Shown here piece by piece: positions 1 to 52,238 of a DNA stretch of 52,238 nt (position 1 is its first letter; every line of letters begins with the position of its first letter). The translations under genes and the position numbers were made by a program. The notes below the pieces were generated by a model. That model made no database searches. It had not been told where the DNA came from and worked only from the letters and a program-made list of their open reading frames with translations. The stretch comes from a virus (lineage: Duplodnaviria; Caudoviricetes): IMG/VR virus record IMGVR_UViG_3300048554_000415, positions 1 to 52,238 of that record; one strand, written 5' to 3'.

Positions 1-108
1 GTTACAATGGCACAGTAGAGCCCACTCTTTTGGTTCGTTTCCCTCAGGCAAGTTCCGACGGCCCGTATTGCTACGAACAATCTCAATGCTTTTAACAAAG
101 AGGGTATG
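1..108 (-). ncRNA. Candidate structured non-coding RNA directly downstream of the GIY-YIG ORF (truncated by the window edge)
   Basis: No ORF. About 47% GC over 1-100, above the surrounding coding DNA. Minus-strand hairpin GUUCGUA-GCAA-UACGGGC (61-78) has a GNRA tetraloop and two G-U pairs that form only on the minus strand. CUCUUU (97-102) can pair with AAAGAG (25-30) to close a larger domain. Confidence 0.4.
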
Positions 109-537
109 TTACGACTGTTGTCTGTTTAGTGATTCTATAAGTGCCTTGGAACTGCCAACTCTTACGTTTATAATGCCGTTATAGTATTCATCAGTTTTAA
201 GAACTTCACGGTCAAACTGTTCTTTAGCTTCTAAGTAACTTAGTTCGCCTCTGCTGGTGCAGTAGTACAGTATTTCTCTTGTGAAGTTTTCTGGGCCTAA
301 ATGTTCAACATCTGCATTCAAGTGATCACTGCTTCCCCAATAGGTTCTCCAGTCACTTTCTTTAGTTGAACGTCTTTTGTTTTTCTTGCCTTTGAGTGGT
401 TTTTTGGTTACTTTAAACTTTGCTAGTTTTTTGCCAATGTATTTTTTGCCGTTTGTGAGGTTGGTAATAAGATATACAAATCCTATGTATTCCTCACTAA
501 TTTCTTCTACTATTTTGCCTTGATAAGTCCATTGCAT
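109..537 (-). CDS. Small GIY-YIG family endonuclease (Seg-like, catalytic domain only)
   Basis: Motif GFVYLITNLTNGKKYIGKK, then YWGSS, conserved Glu (YLEAKEQ) and YYN. 142 aa with no C-terminal DNA-binding repeats. Confidence 0.85.
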   Translation of the reverse strand: MQWTYQGKIVEEISEEYIGFVYLITNLTNGKKYIGKKLAKFKVTKKPLKGKKNKRRSTKESDWRTYWGSSDHLNADVEHLGPENFTREILYYCTSRGELSYLEAKEQFDREVLKTDEYYNGIINVRVGSSKALIESLNRQQS

Positions 538-554
538 ATTTGTTTATAGCAACA

Positions 555-584
555 ATTATATATATCTTCTAAGACATTTGTCAA
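555..584 (-). promoter_or_regulatory. sigma70-type promoter for the GIY-YIG gene
   Basis: Minus strand TTGACA (579-584), 18 bp, TATAAT (555-560). A late-like TATAAACA (541-548) lies 3 nt before the ATG. Confidence 0.75.
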
Positions 585-589
585 CCGGT

Positions 590-1279
590 TTAGTACATCT
601 TTTTTAAGATTTTCCAAGTTTGATTGTAGCCTTCGTCAATCTGATGAAAATGTGTACTTGCCTCTGCGGCTGTAAAATCATTACCATCAGGGTAACAGTT
701 GTCTCCGAAAAAAATTGTTGTGCCTTCTTGTTCTAATACAGCTTGACTCTTGTCACAGCCTTTTTTGTAAATGTCTATACTGGTTTCTCCTGCTACTGTA
801 GCAACACTATCTGAGAATTTATTGTTATATGCTTCTGCGATAAATTCTCTACCTTTGTTTTTACAATCCCATTCTGCATAACGGGAGCGTTGATCCCAAT
901 TGGCATTTCTGCCCACGATACTTATATTAGCAGTACCGGTTCTTTGTTCAATATGATTGCCAGTTTTTTCGTTGTAGCTAATACTGTCTAGCAAATTTTC
1001 TAAAAAATTATACTGTTCTGTGTTTAACATCCAATCATTTTTTGATACTTCTTTTGCACCAACGTACACATGATTGCCGCTACAATGATATACCCTGTGG
1101 AATGTGTTTGTTAGCTCTAAACCGATCTGTTCTATAGTTTTTGGTCTATCACTACCTGTTACAATCATACATTTATGTTTGTCAATAAACTCTAACATAA
1201 ACTTACGAAATTCTGGATCGATAGGTTTACGAGCATCAGTGAGTGTACCATCAACATCAAACATAAAAGTATTAGTCAT
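590..1279 (-). CDS. HAD-IIB phosphomannomutase, eukaryotic PMM-like
   Basis: FDVDGTLTDAR (HAD motif I), VTGSD, IEQR, GETSIDI, K, FFGDNCYPDGND. These match the PMM1/PMM2/Sec53 pattern (FDVDGTLT..R, GGSD, GQISFD, FFGD...GGND). Confidence 0.8.
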   Translation of the reverse strand: MTNTFMFDVDGTLTDARKPIDPEFRKFMLEFIDKHKCMIVTGSDRPKTIEQIGLELTNTFHRVYHCSGNHVYVGAKEVSKNDWMLNTEQYNFLENLLDSISYNEKTGNHIEQRTGTANISIVGRNANWDQRSRYAEWDCKNKGREFIAEAYNNKFSDSVATVAGETSIDIYKKGCDKSQAVLEQEGTTIFFGDNCYPDGNDFTAAEASTHFHQIDEGYNQTWKILKKMY

Positions 1280-1592
1280 CGCTTCGTTCTTTCATTTCCT
1301 TAGGGTACCATTTGTATAGTATATCAAGTGGCAATTTCTTTTGTTTACTAGGTGCATGATGTCCTAGTCCTGTTAAAGTTACAGTTCCAACATTCGATGA
1401 TATCATTGTACTTGTACAGTTGGTTGCACATGTGTTGTACATAGAAGCATTATCCACAATAGATAATGTTGTATCTCCTAATAGAGGAGCTTCTGTTTCT
1501 AACCAAGTTTCAAAATCATCGTCACCTTTTTGACCTTTGTTATTAAAGCTATCAATGTGTATTGTGTATTGGTCTTCGTTGTGATCTCTCAT
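1272..1592 (-). CDS. Hypothetical protein
   Basis: 106-aa ORF overlapping both neighbours in the operon. C-terminal KKLPLDILYK motif is shared with the adjacent ORF. Confidence 0.6.
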   Translation of the reverse strand: MRDHNEDQYTIHIDSFNNKGQKGDDDFETWLETEAPLLGDTTLSIVDNASMYNTCATNCTSTMISSNVGTVTLTGLGHHAPSKQKKLPLDILYKWYPKEMKERSDD

Positions 1593-1789
1593 AGTTTTTT
1601 TCCAAAAAGTTTATAAAATATGTCTATAGGTAGTATCTTCTTTGTTAATAATTCTTGTGGATGATAACCATACAGTTGTTCACCTGTGGTTTTTATAATT
1701 TTACGACTAGAGTGCGGAGAATTAAATTCTCTTTCATATACAGTTTTGCCACCGTCTGGGCTTTCATATATCTTAGGCTTATTTGGCAT
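1589..1789 (-). CDS. Small hypothetical protein (IYESPDGGKTVY motif)
   Basis: Likely ATG at 1789 (MPNKPK...), overlapping the gp46 stop. The longer start at 1828 lies deeper inside gp46. Confidence 0.7.
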   Translation of the reverse strand: MPNKPKIYESPDGGKTVYEREFNSPHSSRKIIKTTGEQLYGYHPQELLTKKILPIDIFYKLFGKKL

Positions 1790-3548
1790 CAACAAACTCT
1801 GTATCAGTACTGAATGTAGTAAACCCACCTTCTTTAATAACTTGTAGTATTGTGTTTACACGACCTACTAGTTCATCTCTGTGTGAGATTAAGAAGATGT
1901 TTTTATTACGTTCACGCTCTATCTTTTTAAGTACACCCAATGCACCATCAACACCATTAGTGTCCATGCCACTATCAATAAGTTCATCAATAGCCAAAAA
2001 GTTTATTGGTGTGTTCATACTTTCAAAAACATCTCTAAAACTCCAACTAAGTCCTAGTATCAATCTGTTGCGTTCGCCTCTGCTAAGATTATCAAAGTCT
2101 AAATCTCTGCCTAGTTCTGTAATCTCTACAGTTAAGTCTGGTTGAAATGCAACTTCATGTGGTAATCCTAATTTGGTCAAGTAATAAGCTAGTCTACTGT
2201 TTAGGTATTGCAAGTTCTGTTCAATGATACGTTTTCTAATAAAGCTGTCTTTGTTTGTTAACAGTTTGTATAGGAAGTCCTGATGATCTTTTACTGTGTT
2301 CAGTTGATTCATAGTATCCCAAGTTATTTCTTGTACACCTGTTTCACGCAGACTTTCTATCTGTTCTTGATATGTATCGCTTTCATTTTGCTTGTTTGTA
2401 ACTTGACTACGCAAGTTTTCCAATTCCATATTGTGTTTGTGTGCTTCAGTTTCAGTATTGTAGTGTGTTACTGGCATTTGACCTAGTTCGCCTAAAGAAG
2501 TCAAAGCGTCTGACCATTCTTGTTCTTCTAAAGCGTTTACTGCTATTTGCTCACTAGCTTCTTTCCGTAAACCTTGTTTACTAGAGAGGATCTCCTCTTG
2601 TTTAGCATCGTGTATTTCTTGTCCACATGCATGACACTTGTGATCTTCTAATAGTGCAAGCTCTTTATCTAACTTATCAATAAGTCTTTGTTGTTTTGTA
2701 TTGTCAGTTTGTATATTAGATAACCAACGTTCTGCTTCGTCTTTCAGTTTTTTCTTTTCTAGGTAATCACTCAACAATTTATGATTGCTAAGTTCTGTTT
2801 GGATATCTATTTTCTCTAATGTGTTTATTTGCTGTTGGATACTTTCGACAGTAATTTTTTGTTGATCCCGCCAAATTTTCTGCCTGCGTTCCAGATCACC
2901 GATACTTTTCTCAATTCTGGAATTTGCTTCTTCAACTGCATTAATTCGATACTCTTCTTCTTTGATTGCATCTCTTGTTAGCCTTTGTTGTTCTTTAAGA
3001 ACCTCTGCTTTTTCACTAAGCATTGTTATGCCTAGTAACTGCTCAATAATTGCTCGCTGATCGTTTGCCCGCATACTGAGAAAAGGTTCTGTATATGTGT
3101 TAAGTGCAACAATGTGTTTAAACATATCATGACTCATGCTAAACAGTTTTTCTATTTGTGCTTGAGTTTGACGATTTTCACCTTGTGCTTCGTCTTCGTC
3201 AACATTCTCTTCATTGACATAGTATTTAAGCACATTAGGCTTTCTACCCCGTTCAATACGGTAACTTGTACCATCTTTAACAAAATCCAGTGTAACCATC
3301 ATGCTTTTGCCGTTGGTTTTGTTTACTAGATTGTCTTTGCGTATGTTTGTTAATGCGTTTCCGTAGATAGCATAACTGAGTGCATTAATGATAGTGGTCT
3401 TACCAGTACCATTTCTACTACCATCTCCGCCCAAGTCTACATTATTTCCTAGTACAAGTGTTAATCCGTCATTAGTAAAACGTACAGCCTGTGTAACGTT
3501 GCCAACACTCATAAAGTTTTTTACGGTTAAGTCTTTAATTACTATCAT
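1779..3548 (-). CDS. gp46: Recombination endonuclease ATPase subunit (T4 gp46/Rad50/SbcC-like)
   Basis: KNFMSVGN, Walker A NGTGKTT, coiled coil with CHAC zinc hook, signature LSRGE, Walker B LAIDE, ISH H-loop. Confidence 0.95.
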   Translation of the reverse strand: MIVIKDLTVKNFMSVGNVTQAVRFTNDGLTLVLGNNVDLGGDGSRNGTGKTTIINALSYAIYGNALTNIRKDNLVNKTNGKSMMVTLDFVKDGTSYRIERGRKPNVLKYYVNEENVDEDEAQGENRQTQAQIEKLFSMSHDMFKHIVALNTYTEPFLSMRANDQRAIIEQLLGITMLSEKAEVLKEQQRLTRDAIKEEEYRINAVEEANSRIEKSIGDLERRQKIWRDQQKITVESIQQQINTLEKIDIQTELSNHKLLSDYLEKKKLKDEAERWLSNIQTDNTKQQRLIDKLDKELALLEDHKCHACGQEIHDAKQEEILSSKQGLRKEASEQIAVNALEEQEWSDALTSLGELGQMPVTHYNTETEAHKHNMELENLRSQVTNKQNESDTYQEQIESLRETGVQEITWDTMNQLNTVKDHQDFLYKLLTNKDSFIRKRIIEQNLQYLNSRLAYYLTKLGLPHEVAFQPDLTVEITELGRDLDFDNLSRGERNRLILGLSWSFRDVFESMNTPINFLAIDELIDSGMDTNGVDGALGVLKKIERERNKNIFLISHRDELVGRVNTILQVIKEGGFTTFSTDTEFVDAK

Positions 3549-4561
3549 AGGTTATTATATATGTCCACTAGAAGTTTCTTGTCTATCATATCGCTGTCTA
3601 CAGCATTCAAACTATTATACACTATTTGGTCTACATTTTCAACCTCAATGTCATCGACTACACGCCAGTCCTGTGCATGTTCTTCTTTCTTAGTTGGCAT
3701 AAGTGTTATTTCTCTTACACCATACTGTTGGCTAAATGTTTCCTTAATAAAGCTAGCTTCTTCATAACTGATTGCAATGTCTAGTGTAGCTCTACAATAC
3801 GTTTTACTATTGAGTATTGTATCTGGTTCATCTATTAGCCTACTTAAACTTACAGTTCTATAACGTGGACCATCGAAGTTTATATACTCTGGTTCGCCGC
3901 CCCACTCTAACACCATCATACCACGATCATCATCCCATGCATCAGCATAGTTGTGTGGGAAAGGTGAACCTAAGTAGTGTACGTTGCCTTTGTTTTGTCT
4001 TTTGTGAAAGTGACCAGTAAACACATACTCTGGACCTTGCAAGTGTTCTGCATTTAATTGTCCGTGATCTGGCATTTCTACCATAGCATTCATTTTAAAG
4101 TAAGGAAGTTCAAAATGACCAAACATGTATCTACATTTGGTCTTGCTTACTTGTGTCCACTCATCTCCAACTAACCAAGGCACAAGTGCTACTTCATCTT
4201 GTACCAGTGTTTTTTCATTTATCAAGTGTACATTCTCAAACAGTTCTGCATAAGGTAAACTGTTATAGTCACGCTTCTCTCTATAATACAAGTCATGATT
4301 ACCAGTAATCATGTATACTTGCTTGAATGCACGACTGAGCTTTGCTACGTTTTCCACACTATAGTTGAGTGTACTCACATTTACACTGGCACGATGATGG
4401 TGCCAATCTCCTAAGAATATGCAAGTTTCACAGTTTTTCTCTTTGGCTTGTTCAACAAACCAATCAACAAAGTCTACACAGTCACGATTGTGTTGTTTGC
4501 TATTATTCTTGTTTCCGAAATGTATATCCGTAAAACAAGCCGCACGATTAAAAAATGTCAT
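3545..4561 (-). CDS. gp47: Recombination endonuclease nuclease subunit (T4 gp47/Mre11/SbcD-like)
   Basis: Metallophosphoesterase motifs DIHFG, LGD, GNHD, GHFE, GHFH. Adjacent to gp46. Confidence 0.95.
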   Translation of the reverse strand: MTFFNRAACFTDIHFGNKNNSKQHNRDCVDFVDWFVEQAKEKNCETCIFLGDWHHHRASVNVSTLNYSVENVAKLSRAFKQVYMITGNHDLYYREKRDYNSLPYAELFENVHLINEKTLVQDEVALVPWLVGDEWTQVSKTKCRYMFGHFELPYFKMNAMVEMPDHGQLNAEHLQGPEYVFTGHFHKRQNKGNVHYLGSPFPHNYADAWDDDRGMMVLEWGGEPEYINFDGPRYRTVSLSRLIDEPDTILNSKTYCRATLDIAISYEEASFIKETFSQQYGVREITLMPTKKEEHAQDWRVVDDIEVENVDQIVYNSLNAVDSDMIDKKLLVDIYNNL

Positions 4562-4594
4562 GGAACTCCGTTCACTCAGTTTAAACTTTAACTT

Positions 4595-4623
4595 AGTATA
4601 GCTTCATAGCTATACCTTGTCAA
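4595..4623 (-). promoter_or_regulatory. sigma70-type promoter for the gp47-gp46 operon with an overlapping 8-bp inverted repeat
   Basis: Minus strand TTGACA (4618-4623), 17 bp, TATACT (4595-4600). Inverted repeat GTATAGCT-TCAT-AGCTATAC at 4596-4615. Confidence 0.75.
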
Positions 4624-4626
4624 TGC

Positions 4627-5505
4627 CTAAACGTTGTATCCGTGTTCTTTACGTTCTTTGTCAGCTTTTTCGTCCCATTTGGCTCTTTCTGCCATTTCAT
4701 GTTCAATTTGGCGTGTCCAACTGGGCATTTGACCTGCTTCTTGCAGTAGGTCATCTCTAATGTTTTGATTACGTTTCTCTAGGTTTAGTACTCTAGTAAA
4801 GCTGTTAGTAACTGCGGCAGTATAATAAGCAAATGGATTTTCACTTTTTAGTTCGTTGAACTGCAATCCAATTTGACTTAACTGCAATAGTGCATGACTA
4901 CGCATTTCATCTACATATGTGTATCCACGCCAGTTACTACGCATACTGTAACGTTCGCAAAGTTTAATATACATCTTTGCTAGATTATTTGTAATTTTAC
5001 CATGCTGTGTATTAAATTTACCGTTATCTAATCCACCTTCCCAATGACTACGCAAGCATTCTTTAAGTTCTCCGTTCACATAAGCATAATGCTTAAATGG
5101 AGGAAAGTTACATTTGCTATGATGATCCGCTACAGTTTTTGGTTTATTTTTTCTACCAGGCTCTAGAGGCACATGGTCAAAGGTCATTAATCTAAACACT
5201 AGACTTTTTTCTTCAATTGTGCTTGGGTCAATCTTATAATTTACTTGTTTGGGCTTTTGGCTTTGTTTTCTACTGGTATTATCGTACCATTCCCAATATG
5301 CACTTTCATATGCTAGTATGCTTAATTCTTTTGCTCGATTTTCTTTTGCAGTTTGAATAAACTCTGGGTTCTTAATATCTTCAATGTTTTCTACTATTGT
5401 ATCGAATCTATTGAATTCCTCATCTAAGACATAACAATAGCTTAACTTGCTTTTGTGTATTTCTTTAAGCATGTCTTTGTTGTTTAAATAATTTTGTTTT
5501 CTCAT
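4627..5505 (-). CDS. gp55: Late-transcription sigma factor (T4 gp55-like)
   Basis: N-terminal NYLNNKDML, NWRGYTYVDEM, FNELKSENPFAYYT. Canonical gp55-gp47-gp46 gene order. Confidence 0.88.
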   Translation of the reverse strand: MRKQNYLNNKDMLKEIHKSKLSYCYVLDEEFNRFDTIVENIEDIKNPEFIQTAKENRAKELSILAYESAYWEWYDNTSRKQSQKPKQVNYKIDPSTIEEKSLVFRLMTFDHVPLEPGRKNKPKTVADHHSKCNFPPFKHYAYVNGELKECLRSHWEGGLDNGKFNTQHGKITNNLAKMYIKLCERYSMRSNWRGYTYVDEMRSHALLQLSQIGLQFNELKSENPFAYYTAAVTNSFTRVLNLEKRNQNIRDDLLQEAGQMPSWTRQIEHEMAERAKWDEKADKERKEHGYNV

Positions 5506-5527
5506 TGATAATTCCTTAGTTGAACTT

Positions 5528-5556
5528 AGTATACACGGTTAACATGTAATTGTCAA
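5528..5556 (-). promoter_or_regulatory. sigma70-type promoter for gp55
   Basis: Minus strand TTGACA (5551-5556), 17 bp, TATACT (5528-5533). Followed by AAGTT, exactly as at the gp47 promoter. Confidence 0.75.
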
Positions 5557-5577
5557 TAACTACACATATAATTATCC

Positions 5578-5585
5578 TATAAATA
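5578..5585 (+). promoter_or_regulatory. T4-type late promoter TATAAATA heading the baseplate operon
   Basis: Exact T4 late consensus in the divergent intergenic gap, with a GGAG SD before the ATG at 5605. Confidence 0.8.
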
Positions 5586-5604
5586 CAACTATAGGAGAAC
5601 CCAT

Positions 5605-6198
5605 ATGAGAGTATCGCAGTTAACAGAAGACATCGCAAAAGATATTGCTGTGTTTTACGGTGGCAGATTTCAGCCTATGCATAAAGGTCATCATAAAGTG
5701 TATATGGACTTAGTGGAACAGTTTGGTTCCTCTAACGTATTTATCGCTACTACAATAGCCAAGACAGCGACACCAGAAAAGGATCCTTTCAGCTATGAAG
5801 AAAAAACAAACATAATGACTGAGATGTTTGGTATACCACAAAAACAAATTGTTAAGACCAGTCCATATAGACCTGATGTGAGTTTAACAGGCAAAGATCC
5901 AAACAGTACTGCTATTGTATTGGTATTCAGTGCCAAAGATGCAGGACGTTTAAAAGGTGGTAGTTATCTTAGAGATTATAAACCAGGTGCTGAGTTGGTA
6001 CCTAGTGATCAAGCAGGATATATACTTGAAGTTCCGATACAAGAAGGTGGCATGAGTGCTACTGATTTTAGAGACGCAATGAAAAGCGAAACACTCAACG
6101 ACAATCAAAAGATGATGGTGTTTAGAGAATTTTTTGGAACAATTGAACCAAAAGTATTTGCATTTATAAAGGATAAATTAAATGGCAGTACTAGCTAA
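5605..6198 (+). CDS. HxGH nucleotidyltransferase (cytidylyltransferase-like superfamily)
   Basis: GGRFQPMHKGH, DPFSYEEK and MSATDFR motifs. Confidence 0.8.
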   Translation: MRVSQLTEDIAKDIAVFYGGRFQPMHKGHHKVYMDLVEQFGSSNVFIATTIAKTATPEKDPFSYEEKTNIMTEMFGIPQKQIVKTSPYRPDVSLTGKDPNSTAIVLVFSAKDAGRLKGGSYLRDYKPGAELVPSDQAGYILEVPIQEGGMSATDFRDAMKSETLNDNQKMMVFREFFGTIEPKVFAFIKDKLNGSTS

Positions 6199-6790
6199 AA
6201 ACAGAGCGAGATTAATTTTAAAACCAGGTGCTAGAAGTATATACTTTGGTGGAAATAATATACTAGCTCCACTACAACCTCATCATGGTATTATGTTTCC
6301 TAACCAACCAGATATCACATATTCGCAAGCTGTGTCATATTCAGCATATGATTTAACACATACAAATTATACTTTTCAAGCATATAGAAATACTCCTAGT
6401 CCGGACATTCAGCTAACTTGTCAGTTTGCTAGTGTAACCGATGATGAAGCTAGATATACATATGCTGTATTACACTTTCTAAGAAGTGTTTCAAAAATGG
6501 CTTTTGGTTTAGGACAAGGAAGCCCAGTCCCAGGTACACCGCCTCCTGTATTAGAGTTTAGTGCATTTGGAGATAAACAATTTAAGAACATACCAGTTGT
6601 TGTAACACAATTTAGTACAACATATGATAGTAACGTTGATTTAAAAATATTTGATGGAGATACTCAAATTCCTGTGCTTATGAATATGTTTATCGGCATT
6701 GCAGTAATGCAAAATCCAACAAGACAAAAAGAAACATTTACAACTGAAAACTTCATAAACGGTTCTGCTTATACACAAGGATTCATTTAA
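6182..6790 (+). CDS. Baseplate/tail-tube initiator-like protein (gp48/gp54 or CIS-tube type)
   Basis: GTPPPVLEFSAFG..FKNIPVVVTQFS pattern. Lies just before gp53 and the hub. Confidence 0.6.
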   Translation: MAVLAKNRARLILKPGARSIYFGGNNILAPLQPHHGIMFPNQPDITYSQAVSYSAYDLTHTNYTFQAYRNTPSPDIQLTCQFASVTDDEARYTYAVLHFLRSVSKMAFGLGQGSPVPGTPPPVLEFSAFGDKQFKNIPVVVTQFSTTYDSNVDLKIFDGDTQIPVLMNMFIGIAVMQNPTRQKETFTTENFINGSAYTQGFI

Positions 6791-7089
6791 TGGTAGAATA
6801 TTCAAGCACTAGTAACTATGTAATTACAGGGGTTGGAGCAAAAGCATTAGATTTATATGATCCGCCTTTGACATCAGAGACGCTGTCGGACGAAACAGTT
6901 TCTTTAGTAATACAAGCTAAATTTAATCGTCGACCAGATTTACTAGCACATCAAATGTATGGATCAGCTAGACTCTGGTGGGTGTTTGCACATTATAATA
7001 GAGACACGCTTGTTGATCCTATAATGGATTTTAAATCCGGCACAAGGATTATTGCTCCTAGAAACTTTACTGTTCAAGGAACAAACTAA
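6790..7089 (+). CDS. gp53: Baseplate wedge subunit, gp53/LysM-like
   Basis: RPDLLAHQMYGSARLWWVFAHYN...DPI.DF..G..I..P pattern. Confidence 0.75.
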   Translation: MVEYSSTSNYVITGVGAKALDLYDPPLTSETLSDETVSLVIQAKFNRRPDLLAHQMYGSARLWWVFAHYNRDTLVDPIMDFKSGTRIIAPRNFTVQGTN

Positions 7090-9836
7090 TGGCTAACGTA
7101 CAATTCTATGAAGATAACATACTCAACGGGTATGACAATTATACATACAATTGGAAAATTATTATGGTGCGTCCAGAAGACGTTGCCAAGTACGATGAAG
7201 TTCTCAAAACAAAAAGATTTAAAGTTATTGCTCACAGCGGTGTAGAATCTGAAGTAAACATACAAAGTGTAACACACGAAATGAAGCTGTCATTTAATAA
7301 GCAGTTACCTGACAGAGAAGCAGTAGCTAATGTTTTTAGTGCAAATTTAATTGAACCACTGGGCTCTACACTTTATACTAGAATTTATAAAGCCGCTCGA
7401 GATTTAAACATTACTAATCATTTAAAAGCCGCTTATTTGCTACAACTTAACTTTCTAGGATATCTTCCTGATGGTACGCCAGTTGAAAAAATTACTCAAA
7501 CATACAACTATATGTGTACACTTACTGGATTAGATTTTAGCTACAGAGATGGAGCAACACAATACAGAGCTGACTTTATGGAAACTACACAAGATGCTTT
7601 TAAAAAGTTAGCTTTGCATCTTAAATCTGAGATTAGTATTACTGCTAGTAATTACGGCGGGTTTTTAGGAGAACTTTCTAGATTAGTTAATGAACAAGAA
7701 AAAGAACAAACACTATCTTCCACTGTAAAAAGATTTTGGCACGAATATACACTAACAACAGGTGCTGACGTAGCTGAATGGCAAGAGTGGGCATTTGATA
7801 CAGGTGCTGGCAATAGTGAAGAAAATCCAGATTTTGCAGGTGTAAGTGTTACAGGAGACGGAACCTTAACGTTTAAGGCAGATCAAGGATCTAGTATAAG
7901 TGATCTTATGATTATTGGTTTGATGCACACAACAAAATTTAGAAAACTACCAACAGCGAAAAATGCATTTCATAAAGAAAACCCCAATGATGCAGTTGCA
8001 CTTAAAGATACATTTGCAGATTTAAGCAAGTGGTTTACTTTTGATACAGATGTAGTATATGATGTGTTTGACGTGTTGAGTAGAGACTATAAAAAGAAGT
8101 TTACATATAAGATTGATGGTTTCATTGTTCCTGAACTTGTACATGATAATATATCGTTTATGGATATGTTTGATGATCAAAAATTACAGGAAGATAGATT
8201 AGGAAACATTGTTTCCAATGATCTGTTGAAGAAAAGGTTTGACTATACTTTTACTGGACTGAATACAGAAGTTCTCAATTTAGACATTTATCTTAATAAT
8301 ACATACTATACTTTACAAGCACTTAATCAAGGTGAGAGAACAAAGATTGGTCAAACTTTTGCAGGTGAAGGTGGTCCGGACCAAGAGCTAAATCAAATTG
8401 AATCCGATAGACAAGGTCTTAGAAATAAAATTACAGAAAATCAGAATAAGATATCGGCACTTAAACAAAAAGTTAAAGCTAACAACGATCAGATTGAAAA
8501 TTTATCCGGCGCAGAAGGATCTGAAATTCCTGAAGCTGAAAGTGCTATAGGATCTATAGTTGCTGAAAACACTGCCGCTCAAGCTGAGATAGTTGATTTA
8601 GAAAGTCAAAACGAAGCACTAGAAGTAGATATTAAAAAACTTGTCCCAGAGCAAGAGAAACTAACACTAGAAAAAGAGGCAGCCGATAGATTAAAACAAG
8701 GTGATTTAAATTCTCTAAACTCTGGTGAGAATTATATTAGACAACAAGATATAATTGGACAACCTCGAAATGACAAGTTTAGTAATCCTCATGTGTTTGA
8801 CATAAGTCATGTAAACAGTAAAGCTACTAATGGCCCAGATGAAGGCGATACTAGTGGAGCTGTATTACTAGGCGCTGTTGAAATTAATTTAAATGCTATG
8901 ACAGATCTTGCTGTGCAACAAATTGAAATAAGAGGTGATCCGTATTGGCTTGGTAGACCCAAATCTAGACAAGGAAAAAGAACAGGCAAAGGTGCAAATT
9001 ATACTAGAGGAGGAGTAAGTTATTTTCTTAATCTAAATCTTCCGACGTATCCTGAAGATGATGGACCAGAGACTGGGTCAGGACTAATGAATATACCTGA
9101 GGCAAATTTTGCTATTATTGGATTGTATAGAGTACACTCAGTAGTTGCTAGATATTCAGATGGTCAATTTACAATGACACTAGATTCTTTTAGAGATCAA
9201 AATACAAATATAGGTAGACTGTGGACTTTTTTAAGCAAAGGTCAAATGCCTACAGGTGACAAACGTACAACAGAGCCACTTAATCTTCCAGAAGGTGAAG
9301 ACGAATTAGACATAGATACTACACCTCAAGTAGATACTGAAAGTATTGGAGATCCAGTTGATGGCAATGTTGTAACTCCTAATGTTACAGAAAGTCAATC
9401 TAATGTAGCAAGCGTAAGAAAATTATCAATAGCAAGTGATTTAAAAGCTATCTTACAAACTGCCGCAAGCCGTACAGGAGTTAATGTTGATGTCAGAAGT
9501 GGTGGACAAGACAGTAGTACTGGATTTACAGGAAGTACAAGACACAACAACGGACATGCGGCTGATGTTGCACTTACACTAGCAGACGGCACAAGACTGA
9601 CAACAACTAATCCACAACATTTACCTATTATTACAAACTTTCTTGCAGAAGCTAAAAAAGCAGGAGCAACTGGCATTGGTGCAGGAAATGGTTATATGGG
9701 CAACAATACTTTCCATATAGATAACGCACAACAATACGGACAAGGTAATGCAGGATACTGGGGTGGACAACTCGATGGAGGTACATTTAGATCTCGCAAT
9801 GCTCCGGGTTGGTTAAGAGATATATTTACAGCATAG
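7089..9836 (+). CDS. Baseplate hub protein (gp27-like) with coiled-coil insert and C-terminal M15/LAS-type peptidase domain
   Basis: IEIRGDPYWL and GLYRVHSVVARYSDGQFTMTL hub-like motifs. C-terminal RHNNGHAADV (H-x6-D) plus FHID. Located between gp53 and gp5. Confidence 0.65.
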   Translation: MANVQFYEDNILNGYDNYTYNWKIIMVRPEDVAKYDEVLKTKRFKVIAHSGVESEVNIQSVTHEMKLSFNKQLPDREAVANVFSANLIEPLGSTLYTRIYKAARDLNITNHLKAAYLLQLNFLGYLPDGTPVEKITQTYNYMCTLTGLDFSYRDGATQYRADFMETTQDAFKKLALHLKSEISITASNYGGFLGELSRLVNEQEKEQTLSSTVKRFWHEYTLTTGADVAEWQEWAFDTGAGNSEENPDFAGVSVTGDGTLTFKADQGSSISDLMIIGLMHTTKFRKLPTAKNAFHKENPNDAVALKDTFADLSKWFTFDTDVVYDVFDVLSRDYKKKFTYKIDGFIVPELVHDNISFMDMFDDQKLQEDRLGNIVSNDLLKKRFDYTFTGLNTEVLNLDIYLNNTYYTLQALNQGERTKIGQTFAGEGGPDQELNQIESDRQGLRNKITENQNKISALKQKVKANNDQIENLSGAEGSEIPEAESAIGSIVAENTAAQAEIVDLESQNEALEVDIKKLVPEQEKLTLEKEAADRLKQGDLNSLNSGENYIRQQDIIGQPRNDKFSNPHVFDISHVNSKATNGPDEGDTSGAVLLGAVEINLNAMTDLAVQQIEIRGDPYWLGRPKSRQGKRTGKGANYTRGGVSYFLNLNLPTYPEDDGPETGSGLMNIPEANFAIIGLYRVHSVVARYSDGQFTMTLDSFRDQNTNIGRLWTFLSKGQMPTGDKRTTEPLNLPEGEDELDIDTTPQVDTESIGDPVDGNVVTPNVTESQSNVASVRKLSIASDLKAILQTAASRTGVNVDVRSGGQDSSTGFTGSTRHNNGHAADVALTLADGTRLTTTNPQHLPIITNFLAEAKKAGATGIGAGNGYMGNNTFHIDNAQQYGQGNAGYWGGQLDGGTFRSRNAPGWLRDIFTA

Positions 9837-9850
9837 GTTAGGATAAAAAA

Positions 9851-11488
9851 ATGAGATACAGTACATCAAATAGCGTAGGCAGAACAGGAGCTCCAAAAGA
9901 GTATAACAAAATGGCTGGCGCTGGCGGAATTCCTAAACTCACAGGAATGTTTATTTGTAAAGTAATTGACCTTGTTGATGATCGATACGAAGGATTTATG
10001 TATGTAGAAGTTATCGGACAAGGGTATACTGGATCAACTGGCGAAGCAGATAAAAGAAAAGAATTTCATAGAGTAAGACGAGGCAGTCCATACGGTGGTA
10101 GCTATCAGTTTACTGGATTTACAAACACATATGGTATGAGTTGTCATCCACCTGCTCCAGGAACTCAAATATTAGTTGCCTTTTGCAATAACAGTGATGT
10201 TGGGGTAATGATAAGTGTATTACCAGACACAACAAGAAATGCTGGCGTACCTACTAATCCAGCAACTTATGTTGAAAGTGAACCCGGTTCTGTTGGCCCA
10301 ACATATGATCCAAGTGTATTACTTCCACAAGTTGACAATAAAAGACCAAGAGCTAATCCTGAAAGTCACAATGTGGGTGAGTCTAGTGAATACAAAGATA
10401 ATTGTAACACAAACAATGGCGGTGCAGAAGTTGGCGAGCAAGGGATAGGTATAGATAGTCTCAGAGGACTTAGTAGCAGTAGTCAAAGAAGAGAAAGCCC
10501 TACACAAGTATTTGGTTTTAATACACCTGGCGGGCATCATTTTGTTATGGATGATGGTACAAAAGAATTAAGTGATACATGCTTAACTCCTGACAAAGCA
10601 AGACAAAAAGGGTTGAGTAACCTATGTCGCTGGCGCAGTGCAGGAGGTGCTCAAATATTAATGCATGACGGCACTGGAATGATTTATATTATAAATCAAA
10701 ACGGAAGTAGCTGGATACAGATGAGTTCCGATGGAAAAATTGATGTCTATGGCAGTGGCGATATTAGTATGCACACAGAAAATGACTTCAACTTATATTG
10801 CGGCGGCGCCTTTAATTTAGATGCTGATAGTATTAATATGAAAGCAAGAGAAAAAGACGGAATAACTGTAGAAGCCACTTTGGGAGAATTTAATTTACAT
10901 TGTAACAAAGATTTAAAGTTGACAAGTGATTTAAACGGACATATTAAGTGCGAAGGCTTCCACAGAACAACTGCATCACTAATAGATTTGAACGGCCCAG
11001 CGGCAACACCAGCTACAAAAACTGTTACACTTAACAGGACTGAAAATACAACTATTAAAGAGAGTATTAATACTAGAGTACCAGAAGCTGAACCGTGGGG
11101 AGGTCACACCGAAGAACAAGAGATATTACCACAACCTGCAAGTCCAAATACAGACTTGACTGCAACAGATATAGATGTAAGCAACTTAGGGCAAGATCAA
11201 TGTACAGGTCCAGTGCCAGATGATGTAAGTGGATTAATAGGTACATTGCCCAGCGGTGAAGAAAAAACATCAAATCCTAGAAAAGGATTATCAGCTAAAA
11301 ATAACCTAGGTAACCTAGATCCTAATTTAGTAGCCGCAGGATTTAATAGTAGTAATATAGCATATAAAAAAGGTGGCCCAGGAAAAGGAGGATATGTGAG
11401 AACAGATCGTCCGGGATGGTACAAAGATGATGCTCCGGTCACATATTTGTCAACAGATCCTATAAAAAGACCTGGTGGTGCTCAATGA
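9851..11488 (+). CDS. gp5: Baseplate central spike protein (gp5/VgrG-like OB-fold plus beta-helix)
   Basis: YGMSCHPPAPGTQILVAF OB-fold motif, TPGGHHFVMDD, SAGGAQILMHD, beta-repeat region, RVPEAEPW. Confidence 0.7.
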   Translation: MRYSTSNSVGRTGAPKEYNKMAGAGGIPKLTGMFICKVIDLVDDRYEGFMYVEVIGQGYTGSTGEADKRKEFHRVRRGSPYGGSYQFTGFTNTYGMSCHPPAPGTQILVAFCNNSDVGVMISVLPDTTRNAGVPTNPATYVESEPGSVGPTYDPSVLLPQVDNKRPRANPESHNVGESSEYKDNCNTNNGGAEVGEQGIGIDSLRGLSSSSQRRESPTQVFGFNTPGGHHFVMDDGTKELSDTCLTPDKARQKGLSNLCRWRSAGGAQILMHDGTGMIYIINQNGSSWIQMSSDGKIDVYGSGDISMHTENDFNLYCGGAFNLDADSINMKAREKDGITVEATLGEFNLHCNKDLKLTSDLNGHIKCEGFHRTTASLIDLNGPAATPATKTVTLNRTENTTIKESINTRVPEAEPWGGHTEEQEILPQPASPNTDLTATDIDVSNLGQDQCTGPVPDDVSGLIGTLPSGEEKTSNPRKGLSAKNNLGNLDPNLVAAGFNSSNIAYKKGGPGKGGYVRTDRPGWYKDDAPVTYLSTDPIKRPGGAQ

Positions 11489-12387
11489 CCGAAACTACAG
11501 TTATTAGAAAACTTCAAACAGTATGGAGTGACTTTACTGTAAAAGACGAAAGTTTGTACTCTACACAACTTGAGTTGTCTACGACAATTGCCAGTGAAAG
11601 TCTAAAAGACCTTTGTTTAAACTTCTTTGGTAATTATAGCGGATTCAACGGTACTGCTTACGGTGAAGGATTTTTTGATCTAGGATTAACTGAGCAAGAA
11701 TCATATGATTATTGGCAAAAGATATTCAATGAGCAACAAGCTCTTGCTAAAAAGCAATTAATTAATGCAGGCATAACAACTATACCTCAAAGTGTATATG
11801 ATGGACTAATATTGTTACATTGGGTTACTAAGAGAGTGTTAACTGTTATAAACAAAGATGTAACTTATGATCTAACAGATCCTTTACTACAACAAAAGTA
11901 TGATATAGTAGCAGATATGATATTCAACAGTAGTGACAATAAAGCTCTTTGTAGAATTGGTGCTACTGTATTGCGACTAGCTGACTACGGAAGACCAAAG
12001 TCTCGCACTTGGCAACGTAGTAATGGTGTATTCAAACTCAGAGACTTTAATGAAAAAGGCATACTAACTACAGACCAGCTAAAAAGAGCTAGATTTAGTT
12101 ATTATGCTGAAACTTTAAATTTTCTACCTTTTACACCAGAAGGACTACAAAGACAAATTGTAAAAGAATATGAAACTTCGTTGGTAGTACAAAACTTTAC
12201 ATTTAGTGGCACTAATACATTTACTTTGGAAAGAGCGCCTGCGATGACGCCACAAGAAAAAATTAAAGTATTCATAAATGACGCTGTACAACAACACTTT
12301 TATGATTTTACAGTAGACGGGTTTACACTAACAATTAGTAAAGCTATGAATACAGGCGATATTGTTAGAACAATCATTAAAATATAA
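11485..12387 (+). CDS. Baseplate-associated lysozyme-like protein (probably catalytically dead) with C-terminal beta-sandwich
   Basis: GH24-like landmarks (AYGEG, GLTEQES, IPQSVYDGL), but FFG where FEG is expected. Lies between gp5 and gp25. Confidence 0.5.
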   Translation: MTETTVIRKLQTVWSDFTVKDESLYSTQLELSTTIASESLKDLCLNFFGNYSGFNGTAYGEGFFDLGLTEQESYDYWQKIFNEQQALAKKQLINAGITTIPQSVYDGLILLHWVTKRVLTVINKDVTYDLTDPLLQQKYDIVADMIFNSSDNKALCRIGATVLRLADYGRPKSRTWQRSNGVFKLRDFNEKGILTTDQLKRARFSYYAETLNFLPFTPEGLQRQIVKEYETSLVVQNFTFSGTNTFTLERAPAMTPQEKIKVFINDAVQQHFYDFTVDGFTLTISKAMNTGDIVRTIIKI

Positions 12388-12409
12388 TAAACTGGGCAGT
12401 TAATTTTAC

Positions 12410-12417
12410 CATAAATA
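12410..12417 (+). promoter_or_regulatory. Late promoter variant CATAAATA
   Basis: Intergenic, 5 nt before the gp25 ATG (12423), with no SD in between. Confidence 0.65.
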
Positions 12418-12422
12418 ATAGT

Positions 12423-12785
12423 ATGGTGACCTACATTGGATATAGCACAATAGATAGTATTAGTGGAAGCAAGACGCTGACAGACTCAGATATTGCAAAA
12501 CGTGATTTATTGAATCACTTTTATACTCGGCGTGGAGAAAGAGTACAAAATCCTTTATTTGGTAGTATATTACCGGATCTAGTTTTTGAACCTTTAGACG
12601 AATCCACTATCAGAGAAGCTACCGAAGATGTCGACAGAATTGTTAATAATGATCCTAGATGGAATGTATTAGAAACATTGGTTACTAAGCCAGATGATCA
12701 TACATTAAATATTAAGGTTAGGATGGCATACATGTCTTCAGGTACAGCAGAAGAACTGTTTTTAACATTTACAGGTGAGGAATAA
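12423..12785 (+). CDS. gp25: Baseplate wedge subunit gp25
   Basis: TRRGERVQNPLFGS..PDLVFEPL...DPR motifs. 120 aa, directly upstream of gp6. Confidence 0.9.
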   Translation: MVTYIGYSTIDSISGSKTLTDSDIAKRDLLNHFYTRRGERVQNPLFGSILPDLVFEPLDESTIREATEDVDRIVNNDPRWNVLETLVTKPDDHTLNIKVRMAYMSSGTAEELFLTFTGEE

Positions 12786-15700
12786 TGGCACAAGGCGCAC
12801 GACAGAGTAGTTTGTTTGCCGCGGAAGATTTTACCGTAGCATATGAAAGTTTTGCACAAGCAAACTTACAAGCATATGATTTTGAAACTATACGAAATGC
12901 TATGGTTGAATATATTAGAACAAACTATCCAGAAAACTTTAACGACTACATTAACAGTAGTGAATTTATAGCACTCATTGAATTGATTGCATTTTTAGGA
13001 CACAACTTAGCATTTAGAGCAGATCTAGGACAAAGAGAAAACTATCTTAGTACAGCAGATCGTAGACAAAGTGCTTTGCGTATTGCTGAATTTTTAGGAT
13101 ATACTCCAACTAGAAATGTCGTGGCTAGTGGATATTTAAAAATTGATAGTATTAGTACCAAAGAGGATATCTTTGATGCATCTGGTAACTCACTGCGAGA
13201 TGTAAAAGTACAATTTGAAGATATAACAGATCCTTCCAGTTATCAAAATTTTCTTACTATTATGAATTCAGTATTACAAAGTAGTAGTCAATTTGGATCA
13301 CCTTTTTCGAGTTTTGTACAAGGTAACGTACAGAATGACATATACAGAACTAACAGTACAAATAACAAAGCTGTTAGAGAATTTAATGGTAGAATAAACG
13401 GAGCCAGTAGTACATTTAGTTTGCACAGTGTAGGACTTGACAGCTTAACAAATTCATTGCAAGAAAAAGAACCTGATCCATATGGAAAGATCGATATACT
13501 ATACAAAAACGATAACAGTGGATTTGGCAGTGCAAACACAGGATTTTTTATGGGATTTAAACAAGGAAGTTTGTTATACAAAGATTTTAATATAACAAAC
13601 GGTCTTCCTAACCTAGTGTTAGATATCAATAGTGATAATATAGCAAATGGAAATGTTTGGGTTCAATCAATAAACAGTGCTGGACAAGTTCAGAAGAAGT
13701 GGACTAGAGTTGATAGATTATTTGGTTCAAGTACAATTTTTAATGCTAGACAAAATAAAATTAGAGACATATACAGCATTAGTAGCAGAGAAAATGATCA
13801 AATTAGTGTTGTATTTTCAGACGGAAACTTTGGTAACATTCCACGTGGAATTATCAGGGTATGGTATAGAACTGGAGCCAATTTATCATATACACTAACA
13901 CCAGACAATTTTTCAAGTGTTAACTTTGCTTTTGATTATACCGGCAGAGATGGTAACATACACACAGCTAGTGTTAGAGCAAGTTTAAAAAGTATAGTTA
14001 CCAATGCAAGTGCAAAAGAAAGTGTAGCCAGTATTAAAGCTAATGCTCCAAGATATTTTGCAACACAAGACAGATTAGTCACAGCTGAAGATTATGCAAT
14101 TGGTGCGTTAACAGCTAGTGGTAATGTTAGAAAGATTAAAAGTGTTAATAGAGTTCACAGCGGACACAGTAGATTTAGAGACTTGTACGATCCAACAGCA
14201 ACTTATACAGATGCTACACAGTACAGTGATGATGTATACATGTATCAAAACAATGTAACTGATAGAAGTTTAGTTTCATTGCCTAATAATTTAACAGGTC
14301 GTCAAATCTTTAACAAGTATCTAAAGCCTATGCTGTCTAATCCAGAATTGTTTAATTTTTATTACAGTAGACAAGGCTATTCAAGTTCAACACATAATGC
14401 ATTCCAAGATTTTAATGATACAACTGTAGGGATAACTGTTCTTAATAGTACACAAACTGATGAAACAAATGTGTTTAGATTCAATCAAATTACTAAAGGA
14501 AGTAATGGTTGTAGTGGTTATATAACACAAAATAGTATTGTACAACGTATGGGACTAATGGCTACAAACAGTTTAAAGAAAGCTGATATCAACGGGTTAG
14601 TTGAATTTATTCAAAGCCCATATAAGATGGGATATATTGCTACTATAGCTGTGGTTGATGGCGGCAGTGGATACACCAGTACACCAACTGTTACTGTTAC
14701 AGGCGCAGGCTCTGGCGCAACTGCAAGTTGTACAATAGCAAATGGTCAAGTAACAAGTGTCGCAGTTCTTACTAGCGGTGCAAACTATAATCAATCGACA
14801 AATGTTGCAATAAGCGGCGGCGGCGGAAATGGCGCAGTTGTTAAAGCTAGTGTTACTGATGCTAAAACCCAATGGGTTAAAGTTGATAAACTTTATAAAG
14901 GCGGCATCGGAGACGATGATGTAAATGGTACACCTACTGGCATTGACAATACTGGTAAAGGTGCTATAGTATTAGGATCCGTTGTAGCAGATAAAAGTAG
15001 AATTAGAAGAATTGTTCCAAGAATTAGTACAGATTTAGATGAAGTAACACTTGAAAGTGTTATTGCAAAAATAGATGCTAAACTTACATTTGGACTTCGT
15101 TATAATGCGGCGGCACAAAAATGGATTGTAATCAATGGTGCAAATTTACCTGTAAACAGTATCACACTAAATGATGCAAGTCAATGGAATAGACAGTACG
15201 AAGGAGACGGTTCGAGTACTGGAATAGATAATAGTTGGTTGATAAGATTTAATCATACTGCAACCAGTTGGGAGATGCTACAAAGAAAAACTCAATATGT
15301 GTTTGGTAGCCCTGACAAGTTGAAGTTTACAAATTTAAACTTCAATGCTTCGTTTAGTAGCGAAACATTAAAACCTCTCAGAGACAATCTCAAAGTATTA
15401 AAGATTAATCCAAAAAGTTCTATAGATTCAAATCCATTGGGAACAGATTACAAGTTTAATGCTTTTGGATATTTCACATACACAGATGGATATACAGATC
15501 CTCACAATATTAGAATGAGCATTGCTGATCCAGACAACGATGGATATCCTAATAATCCGGAAGCATTTAATATTATAGTTGGATCTGAGACTATTAAACT
15601 AGGAACAAAAACTGTTCAAGGTTATGATTATTCTATTGTAGATAACACAAACGGAACAACTGTTGTATCAGGTATTTCAAATTTACACTGCCAATATGAT

Positions 15701-16372
15701 AGAATAGCTGATTTAAATCAACTAATTGATCCTGCGACTACAAATATAATTGATACATATGTACTCACTGGTAGCTACAACACATTGTTTAGAAATTGGG
15801 CATTGTATGATGGAAGAGCTGAGACACAACCCAATCAACCTTCAATTAGTGAATTAACAGACTTGTTCGATGGATTAAACAGCAAAAAGTCAATCAGTGA
15901 TCAAGTGATATACAGACCAGTAAAATATAAACTATTGTTTGGCGACATAGCAAGCGGAGACTTGCAAGCTAAATTTAATGTAACTAAAACTTCCAACAGT
16001 ACACTTACCGATACTGAAATTAAACAACGTGTGATAGCACTAATTACAACTTATTTTAATATTGATAACTGGGACTTTGGAGAAGACTTTTACTTTACTG
16101 AAATGGCGGCATTCATTCATAATAATATGATTGGAGAGATTAGTCAAATTACTATTGAAAGTGTTGCTGACCCTTCCAATGCAATCAAACTATTTGAGAT
16201 ATCCAGCGCCAGTGATGAATTATTTTTGCCAGTAGTAAAAAGCAGTAATATATCTGTAACTAGAAGTCAAATAGGAAACTTAACAACTATTGGAGAAAAC
16301 TCCACTGGTAATACAAGTTCAGGCGCTACAAGCGGAAGCAGTAGTTCCAGCAGTGGAGGCGGAGGCTACTAA
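12785..16372 (+). CDS. gp6: Baseplate wedge subunit gp6-like (extended)
   Basis: DFETIR, FNDY..SS, ENYLSTA..RQS, LGYTP, FSDGNFGNIP, ESVASIKANAP...QDRLVTAEDY. Confidence 0.88.
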   Translation: MAQGARQSSLFAAEDFTVAYESFAQANLQAYDFETIRNAMVEYIRTNYPENFNDYINSSEFIALIELIAFLGHNLAFRADLGQRENYLSTADRRQSALRIAEFLGYTPTRNVVASGYLKIDSISTKEDIFDASGNSLRDVKVQFEDITDPSSYQNFLTIMNSVLQSSSQFGSPFSSFVQGNVQNDIYRTNSTNNKAVREFNGRINGASSTFSLHSVGLDSLTNSLQEKEPDPYGKIDILYKNDNSGFGSANTGFFMGFKQGSLLYKDFNITNGLPNLVLDINSDNIANGNVWVQSINSAGQVQKKWTRVDRLFGSSTIFNARQNKIRDIYSISSRENDQISVVFSDGNFGNIPRGIIRVWYRTGANLSYTLTPDNFSSVNFAFDYTGRDGNIHTASVRASLKSIVTNASAKESVASIKANAPRYFATQDRLVTAEDYAIGALTASGNVRKIKSVNRVHSGHSRFRDLYDPTATYTDATQYSDDVYMYQNNVTDRSLVSLPNNLTGRQIFNKYLKPMLSNPELFNFYYSRQGYSSSTHNAFQDFNDTTVGITVLNSTQTDETNVFRFNQITKGSNGCSGYITQNSIVQRMGLMATNSLKKADINGLVEFIQSPYKMGYIATIAVVDGGSGYTSTPTVTVTGAGSGATASCTIANGQVTSVAVLTSGANYNQSTNVAISGGGGNGAVVKASVTDAKTQWVKVDKLYKGGIGDDDVNGTPTGIDNTGKGAIVLGSVVADKSRIRRIVPRISTDLDEVTLESVIAKIDAKLTFGLRYNAAAQKWIVINGANLPVNSITLNDASQWNRQYEGDGSSTGIDNSWLIRFNHTATSWEMLQRKTQYVFGSPDKLKFTNLNFNASFSSETLKPLRDNLKVLKINPKSSIDSNPLGTDYKFNAFGYFTYTDGYTDPHNIRMSIADPDNDGYPNNPEAFNIIVGSETIKLGTKTVQGYDYSIVDNTNGTTVVSGISNLHCQYDRIADLNQLIDPATTNIIDTYVLTGSYNTLFRNWALYDGRAETQPNQPSISELTDLFDGLNSKKSISDQVIYRPVKYKLLFGDIASGDLQAKFNVTKTSNSTLTDTEIKQRVIALITTYFNIDNWDFGEDFYFTEMAAFIHNNMIGEISQITIESVADPSNAIKLFEISSASDELFLPVVKSSNISVTRSQIGNLTTIGENSTGNTSSGATSGSSSSSSGGGGY

Positions 16373-19300
16373 TGAACGAACGCACATCAAAACCAATAAT
16401 TGCTCCTAAGATAACAAGACCTGGAGAAAGCCTTGAACATAAAGGTAGCAGACGTGTAACAGAATTATTGCCTGACATTTTACAAACAACAGTAAACAAA
16501 CAATTCTTTGATAGTACACTAGAGCAACTTATGTCAAGTGGTAGTCTCGAACCTATTAAATATTTTGTTGGCAACTCAGTAAGTACCACTACGTTCTCTC
16601 CTAGTATTGATGACAACTATCTACAAGACGGAAGAGATATTGATCCATATCAATTACAGCCAGGTATGGTTGCAAAAAACAATGACTCCACTATAAATGA
16701 AACTTTAGTATACGATGACTTGATTCGTAGTTTAAAGTATAATGAAGTTGCTACAAACAATCACAATAAAGTTTTAAACGAAACAGGATACACACTTGAT
16801 ATTCCAATTAACTATGATATGTTTTTAAATTATCATAGGTACTATTGGGTAGTTGATGTACTACCTGTGTTAGAACTTGCGGCTCATGCCCCTTTTACCA
16901 ATTGGAATGTAGAAGAACTATTGGGAGAAACAGCTTACACAACTCGTGCTTTGACTAACGGTAAAACACTAACATTAGAAAATGGCATGCGTATTAGATT
17001 TAGCCCAACTGATGTAGCTAGATTTACGCAATTCAATTCAGGCAATACAACATTTACATCTAATGTTCAAAATGCAGGCACAGTGAAAATATATGTTAAC
17101 AATGTGTTAACAACTAGTGGCTGGACATATGATGGGCCTTCGGGTGTATTAACATTTACTTCTGCTCCCGCAGTTAATTCAGAGATAGAGATACATTCTT
17201 ATTATACCAGCGTAACTACTTTAGAACATGATGCTATCTATATTGTTGACGGAGTTGGCGAACCTACTGGTATAACACTTACAAAACAATTTGAACCGGG
17301 ACAGTTCGAAGGACAGCAAGGTAAACGTACTTGGTTAAACGTAACAACTTATAGTGCTCAAGAGCCCGGCGAATTTGACGCAGACACAATGAGTTTTGAT
17401 TTTAGAGGATTTGATCTCAGAGAACATAGAATGACAACTAGAGATTATTCTGTAGAGCAAAGACAATCACAAGATAAAAGTGCATGGAGTCGAAGTAATT
17501 TATGGGTACATGAATCTACTATCCAGACAGTATTAACACATTTAGATATAACTAATGATGTTTACACACTTGAAAAATACAAAGCAACACGACCTATTAT
17601 AGAATTCAAAGCAAATATTGAAAAAAGTGACTTTGGTAAAACACATATTGTCAATGTTGAACACAGTTTAGAATCAACTAATGATCCTGGAATAGAAATA
17701 GTTGGACAAACAAGTTACAGTGTAATGCTAAACGGATTCACTACTGAGTGGTTTTCAGCCAAAGGTTATGACAGAGGCGACAAAGTAAAACTAACTAGAG
17801 GACAAGCTCCAAATCAAATTATTACCTATTACGAATGTGTGCAAGCTCACGGCGACCCAGCAGATCCTAGTTTAGGATCTAATGCAGATTTATGGGAAAG
17901 AGTTATTCCTATAGAAGTTGAAGACGAAGATTTAATAATATTCTTTGGAAGTTCAAATGCTACATACAATAACAAAATTTGGAAAATCGGCGGCGTTGGC
18001 ACAAGTATAACTTTAACTGAAACTTATAACTTTGATGGAAGCAACAGTGCAACGCAAATTAACAACGATGATAAAATTGTTGTTCTCAACGGATTTAATA
18101 CACTAGATACTACTCACTTGGGTGATATTTCCAAGTCAAACATTGATGCTCCTATAAGTGGATCTGAATTGTATTGGGATGGTAGTAAATGGAAATACGG
18201 ACAGCAAAAACAACATAGAAGTCAAAGTTTTAAAGCAAACTTATATGATGCTGATTTAGAATACATGGACAACTCCACAAAATATCCTAACAGTGATTTC
18301 TTTGGTGCTACTATATTTGATTTTGTACACAGCGAAACAGGTCAATTTGATGATCCGCTAGGGTTCAAACCAGAGTATGTAGACTATGGTAATAATCCAG
18401 GATTAAATTTTAAAATGGATCTGTTAACTAAACGTTTTACTTGGATTAAACAAAGCATAAATGAAAGTAAAAGTAATCAAATTGAAATAGACGGATATTA
18501 CTACTATAGATATTTGGACACAGATAGATATCACAACGGCTGGTCTCCTATTAGGAATGGTCAGGTAGTTAGAAAACAATTAAGAAAAGCAGTTACTGAT
18601 TCAACAGTTCCACTTAGAGTTGATGTTGGACATGCAAACTTTGTTGGAGATAGATGCTACAGCTTTGTAAAAGTAGCCTCTGCTTCGTTCCAGCAGGCTG
18701 GTAGCAGTCTAAGTGTATACAGTCAACCAGAAGCTGACGTTAATTTAGGAAGAGTCAATTTAATTGGTGGCAAACTACCAACATTGTTCTTCTATCACAA
18801 CAACACTTATCAAATAAACACACTTTTCCCACAAGCTGAAATAGAATTTGTGAACATGGATGGTACCGCAACTAGTGCTGTCAGTAGGACAGCTGGTGTA
18901 GGTAATAGTTTTAATCTATCTATTGCAACACCTACTGAAAATAGTATAAAGTACAGAATGGTTGCTGATCCTACGATTGCTGGTGTAATATACTTGAGTA
19001 ATAACCCAAGCGAAACTAGTGTTAATGTTCGTAAAAACGGAGAACCGTTTACAAATTATAGTCATACAGGTAATGTTATTAGTATAACAAGCGGACTTAA
19101 AAATGACGATGTGTACGATTTTGATTTTTATACAGATAGAGAATATGCCAGTGAAGGTGAAGGAGACCATCAGGTTGCTTCAACACAGTTCAATAACCCA
19201 CAAAATAAAGACTTTGGAAAACTAAGTTTTGGAGATATGGTTGAACATATCAGACTAACACTAACAGCTAATCCACTACTAACTGGAGATTGGTTTGGTG

Positions 19301-22300
19301 TAAACAACTACAGAAATATTCCACATGTTCATAACTTTGCAGGAGCTATTAGACAGCAACCTTATTCAACAGAACTATTGAATCAACTATTGGTTGATAA
19401 TAATACAAATCCGTATAGTGCGTTACAGTTTAATAGTGCAAGCTACCAACAGTTTCTTGACAAATTTAAACTAAAACTTGTACAGCTACACAAAGATATG
19501 GAAATAAGTCAACCTGTTTGGTTACTAGTTGACAAAGCATTAGAAGCCTTGCATTTAGGTAAAAATAAATCTAGTGCATTTTCTAATAGTGAAATGTTAA
19601 TGTACAGAGATTATAAAGAAATCACACACGATGTAAGCAATGCTACCAATGTTTATAATTTACCTGAAGAAATAAACACCTATAGTGATACACAAAATCA
19701 TATCCAAGTTTGGCTCAGAGACGTAGACATAGCTGGCGACTATAGATGGAGAGCATTAACAGCTTGGGCAGATTATACAATTGAAGAAGGCACTCGTGTA
19801 AAACTTATAACTGGTGTTAATTATTATAATCAGGTTGCTCAGTTACATGTTAGATGGTATAAAAGAGGTAGTAATAGTTTTGTTCCTCCTAGTGCAGTTA
19901 AACTAGGATTAATTAAACCATTTGTTCCAGAGCTTAGAAGCGACTATAGTAAAGATAGTACAGGTCAAACTACTGATAGAGTTATTATAGGACATGATGG
20001 TAATGTTCATGTACGCAACGGAACAGAACTGTTTAATAGAACTCTAGTAGGATTTGATCCAATAGATGCAGGTTTATGGGATTTGGAACTTAGAATCTAT
20101 AATAACTTACATGTTGACTTGGACAAAACACTTAATCAAAATGCATATAGACCTAATGCACACAGACCAGCAGTTTATACTTGGAAAGAGTATAACGATA
20201 CAATACGAAGTGAGTTTAACAAATACAAAACTAAAAATAACATCACAGAGTTAAACAGCGACACATACTATGATGGCAGTGACAAGTTTACTTGGAACTA
20301 TAGTAGTGTAGGTCCTGGCATTGGCGGCTGGAGAGGGTTGTATCATTATTATTTCAATACAGATAGACCGCATACACATCCTTGGGAGATGTTAGGGTAT
20401 AACAAAAGACCAACATGGTGGGATACACATTACAGTTGGACAGATGCACCAAAACGTGCGGCACTATTGTTGGCACTAAAGCACGGACATGTAAATGATC
20501 CTGATGAACCAGCTGAATATGATATTAATTATAGCTATATAAATTATACTTGGCAAACTTCTACACTTGTAACACTTACAGCAAACTTGAACGATCCGGT
20601 AGCATCTGGTATAGTACCTAACCCGGCAATAGAAGATAGACAAAAAGACTTTGTATTTGGCGACTGGGGTCCTGTAGAAAACGAATGGCGCAGAACTAGT
20701 GAATGTAAACTTGCAAACAGTTTGGCTTTTATGAGAACTAGACCCTTGGTTGCAATGAACAATTACTTTAGAACTGTACAGAGAAAAACCAATACTAATG
20801 CAAAGTATGATAGTCCTCAAATAGTAAATGCAAATGTTAATAAGTTAACATGCTGGAAAGACACAGATATTAGCGGATCTGCCGTTATTGGTAACATTAT
20901 CGAAAGTGTTAATATACTAAACCCAGGCAGTGGTTATAGTGGACCGCCTGCTATAGACATTAATGATAACTTTGGCATTAACGGGTCAATAAGATTGTTT
21001 GTAGAAAATGGCGAAATAATAAGTGCAAGAGTAATGAATCAAGGTAGCCAATATTACAATAAGCCAAGCATTACTCTTTCCAATGGGACAGGAAAACTTG
21101 AAGCTATTCTTAGTGGACAAGCAACTCACTATTACAATGGATTGAATAATAGTATTATAGACTTTGGTAAAACTTATGGCACCAATGCAGATGTACTCAG
21201 TGTTAGATTACGCAATACAAGTTTCCAGCCTATAATAAAAGCAGGCGGATACGTTAACAAAAACAATCAGTTTATCTTAGAAAGTAGTCAAGCTAAAGGT
21301 AAAGTTTTTATACCAGAAGAAAATGTGTCAACTTTGCTTTACACAGGTAAACCAGATGTTGAATACTTCTTTGGCGGAATTAAAATTGATAAAGTGGATA
21401 GAGGATATAAAGTATCGGGCTATGACAACAGTTTAGAATATTTTAACTATAATAAACCAAACAAAGCCAGTAATGCTATACTAGTTGAAGATGCCGCAAG
21501 TGAAAATATTTTTAGATATTCAGAATACGACACTAATGTTACTAAAATGGACTATAACACAGTTCTAACAACAAAACAAGATGTTTATGACTTTATACAA
21601 GGATATGGACATTATCTCAATCAACAAGGATTTACTCAACAGTGGAGATCTAGTGCTAATAATTTTATTATTTGGGCAGTTGGTTCAAGTGATATTACAC
21701 TAAAAGTTATTCCTGATCCTAGTAAAGTTACAGTATCGGATGGAGTAGACGGATACTTTGATAACATCGACAAAAAATATGATGGACTTTATAATATTAT
21801 AGATGCTAACGGAAATCAGCTTCCTGCGAATAGTCTTCTAATAGACAGAAAAAGTATGGAAACAGACAGTGAAACAGTGTTCCAAGTTAAAGACGCTGAT
21901 ACTGCACTTTACGGTATCAGACTTTATAAAGTTCAACTAGAACATATATTTGTATTGGACGAAATAACAAACTTTGATGATGTTGTGTATGACCAAACTA
22001 TAGCTCAAAAACACGATAGAATAATTTGGAGAGGTAGCAGAACTAAAGACTGGAATGGTAAATTATATTCACCAGGTTATATTGTTAATGATAATACAGT
22101 TATACCAAACTATGATACAGTTGCTAGAGAGGTAGATCAATATTATGGAAGAACTAATACACTAAGCAACAAACAAACAAGCGATATTGCTAGATTCAAT
22201 ATAGGTTATAACAAGCCTACATGGAGTGAAAACTTAGATTTAGATGATGACACACTATTTGAATTTACAAAAGGTAGTTATAATTATAAAGGCACACAAC

Positions 22301-25300
22301 ATGCATTAAAAGCATTTATGCGTAATCAAGAATTGTTTGACGGCGAAGCAAGTGCAGAGCTACTAGAGCAATGGGCGATTAGAACTGCTGACTTTGGAGA
22401 TCTAAGACGCAGAGACAATTTAGAATTTCAAATTCCAAAAGACTTACTAACTACAAATCCTCAACCTGTTAGATTTACTACAGGGTATAAGCACGATGTA
22501 CTAAGTGACTTGATTATTGACATAGGTTCAACTAGTCCTCTATTGATACACGATAGCGAGGACAATCAATTTGTTACTAGAGATGTAAACACATATAAGA
22601 AAACAGCAGACGAAAGATACTCTAATGACTTAACTACTGCTGGTTTACCTTTGCTGACAGAAACTGACTATAGAGTAATCAATAAGGATGACTTTGAAGT
22701 ATTTCCAGATGAAGTTAAAATTGTATACGATCACAGTGGTGATTGGAGAGATATCAATCAGTGGGATCCAAAACTTAGCTATAAATTTAATGACCAAGTA
22801 TTATACAAAGGTAAAACTTGGACAATGCTTGATCCAGATGGCAGTAGTGGACTAACAACTGCAAATAATCCTATTGAGATACACGGAGAAATAGTATTGC
22901 CTGTTGTACCTAGTAGTGGTCAAACATTAATAGTTGATGGTAACACAATAACACTAAACAAAAGTGCTACAAGTGAAACTTTAAATGCAATTACAGTTAC
23001 AGCTACTAACGATATTAAGAGTAGCAATGTAGTTGCTGATGGTAGTACTCTCATATTAGGTCAAACTAGTGCTACAACTACTTCTGTAATTTTTAATAAC
23101 AGTGTTACAACAACTACTTTTAAAGACATTGAAAAAATAGGTAATGTTATTAACCCAACAATCACAGGCGATCCTAGTGCTACATTGATTATTGATGGTC
23201 AAACTGTAACATTCGCTGATTCGGGAACTCCTGTAACTAATAACATTACATCTCAGCAAGCATTTGAAAATGCTTTTAACACAAGCTGGATTCAAAATCA
23301 AAGTACTATTTCATCTACAGCAACAATTAGATGTACTAGAATAGAAGCATTACGTTCAGCATATATCACACAGTTTAGCCAATCTGCTTGGAACAGCTGG
23401 ATCCAAACATACTTTGCAAATAATGCTGGAATTAATATAAGTCACTTGGTCGCACTAGTTACTCTAGGAGGCAGTACACAAACAGCGGCACAGTTTATGT
23501 TAGATCAAGATTTGACTTTGATTAACAATATTAGAGGAACATCTTATCTCGGAACAACTGTTGGCGATGGTAGTGTTGTTGTTAGTCCTGCAGATATAAC
23601 TGCAACACAAGGTGCTCTTAATAATGGAACTTATACAGCTGACATTGCAGTTTATTTACAAACGTCTCTAGGAACTACAACTGCATTCACCAACACTACA
23701 GTTGTTAAACAAATTACAACTACAGGCTTGTTGACCTATGCACTCAGTGATATTGTACAAGAAATTAATGATGCAGGTATTCCAAACGTTACTGCTAGTG
23801 CAACCAGTAGCAGTCAACTTAAACTTACTAAAACAACAAACGATCCATCATCATCATTTACATTACAAATTAGCGTTGGTACACAAAATGCAAATGTTGG
23901 TTTTAGTACAGCGGTAGAAACTAAAACTTCGGGTAGTGAGAGTATAACCTCAACACCTCCTCTAACTCAACAACAAGTGATTGATCAAATTAACCAAGCA
24001 GGTATTAGTGGTATAAGTGCTCAAGCTGGCGCAAACAATAATAATCTGTTACAAATTAACTGTGTTCTTTCAAGTTTGTTTATTGGCTCAGGAACAGCTA
24101 ATAGTGCAATTGGAATGCCAACTGGATTGGTGCCAGCTACAAAAACTGTCACTACTAGTACTGTAGGACTTAATCTAACTGACATTGTTGAAAAGGCAAA
24201 CGCCGCAAATATCTCTGGTGTTACTTTTACAAATCAGCAGAATAAACTTTACATAACCAGTATTAATAGTATACTAACTATTGGTGCAGGAACAGCAAAC
24301 GCAACAATAGGTCTAACCGCACAGACATTTAGTGCAACACAATCAGGTATTAGTAATGTGTTTAATGCTATAGCGGGCAGTGACGGAAATCCTATGTTTA
24401 GAGACGTCACAAACGATCCTAATGTGTTTAACATATGGGTTGCAGATGACAGTGAATTTGGATCATTTAATAAAGGTTACGAAGTTTATCAAACAATGGA
24501 TTTTGGAATGTATACTGATGATATTTGTTCTGGAATCGAAAGTGCCGACGAAGCACAAATAGATATAGTAAGACAAAGCGGAGATATACAAGCTCATAAC
24601 TTTGTTGTAGGTGATTATGTATTAATTAGAGGCAGTGATAGTGTACCTAGTATTGATGGAATACATCAAGTTACTAAAGTTGATACAAATAATCAAGCAC
24701 GTTTTTATATAGATGAGTTCATTGAAACAAACGGGTCTGTTGGAAACATTTATCCTTTAAGAAAGATGCGTTTTGGTACATATGCAGAATTAGAAGCAGA
24801 TAGACAAACAAGATTACTAAAAGGCGTTGAAGATCCAAATGGTGTATACAAGTATAATTTTGCTGATGTTAGACAAACAAATGCACTTAATTCAATTTAT
24901 GCTTTCGTAGATGATGATGGAACAGAAACAAGTGCAGTGTATGCATGGGAAGGTTCTTGGAACGATACAAACGGTCATATAGGTCAATGGAAGCAAGTTA
25001 GAACTGGTATTAGACAGGCAAGAAATGATATAGTTGCAAACGTTAAGATTTATGATGCTGAAAAACAAACAACACTTACTAATATAGAAGTTTTTGATCC
25101 AGCTAAAGGTATTATATTTGGTTTTGTTGATAACGAAATCGATTATAAAAACAATACTGATTTGGCAAACTACAACTTCAATACATTAGACGGTGCAGTA
25201 GAAAATGTAAACAGTTGGGGAAGAGATTTCTTAGGAAAACGTTGGTGGAATACCAGTACCGCAGTTTACTTGGACTACGAACAAAGCACAATCGATTACC

Positions 25301-27681
25301 AGCAAAACAACTGGGGTAAACTGTTTGACGGTGCAAGCATAGACATATATGAATGGACAGCAAGTCCTGTACTTCCTGAACAATGGGAAAATATAGTAAT
25401 TGCAAAAACTATAATAGATGGACAAGAAGCTAGTGGTGAAGCATTATCCAATGTAATCAATGGACAAACAATTTATAACTGGACTGAAGAATCATACTAT
25501 AATGAAAGAAAGAAACAGTCTGAAACAATTTACTATTTCTGGGTAAAAAACAAAACTACTTCTCCTAGAAACAGAAACTATAACACATTGCAAATTAGTT
25601 TGATATTACAAAATCCAGACAGCTTTAATATTACATGGGCCGCACAAGCTGGAGAAAATGCTTACTTGTTTTCAAATATAGAAAACTTTATATCTGATAA
25701 CACAGTTATACAACTTAATGGTGGTAGATCCTTTAAACAATTCCAAAGCCTGAGAAAAGGACTTGCAATGCAAGATTGGATAATGTTAGCTGAAAACGAT
25801 CCCAACGTTACTATTCCAGAATATTTACATATTAAGATAAGGGATAGTTTAGCAGGCTTCAATGCATTTAGTATTGATAAACCTTTTACAACTTGGAGTA
25901 GTGCGACTGTGTATGCCGACAATGAAGTAGTTAAAGAAGGTGCAAATTACTACATAAGTCTAACAGCTAACAATCAAAATGAACAACCAAGCAACGACAC
26001 AGACATGACTCATTGGAGTAGGATTTACGATTATAGTTTGGTTGAAAAAACTGAAGCAGATGATATAAGAATTTGGAGAGGACAACCTGTTCCAGATCTA
26101 AAATTACACAAGTTTGCTAGATATGGATTTTTAACTAGACCTAGACAAAGTTTGTATAGAAATGTAAAAGACGCTAGACAAAACTTCGTTCATAGTGTAA
26201 ACTCTTTATTAAGTGAAGTTAACGTTGTTGATGAGATTAACACCTGGAAATCTGCATTCCAAGAAACATTTGTTGAAGGCTCAGTTACATATCATGTAGA
26301 AGATTATGTAAATTTAGTTGATTGGCATTTAGTTGAAAAAGATACTGACGGTAATGTGACATATAGGTTTAATCCTAATACAGTAGCTGACTTGGTATAC
26401 AACACCAAAGCAGAGTATATAGCCGCAGGAGAACCTGAAGCTGACGGAACTTATGTATTAATTAAAGGGTCAAGTCCGGGTGCAGATATAAACAGAGAAG
26501 AAATGTATCACTATATAGATGGCACAGATAAACTTGTTTATAAAGAAAAAGCAACGGTAGAACTTAGTGAAGAAATGTGGAATCAAGCCAAGTTTGGCAA
26601 CGGATTTGATGCTATTGGTTATGATGTAAATCCATACGATTCATGTAGTGACAATGTAATTGCTAGAGTTATGGATATAATCAGAACAAAAATATTTACT
26701 GGTAGACATCATGTTAAGTACAACAAGCTATGGTTTAAAATGTTGTTTACAGCTATAACACAAAATACAGCAGATGACTTTGCATTTAAAACTACACATA
26801 CTCATTTGGGAGTAAAACGTCCGTTGTTGTTGAATAAAAATAAATTTCAAACATACGATATAGAAAAAGTAGAAAATTTTGTTAACAATATTAAACCGTT
26901 CCATACAAAATTACTGAGCAGTATGGAAAGCAATACACACAGCGAAGCTACAAATATTGAAATAGAGGATATTACTCGTAATAATATTATAACTATGAAA
27001 TATGAAGATCATAGTACAAGAACGTGGGACGGAGACGAAGTACTAACCGGAGGCGACTTCACTAGCACACTTACAAACGTAGATAGTTCATTGTTTACAA
27101 CACAACAAGCTGATTTAGAATTTGAATATAACGGTAATGTGTTTGTACAGCCAGTACTAGAAGGCTGGGGCGAAGAGCTTATGCCTGTAGATTATACAGA
27201 GAATATTAGTATACTAGTACAAACTAATGTTAGCGGTAGTGGATTTACAGCGGATAGTAGAGCATTTAGAATGAACATATATCAGCCCGCTGACATACAT
27301 CAAAGCACAGTTATAGTAGATGCAAATAAAACTTTCTTAGCAACAAATTGTACTGTTTTTGATACTGAACTTGACTTAAACACTGTTACTGGAATGCCAG
27401 CAAGTGGATTTGTTTGGATTGAAAATGAAAGAGTAGAGTATGGTGCAATAGACGGAAACGTACTAAAGTTTTGCACAAGAGGCACAAAAGGAACATCAGC
27501 ACTGGCACATTCTACTGGCGCAGTCGTTGAAGCTGAAGAAGTGATACCAACAGTAGAAAAATTCTCACACTACGGCGACGGCTTGCGTTTAGCATACAAC
27601 GATAGTGGTGTAAGTCTTGCTTCGGCAGGAACTACGCCTGAACATGCATTCATTAGAAATGCAGGCGCAGGAACGATATAA
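16372..27681 (+). CDS. Giant (3769 aa) baseplate wedge/fibre protein, in the gp7 position
   Basis: Uninterrupted ORF coupled to gp6 (TAATG). Contains INYDMFLNYHRYYW, HTHPWEMLG, C-terminal IKPFHTK, beta-sandwich modules and CBM-like repeats. Confidence 0.75.
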   Translation: MNERTSKPIIAPKITRPGESLEHKGSRRVTELLPDILQTTVNKQFFDSTLEQLMSSGSLEPIKYFVGNSVSTTTFSPSIDDNYLQDGRDIDPYQLQPGMVAKNNDSTINETLVYDDLIRSLKYNEVATNNHNKVLNETGYTLDIPINYDMFLNYHRYYWVVDVLPVLELAAHAPFTNWNVEELLGETAYTTRALTNGKTLTLENGMRIRFSPTDVARFTQFNSGNTTFTSNVQNAGTVKIYVNNVLTTSGWTYDGPSGVLTFTSAPAVNSEIEIHSYYTSVTTLEHDAIYIVDGVGEPTGITLTKQFEPGQFEGQQGKRTWLNVTTYSAQEPGEFDADTMSFDFRGFDLREHRMTTRDYSVEQRQSQDKSAWSRSNLWVHESTIQTVLTHLDITNDVYTLEKYKATRPIIEFKANIEKSDFGKTHIVNVEHSLESTNDPGIEIVGQTSYSVMLNGFTTEWFSAKGYDRGDKVKLTRGQAPNQIITYYECVQAHGDPADPSLGSNADLWERVIPIEVEDEDLIIFFGSSNATYNNKIWKIGGVGTSITLTETYNFDGSNSATQINNDDKIVVLNGFNTLDTTHLGDISKSNIDAPISGSELYWDGSKWKYGQQKQHRSQSFKANLYDADLEYMDNSTKYPNSDFFGATIFDFVHSETGQFDDPLGFKPEYVDYGNNPGLNFKMDLLTKRFTWIKQSINESKSNQIEIDGYYYYRYLDTDRYHNGWSPIRNGQVVRKQLRKAVTDSTVPLRVDVGHANFVGDRCYSFVKVASASFQQAGSSLSVYSQPEADVNLGRVNLIGGKLPTLFFYHNNTYQINTLFPQAEIEFVNMDGTATSAVSRTAGVGNSFNLSIATPTENSIKYRMVADPTIAGVIYLSNNPSETSVNVRKNGEPFTNYSHTGNVISITSGLKNDDVYDFDFYTDREYASEGEGDHQVASTQFNNPQNKDFGKLSFGDMVEHIRLTLTANPLLTGDWFGVNNYRNIPHVHNFAGAIRQQPYSTELLNQLLVDNNTNPYSALQFNSASYQQFLDKFKLKLVQLHKDMEISQPVWLLVDKALEALHLGKNKSSAFSNSEMLMYRDYKEITHDVSNATNVYNLPEEINTYSDTQNHIQVWLRDVDIAGDYRWRALTAWADYTIEEGTRVKLITGVNYYNQVAQLHVRWYKRGSNSFVPPSAVKLGLIKPFVPELRSDYSKDSTGQTTDRVIIGHDGNVHVRNGTELFNRTLVGFDPIDAGLWDLELRIYNNLHVDLDKTLNQNAYRPNAHRPAVYTWKEYNDTIRSEFNKYKTKNNITELNSDTYYDGSDKFTWNYSSVGPGIGGWRGLYHYYFNTDRPHTHPWEMLGYNKRPTWWDTHYSWTDAPKRAALLLALKHGHVNDPDEPAEYDINYSYINYTWQTSTLVTLTANLNDPVASGIVPNPAIEDRQKDFVFGDWGPVENEWRRTSECKLANSLAFMRTRPLVAMNNYFRTVQRKTNTNAKYDSPQIVNANVNKLTCWKDTDISGSAVIGNIIESVNILNPGSGYSGPPAIDINDNFGINGSIRLFVENGEIISARVMNQGSQYYNKPSITLSNGTGKLEAILSGQATHYYNGLNNSIIDFGKTYGTNADVLSVRLRNTSFQPIIKAGGYVNKNNQFILESSQAKGKVFIPEENVSTLLYTGKPDVEYFFGGIKIDKVDRGYKVSGYDNSLEYFNYNKPNKASNAILVEDAASENIFRYSEYDTNVTKMDYNTVLTTKQDVYDFIQGYGHYLNQQGFTQQWRSSANNFIIWAVGSSDITLKVIPDPSKVTVSDGVDGYFDNIDKKYDGLYNIIDANGNQLPANSLLIDRKSMETDSETVFQVKDADTALYGIRLYKVQLEHIFVLDEITNFDDVVYDQTIAQKHDRIIWRGSRTKDWNGKLYSPGYIVNDNTVIPNYDTVAREVDQYYGRTNTLSNKQTSDIARFNIGYNKPTWSENLDLDDDTLFEFTKGSYNYKGTQHALKAFMRNQELFDGEASAELLEQWAIRTADFGDLRRRDNLEFQIPKDLLTTNPQPVRFTTGYKHDVLSDLIIDIGSTSPLLIHDSEDNQFVTRDVNTYKKTADERYSNDLTTAGLPLLTETDYRVINKDDFEVFPDEVKIVYDHSGDWRDINQWDPKLSYKFNDQVLYKGKTWTMLDPDGSSGLTTANNPIEIHGEIVLPVVPSSGQTLIVDGNTITLNKSATSETLNAITVTATNDIKSSNVVADGSTLILGQTSATTTSVIFNNSVTTTTFKDIEKIGNVINPTITGDPSATLIIDGQTVTFADSGTPVTNNITSQQAFENAFNTSWIQNQSTISSTATIRCTRIEALRSAYITQFSQSAWNSWIQTYFANNAGINISHLVALVTLGGSTQTAAQFMLDQDLTLINNIRGTSYLGTTVGDGSVVVSPADITATQGALNNGTYTADIAVYLQTSLGTTTAFTNTTVVKQITTTGLLTYALSDIVQEINDAGIPNVTASATSSSQLKLTKTTNDPSSSFTLQISVGTQNANVGFSTAVETKTSGSESITSTPPLTQQQVIDQINQAGISGISAQAGANNNNLLQINCVLSSLFIGSGTANSAIGMPTGLVPATKTVTTSTVGLNLTDIVEKANAANISGVTFTNQQNKLYITSINSILTIGAGTANATIGLTAQTFSATQSGISNVFNAIAGSDGNPMFRDVTNDPNVFNIWVADDSEFGSFNKGYEVYQTMDFGMYTDDICSGIESADEAQIDIVRQSGDIQAHNFVVGDYVLIRGSDSVPSIDGIHQVTKVDTNNQARFYIDEFIETNGSVGNIYPLRKMRFGTYAELEADRQTRLLKGVEDPNGVYKYNFADVRQTNALNSIYAFVDDDGTETSAVYAWEGSWNDTNGHIGQWKQVRTGIRQARNDIVANVKIYDAEKQTTLTNIEVFDPAKGIIFGFVDNEIDYKNNTDLANYNFNTLDGAVENVNSWGRDFLGKRWWNTSTAVYLDYEQSTIDYQQNNWGKLFDGASIDIYEWTASPVLPEQWENIVIAKTIIDGQEASGEALSNVINGQTIYNWTEESYYNERKKQSETIYYFWVKNKTTSPRNRNYNTLQISLILQNPDSFNITWAAQAGENAYLFSNIENFISDNTVIQLNGGRSFKQFQSLRKGLAMQDWIMLAENDPNVTIPEYLHIKIRDSLAGFNAFSIDKPFTTWSSATVYADNEVVKEGANYYISLTANNQNEQPSNDTDMTHWSRIYDYSLVEKTEADDIRIWRGQPVPDLKLHKFARYGFLTRPRQSLYRNVKDARQNFVHSVNSLLSEVNVVDEINTWKSAFQETFVEGSVTYHVEDYVNLVDWHLVEKDTDGNVTYRFNPNTVADLVYNTKAEYIAAGEPEADGTYVLIKGSSPGADINREEMYHYIDGTDKLVYKEKATVELSEEMWNQAKFGNGFDAIGYDVNPYDSCSDNVIARVMDIIRTKIFTGRHHVKYNKLWFKMLFTAITQNTADDFAFKTTHTHLGVKRPLLLNKNKFQTYDIEKVENFVNNIKPFHTKLLSSMESNTHSEATNIEIEDITRNNIITMKYEDHSTRTWDGDEVLTGGDFTSTLTNVDSSLFTTQQADLEFEYNGNVFVQPVLEGWGEELMPVDYTENISILVQTNVSGSGFTADSRAFRMNIYQPADIHQSTVIVDANKTFLATNCTVFDTELDLNTVTGMPASGFVWIENERVEYGAIDGNVLKFCTRGTKGTSALAHSTGAVVEAEEVIPTVEKFSHYGDGLRLAYNDSGVSLASAGTTPEHAFIRNAGAGTI

Positions 27682-27684
27682 ATA
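27677..27684 (+). promoter_or_regulatory. T4-type late promoter TATAAATA
   Basis: Exact consensus overlapping the stop of the giant gene, 7 nt before the ATG at 27692. Confidence 0.7.
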
Positions 27685-27691
27685 CATTATA

Positions 27692-28306
27692 ATGGAAAGA
27701 GCAATGAGTCTAGATAATTTAAATGATACATCACTGATAGGAATTGAGGGACATATTAAGATATGGGATCCTGAATCAGGTGAAGTTCTGGTTAAAAGAA
27801 GAAATGCAATTAATTATGAAAACATGAGTATTGCAATAGCTAGTTTACTAGCAAATGAAACAGGTAGTACAGGTACTCACCAAGTTGCTACAATGCGATT
27901 TGGAAACGGCGGTACAACTATCGATGGTGCAGGAACAGTAACTTATAAAGCTACAAATACAAATACTGCTAGTGCCGCACTATACAATCAAACATTTAGT
28001 CAAGCAGTTGACGAAGCAGTAACAGGTAGTGCAGAGAACGGAACAGAAATTGCTCATACAAGTCCAAATACATTTAGTGATGTTGTTATTACTTGTACAC
28101 TAGACTATGGTAGTGTAACTGGACAAGACCTACTAGATACTGCTACTAATATGGACGGAACATATGTGTTTGACGAATTAGCAGTTTATAGTGGCAACAA
28201 CGATTTGTTGACACATGTTGTATTTCATCCTGTACAAAAAAGTGCAAATAGAAAAATACAAGTAATTTACACATTAAGAATTAGATCAAGTTTTGCAGAC
28301 TTGTAA
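27692..28306 (+). CDS. Virion structural protein (baseplate/tail-collar type)
   Basis: IEGHIKIWDPESGEVLV..RNAI, FDELAV, LLTHVVFHPVQKS..R.IQVIYTLRI. The start is probably ATG 27692 or 27704, not the TTG at 27617. Confidence 0.7.
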   Translation: MERAMSLDNLNDTSLIGIEGHIKIWDPESGEVLVKRRNAINYENMSIAIASLLANETGSTGTHQVATMRFGNGGTTIDGAGTVTYKATNTNTASAALYNQTFSQAVDEAVTGSAENGTEIAHTSPNTFSDVVITCTLDYGSVTGQDLLDTATNMDGTYVFDELAVYSGNNDLLTHVVFHPVQKSANRKIQVIYTLRIRSSFADL

Positions 28307-28317
28307 AGGGAAAAGAC

Positions 28318-29241
28318 ATGCCGTATACAATAGATTATAGCCAAAGTAGTAAAACAGCAATAGTTGTAAATGATGGAACAATTGATACCAGTACTAGCAT
28401 TGGGCTAATTGGTAAAAACTACACACGTTTTGGGGAAACACTGAACGAAAATATGTTGCATCTATTAGAAAATTTTGCTAATAGCAGTGCTCCTAGCAAT
28501 CCAACTGAAGGTCAACTTTGGTACGACACAGCAAACAGCCAACTTAAAATATACGATAACGGTGTTTGGAGTGTAATTTTAAGTGGTGCTGGTACAACCA
28601 AAATTGAATTTCGAAACAGGAAAGATACAGGCGGCAACTTTCATAAAACGATAGAACATATTGTAGATTCAAATATTGTAACAATTATGACAGATGATAC
28701 TGTAGCTTGGACACCTCATGTAGATGAAAAACTAGAAGATGGTGTAACGGCATTAAGCACACAGTTTCCTACTATACAAGCTGGCACAACAATGAACAAC
28801 ACAACACATTACAAATTTAGAGGTACAGCAACCAGTGCAGAATATGCTGACCTTGCAGAACGTTATGAGGCAGATGCTGTGTATACTGAAGGCACAGTTG
28901 TTAGACTAGGCGGCGACAAAGAAATTACACAAACAACATTAGGTGGTGATCCTGATGTATTTGGAGTTATTAGTACAGCACCGGGATTTGAATTGAACGC
29001 AAGTGCAGGAACAGATAAAACACATCCGTTTGTAGCACTAGCAGGGCGAGTGCCTTGCAAAGTCGTTGGCAAAGTAGCCAAAGGACAGAGACTTATTTCG
29101 TCTGAGAAACACCCAGGATTTGCAAAAGCAGACTGGGGACAAAACGAAACGTCTTTTTGGGCACAAATTATTGGAAGAGCGTTAGAAGACAAAACTACAG
29201 CTGGAAAAGGTACAATAGAAATAGTGGTAGGAGCCAAGTAA
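28318..29241 (+). CDS. Short tail-fibre-like protein with C-terminal intramolecular chaperone/autoprotease (Peptidase_G2-like)
   Basis: N-terminal LIGKNY..FGE..NEN..HLLENFA...P.NP.EGQLWYD. C-terminal YADLAERY, GTVV, FGVIST, VALAGRVP. Confidence 0.7.
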   Translation: MPYTIDYSQSSKTAIVVNDGTIDTSTSIGLIGKNYTRFGETLNENMLHLLENFANSSAPSNPTEGQLWYDTANSQLKIYDNGVWSVILSGAGTTKIEFRNRKDTGGNFHKTIEHIVDSNIVTIMTDDTVAWTPHVDEKLEDGVTALSTQFPTIQAGTTMNNTTHYKFRGTATSAEYADLAERYEADAVYTEGTVVRLGGDKEITQTTLGGDPDVFGVISTAPGFELNASAGTDKTHPFVALAGRVPCKVVGKVAKGQRLISSEKHPGFAKADWGQNETSFWAQIIGRALEDKTTAGKGTIEIVVGAK

Positions 29242-30429
29242 ATGGTTCAAATTATTGGTGAACTAGCAACAAACGAACATTACAATCTTGTTGCTGTAGA
29301 TGTAAACAAAGTTTTTGGCGACAAGTATCCAACTGCGGCGGTTACAGATGCGTCTAGAAAAAATACACACAAGTTTGGGTGGGGTGCAGTCAATATTGCA
29401 GATGCACTTGTAGACGGAACATTAATTACTGCTGAAAGATTACAAGAACTTGTAACAAGAACTAATATTAGTATTGATCATACTGAAATAACTGACAGTA
29501 CAATAATATTTGCAGTACCTGCAAACAGAACTACAGTTTCAATGGGCACAGCGATAAGAGCAGAAGATTTAAATTTAATTAGATCAAAATTTGCTCCTAT
29601 ATTGCTAGACAATAAACATGCAACTGTTGATCCTAGTAATGCTAGTGCTTTTGTAGCAAACACATCAAACTATAATAGAACAGCAACATGGGATCATCAG
29701 CTAAACGGTGAACACAAATTTGAATGGGCAGACTATAATTCAGCTAGATACTTTTTTAATGGTGGTGGACAGCTTAGAGTAAGTTTGAACATGGCAGGCG
29801 GCAGTACAGCAGGATACTACAACTGGAGTGACGTAATTAACGAAATGGGTGTTCTCAACTTTACTTGGGACACAGTTACACAGAGTAGTGCTAAGACAAG
29901 CGGAACAAGTGCAGGAAAAGGTTTTTATGACCTTACACCATTTTATGGTGATGGCTCAGATGCTGGCGCGGCAGATGAAGGATTATTGTTTACATCAAGC
30001 GGTGTTACAATAGATAGAAAAGTTGGAACGTATCCAGGTCAATATGGTTATGGATATGGTTATATTAGTCCTGAAGGTAACTATGCGGCTTGGGCAGATC
30101 CTGCAATTAGAGGCACAGGCTACGGATATGGATATGGCGGCTACGGATATGGGTACAGTGGCATTTATGTAAGTTCATACAGTCGCTATAGTACATATCA
30201 GCAGTTAAAATTTAGACTTTACGGAAAGTACATTAATAACGGCGCCGGAGTGCAATTTAAATTGGTTTTAGATGACACTACACATGCTAATATTGTTGAC
30301 GGAAGTATCACTCCAACATGTAGTTACTTAATGCCTGATACATTAACTATTGGTACAACTAGTTTTGATGTTAGCCCTGCTCCTACATTTGCAGTTACTA
30401 ACAACTTCGTAAACTTCGATGACAGCTAA
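29242..30429 (+). CDS. Virion structural protein with a Gly-Tyr-rich insert
   Basis: ARYFFNGGGQLR and GFYDLT motifs. GYGYGY repeats at about 30036-30200. Last gene of the structural run. Confidence 0.6.
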   Translation: MVQIIGELATNEHYNLVAVDVNKVFGDKYPTAAVTDASRKNTHKFGWGAVNIADALVDGTLITAERLQELVTRTNISIDHTEITDSTIIFAVPANRTTVSMGTAIRAEDLNLIRSKFAPILLDNKHATVDPSNASAFVANTSNYNRTATWDHQLNGEHKFEWADYNSARYFFNGGGQLRVSLNMAGGSTAGYYNWSDVINEMGVLNFTWDTVTQSSAKTSGTSAGKGFYDLTPFYGDGSDAGAADEGLLFTSSGVTIDRKVGTYPGQYGYGYGYISPEGNYAAWADPAIRGTGYGYGYGGYGYGYSGIYVSSYSRYSTYQQLKFRLYGKYINNGAGVQFKLVLDDTTHANIVDGSITPTCSYLMPDTLTIGTTSFDVSPAPTFAVTNNFVNFDDS

Positions 30430-30436
30430 AAAACTG

Positions 30437-30466
30437 TTGACAAACCTTACATAAATAAGTTATAGT
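30437..30466 (+). promoter_or_regulatory. Nested sigma70 and late promoter at the head of the glycan island
   Basis: TTGACA (30437-30442), 18 bp, TATAGT (30461-30466), with CATAAATA (30450-30457) in the spacer. AAGGAG SD before 30494. Confidence 0.7.
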
Positions 30467-30493
30467 AGTAGTTAACTATAAAGGAGAAACTCT

Positions 30494-30841
30494 ATGGATG
30501 AGAGACTCGAAAAAGCGTTAGAATTTGCTAATTATCGAATTACATTAGGAAATCAGAAACGTACATTAGAGCAACGCACACAGGTATTGCAAACAGTACA
30601 CTATGCAAAGGGCGTATTTGTTGCAAATATGACCACCATTGCATTTGTAAAAGCATTAGTTGATTTAGATAAAACACAAGCAATTATTTTGGATACAAAG
30701 AAAAATCCAATACAAGTGGATGATACAACTGAATTTTTAGAAACACTGTTAAGTGCCTATACCGAAGCTACGAATGCTTACAAAGTGCAATCGGATAAAA
30801 TTAAAAAAGCAAGAAATATTAAGAGCTTAATGGATTGGTAA
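30494..30841 (+). CDS. Hypothetical protein (possible fibre-assembly chaperone)
   Basis: 115 aa, helical, strong SD. Function is inferred only from position. Confidence 0.65.
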   Translation: MDERLEKALEFANYRITLGNQKRTLEQRTQVLQTVHYAKGVFVANMTTIAFVKALVDLDKTQAIILDTKKNPIQVDDTTEFLETLLSAYTEATNAYKVQSDKIKKARNIKSLMDW

Positions 30842-30844
30842 AAG

Positions 30845-31744
30845 ATGTCTGAGAAGCAAGGAAATGGCATCTGTATGTTCTGTTATAATAATGAACAGTT
30901 AGATTACGGTAAGTTTGCTGTTCTAGCCGCAACATATGCTAAAAAACAAACAGGATTGCCAGTAACAGTAATAACAGACGATGGATCTAAAGATTACTTG
31001 TATGAACAGCGTGGTGCTGAACTAGTTGATAGTGTCATTGACAGTTTTGTTATAGATGCTCCTAATTTAGATATTAGAAATCCTAGGCGGCATATGGATA
31101 GTCCTTGGACAGAATTTAATGCTCCTTTTTTTAATAGTAACAAGCATAAAGTTTTTGAACTTACACCTTATGAGCGTACACTACTGATTGATACTGATTT
31201 TCTAATTACTAATAACTTTTATAACTATATCTTTGACACAGACGAACCTCTTGCTCTGCATAGGTTTGCACAGTATATTGGCTCAGAGGTTCCTTATAGA
31301 AACGAAGTGACCCTTAACGATGCTGGAATTAATCACTGGTGGAGTACCGTGGTTTACTTTGATCAAAGTGAAGAAAGTAAACTGTTTTTTGATATATGGA
31401 GTCACGTAAAAGATAATTGGGAATACTATAGCTTGCTGTATCAATTTCCAAAAATGTTGTTTAGAACTGACTTTTGTGTTAGTATTGCTTGTCACATGCT
31501 CAACGGTATGAACAATAGTGATTTTGTACACGACTTTAAAGGTGTCCCTTTACTTAATATGGATCAAAAAGATGATATTGCAAAAGTAAACGGTTATGGC
31601 GATGTTGTATTTTTTAAACACGATAGAAGAGAGCAATGGAAAAATTATTTGTTTAGATATGAGAAAGATAACTTACATATTATGAACAAGCGAGCATTGG
31701 ATCGTCATTGGGATTCATTGATGGAAGTGGTTGATAATGGCTGA
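30845..31744 (+). CDS. GT-A fold glycosyltransferase-like (GT8/nucleotide-diphospho-sugar transferase-like)
   Basis: K..VFELTPYERTLLIDTD (DxD) and WSTVVYF. Confidence 0.65.
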   Translation: MSEKQGNGICMFCYNNEQLDYGKFAVLAATYAKKQTGLPVTVITDDGSKDYLYEQRGAELVDSVIDSFVIDAPNLDIRNPRRHMDSPWTEFNAPFFNSNKHKVFELTPYERTLLIDTDFLITNNFYNYIFDTDEPLALHRFAQYIGSEVPYRNEVTLNDAGINHWWSTVVYFDQSEESKLFFDIWSHVKDNWEYYSLLYQFPKMLFRTDFCVSIACHMLNGMNNSDFVHDFKGVPLLNMDQKDDIAKVNGYGDVVFFKHDRREQWKNYLFRYEKDNLHIMNKRALDRHWDSLMEVVDNG

Positions 31745-32648
31745 TGTAGAAATAGAACAAATAGAAGATGCACCCAAAAGAGGATACTTAACAATGGGTA
31801 TCAATACCGGCGAGGATAATGTTCGGTATTGTTATGCACTAGCATGTAGTATAAAATTATGTGATCCAGATGCAAGCATTACACTAGTAGTGGATAAAGG
31901 ACATTTAGGTAGTGTTCAAAAATACTATGAACATGTATTTGACTACATGATAGAATTGCCTTACGGTAACAGTGCTCACCAAGATGGATTTCATGGCATG
32001 AACTTTTGGCAAGTAATACATGCTTCACCTTATGAGGACACTATCTATGTAGATTACGATACACTGTTTTTAAATGTAGACACTGAACTCCTATGGGATA
32101 CTATGGCCAATGGAGATATCAGCGTTCCTAAGTTAGCAAAGAGTTTTAAAAATTACAGTGCTCCTACAGCATGGCGTTTTGAATATGAGTATCATTATAA
32201 GTTGCCTAGATTATACTATAACATTATGTATTTTAATAAGAATAGTAAACTAGCTCTACAATGGTTTAAGATGGCAGATCCAGTTATGCAAAACTGGAGA
32301 GATGTATATAGTAAGTTACTCACAGAGAAAAGACCAAACGACTTTTATAAAAATTTACTTAGTAATATAACCACATACTATTTAGATATGGCAGATGAGA
32401 TGAAAGTAGATATATCAGAACATTATGATCTACATTCACTAAGTCATGGTGTATTTCCTAGTCCAGACGAAGTGCCTACAAACTGGACCGATATGTTAAA
32501 TTATTGGGTTACTCCTGGTAGGAAAATACAAATCGAAAATAGTGTATTAAGTAGTGGAATTATTCACTATAGTGACGAAACGTTTTTAACAGATGAAGTA
32601 GTAAATGTCTTTAGAACCAGTCTTATTGAGAGATTACAAACGAGATAA
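31737..32648 (+). CDS. GT-A fold glycosyltransferase-like, paralogue of the upstream gene
   Basis: RGYL, AL..SIK, SPYEDTIYVDYD (DxD), IMYFNK, IIHY. ATG at 31737. Confidence 0.65.
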   Translation: MADVEIEQIEDAPKRGYLTMGINTGEDNVRYCYALACSIKLCDPDASITLVVDKGHLGSVQKYYEHVFDYMIELPYGNSAHQDGFHGMNFWQVIHASPYEDTIYVDYDTLFLNVDTELLWDTMANGDISVPKLAKSFKNYSAPTAWRFEYEYHYKLPRLYYNIMYFNKNSKLALQWFKMADPVMQNWRDVYSKLLTEKRPNDFYKNLLSNITTYYLDMADEMKVDISEHYDLHSLSHGVFPSPDEVPTNWTDMLNYWVTPGRKIQIENSVLSSGIIHYSDETFLTDEVVNVFRTSLIERLQTR

Positions 32649-33615
32649 ACCTCCTACTAAGTGGTGTGTTTATTTTGATGATGAAACAGGCGATATTGTT
32701 ACTGTAACAAATCGCAAGAAAGACTTTCTCAAAGAGTCTTTCATCGAAACTGATGACAATAATGCAAAACTAATGCTTATGGGTGAAGTAGATCCTAAGA
32801 AGTTTTCGGTAGTTGAAATAGAACAACAACTTAAACTTGTTGAAAAATCTGCGGTACTCAGAATTAAGAAAGCTGAAAACAGACTTAGTATTGTTCCGCT
32901 TAGTGCTAAAAAGAGAGCAGATGTTAATATAACAATGTATCTAAACAGTTGGAAGATGGAAGTTAACTTTAATCAAGATACACTGTATAGAATGACCGGT
33001 AAACGCTACTTTAAAAATGTAAGTTTAAATCCAGAACAACAAGGAAAGTACGACCCGATCGTATTTTACCTTATAAAAAATAATGATCCTAATCACTTGT
33101 TAAGGACTATTGAAATTGACCCCGGTGAGCTTATTGAAGAAGGTTACTTGATATTTGATATGTCTCCTCTGAGATCATATGCAGGTCTAGGCGAGATAAG
33201 TATATTGACTAAGAAGATATTTTCTTCTTACGGTTTGACCAGAAAGTCAAATTTCACAGGCACTGACTACACAACTAGATTTCAAAAACGTAGAATGTTC
33301 TCAGTACCAACACCGCAACAGAAACAAATAGATAGTCAATTTACAGTGTTTTACAGAAATAATAGATACTACTTAAAAAGTAATTTTGATGATCCGCAAG
33401 AGGAAAAAATATATTCTGATATAGCAATATATCTGACAGACAAAACCAATCCGAGTAACTTATTGGGTCACTTAACTTTGCCAGTAAGCGATATCGGATG
33501 GAAAAGCACTATAGAGCTTGACACAACAGTTAACCTATTTAACTGTGGCATACTAGCTTCTGATGCAACAAAAAACATATCAATAGACTATATCACTGAA
33601 GGAGCCAAAGAATAA
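32605..33615 (+). CDS. Hypothetical protein
   Basis: 336-aa ORF coupled within the operon. Apparent internal duplication (IVFYLIKNNDPNHLL / IAIYLTDKTNPSNLL). Confidence 0.7.
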   Translation: MSLEPVLLRDYKRDKPPTKWCVYFDDETGDIVTVTNRKKDFLKESFIETDDNNAKLMLMGEVDPKKFSVVEIEQQLKLVEKSAVLRIKKAENRLSIVPLSAKKRADVNITMYLNSWKMEVNFNQDTLYRMTGKRYFKNVSLNPEQQGKYDPIVFYLIKNNDPNHLLRTIEIDPGELIEEGYLIFDMSPLRSYAGLGEISILTKKIFSSYGLTRKSNFTGTDYTTRFQKRRMFSVPTPQQKQIDSQFTVFYRNNRYYLKSNFDDPQEEKIYSDIAIYLTDKTNPSNLLGHLTLPVSDIGWKSTIELDTTVNLFNCGILASDATKNISIDYITEGAKE

Positions 33616-34592
33616 TGAGCAATACGCCAATTACAGAATTCGACATCGTATTCATTAGCTATGATGAGCCAAACGCTGAACAAAATTATGCAGACCTATT
33701 GGACAAGTGTCCTTGGGCCAAACGCAGTCACGGAGTATGGGGTAGCGATGCCGCACACAAAGCCGCGGCGGCATTAAGCGAAACAGAGAGATTTATTACT
33801 GTAGATGCTGATAACATTGTAAGAGAAGATTTTTTCAACAACGAACTTGATATGAGTCGTGTTAGACAAACTGATGTTATTAGTTGGGCAGGTAAAAATA
33901 CAGTAAATGGGTTAGTATATGGTAACGGTGGTATCAAGTGTTGGCCCGTAGATGTTGTCAATAATATGCGTACACATGAAGCGGCACCTGAAAGTGATAA
34001 AGCCGCACAGGTTGACTTTTGTTGGAATATACGTTATATACAAATGAATAATGTGTACTGTGATGTAATGAACAACGGCTCACCATTACAAGCATGGAGA
34101 GCAGGCTTCCGTGAAGGTGTAAAGATGGGACTAGAGGGAGGAGATGTTGTTGACCCTATGGAACTAAAGAAAATACATCAGGAAAACTTTAAACGCTTGT
34201 TAGTATGGATGACTGTAGGTGAAGATGCAACAAACGGTTTATGGGCAATTTATGGTGCAAGACTTGGATGTCATATGACCAACGTTGAAAGACGCAAATG
34301 GGACTGGCGTAATGTTAGAGACTTTGATTGGCTCAGCAATTACTTTAAAGAAGAATTATTTCCAGAGTTTGAAGGCGGTGACGAACTGTGTGTGAATACA
34401 GGATTAACTTGGGATTGGAATAAACTCAAAGCCAAAACTGTACAACTAGGCGAAGACCTCAGAGGCAAACTGGATTTAGAAATTAGTGATTTAGATCACA
34501 CAGGTAGTAGATTCTTTAAGAAGGTTTATAAAAATCCTCATAGAATGGGTGCTATGGTGAGAGAAGACCAAGTGGATGATAGTATTGAGTAA
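33615..34592 (+). CDS. GT2-like glycosyltransferase
   Basis: DIVFISYDEP, FITVDADN (DxD), NGLVYGNGGIK, AWRAGFREGVK. Confidence 0.7.
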   Translation: MSNTPITEFDIVFISYDEPNAEQNYADLLDKCPWAKRSHGVWGSDAAHKAAAALSETERFITVDADNIVREDFFNNELDMSRVRQTDVISWAGKNTVNGLVYGNGGIKCWPVDVVNNMRTHEAAPESDKAAQVDFCWNIRYIQMNNVYCDVMNNGSPLQAWRAGFREGVKMGLEGGDVVDPMELKKIHQENFKRLLVWMTVGEDATNGLWAIYGARLGCHMTNVERRKWDWRNVRDFDWLSNYFKEELFPEFEGGDELCVNTGLTWDWNKLKAKTVQLGEDLRGKLDLEISDLDHTGSRFFKKVYKNPHRMGAMVREDQVDDSIE

Positions 34593-35359
34593 TGATAACA
34601 GTATTAGTGACAGGCGGCTTTGATCCTCTACACAGTGGACATATAGAATATTTTAAAGCCGCTAAAGCCTTGGGCGATCGACTTGTGGTTGGTATAAACA
34701 GTGACGAATGGCTTGCTCGTAAAAAAGGAAGAGCGTTTATGCCGTTTACGGAACGTGCGGCAATTATTAGAGAGCTAGAAGTAGTAGATAAAATAATTGG
34801 ATTTGATGATAGTGATGATACAGCAAATCAAGGAATATTTTTAGCATTATCTACTTCAGCTGGAAAAATTATTTTTGCCAACGGCGGAGATAGAAGCAAC
34901 ACTACAACTCCAGAATACGAAGCGTATGGAAATCATCCAGATGTAGAATTTGCATTTGGAGTAGGTGGTGATGATAAAAAGAATTCAAGCAGTTGGATAT
35001 TAGATGAATGGAAAACACAAAAGACTGAACGTGACTGGGGTTATTGGCGTGTACTTGACGATAAACAGCCAAGAGTTGGACAAAAAGTAAAAGAGCTTGT
35101 CATTAAACCTAGTTGTAGTTTAAGCGATCAACGTCACAAGTATAGGAGTGAACATTGGTATGTACTAGAAGGTGAAATACAAATTGACTTAGAATTCCCC
35201 AATGGAGAAACGCAAATACAAATGCTTGAAGCATATACAAATTTTTTAATAAGACCTGAATGGTGGCACAAGACCACTAACATAGGAGATACTCCTGCAC
35301 ACATAGTAGAAATACAATACGGCGAACAGTGTGAAGAAAACGATATCGAAAGAAGATAA
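34592..35359 (+). CDS. Fusion of a cytidylyltransferase-like (TagD/RfaE-II) domain and a type II mannose-6-phosphate-isomerase-like cupin
   Basis: TGGFDPLHSGH, GINSD, FANGGDR, KNSSS, followed by RDWGYWRVL, LSDQRHKYRSEHWYV, IVEIQYG..C.E.DIER. Confidence 0.85.
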   Translation: MITVLVTGGFDPLHSGHIEYFKAAKALGDRLVVGINSDEWLARKKGRAFMPFTERAAIIRELEVVDKIIGFDDSDDTANQGIFLALSTSAGKIIFANGGDRSNTTTPEYEAYGNHPDVEFAFGVGGDDKKNSSSWILDEWKTQKTERDWGYWRVLDDKQPRVGQKVKELVIKPSCSLSDQRHKYRSEHWYVLEGEIQIDLEFPNGETQIQMLEAYTNFLIRPEWWHKTTNIGDTPAHIVEIQYGEQCEENDIERR

Positions 35360-35361
35360 AA

Positions 35362-36969
35362 TTGAATAGTTTAGCTGATATTGATTTTGAGAAGAATAGT
35401 AAAAATGAAATAGTTAAGAGTGTTGATAATACTAGACGTATGAAGACATTGCTTGATAAAACAGGTTGTGGATTCTGTTTGGCTAAGTGGACGCAAGTTA
35501 CAATGCACTTAGGCACTGGACTTACACATAGTTGTCACCATCCAATACCTCACAAGATAGATTTAGAAGAACTTAAAAACAATCCTAGTGCATTACACAA
35601 CACTTCTTATAAAAAGAAACAGCGTAAAGAGATGCTACAAGGAGGACGACCTAAGGAGTGTGATTACTGTTGGCGTATTGAAGACGGCAATGGCGAAGGA
35701 CTAAGTGATAGACATCATAAAAGTTTAAGTGATTTCAGTTTCAATAAGCATGACGAAATTGCACAAATGACAGGTGATGAAAATGTTTATCCGACATACT
35801 TAGAAGTAAGTTTTAGTAATGTATGTAACTTTAAATGTAGTTACTGTGGTCCAGACTTTAGTAGCAAATGGGTACAGGAAATAAACAAACATGGATATTA
35901 TGATTTGCCTGGACAAGGATATAATCATACTGAACATAAACATATTCCAAATAACGAAGACAACCCGTACACTGATGCATTTTGGTTATGGTTTCCGGAC
36001 GCAAGAGAACATTTACACACACTGAGAATTACTGGTGGCGAGCCTTTAATGAGCAAACATACTTTTAAATTGTTAGAAGATATTAGAGATAACCCCACGC
36101 CCGATTTGGAACTTAGTATCAATACAAATGGAAATGCTCCTGCTAAAAATTGGAAACGTTTTTTAGACCTTATAATAGATATTTGTCACAACAACAAAGT
36201 AAAAAAGTTTACACTGTTTACTAGTGCAGAAGCTTTTGGTGAACGTTCAGAGTACAGCAGATATGGTATGGACTTTGAATTATTCCAACAGCAAACACAA
36301 GAGTTTTTAGAAAAAACACACAATACTAGAGTTGTGTTTATGTGTGCTTTTAATATTTTTAGTATTACTAGTTTTAAAGAATTCTTAGAATGGGTATTGT
36401 ATCTAAAAAAAGCCTACAACTTTAATGGTCTAAGCGATTGGATGGAAGGCATTGGGCTTGATCCTGTAAACAACTTGCTGGCGACCGGAGTGCCCAACTA
36501 CGAATACTTCCCTATGCAAACTATAAAGGTTAGAAAAGAAAGAACCAAAGAACAAATATTTGCTAGGGTTGGAATAGATATACCATATGTACGTTATCCT
36601 GATTTTTTAGATGCAAACATTGCAACCAAAGATTTGATAGTAGATTATTTTATGCCAGCACTAAACTTTATGTTTCAGTATGCTGAAAGCAAAGAATGGT
36701 TTGACTGCTTGGGTTTTGAAGATTGGGAAGCACTAAAACTAAAAAGAATCTTTACTAACATTGCATTTCAAGTTGACAGAGATGATGATGAAGACGGATT
36801 ATCTAACAACGAACATGTGTCTAGCAGAAGAGCAAGATTTTATAAATTTGTACAAGAATACGATAAAAGAAGAGGTGTTGACTTTTTAAGTACATTCCCT
36901 GAAATGGCACATTTTTACAATGTATGCGAACAAGAATATGAGAGGTTAAATCAAAATGAGGAAAAGTAA
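35362..36969 (+). CDS. Radical SAM protein with N-terminal SPASM/Twitch-like Cys motifs
   Basis: CNFKCSYC, TGGEPL, INTN. N-terminal FCLAKW..SCHH..CDYCW. TTG start. Confidence 0.9.
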   Translation: MNSLADIDFEKNSKNEIVKSVDNTRRMKTLLDKTGCGFCLAKWTQVTMHLGTGLTHSCHHPIPHKIDLEELKNNPSALHNTSYKKKQRKEMLQGGRPKECDYCWRIEDGNGEGLSDRHHKSLSDFSFNKHDEIAQMTGDENVYPTYLEVSFSNVCNFKCSYCGPDFSSKWVQEINKHGYYDLPGQGYNHTEHKHIPNNEDNPYTDAFWLWFPDAREHLHTLRITGGEPLMSKHTFKLLEDIRDNPTPDLELSINTNGNAPAKNWKRFLDLIIDICHNNKVKKFTLFTSAEAFGERSEYSRYGMDFELFQQQTQEFLEKTHNTRVVFMCAFNIFSITSFKEFLEWVLYLKKAYNFNGLSDWMEGIGLDPVNNLLATGVPNYEYFPMQTIKVRKERTKEQIFARVGIDIPYVRYPDFLDANIATKDLIVDYFMPALNFMFQYAESKEWFDCLGFEDWEALKLKRIFTNIAFQVDRDDDEDGLSNNEHVSSRRARFYKFVQEYDKRRGVDFLSTFPEMAHFYNVCEQEYERLNQNEEK

Positions 36970-37645
36970 ACTATTTGTAGGAGGTTGTAGCTTTAGTGAC
37001 AGGTTTGGCAAAATCAACACCTGTTGGGGAGAAGAACTGGCAAAAATAAAAAATATGGATTATTGTCATGATGCAGTTAGAATATCCGGAAGCAATGACA
37101 GGATATGGCGTATACTGACTGATAAAATTATGTCAGGTGAAATTGAGCCCGAGGACAAGGTAATAGTTCAATATACTTTACCAAGTAGACGAGAGTTTGT
37201 AACTTGGAAAAATCCAAAGAGTGATGTTTACAAGGATAGATTTCCTGGTAGTGAAGAAGATTTGTATCTTGTAAAGTTTAAAGACAAGTCTCATGAATGG
37301 CACAAAGACATAGATGTAAGGGAATTTCTTAAATTATATGAGATCTTTTTCTCTATGGATGAATATGAGAAGCGTATCTTCAATCATCGACAGTATCAGT
37401 TTCAAATGCTGTGTGAGGTTCATAACATAAATGCATTTATTTTAAGCGTTAACACATATACATTTTGGGATAATTGCGATTTTACAACTTCTCAAAAGTT
37501 TAAAAATGAAAGAAGAATATTCAAAGATAATAAATTCGGATATGAAGAAGATGAAAGATACTCAGAAGATGACCCGCATCATTTGAGTGTAAAAGGGCAT
37601 ATTAAATTTGCAAACTTAATCAATAAATGGATTGGACCCAGATAG
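36956..37645 (+). CDS. SGNH hydrolase/acyltransferase-like protein
   Basis: GGCSFS (block I), SGSN, QYT..SRRE, DPHHLSVKGH. Confidence 0.7.
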   Translation: MRKSKLFVGGCSFSDRFGKINTCWGEELAKIKNMDYCHDAVRISGSNDRIWRILTDKIMSGEIEPEDKVIVQYTLPSRREFVTWKNPKSDVYKDRFPGSEEDLYLVKFKDKSHEWHKDIDVREFLKLYEIFFSMDEYEKRIFNHRQYQFQMLCEVHNINAFILSVNTYTFWDNCDFTTSQKFKNERRIFKDNKFGYEEDERYSEDDPHHLSVKGHIKFANLINKWIGPR

Positions 37646-37646
37646 A

Positions 37647-38951
37647 ATGAAAATAGCTGACTTGCCAAACAACAATTTGTTTTGCCCGTTGCCTTGGCGA
37701 GGTGCTCACATCATGCCCAATGGAACATTCAGCTATTGTTGTGTACAAAATCAGTTTGACGAAGATCTGAAAGCCGCCGGTGATCTTAGTAAACAAACTA
37801 TATCACAAGCAAGGACCAATGCCTGGTCAAACGAACTTAGGAAAAATTTAATCGATGGCGTTCAACACAAAAGTTGCAGAAGTTGTTGGGACTTGGAAAA
37901 TCAAGGCATAGCAAGTTTGAGACAACACTATCATAATCAATGGTTCGAACATAACGGATATGCGGAAAATTTTGAATTTAATAGTGACGGTACATTAGAC
38001 AATCAGAACATAATATACTGGGACGTTAGGCAAACCAATTTGTGTAATATGAATTGTGTAATGTGTGGTCCAGACTACAGTAGTTTATGGAATAGAGATA
38101 TCTTAAAGAGTCAAGACAAACCATTGAAAAATGCAGGTGTGATTGATGCTGTGCAAGTTAGCAAAGACAACATACTTGATATAATCAAAAAAGATATAGA
38201 CAAAACTTATAAATTTTACTTTGCAGGAGGCGAGCCTTTAATTAGTCCTATGCATTGGGCAATACTAGAAGAGTTAGTAGAGAACAGACTTTTTAACGTA
38301 GAGCTTGCTTACAATACAAATCTACTCAAACTAGATTACAAAGGTAAAAATGTAATTGATTACTGGAAAAAGTTTAAGACAGTATATGTTGGATGTAGTG
38401 TTGATGCAGTAGGAGCAAGAGCAGAAACTGTGAGGTCAGGAACAGTATGGGAAACTGTTAACAAAAACTTTACCAGAATACATGACGAGCTGTATTACGC
38501 TAAAGCATTAAACATTTCAACTAGCAATTTAACTATAGCTGGTTTGGGAGATACAATAGAATGGGCTAAGAGTTTTGAATGGAAAAACGAAGAGCATACA
38601 CTATTAGCAAACAATATAGTATACTATCCTGAATGGCTAAGTGTAAACATATTGCCTAGATACCTCAAAGAAAGTATATGGAAAGATATTAAAGGTCCTC
38701 TTAACACACTAAAAAGCAAACGAAGCATAGAACAAATTGAAAGTGAACTATGGAAAGAAACAGACCCAGATTATTTTGAAAGAATGTGTATAAAATTTGC
38801 ACATCATATTGAATGGGTTACTTATATGAGAGGTACAGATCCTCAAACATTCTTAGAAAAAGGATGTCCAGAACTAGCAGAGTGGTGGAGTAAATTAAAT
38901 ATACAATATCGTCAAGAATTAGAAGATATCAATGCAGGGAAAGAAATATAA
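37647..38951 (+). CDS. Radical SAM protein with N-terminal SPASM/Twitch-like Cys motifs
   Basis: CNMNCVMC, AGGEPL, YNTN. N-terminal FCPLPW..YCC..CRSCW. ATG at 37647, just after the upstream stop. Confidence 0.9.
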   Translation: MKIADLPNNNLFCPLPWRGAHIMPNGTFSYCCVQNQFDEDLKAAGDLSKQTISQARTNAWSNELRKNLIDGVQHKSCRSCWDLENQGIASLRQHYHNQWFEHNGYAENFEFNSDGTLDNQNIIYWDVRQTNLCNMNCVMCGPDYSSLWNRDILKSQDKPLKNAGVIDAVQVSKDNILDIIKKDIDKTYKFYFAGGEPLISPMHWAILEELVENRLFNVELAYNTNLLKLDYKGKNVIDYWKKFKTVYVGCSVDAVGARAETVRSGTVWETVNKNFTRIHDELYYAKALNISTSNLTIAGLGDTIEWAKSFEWKNEEHTLLANNIVYYPEWLSVNILPRYLKESIWKDIKGPLNTLKSKRSIEQIESELWKETDPDYFERMCIKFAHHIEWVTYMRGTDPQTFLEKGCPELAEWWSKLNIQYRQELEDINAGKEI

Positions 38952-40421
38952 ATGTTTGATAAAAAATTACCCTGTTATTTTGATCACGACAGAGATCCAG
39001 AAAACTATTATCCTTGGGTTAATGGTATATCTAAACAGATGCTTACCAAATTTAAGACCGAGGTGATTGGTTGTGCTGACGAGTCTGAAACTGATAATAT
39101 GCCAAGTTGGTATTCCTTAGGTAAGCCACAACCTTTTTTTATTGATGTTGTTACAAATTACAATGAAAATTTTAGAAGCTACGAAGAAGGAAGAGAACCT
39201 TTCATTTATCCTATTCACATTTGTCCTGCCCTAACACCATACGGAGATATACTAGATGAAAGATCTGTGGATTTTTGGACAAATTATATACACATAAATT
39301 CAGATGTACTATATCGTATTTGTAAAAGACAAAACGGTAAAATTTGTTTGTATAATAATTGGGAAGCATGGAGCGTTGGTTCTTACAAGCTAATAACAGA
39401 TATAATGATAGAAAAATATGGAGAAGAATTTGGATTAAGCAAGTGGCATTTTATTATAGCAAGTGGCAATGAAAACTTAAAAATAAATGGGGTGTATCCT
39501 CATACCACATCAACTCCTTTAATGAATCTACCTTGGCATCCTTCCGAAGTAGTAAACGAAGTTGTTGAAAAAATTAAAAATAAAGAACCACGAGAGAACA
39601 AATTCATTTGCCTCAATAGAGTTACTAAATCTCATCGACTAGCCGCTGTTGCTGAATTATGGGACGACAGAGAAGATGGTATAATAACAGCAATGTGTGT
39701 ACATTATGGTAATCCTGGAATTGATCATTTTGCTGAACTGACACGCAAAGAAGTAAGTCAACCTGCCTTCCCACAAATACATCAAATGCAAAAAATGCAC
39801 ACAGACTCCGATTGGAACAATTATGTCAAAGATCAAGTATTATCTGTAGGTAGAATGCGTTGGCACTATGATAGAGAATTACAAGAAAATTATCCCCAGT
39901 CTTTTGAAAAGTTTAAAGAGCACAAGCTGATTGATATGATGCCAATTTTAATGGCAGACGACATAAGTCCTATTGTTAATCCAGTGCCTGATCCTCTTAC
40001 ACAAAAGTTTTTTGATTCAAGTTTAAATATTGTTACAGAAACTTACGGATTAGAAAGCCAACAGAGTATACAACTAACAGATAAAATATGGAAGCCTATG
40101 TTACATTTTCAACCATTTGTTGTTATAGGATCCAAGGGTCATCTTTCAGCACTACATCAACGAGGATTTAAAACCTTTAATACATGGATCGATGAAACAT
40201 ATGATACAATACGAGATGATCAAAAAAGAATGACAGCGGCAATAACTAGTGCTAAAGAATTTTACAAAAGATCTAAAGAAGAGATTGCAGAAGACTTAGC
40301 TGATATGCTGGAAGTGTTATTGCACAACAATGAGCATTATCGACATTGTTATGAGAGTCATAGAATAAATGCTGTATGGCAAGTAGCACTTAATCTTAAT
40401 TACTGTAGAAAGGAATCATAA
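38952..40421 (+). CDS. Putative GT-B glycosyltransferase (GT10/fucosyltransferase-like C-terminus)
   Basis: KFICLNR, HR, SLNIVTET, LTDKIWKP...QPFVVIG, GFKTF..WIDETYD. Confidence 0.55.
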   Translation: MFDKKLPCYFDHDRDPENYYPWVNGISKQMLTKFKTEVIGCADESETDNMPSWYSLGKPQPFFIDVVTNYNENFRSYEEGREPFIYPIHICPALTPYGDILDERSVDFWTNYIHINSDVLYRICKRQNGKICLYNNWEAWSVGSYKLITDIMIEKYGEEFGLSKWHFIIASGNENLKINGVYPHTTSTPLMNLPWHPSEVVNEVVEKIKNKEPRENKFICLNRVTKSHRLAAVAELWDDREDGIITAMCVHYGNPGIDHFAELTRKEVSQPAFPQIHQMQKMHTDSDWNNYVKDQVLSVGRMRWHYDRELQENYPQSFEKFKEHKLIDMMPILMADDISPIVNPVPDPLTQKFFDSSLNIVTETYGLESQQSIQLTDKIWKPMLHFQPFVVIGSKGHLSALHQRGFKTFNTWIDETYDTIRDDQKRMTAAITSAKEFYKRSKEEIAEDLADMLEVLLHNNEHYRHCYESHRINAVWQVALNLNYCRKES

Positions 40422-41542
40422 TGAAAATAGGATGGATAGGATTAGGCAAATGCGGATTGCCTATCGCAGAACGTATAGCACAAACATGTGATGTAATTGC
40501 ACACGATAAATTACCAAAGGAAACGCCTATATATACACACAATGTAGCAGACCTATTACAGACTGAGATTACATTTGTACTTGTAGAAACTCCTCATGTT
40601 AATAAAACACTAGACGGCAGTGTGCCCATAGATTTACAAACTGTAGAAGATTATGATTATACCGCATTAAACAGTGTATTACTAACATTGGCTAGCCATA
40701 GCTATGAAGGAGTAGTAGTAATTAGCAGTACTGTTAGTCCGGGAACTACAAAACAACTAGCAAAAAAGTACAATGATCTGAGAATTGTTTATATGCCTGT
40801 AATGATACATATAGGAACCGTAGCAGAAGACTTTGTTACTGCACCCATGTATTTTGTTGGAGGTAACAATGAAGCGGATAGAACACAAGTTGAAACCTGT
40901 ATAAAGCAATTTGTAAGTGGTAGTGTTAGACATGGAACGTACGAAGAAGTTGAAATGTACAAGATGTTTGGAAACATATATGCCAGCATAAAAATTGGAT
41001 TTGCAAATACTATAAGTGAAATGATCGAGTATGGAAACTTCAATGCTAGTAGTTGGAATGTCATGGACGCACTACTAGCTGAAAAACAAAACTTTAATAC
41101 TACAAACTATTTTCGTCCAGGCAGTGGTAACGGCGGACCGTGCCATCCAAGAGACGGTGTAGTTTTAACATGGCTTACAGATAAACTTAAAATGGAAAGT
41201 AAACTGTTAACTAATATCACACAGGTTAGACAGGATCAAGCACTGGCGCTTGCTAAACATCTTGTAAGTTATGACTTGCCTATTATAATATTAGGTAAAA
41301 GTTTTAAACAAGGAGTAGATTTAACAGTAGGAAGCTACAGCGTACTAGTAGGCGAATATTGTATAATGCTAGGTGCAAAAATAATGTATGATGATGTATT
41401 ACATCAACCTGCGGTTGTACTATTGGCTCACCCTAATAGAAAATTACTAGAAAAATATGAACCAGCTGAAGACAGTGTAATTGTTGATTTATGGAATCTT
41501 GGAATACCCAACGCTAAAGTTTGGGGTAATAATGCAACTTGA
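40421..41542 (+). CDS. UDP-glucose/GDP-mannose 6-dehydrogenase family protein
   Basis: IGLGKCG Rossmann, VETP, SSTVSPGTT, catalytic K..N (YKMFGN), GGPCHPRD, LGKSFK. Confidence 0.85.
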   Translation: MKIGWIGLGKCGLPIAERIAQTCDVIAHDKLPKETPIYTHNVADLLQTEITFVLVETPHVNKTLDGSVPIDLQTVEDYDYTALNSVLLTLASHSYEGVVVISSTVSPGTTKQLAKKYNDLRIVYMPVMIHIGTVAEDFVTAPMYFVGGNNEADRTQVETCIKQFVSGSVRHGTYEEVEMYKMFGNIYASIKIGFANTISEMIEYGNFNASSWNVMDALLAEKQNFNTTNYFRPGSGNGGPCHPRDGVVLTWLTDKLKMESKLLTNITQVRQDQALALAKHLVSYDLPIIILGKSFKQGVDLTVGSYSVLVGEYCIMLGAKIMYDDVLHQPAVVLLAHPNRKLLEKYEPAEDSVIVDLWNLGIPNAKVWGNNAT

Positions 41543-42638
41543 TCGCTGGTGGAACAAAAAAACTGCCACTACAAAAAATCTCAAAGGCAAATACTGTCCA
41601 AAACTATTTGAGTGGTTTGAGGTAGATCTTGTAGGCAATGTAAGACTTTGCTGTTCAACTTGGCTACCACAACCGATTGGAAACCTACTAGATAACACAC
41701 TTGAAGAGATATGGAACAGTGATAGAGCTATAGAATTACGCAATCAAGTTTTTACCGGAGATTGGAAATATTGCGACCATGAGCTGTGTCCTGTTATAAA
41801 CTCTGATGCATTACCTGATATCAATGACGAACATCATACCTCACCTTATGTTAAAGAACTTCCAAAACAGATAAATTTTTGTAATGATCAGAGCTGTAAT
41901 CTGATGTGTCCTAGCTGTCGCAATGAAAAAATTTTGCTTACCAGTGGACCTCAATATGAAAAAAGTAAACTCATCAATGATAGAATCTACGAAGGATTAT
42001 TCAGTAGACCAACAGATCAAAAAGTTGAAATTTTTGTAACTGGTGCAGGAGATCCTTTTGCTAGTAAAATTTTTAGAGAGATGTTGCAAAATATTGATGG
42101 AAGCATATTTCCTGGACTTGAAGTTAATTTACAAACCAATGGCACAATGATGACACCCAAGACGTGGCAGAGTCTACACAAGATACATGATAATATAAAT
42201 TTCTGCAGAATAAGTTTAGATGCAGGCTGTAAAGATACCTATGAAAACAAAGTAAGACTAAATGGTAATTGGAACTTACTGTTAGAAAATTGTAAATATT
42301 TAGACAGTCAAGTACCTCATAGTAAACAGCTAAAAGTAATGTTTGATTTTGTTGTACAGTATGACAACTACAAAGAAATGAAGGATTATGTGACACTATG
42401 TTTAAACACATTCAAAAACATTTATAAAATACACATATCACTGATCAGTGATTGGGGCACTTGGTCCTCGGAAATATATAAACAAAAATGTATATGGTCA
42501 GACAATCACCCTGAGTATCAACAATTTCTATCAGAACTAGATGATCCTATTTTTGATCACCCATTGGTTGATATGACAAATGTAACTTCAATTAGGAATT
42601 CAATATACAATAGCAGGAGTATTTTAAGTGAAGTATAA
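41532..42638 (+). CDS. Radical SAM protein with N-terminal SPASM/Twitch-like Cys motifs
   Basis: CNLMCPSC, GAGDPF, LQTNG, ISLDAG. N-terminal YCPK..GNVRLCC..IGNL...EEIWNS. ATG at 41532. Confidence 0.9.
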   Translation: MQLDRWWNKKTATTKNLKGKYCPKLFEWFEVDLVGNVRLCCSTWLPQPIGNLLDNTLEEIWNSDRAIELRNQVFTGDWKYCDHELCPVINSDALPDINDEHHTSPYVKELPKQINFCNDQSCNLMCPSCRNEKILLTSGPQYEKSKLINDRIYEGLFSRPTDQKVEIFVTGAGDPFASKIFREMLQNIDGSIFPGLEVNLQTNGTMMTPKTWQSLHKIHDNINFCRISLDAGCKDTYENKVRLNGNWNLLLENCKYLDSQVPHSKQLKVMFDFVVQYDNYKEMKDYVTLCLNTFKNIYKIHISLISDWGTWSSEIYKQKCIWSDNHPEYQQFLSELDDPIFDHPLVDMTNVTSIRNSIYNSRSILSEV

Positions 42639-43407
42639 AAGATTATATACCTTTGGTTGTAGTTTTACAAGATGGTATTGGCCAACATGGGCTGACATAA
42701 TTGCATACGATACAAAGTTACCTTATGAAAATTGGGCGGACAGTGGGTCAGGCAATGTGGGTATAGCAAACAGAATGTTAGAATGCGATCTCACAAATAA
42801 GTTTACAAAAAGAGATATGGTGCTGGTATGTTGGTCTACATTTTGTAGAGAAGATAGATATATTAGACCCGACGGATGGATTTTCGGCGGTAATATATTT
42901 AATTCAAGAATGTACGATGATGCATTTAGAGAGAAATATCATAATTCAGCAAATGACATTATAAAGAATATGCACAGTATAATTACATCAAGACGCAGTT
43001 TTCCCATTGCATACGAAGCACAAATTACAGAGTCACTTGGTTCAGACATAATTGAAAGTGGAGATGATATATGGCAAGACAAGTTAGAACACATTATTGA
43101 TTTTTATAAACCTTATCAAGTTAAAAATATATTTCCCTGGGATCATAATCATCAAGCACCATTTGAAAATTATGCACCAGATTGGGACGGACATCCTGAT
43201 ATCCAAGCACATTTAAAATTTGTAACAGACTATATATACCCAAGTTTAGGATTAGCAATAAAACAGCCTACAGTAGATCATTTTATGGAACTACAAGATC
43301 ACATAACAAAAACAGCTAAAACACAAACATTTAAAAAGTTTGAGGATTTAAAGACTTGGTTTAACAAAACTATAGACCATCCAGATAGAGAAATAGGAAT
43401 AATATAA
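42628..43407 (+). CDS. SGNH hydrolase/acyltransferase-like protein
   Basis: FGCSFT, WADI, GSGN, WS...RED, DGHP...AH. Confidence 0.7.
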   Translation: MKYKRLYTFGCSFTRWYWPTWADIIAYDTKLPYENWADSGSGNVGIANRMLECDLTNKFTKRDMVLVCWSTFCREDRYIRPDGWIFGGNIFNSRMYDDAFREKYHNSANDIIKNMHSIITSRRSFPIAYEAQITESLGSDIIESGDDIWQDKLEHIIDFYKPYQVKNIFPWDHNHQAPFENYAPDWDGHPDIQAHLKFVTDYIYPSLGLAIKQPTVDHFMELQDHITKTAKTQTFKKFEDLKTWFNKTIDHPDREIGII

Positions 43408-44241
43408 TTGTTGACCACTGATACAGTAATCTTAGGAGCAGGAGCATTTAGTCATGCACACATTAGATGTTTGCTTGAGTTAGGAGTAACTGAATGTACA
43501 ATAGCAAAGCAGTCCGAATGGACTGGTGAACAAAAACACAAATTTGCAGAAGACTATCCACTTATGGCATTTACATTTGATAATAGTCCAAATGCTAAAG
43601 ATAAAAATGTGCATATAGTTACACCCAGTAATACACATGCTGAATTATTAAATCGTTACAATACTTGGGCCGCTAAAATTTTTGTAGAAAAACCCAGTGT
43701 GCTTTATAATAAACCCAGAGACTTTGACTATGCAAATCTAGTTACCAACACAATATATCAAAACGACTGGTTAGCACAAGTACAAAATCATAGGACTTGC
43801 AAGGACAAACCTAGTATAGTAAATTTTACATACCATGTCAAGAACAGAGATGATATAGATCACATTACTGAAATATGGAGTCATGTTATAAACTTTATAA
43901 GCCAGTGGATAGAACCAGATTGCAATATTTTTATACACAGCCAAAGTTATAAAAAGAGAACTAGAAGTATTAATTGTATTATCAACAATGAACTTACATT
44001 AAACATTAACAGTACAAACGGACTTGTGGAAAAAAGCGAGTGGCATTTGCGTGTAGATGATGAACAATTTGAAAGCAAACAGTTCGGTGGTAATTTACTT
44101 ATAAATACATTAAATACTATGTTAACTGGAACTGTGCCTTTGACTGATTGGTACACATCTAGTTGGTTATTACATAAATTCAGATTGTTGTCAAGTAAAG
44201 AAATATTTGATAGTCAATTTTTATTAAACTATAGGAAATAA
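43408..44241 (+). CDS. Gfo/Idh/MocA-like oxidoreductase (divergent)
   Basis: ILGAGAFS..H, HIVTPSNTH, IFVEKP. TTG start directly after the upstream stop. Confidence 0.65.
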   Translation: MLTTDTVILGAGAFSHAHIRCLLELGVTECTIAKQSEWTGEQKHKFAEDYPLMAFTFDNSPNAKDKNVHIVTPSNTHAELLNRYNTWAAKIFVEKPSVLYNKPRDFDYANLVTNTIYQNDWLAQVQNHRTCKDKPSIVNFTYHVKNRDDIDHITEIWSHVINFISQWIEPDCNIFIHSQSYKKRTRSINCIINNELTLNINSTNGLVEKSEWHLRVDDEQFESKQFGGNLLINTLNTMLTGTVPLTDWYTSSWLLHKFRLLSSKEIFDSQFLLNYRK

Positions 44242-44242
44242 A

Positions 44243-44950
44243 ATGGATATTGATGTAGATTATATTAAAGAAAATGGCTATGCAGTCATGCCAAATTTTT
44301 TAACATCAGACGAAGTAAAACAACTACAAGACTTGTGTGATAGCAGTCCAGTAGCAATGGGAGAAACTTGGGCTGGAGAAGATGGAAAAACAGAATACTT
44401 GCCAGACTTGGATCCAGATTCATATATGCATTGGTGGAGTTATAACATGAGTGAACATGCTATTGTACAGCAAGTCAAAGACAAAATAAAGCCAATGGCT
44501 GACAAATGTTTTAATGGAGAGTTTGAACAACTGGGCGGCGACTTTAAAGTTACCAATCCTGATAGTGGATACATGTATTGTCATTTTGATACACCTTACA
44601 GACATGATCGTTGGGCAAATGATTTTGGAGAAGATATTAAAGGTATGCAGTTTGGTATAGCACTTGATAAATTTGATGATGTAAGCGGAGGTACTAGAAT
44701 ACTTCCTGGCAGTCATAAAAAAGTTTATCATAAAACAGATATGGATGCACGAAAGCATGACCAAGAATTTCTACGTGACGGTGTTACAATGGAACTTGAA
44801 CCAGGCGGATTGTTTTGTTATCACAGTAGAACTATGCACAGTACTATGCCAAACAACAGCGGTAAACCACGCAGGTTAATGTTGTTGTTACACTTGTGGA
44901 ATGATCCTACATTTAGACAAGAGCTACAACAAGAAGAATCCAAATGCTAG
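44243..44950 (+). CDS. PhyH-family Fe(II)/2-oxoglutarate dioxygenase
   Basis: ENGYAVMPNFL, HFD, GGTRILPGSH, HSTMPN...R. Confidence 0.85.
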   Translation: MDIDVDYIKENGYAVMPNFLTSDEVKQLQDLCDSSPVAMGETWAGEDGKTEYLPDLDPDSYMHWWSYNMSEHAIVQQVKDKIKPMADKCFNGEFEQLGGDFKVTNPDSGYMYCHFDTPYRHDRWANDFGEDIKGMQFGIALDKFDDVSGGTRILPGSHKKVYHKTDMDARKHDQEFLRDGVTMELEPGGLFCYHSRTMHSTMPNNSGKPRRLMLLLHLWNDPTFRQELQQEESKC

Positions 44951-45594
44951 ACTTGTTAGAAAAATTTAATCGTGACGGATATGTTATAGTTGAAAATTTA
45001 TTAGACAGTAACGAAGCACTTAGGCTACGAGATATATGTGATGCTATACCACAAGGCGTAAATGTTGATAGTGAAGAATGGTGGACAGACTATAGTCATA
45101 GTGTAGCACAAGCTGATAAAATTTTTTTAGATACAATTACACTAAAACAAAGAGATATTGCAAATATATTATTTCAAGGTAGTGAAAATTATTCCAGTGG
45201 TGTTGCCGGATTTAAAGTTACAAAACCAGGAGGAGGAAAAGTTGCACCGCATTTTGATACTCCTTATGATAGACCTGAATATTATAACGATTTTAGCTTT
45301 ACTAAATGCATACAAGGGTGTATACTAGTAGATAAGTTCGATCATACAAATGGTGGTACTATGATATGGCCCGGTAGTCAGACTATAGAGTTTGACTATG
45401 AAAAAGTTTTAGCAGGAGACTACAACGAACAGTTTTTACAAAATGGTGTTCCTGTTATAGCTGACGAAGGATCAGCTATGTTTTTCCATGCTAGAGTTAT
45501 GCACAGTACAATGCCAAATAGATCGCAACAACGTAGAAGATTAATGTTAAATTTACATCTATCTACGGACAAGGAGTTTCGCAATGGATATTAG
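44944..45594 (+). CDS. PhyH-family Fe(II)/2-oxoglutarate dioxygenase (tandem paralogue)
   Basis: DGYVIVENLL, HFDTPY, GGTMIWPGS, HSTMPN...R. Confidence 0.85.
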   Translation: MLDLLEKFNRDGYVIVENLLDSNEALRLRDICDAIPQGVNVDSEEWWTDYSHSVAQADKIFLDTITLKQRDIANILFQGSENYSSGVAGFKVTKPGGGKVAPHFDTPYDRPEYYNDFSFTKCIQGCILVDKFDHTNGGTMIWPGSQTIEFDYEKVLAGDYNEQFLQNGVPVIADEGSAMFFHARVMHSTMPNRSQQRRRLMLNLHLSTDKEFRNGY

Positions 45595-45970
45595 AAGAAT
45601 AAAAAAATTAGATCCAGAAATTAATCCCATTACATTCAAGGATGGTAGAGGTATAATTCAAACTTATTATCCTGAACAGTATAATATAGTTGAATGGAAC
45701 TATATTGTAACACTCAAGGGAGCAGTAAGAGGACATCATCTACACAAAGAGTTTGATGAATATATAATGTTTGTAGAAGGAGAGGGTGTGTACACAGAAC
45801 TTACAGAAGGTAAAGAACTTGTAACACCGGTAAGTGCAGGAGATTGTATATACTTGCCTATGCTGATGCCCCATACATTTTATCCAACTGCTGACTGCAA
45901 AATGATTGCAATGATTACCAAACGTTGGAATGATTGTGATGAACCAATAACAAAGGTAGAAATAAAATGA
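45584..45970 (+). CDS. RmlC/FdtA-like cupin, NDP-4-keto-sugar epimerase or isomerase
   Basis: FKDGRG, KGAVRGHHLH, EY, H.F cupin motifs. Confidence 0.75.
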   Translation: MDIRRIKKLDPEINPITFKDGRGIIQTYYPEQYNIVEWNYIVTLKGAVRGHHLHKEFDEYIMFVEGEGVYTELTEGKELVTPVSAGDCIYLPMLMPHTFYPTADCKMIAMITKRWNDCDEPITKVEIK

Positions 45971-46866
45971 AACGAATAGCAATAACAGGAGGAGCCGGCT
46001 ATATAGGCTGTAGACTCAGTGAATATTTTTTACAACAAGGATATACAGTTGATTGCATCGACTGGCTCAAATGGGGTGTTGAACCTATACTCAATATTGT
46101 TGACCATAAAGACTTTAACTTACACAATGTTGATATTTGCACACCAGAAGTAGAGCCTATACTTGCTAAAGCTGACATAGTAATACACCTAGCTGGCATT
46201 ATTGGATTTCCAGCTTGCAATGCAGAACCAGACCTAGCATATAGAATTAATGTTGAAGGCACTAAAAGAGTTATCGAAGCAAGTGCAGGCAAACGTTTTG
46301 TGTATGCAAGTACCGGCAGTGTGTATGGAGCACTAGATAGTGTATGTACCGAAGAGGCAGAAGCCAATCCTATTAGCACATATAGTGTCTATAAACTAGC
46401 AGGTGAGCGTATGCTAGATGACCAAGCAGTAATTATAAGACCAGCCACAGCGTTTGGTGTTAGTAATAGATTACGCAATGATTTGTTAATAAACGACTTT
46501 GTACGCAAAGCCTGTATTGGTGAACACATGGTTTTGTTTGAAGGACATTTCAAAAGAACATTTATCAGTATAAATGATCTAGTACGCTCGTTTGCTTGGA
46601 CCGTTGATAGATATGAGGAAATGCGTGGACAAATTTGGAATGTAGGTGATGAAACACTCAATCATACCAAACTAGAAATATGCGAAACTATACAAAAGCA
46701 TATACCCACTTGGACTTATGAAAACAATACTACGCTTGAACATGACCAAGATGGTAGAAACTATTTTGTTGATTATACAAAAATTAGGAACTTAGGATTT
46801 ACAGCAACTGAGTCACTAGATCAAGGAATTGAAAATTTAATTAAAGTATACAAGGCAGTGATATGA
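45967..46866 (+). CDS. Extended SDR NDP-sugar C4-dehydrogenase/epimerase (Cj1427/WcaG-like)
   Basis: TGGAGYIG, HLAGIIGFPAC, ASTGSVYG, YSVYK, ATAFGVS.RLR.DLLINDF, LFEGHFKR. Confidence 0.85.
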   Translation: MKRIAITGGAGYIGCRLSEYFLQQGYTVDCIDWLKWGVEPILNIVDHKDFNLHNVDICTPEVEPILAKADIVIHLAGIIGFPACNAEPDLAYRINVEGTKRVIEASAGKRFVYASTGSVYGALDSVCTEEAEANPISTYSVYKLAGERMLDDQAVIIRPATAFGVSNRLRNDLLINDFVRKACIGEHMVLFEGHFKRTFISINDLVRSFAWTVDRYEEMRGQIWNVGDETLNHTKLEICETIQKHIPTWTYENNTTLEHDQDGRNYFVDYTKIRNLGFTATESLDQGIENLIKVYKAVI

Positions 46867-47741
46867 CAACAGTACTAACCGGTGGTAGCGGATTTTTACT
46901 TAGTAATTTACAACAAGAGTATACAGCTGATTATATATCACCTCGCAGTAGTGAAGTTAATTGGATAACAGGCGAAGGTGTAAACACTTTACCTGATCAG
47001 CCAGATGTATTTGTACACAGTGCGGCTATATACGGAGGCTTGGTATTCAATCAACAGTATCCTGAACGTATACTACTAGATAATATGCGTATGTCAATAA
47101 ATGTCTTTGATTACATATTGACAGCAAAGCCAAAAAAAGTTATTATTATAGGAAGTGCATGTAGCTACCCCGGCGGCGCAACAGGCAAATTAACTGAAGA
47201 TATGATCGGCAGTGGTCGAATGGAGCGTACCGTTGAGCTTTATGCAATGAACAAGTTGTGGCAATTAGCGGCTAGTGAGCGTTTACTATCTGATTGGACA
47301 CATCTTGTACTTGCCAATATGTACGGACCAAATGATCACTTAGATTTAGAAAAAGCACATGTAGTTGGAGCATTGATGAAAAAGATATCTAATGCAAAGC
47401 GTGACGGCACTGATGTACAATTACTAGGCACCGGAGAAGCAATGCGTAGTTTAGTGTTTGTAAAAGATGTGTGTGCAGTTGTCAACCAATTCGCTACACA
47501 AGATTTACCCAACGGAGCATACAACGTTGGACACGATTCGGGTATTAGTATTAAACAGATGGCAGAAACTATTGCAGATGTAGTTGGATTTACTGGCAAC
47601 ATACTATGGGGAGATCCTAAAGATAATGGAGCTATGGTTAAAATATTAGACTATACAAAATTAGACGCAGTATATTGTGATAGACCTAAAACAAGTCTAT
47701 ACGACGGACTCGATGCATCTAAAGAATATTACAATGGATGA
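46863..47741 (+). CDS. fcl: GDP-L-fucose synthase-like NDP-4-keto-sugar reductase
   Basis: TGGSGFL, HSAAIYGGL..N...P, GSACSYP, YAMNK, NMYGPND, AHVVGAL..K, GTG...R..VFVKD. Confidence 0.75.
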   Translation: MTTVLTGGSGFLLSNLQQEYTADYISPRSSEVNWITGEGVNTLPDQPDVFVHSAAIYGGLVFNQQYPERILLDNMRMSINVFDYILTAKPKKVIIIGSACSYPGGATGKLTEDMIGSGRMERTVELYAMNKLWQLAASERLLSDWTHLVLANMYGPNDHLDLEKAHVVGALMKKISNAKRDGTDVQLLGTGEAMRSLVFVKDVCAVVNQFATQDLPNGAYNVGHDSGISIKQMAETIADVVGFTGNILWGDPKDNGAMVKILDYTKLDAVYCDRPKTSLYDGLDASKEYYNG

Positions 47742-49113
47742 AGTAAAAGTACCAGTCTGGATGTTAGACTTTAATGGCACCAGTGCTATTACCAATGACT
47801 GGAAAATGTGGTACAACGGCTATAGCCGACCCAAATTAAAACAATACTTCGCCGACTTCATGCCTCAAATGTTAGAGAACCAAACTCTCAGAGAAATGTG
47901 CATTCCACTAATACCCAACGTTAATGCTAGAGATTATCTTAATTGTTTGACTTTGAATCAGAAGCATGAAAACTTTTTTTATCCAATTGCTATAAGTTGG
48001 TGGATTAACTATCCGGGTTTAATTGAAGCATCAATGGAAATACCTGACTTTATAATAGATAAAATAAAAGATAAAAAAGCAAAAATACTTTTATACAACG
48101 ATAGAGAACAATGGGGATGTACTTGGTGGAGAGAAAATGTATTAGAACCAATCTGTGACAAATATCCTGCTATCCAGTTTGAAGACTTTGCTATTGCTTG
48201 TAACAATCCAGATTTGCGAGGAGTAGAAAGTATTAAACTTATGACAAACCAAGCAATGCCACAAAGTTCAAGTTACTTTTGGTCACATGAACTTATGAGA
48301 GATAGTATTCGAAACAAAATACTAAATCCCACAGCCAATGAACACAACGGCAAAGGAAGTAGACCTTGGAAGTTTGTTTGCTTGCTTCGCAGACCTAGTC
48401 CTGTCAGATGGGCTATAAGTGCAGAGCTAATGCAATATAAATTCGATGATGATGCTTTGATGAGTATGAGTTGTGACATTGAACTTATTCCTCAGAATGG
48501 AATAAAGTTTGAAAAACTAGAAGATGGTTATTATGAATACATGCGAGAAAATTTTTGGGTAGGGAGATGTACAATTCCTGGCTATGATGAAGCACATCAC
48601 AAGTATACTAAAACCAGCGAACTGTTATACAAGTGGGATAAAGAATATCCATTTTGGATTCAAAATGATACTAATCCTTTAACCAATCCTCTTATTGAAG
48701 ATCAGATATGGAAGTTTACAGACAGCTATCTACACATTGTAAGTGAAACATATTTTGTCTCAGAAAAAGAAGGAGTGTGTTTAAGTGAAAAGGTCTTTAA
48801 ACCAATCTGGTATATGCAACCTTTTGTTGTATTTGGGTCAGCACATACACTCAGTGCTTTACGAGAGTTGGGATATAAAACATTTGACAAATGGATAGAC
48901 GAAAGTTACGATACAATCGACGATCAAGTTGAAAGATTCTATTCAGCTATCAGCAGTATTAAAAAGTTTGTGGATCAAGATGCGGAAACATTAGATGAAA
49001 TAATGAAAGAAATATTACCTGTATTAGAACACAATGTACAAGTATTAGATCACAACAATGAACATCTATATAAAGACTTTAAACAAAGCCTTGTCGATTC
49101 ATTGGGAAAGTAA
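47734..49113 (+). CDS. Putative GT-B glycosyltransferase (GT10-like), paralogue of 38952..40421
   Basis: KFVCLLR, SYLHIVSET, LSEKVFKP...QPFVVFG, GYKTF..WIDESYD. ATG at 47734. Confidence 0.55.
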   Translation: MDEVKVPVWMLDFNGTSAITNDWKMWYNGYSRPKLKQYFADFMPQMLENQTLREMCIPLIPNVNARDYLNCLTLNQKHENFFYPIAISWWINYPGLIEASMEIPDFIIDKIKDKKAKILLYNDREQWGCTWWRENVLEPICDKYPAIQFEDFAIACNNPDLRGVESIKLMTNQAMPQSSSYFWSHELMRDSIRNKILNPTANEHNGKGSRPWKFVCLLRRPSPVRWAISAELMQYKFDDDALMSMSCDIELIPQNGIKFEKLEDGYYEYMRENFWVGRCTIPGYDEAHHKYTKTSELLYKWDKEYPFWIQNDTNPLTNPLIEDQIWKFTDSYLHIVSETYFVSEKEGVCLSEKVFKPIWYMQPFVVFGSAHTLSALRELGYKTFDKWIDESYDTIDDQVERFYSAISSIKKFVDQDAETLDEIMKEILPVLEHNVQVLDHNNEHLYKDFKQSLVDSLGK

Positions 49114-50445
49114 ATGGACAAACATACGCTTTTAAATCAATCAAAAGTGTTCTGCATGGCTCCTTGGACTCACATGCATGTATGGCCCAACGGCACAGCT
49201 AAACCATGTTGTGTTACAAATAGTGAACAAAAATACGGTAACACACACGACAATACAATTCAAGAACTATGGAATAGCGAAAGTGCATGTAAGTTAAGAA
49301 GTGACATGCTGGCAGGTAAACCTAATGAATATTGTAATCATTGTTATGCAGTTGAAAAAACAAACCAAGGTAGTTTACGCACAAGTTTAAACAAAAGATT
49401 TGGTGAAGATCATTTTGATAAAGTAAAAATTACCAAAAGTGATGGCAGTCATGACGAACCAAATTTTACATACATGGATATACGTTTTAGTAATATATGT
49501 AATCTAAAATGTAGAACTTGTAATCCAACTTGGAGTAGCAGTTGGTATGACGAATATAAAAAAGTAAATGGCAGTGTACCAGTACAGATAACGCCAAAAA
49601 AATATACACAAATAACAGACAAAGATAAACTACTGGAAGAAATACTAGGGTTAATAGATACTACTGAAGGAGTTAACTGGGCAGGCGGTGAACCGTTTAT
49701 TACAGAAGAACACTGGACTGTTATGGATCACTGGGTCAGTACTGGTAAGGCAAAAGATATAGAAGTTGATTACACCACTAACTTTAGTATGCTCAAGTAT
49801 AAAAAACGAGATTTATTTGAATTGTGGAGTCATTTCAAACAAGTGAGAATACATGCCAGTCTAGACGGAAGTTGGCAAAGAGGAGAATACCTACGCAAAG
49901 GATTAGATTGGCAACAAGTAATTGACAATCGAAAGCGTATGTTAGAACAAGCTCCACATATACAATTTGAGATCATTCCCACAGTGAGCATACTAAATGC
50001 AATGCATTTACCAGACTTTCACAAAGAATGGCTAGAGAATGGCTGGATATACAATGCAGATCATTTTAGATTTAATTTTTTATTTTCACCAAGTGAATTT
50101 TGTTTGAGAAATGCTACCAATCGATACAAAAAGAAAGTGTCTAATAGATGGCGTGAACACAAACAGTGGCTTATTGACAACCAACACAGCAAACCAGATG
50201 ATAGTATAATTCAATGGATTGACGGTTTAGAAAAATTTATGTATGTTAAAGCAGAAAAAGTCAACATGGATAAGCTGTTAACAACTTACGATAGAGTTAG
50301 AGATGAACGCTGGTGGCAGGTATTTCCAGAACTAATGGATAGAGATACATTGGTCAATACAGTTGTTAAGAAAATAAAAAGAAAATATATACGCTATCGT
50401 GTGAATAAACGAATACAGCGTAAGCAAAAATTTATAATGGATTAA
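49114..50445 (+). CDS. Radical SAM protein with N-terminal SPASM/Twitch-like Cys motifs
   Basis: CNLKCRTC, AGGEPF, YTTN, ASLDG. N-terminal FCMAPW..KPCC..CNHCY. Confidence 0.9.
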   Translation: MDKHTLLNQSKVFCMAPWTHMHVWPNGTAKPCCVTNSEQKYGNTHDNTIQELWNSESACKLRSDMLAGKPNEYCNHCYAVEKTNQGSLRTSLNKRFGEDHFDKVKITKSDGSHDEPNFTYMDIRFSNICNLKCRTCNPTWSSSWYDEYKKVNGSVPVQITPKKYTQITDKDKLLEEILGLIDTTEGVNWAGGEPFITEEHWTVMDHWVSTGKAKDIEVDYTTNFSMLKYKKRDLFELWSHFKQVRIHASLDGSWQRGEYLRKGLDWQQVIDNRKRMLEQAPHIQFEIIPTVSILNAMHLPDFHKEWLENGWIYNADHFRFNFLFSPSEFCLRNATNRYKKKVSNRWREHKQWLIDNQHSKPDDSIIQWIDGLEKFMYVKAEKVNMDKLLTTYDRVRDERWWQVFPELMDRDTLVNTVVKKIKRKYIRYRVNKRIQRKQKFIMD

Positions 50446-51121
50446 ACTTGGCTATTTCTTTGACCAAGTGGTCACACAATATTTCATGTGATTCGGGTCC
50501 AAAATGATAATCTGGTTCGTGTTGCATACCGAGATCGTGGCAATGCACAAAAGGAATAATATTAATTCGATCATTTACCCAATCATAATGACCCTTAACA
50601 CTGGGCTGAAAAATATCTACGAACCAACTAAAAAATACACATTTCACATCGAAGTTTTCACATATCTGATGCATAGTTATAATGTCATGAAACACTTTAT
50701 AATCGTTGTATACACTAGTAATCATATGAGGTAATACTGCCGCATCTGCGTTCACTTGCTCGCCGATATACTCACTTAGCCATATGTCGTTGTTGTTTGA
50801 TTTCCAAGTATATGTACCGATATCATCAATAACTCTATGATTACTCAACTCACCGTCTTGCCAACGGGCACTTCTATTAGGAGTACTCCATCCAGTTACA
50901 GCTCTAGCAGGATCTGTTAATTGTATTACAGCAAGTTCCACATCTGGATTGTTTCTAAGTATATAATGAAGTTTTTCTATATACACACCGTTGCCACTGC
51001 CTACGTTAAAGCTGGTGATACCCGGCATGTCGAATCGTCTTGGTAAAATTTGTGCCCATGTGTCTCCCCAAATTTCGTTTGATGCATTGCTGTCTCCTAT
51101 AGTCACCAGTTTACCAGTCAT
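50432..51121 (-). CDS. SGNH hydrolase/acyltransferase-like protein (opposite strand)
   Basis: IGDS, TWAQ, GSGN, QLT...R, DYHFGPESH. Has its own TATAAATA upstream. Confidence 0.7.
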   Translation of the reverse strand: MTGKLVTIGDSNASNEIWGDTWAQILPRRFDMPGITSFNVGSGNGVYIEKLHYILRNNPDVELAVIQLTDPARAVTGWSTPNRSARWQDGELSNHRVIDDIGTYTWKSNNNDIWLSEYIGEQVNADAAVLPHMITSVYNDYKVFHDIITMHQICENFDVKCVFFSWFVDIFQPSVKGHYDWVNDRINIIPFVHCHDLGMQHEPDYHFGPESHEILCDHLVKEIAKFNPL

Positions 51122-51145
51122 GTAAATCCCTTCATTAAGTGCGTA

Positions 51146-51159
51146 GATAAATATTTATA
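51146..51159. promoter_or_regulatory. Bidirectional late promoter on the palindrome ATAAATATTTAT
   Basis: Minus strand TATAAATA (51152-51159) faces the SGNH gene. Plus strand GATAAATA (51146-51153) lies 5 nt before the rpe ATG. Confidence 0.6.
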
Positions 51160-51767
51160 TGAAACTAAGTTTAAGTTATATATGTGATAGACCATACAAT
51201 ATCTATCAAAGCTATGAGAAATTAAAACCACATTACGATATGAGTGTACACATGGACTTTATGGACGGACACTTTGTTCCACGTTTGGGTGTACATCCAG
51301 AAGCAGTAAACGAATTAAGTTATCCTAATTATATTGACATACATGCAATGATAACTTGCAACAACCCAGCATGGGATGACATACTCAAAACACAGGCAAA
51401 CGTAATATTTGCACACTATGAAAGTTTTCACAGTGACCAACAATGTGTTGACTTTTTAACAAGAGATAGTAGACTAAAACTAGCATTCAAACCTTATCAT
51501 ACTATTCAACAAATAGATTCAATTTGTGATAGATTAGATGTAGATGAATTTTTATTAATGGCTTATGCACCAGGTATTAAAGTGCAAGACGCATACTACA
51601 ACTTGGAAACACTAGAAGATACACAACGTCATGTTACAGTAGACGGCGGAGTTACAATAGACACAGTAAGACATTTTAGAGAAGATCCCAAAGTAACATT
51701 GGTAGTAGGTAGTAAAGTATTGTTCAATGAAAACTATGAGGAAAATTTAAATTGCCTAATCTCTTAA
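51159..51767 (+). CDS. rpe: Ribulose-phosphate 3-epimerase family protein
   Basis: HMDFMDGHFVP, DIHAM, HYE, LLMAYAPG, VTVDGGV, VVGS. Confidence 0.85.
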   Translation: MKLSLSYICDRPYNIYQSYEKLKPHYDMSVHMDFMDGHFVPRLGVHPEAVNELSYPNYIDIHAMITCNNPAWDDILKTQANVIFAHYESFHSDQQCVDFLTRDSRLKLAFKPYHTIQQIDSICDRLDVDEFLLMAYAPGIKVQDAYYNLETLEDTQRHVTVDGGVTIDTVRHFREDPKVTLVVGSKVLFNENYEENLNCLIS

Positions 51768-52238
51768 TACCTTGCAGTGGTCCAGGCACTAGAAGTGTTG
51801 GTTATACAAAGTTTCACAAAGCACTAATACGCATAGGCGACAGTGCAGTAATAGATCATATCATTGATAGCTTTACGGATATAGAAAAGATATACATTAC
51901 TCTGGGTTATGAAGCTGAGTATATACGAGAGTATATACAGCATACGGGTCGCAAAAATGTAGAGTTTATTGAGATTGAAAACTGGAATAGCAGTCAGATA
52001 GCCAGCTTTAAACAAATACCCCAACATGTATTTGACGAACCCGTGTATTACAATGCATGTGACAACTGGAGTACACAAGTTCAAAGCGTAAAACACAATA
52101 CCTATTACACCTGTAAACCTGAAAATGATGAATACTATGACACAAGTGAATGGGGTGTTTACAGTGGTATTAGTTTTATAAAAGATTCAAAAGAATATTA
52201 TGATATATTACAAGCAACAGACATAAGCAGAAATGATT
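51752..52238 (+). CDS. Sugar-phosphate nucleotidyltransferase (NTP_transferase family), 3'-truncated by the window
   Basis: Manual translation from TTG 51752: MPNLLIPCSGPGTRSVGYTKFHKALIRIGDSAVIDHII...TLGY...NACD, open to the window end. GxGTR...K motif, GAGG upstream. Absent from the ORF track. Confidence 0.8.
   Translation, partial: MPNLLIPCSGPGTRSVGYTKFHKALIRIGDSAVIDHIIDSFTDIEKIYITLGYEAEYIREYIQHTGRKNVEFIEIENWNSSQIASFKQIPQHVFDEPVYYNACDNWSTQVQSVKHNTYYTCKPENDEYYDTSEWGVYSGISFIKDSKEYYDILQATDISRND

Follow-up and report, generated by a model that had tools for sequence, protein, structure and literature searches.

A small gene for a GIY-YIG nuclease lies at one end of the viral contig studied here, and non-coding DNA with signs of secondary structure follows immediately after its stop codon. 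The question raised by this locus is whether the protein and the adjoining RNA act together, as an earlier note on this DNA had proposed in suggesting a ribonucleoprotein system, or whether they are separate entities that share a genomic position. The DNA analysed (the window) comprises 52,238 nt and is the complete IMG/VR record IMGVR_UViG_3300048554_000415; end repeats were absent and a completeness of 12% was estimated by CheckV. Because the window is the whole record, there is no DNA to the left of position 1, and the element is cut by the contig end.

Searches and alignments

Relatives of the nuclease were collected (586 confirmed, 80 loci kept) and their downstream DNA was compared. An exact pattern made from the element retrieved 90 stretches in viral contigs, and 51 distinct full-length copies were aligned (alignment A1). 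With a looser pattern at least 120 stretches were obtained, which brought in the divergent classes B and C; 45 diverse cores of type 1 form alignment A2. Homology was based on nhmmer profiles and on exact patterns, with no covariance model, the patterns reaching close relatives only. All homologues come from fragmentary metagenomic contigs, and the MAFFT alignments misplace some pairs.

Genomic context and the nuclease gene

The features at the left end of the window are listed in Table 1. The best named matches of the gp46-like protein were found in Phosso (469 kb) and in the PA5oct group (about 287 kb), with ~48% identity. Other contigs of the same clade measure 124-198 kb at estimated completeness of 34-55%, and these completeness estimates suggest genomes of several hundred kilobases. 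The carriers are uncultured T4-like phages of aquatic origin that form a broad clade, with genomes that are, on these estimates, probably large.

Table 1. Features at the left end of the window, from the upstream genes to the contig end.
Feature	Position	Strand	Evidence or remark
SbcD/gp47-like gene	4561..3545	minus	ORF and domain match
SbcC/gp46-like gene	3548..1779	minus	ORF and domain match
Two small ORFs	between the gp46-like and the HAD/phosphomannomutase-like genes	minus	
HAD/phosphomannomutase (PMM)-like gene	1279..590	minus	ORF and domain match
Sigma-70-type promoter	584..555	minus	-35 TTGACA 584..579, 18-nt spacer, -10 TATAAT 560..555
GIY-YIG nuclease gene, SegE type, 142 aa	537..109	minus	ORF, PF19835, phrog_447
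Start of structured non-coding RNA, type 1 class A, ~108 of ~310 nt	1..108	minus	profile and DNA identity
Helix H1, 5' strand, CCCTC	104..100	minus	pairs with 45..41
Helix H1, 3' strand, GAGGG	45..41	minus	pairs with 104..100
Helix H2, GCA with TGC	89..87 with 50..48	minus	100% paired
Variable hairpin, 7-bp stem, GCAA loop	78..61	minus	covariation
Conserved A-rich single-stranded linker	40..26	minus	start of the core common to all classes
Helix H4, 5' strand	25..21	minus	contig ends inside the 3' strand of H4 (first base only)
Hairpin H5 nested in H4, 9-nt loop	17..15 with 5..3	minus	

The stop codon of the HAD/PMM-like gene sits 50 nt ahead of the nuclease ORF. The promoter that the earlier note had assigned to the nuclease gene is present between that stop and the nuclease start codon, with 12/12 consensus positions, and the same layout, ~47 nt ahead of the ATG of the nuclease gene, is seen in L286, L307, L309 and L333, the closest class A loci.

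The nuclease is a SegE-type GIY-YIG protein and, as had been described, a minimal one devoid of C-terminal modules. The Pfam family SegE_GIY-YIG (PF19835) covers residues 3-123 with its profile positions 1-123/123 (E 6e-36; 123.8 bits, cut-off 25), which leaves only 19 residues outside the match, and no further domain was found in the 142-aa protein. The best PHROG profile (phrog_447, E 1.1e-38) is itself 148 positions long, so the domain-only form is the norm for the family of this nuclease. An alignment of 11 homologues (74-97% identity) contained 67 invariant columns, including FVY (20-22), YIG (33-35), R55/R56, E88/E103/E106 and N120/N124; the putative catalytic residues among them are those expected by analogy with I-TevI. 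The stretch formerly regarded as a very basic insert is nearly invariant in these homologues and lies within the domain match; hence it is not an insert. A phmmer search against solved structures gave no relative at E up to 1.

Structure of the non-coding RNA

The G+C content of positions 1-108 was 47.2%, compared with 28.7-41.7% in the following 19 bins of 108 nt, in agreement with the earlier observation that GC-richer non-coding DNA begins right after the nuclease stop. The reverse complement of window positions 1-140 matched at full length 3' of the nuclease gene in 10 loci (78-91% DNA identity) and partially in 4 more, and nhmmer aligned profile positions 1-109 with window positions 109..1 (E 3.7e-28). 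In the alignment, about 310 conserved non-coding bases come first; an AT-rich spacer, two conserved hairpins and a convergent gene lie beyond them.

Several helices could be evaluated within the 108 nt of the window. H1 (alignment columns 6-10 with 71-75) was 93.3% paired, with changes on both sides in 3/5 pairs, and H2 showed a both-side change in one sequence (L105, GC to UA). The GNRA hairpin noted previously at 61-78 is real and variable: six of its seven pairs change on both sides among 51 homologues, and 68% of the cells pair in a position that is poorly aligned by MAFFT. H4 and H5 were 100% paired in 45 sequences, with both-side changes in 6/8 pairs. On the other hand, the possible long-range helix 97-102/25-30 was not sustained, as both-side changes occurred in 0/6 pairs and pairing reached 77.1% against 75.9% in shuffles; the long-range helix of the window that does covary is 100-104/41-45 instead.

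For the full type 1 RNA (alignment A2, n=45), 10 helices with 54 pairs were obtained, 91.6% paired against 78.4% in shuffles, a value reached by 0/500 of them. Both-side changes were found in 28 of the 54 pairs, and the covariation score was 0.427, in comparison with 0.04-0.13 when partners were slid by 1-3 columns. The topology is a string of hairpins plus one loop-to-strand pseudoknot, in which the H6 loop pairs with the strand after H9; 5/6 of its pairs change on both sides, with class C and L337 counted as broken because their pseudoknot register is shifted by one column. Cells with G-U amounted to 248 and those with A-C to 26, an excess that assigns the RNA to the strand of the nuclease gene. 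In type 2, RNAalifold gave 54 pairs, 97.6% paired and 16 of them with both-side changes, with 125 G-U and 1 A-C cells. The covarying, strand-specific structure that the earlier note had expected downstream of homologous GIY-YIG genes is therefore present.

Other readings of the same DNA were considered. The earlier note had named a simple terminator, or the end of a protein gene, as what would speak against it, and neither was found: the element is a multi-helix RNA, and 0 intrinsic terminator sites (GC-rich hairpin plus T run) were detected in window positions 1-1400. A protein-coding reading of positions 1-108 was rejected, since 3/6 frames are open but the homologues show compensating helix changes and indels of 1-2 nt. 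ARAGORN found 0 tRNA or tmRNA genes in the window. Within the limits of comparative evidence, it can be regarded as certain that this is a genuine RNA, strand-specific and pseudoknotted, from an uncatalogued superfamily, and that the window contains its first third.

Twin motif of the 3' module

The 3' module of the RNA contains the same short motif twice. In type 1, the 6-mer in the H10 loop is identical to a 6-mer in the 3' tail in 39/45 sequences; the two flank a 12-14-bp hairpin (H11), and the family has thirteen different 6-mers in all. In type 2 the design recurs, with 7-mers identical in 18/18 sequences and four variants, and in type 3 it was recognized by eye in 4 loci. In all types a conserved GACUGAAAC-like stretch comes after the twin-motif hairpin. 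No consistent complementary site for the motif was found within the RNA in 45 sequences, and in the 52-kb window its inverted-repeat sites were 0 (0.10 expected by chance) and the motif was not enriched (6 found, 4.6 expected). Two sites that stay alike and yet are free to vary suggest that both meet the same partner, and the module points to a mechanism of recognition.

Types, classes and distribution

The superfamily comprises three sequence types with RNAs of 300-430 nt (~310 nt in the clade of the window). Within type 1, classes B and C share with class A the core from the A-rich linker on, and have other 5' domains. Type 2 RNA was located 3' of the nuclease gene in 37 of the 80 kept loci and type 3 RNA in 5 further loci. 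A profile seeded on L037 reached type 3 (E 1e-40 to 1e-104), type 2 (E down to 1e-61), class C and L337 (E 1e-39 to 1e-61), class B (E 1e-11 to 1e-18) and class A (E 1e-5 to 1e-10); since it reaches all three types, they were taken as homologous.

The RNA occupies a slot with the gp47-gp46 recombination genes upstream and a convergent T4_baseplate gene downstream, and its content is exchanged. At locus L008 the nuclease is 94% identical to that of the window and the locus is the same, with type 1 replaced by type 2. Its homology to L003 is lost near codon 133 of the nuclease gene and picks up again at the hairpins further downstream; an 86-aa ORF and a non-coding element of about 370 nt (type 2) lie in between. 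Loci of the L287 kind are mosaics with the first 145 positions of type 2 and a type 1 core.

Well over 150 viral contigs of aquatic origin carry a member of the superfamily, within the replication/recombination module. No family of Rfam 15 (4227 models) fell on the element at E up to 10, and the only Rfam matches were weak, terminator-like, on the other strand and downstream of it. In a DNA search of named phages, both near and distant, the nuclease ORF of phage Melnitz alone was matched and the RNA was not; the syntenic region of PA5oct has long unannotated gaps with no match to the RNA profile. Cellular genomes (185,579 species) gave 4 pattern matches, none supported by the profile beyond the pattern stretch. 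Two of them were read and proved to be GC-rich sequence unlike the RNA, and in L384 the pattern stretch alone scored (E 2e-4), with no nuclease or gp46 gene nearby. Full-text literature searches returned no description of this RNA, and a recent preprint examined by term search yielded none either. A catalogue of over ten thousand viral RNA candidates has no relevant passage in its main text; its searchable table gives just the genes downstream of each motif, and the element may stand unnamed elsewhere in the catalogue (PMC10690425).

Linkage and separability of the nuclease gene and the RNA

The nuclease gene was found upstream of the RNA in 151/153 evaluable RNA loci. For type 1, 78 of the 80 looser-pattern loci had sufficient upstream DNA to be evaluable and the gene was upstream on the same strand in 76 of them; for type 2, where 80 loci came from a pattern of the RNA only, it was upstream in all 75 evaluable loci, at -32 to +332 nt. 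The pair persists as gp46 identity to the window drops from 94% to about 50%, and the genes on both sides of it vary. In classes A and C no more than a few bases separate the nuclease stop codon from the start of the RNA.

Separation was observed in both directions. In three contigs (L305, L337 and L366) a PDDEXK_15 gene (PF24608, E 1.6e-26; PHROG annotation "RusA-like resolvase") lies directly ahead of the RNA in place of the GIY-YIG gene, so that the replacing gene likewise encodes a nuclease-fold protein; the 168-kb contig G001, which holds L337, contains no close GIY-YIG homologue. Conversely, among the 72 of the 80 kept loci with at least 150 nt downstream of the nuclease gene, 56 had the RNA and 16 had none. 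In 5 of these 16 the nuclease gene is inverted between the baseplate gene and gp46, and in the other 11 neither gene was found within 3 kb. Phage Melnitz (Kyanoviridae) carries an 80%-identical nuclease gene after nrdB, followed by unrelated DNA and no RNA. Moreover, ORFs separate the gene from the RNA in L008 and L287, and class B has a TTGACA-N17-TAnnnT promoter at the nuclease stop in 22/29 loci, 265-310 nt before the RNA core.

Nuclease identity was 74-97% whether type 1, type 2, type 3 or no RNA comes after the gene. It tracks gp46 identity across loci, and the nuclease thus behaves as a stable resident and not as a sporadic selfish gene.

The interpretation of the earlier note is partly supported, in that a conserved structured RNA does adjoin the nuclease gene. 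Gene and RNA are separable both ways, however, and a joint action of the two in a ribonucleoprotein found no support.

Expression

In the clade of the window, the sole strong promoter is the one ahead of the nuclease gene. Four marine RNA libraries, each from a different study, yielded assembled contigs that cover the nuclease ORF, and in three of these libraries the RNA was covered too. The data consist of contigs instead of reads, at low depth, and give neither strand, ends nor expression level; uncovered stretches carry no meaning, and carry-over of DNA is possible. Runs X10 and X3, the latter an oligo-dT library, gave contigs that extend 31 bases or more to either side of the gene/RNA junction; in the X1 records crossing it, one side is shorter than 31 bases. 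Taken together, the promoter position and the contigs bridging the junction in three studies lend some weak support to the co-transcription that had been suggested for the gene and the RNA. This applies to the clade of the window; in class B a promoter lies between the two.

Comparison with other structured RNAs

It is rare for a large RNA to have a pseudoknot together with ten or more covarying helices, and the majority of those discovered to date turned out to be ribozymes, riboswitches or ribonucleoprotein components. GOLLD, ROOL and OLE (10.1101/2024.12.08.627333) resemble the present RNA in size, many covarying helices, phage association and the lack of a known function. They differ in that Rfam 15 includes them and none was matched, and in that the RNA studied here has a fixed neighbour gene and a twin-motif module. 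A group I intron with a homing endonuclease would also place a GIY-YIG gene beside a structured RNA in a T4-like phage. This candidate was discarded because flanking exons are missing, an AT-rich spacer follows the RNA and no Rfam group I model matched at E up to 10; the hairpin string with one loop-to-strand pseudoknot is a different topology.

Interpretation

The reading that we prefer, in which we place about even confidence, is that the RNA is autonomous and that the nuclease gene beside it is a conserved neighbour, functioning independently of the RNA and marking a cassette-exchange boundary. It builds on the observed structure, strand, family, synteny and separability of the two. Positions 108..1 are the cut-off 5' part of a large self-folding RNA with about eleven helices, a pseudoknot and the twin-motif 3' module, lodged in a fixed slot between the early recombination genes gp47-gp46 and the convergent baseplate genes. 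In the clade of the window the RNA would be made by read-through from the sigma-70-type promoter ahead of the nuclease gene, and elsewhere (class B) from a promoter of its own. It would act in trans, and the identical motifs would be paired recognition sites for a fast-evolving partner. The 142-aa protein, a domain-only nuclease of the SegE family, would act without this RNA, since near-identical relatives at RNA-free loci must do so, and would cut DNA near its own gene. This gene would be a long-standing neighbour at the boundary where RNA cassettes are exchanged. T4 endonuclease II (DenA), a GIY-YIG enzyme of about 140 aa, functions with no additional DNA-binding domain, and by analogy such a protein may need no RNA partner. 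Even on this ordinary reading, the locus provides a new, well-supported class of RNA and a nuclease gene marking a cassette-exchange boundary.

A rather unlikely alternative is that the nuclease is a free-standing homing endonuclease, for which the RNA gene would be the cleavage target in rival phages or the cargo of gene conversion. The break of homology between L008 and L003 at the 3' end of the nuclease gene, with another RNA type beyond, would fit such an activity, and so would the mosaic loci of the L287 kind, the second nuclease family (PDDEXK_15) at the same site and the related protein of Melnitz, which belongs to an unrelated phage family and sits at another locus. The T4 Seg proteins, free-standing GIY-YIG nucleases of ~200-220 aa, are the closest comparison. 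The nuclease shares with them the full-length SegE domain, a position between conserved phage genes and the existence of near-identical copies, at further loci as well as in a second phage family; it differs in its 142 aa, with no C-terminal DNA-binding region. SegB lies within the T4 tRNA cluster, that is, also among genes for stable RNAs (PMC2330249), and nuclease genes at boundaries of genetic exchange are described in PMC10448857. Against homing, the nuclease is near-universal at its slot instead of sporadic, and it co-diverges with gp46; no empty site retaining an intact target was recognized among the loci compared.

We also consider unlikely that gene and RNA form a functional module in which the RNA serves the domain-only GIY-YIG protein as scaffold or guide and the two motifs act as twin guides, for example by pairing with both strands of a symmetric DNA site, so that a nuclease devoid of a DNA-binding domain would obtain its choice of target. 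The near-constant position of the gene ahead of the RNA over the whole range of gp46 identities favours such a module, as do the start of the RNA at the nuclease stop in classes A and C, the plausible co-transcription in the clade of the window and a protein reduced to the catalytic domain. The twin motifs, which vary between lineages and match within each RNA, behave as expected of a specificity element. The separability in both directions, however, argues against the module, and the same applies to a protein equally conserved with any RNA type or none, to the promoter or ORFs that intervene in some clades and to the counts of motif and inverted-repeat sites in the window, which stay at chance expectation. 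Literature searches yielded no report of an RNA-guided GIY-YIG enzyme.

The closest precedents for such a module are the OMEGA systems (IscB or TnpB with omega RNA, and HEARO), in which the gene of a compact nuclease adjoins a structured, pseudoknotted RNA several hundred nucleotides long; in TnpB this RNA starts where the nuclease ORF ends. Here too a compact nuclease adjoins a pseudoknotted RNA that starts at the ORF end. The fold is GIY-YIG here and RuvC/HNH there; transposon ends are absent, no long guide at the RNA end matching the flanking DNA was found, and Rfam gave no match to HEARO. In an OMEGA-type system nuclease and RNA would be expected always to occur together, which is not the case at these loci. 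As for a variable guide, the twin motif varies, and no match to it was found as a complement in the RNA or as an inverted repeat in the window. The specific form of the proposal, a ribonucleoprotein nuclease with the RNA as its DNA-recognition part and the twin motifs as guides, appears distinctly unlikely. If it is true, the GIY-YIG superfamily would gain its first RNA-directed member, in abundant aquatic phages, and the near-constant nuclease neighbour makes it a concrete hypothesis open to test.

Very unlikely, in our view, is a cis-acting 3' untranslated element that stabilizes, processes or terminates the gp47-gp46-nuclease transcript or controls the nuclease, with no function as a free RNA. 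The RNA does stand at the 3' end of the operon, directly after the last stop in classes A and C, with conserved hairpins beyond it before the convergent genes, and contigs from RNA libraries run from the ORF into it. But with 10 helices, a pseudoknot and 300-430 nt it is far larger than known 3' stabilizers, class B has its own promoter, the RNA is kept when the upstream gene is replaced, and terminator-like sites are lacking in window positions 1-1400.

A template for a reverse transcriptase, with the identical motifs as jump sites of a rolling template as in the defence RTs that make tandem repeats, is extremely improbable: direct repeats that are identical yet free in sequence are a requirement of template jumping, and tandem-repeat synthesis by an RT with a non-coding RNA is described in 10.64898/2026.06.29.735271, but RVT_1 matched in 0/5 RNA-bearing contigs (52-198 kb, 12-55% complete by CheckV), the repeats are only 6-9 nt long and the stretch between them is mostly a stable hairpin.

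Some features of these loci run counter to autonomy of the RNA, namely the near-constant adjacency (151/153), the start at the stop codon in classes A and C, the replacement of one nuclease fold by another, the missing DNA-binding domain and the co-divergence with gp46.

Exchange of RNA types and contig ends at the nuclease locus

The superfamily of structured RNAs encoded 3' of the GIY-YIG nuclease gene comprises three sequence types, the second of which, type 2, is 380-430 nt in length. In a close relative of the phage studied here (L008), type 2 is present in place of type 1, and homology breaks where the nuclease gene reaches its 3' end. Three further viral loci (L287, L269 and L355) carried a mosaic RNA, composed of the 5' part of type 2 and the core of type 1. 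Many viral contigs, the window included, end within or shortly past the RNA or the nuclease gene, which suggests that assemblies break at this locus, as is expected where close variants differ in the cassette carried. The coordinates of the features are detailed in the table.

Location of features associated with the RNA in the window and in related viral loci
Feature	Location	Position or context
Type 2 RNA	L008:3675-4045; likewise L022, L040, L051 and others
Contigs ending at RNA or nuclease gene	Window position 1; L006, L007, L009, L010, L015, L083 and others
Twin-motif module of RNA	L104:338-649 and homologues	Past left end of window
PDDEXK_15 gene (PF24608)	L305:2346-2858; also L337, L366	Directly upstream of RNA
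Two small conserved hairpins	L003:3740-3806 and homologues	Between RNA and convergent gene
Sigma-70-type promoter, class B	L080:3411-3445 and most class B loci	Overlaps nuclease stop codon

Twin motifs of the 3' hairpin

In L104 and its homologues, the RNA has a long 3' hairpin that is bordered by two short motifs, one on each side. The members of the pair were mutually identical in 39 of the 45 type 1 sequences, with 13 variants across lineages, and, as 7-mers, in all type 2 sequences (18/18; four variants). The motifs are direct repeats that change together, and not complementary strands. No partner for them was found, either as a consistent complement inside the RNA (45 sequences) or among inverted repeats in the 52-kb window.

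Neighbouring genes and regulatory signals

The GIY-YIG gene was absent from three RNA loci, L305, L337 and L366, and the adjoining upstream gene encoded a PDDEXK_15 protein, annotated in PHROG as RusA-like resolvase; neither the window nor the loci with a GIY-YIG gene yielded a copy of this gene. The stems of both small hairpins showed compensating changes from locus to locus, and the pair was followed by T-rich sequence when read on the opposite strand; the hairpins probably terminate transcription, either of the convergent late genes or in both directions. The class B promoter consisted of TTGACA, 17 nt and TATTAT or TATAAT, and was followed by a leader of approximately 270 nt before the RNA core.

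ARAGORN predicted no tRNA or tmRNA genes in the window (1-52238). In phage PA5oct, the syntenic region, from the SbcC-like gene to the baseplate hub gene, contained unannotated gaps of up to approximately 660 nt (L382:8868-9530), and profile search detected no similarity to the RNA in this region. Phage Melnitz carried, at a different locus and directly 3' of its copy of the nuclease gene, a 9-base string (L002:5445-5455) that exactly matches the conserved bases with which the class C RNA begins and which could be a remnant that travelled with the nuclease gene, or a chance match.
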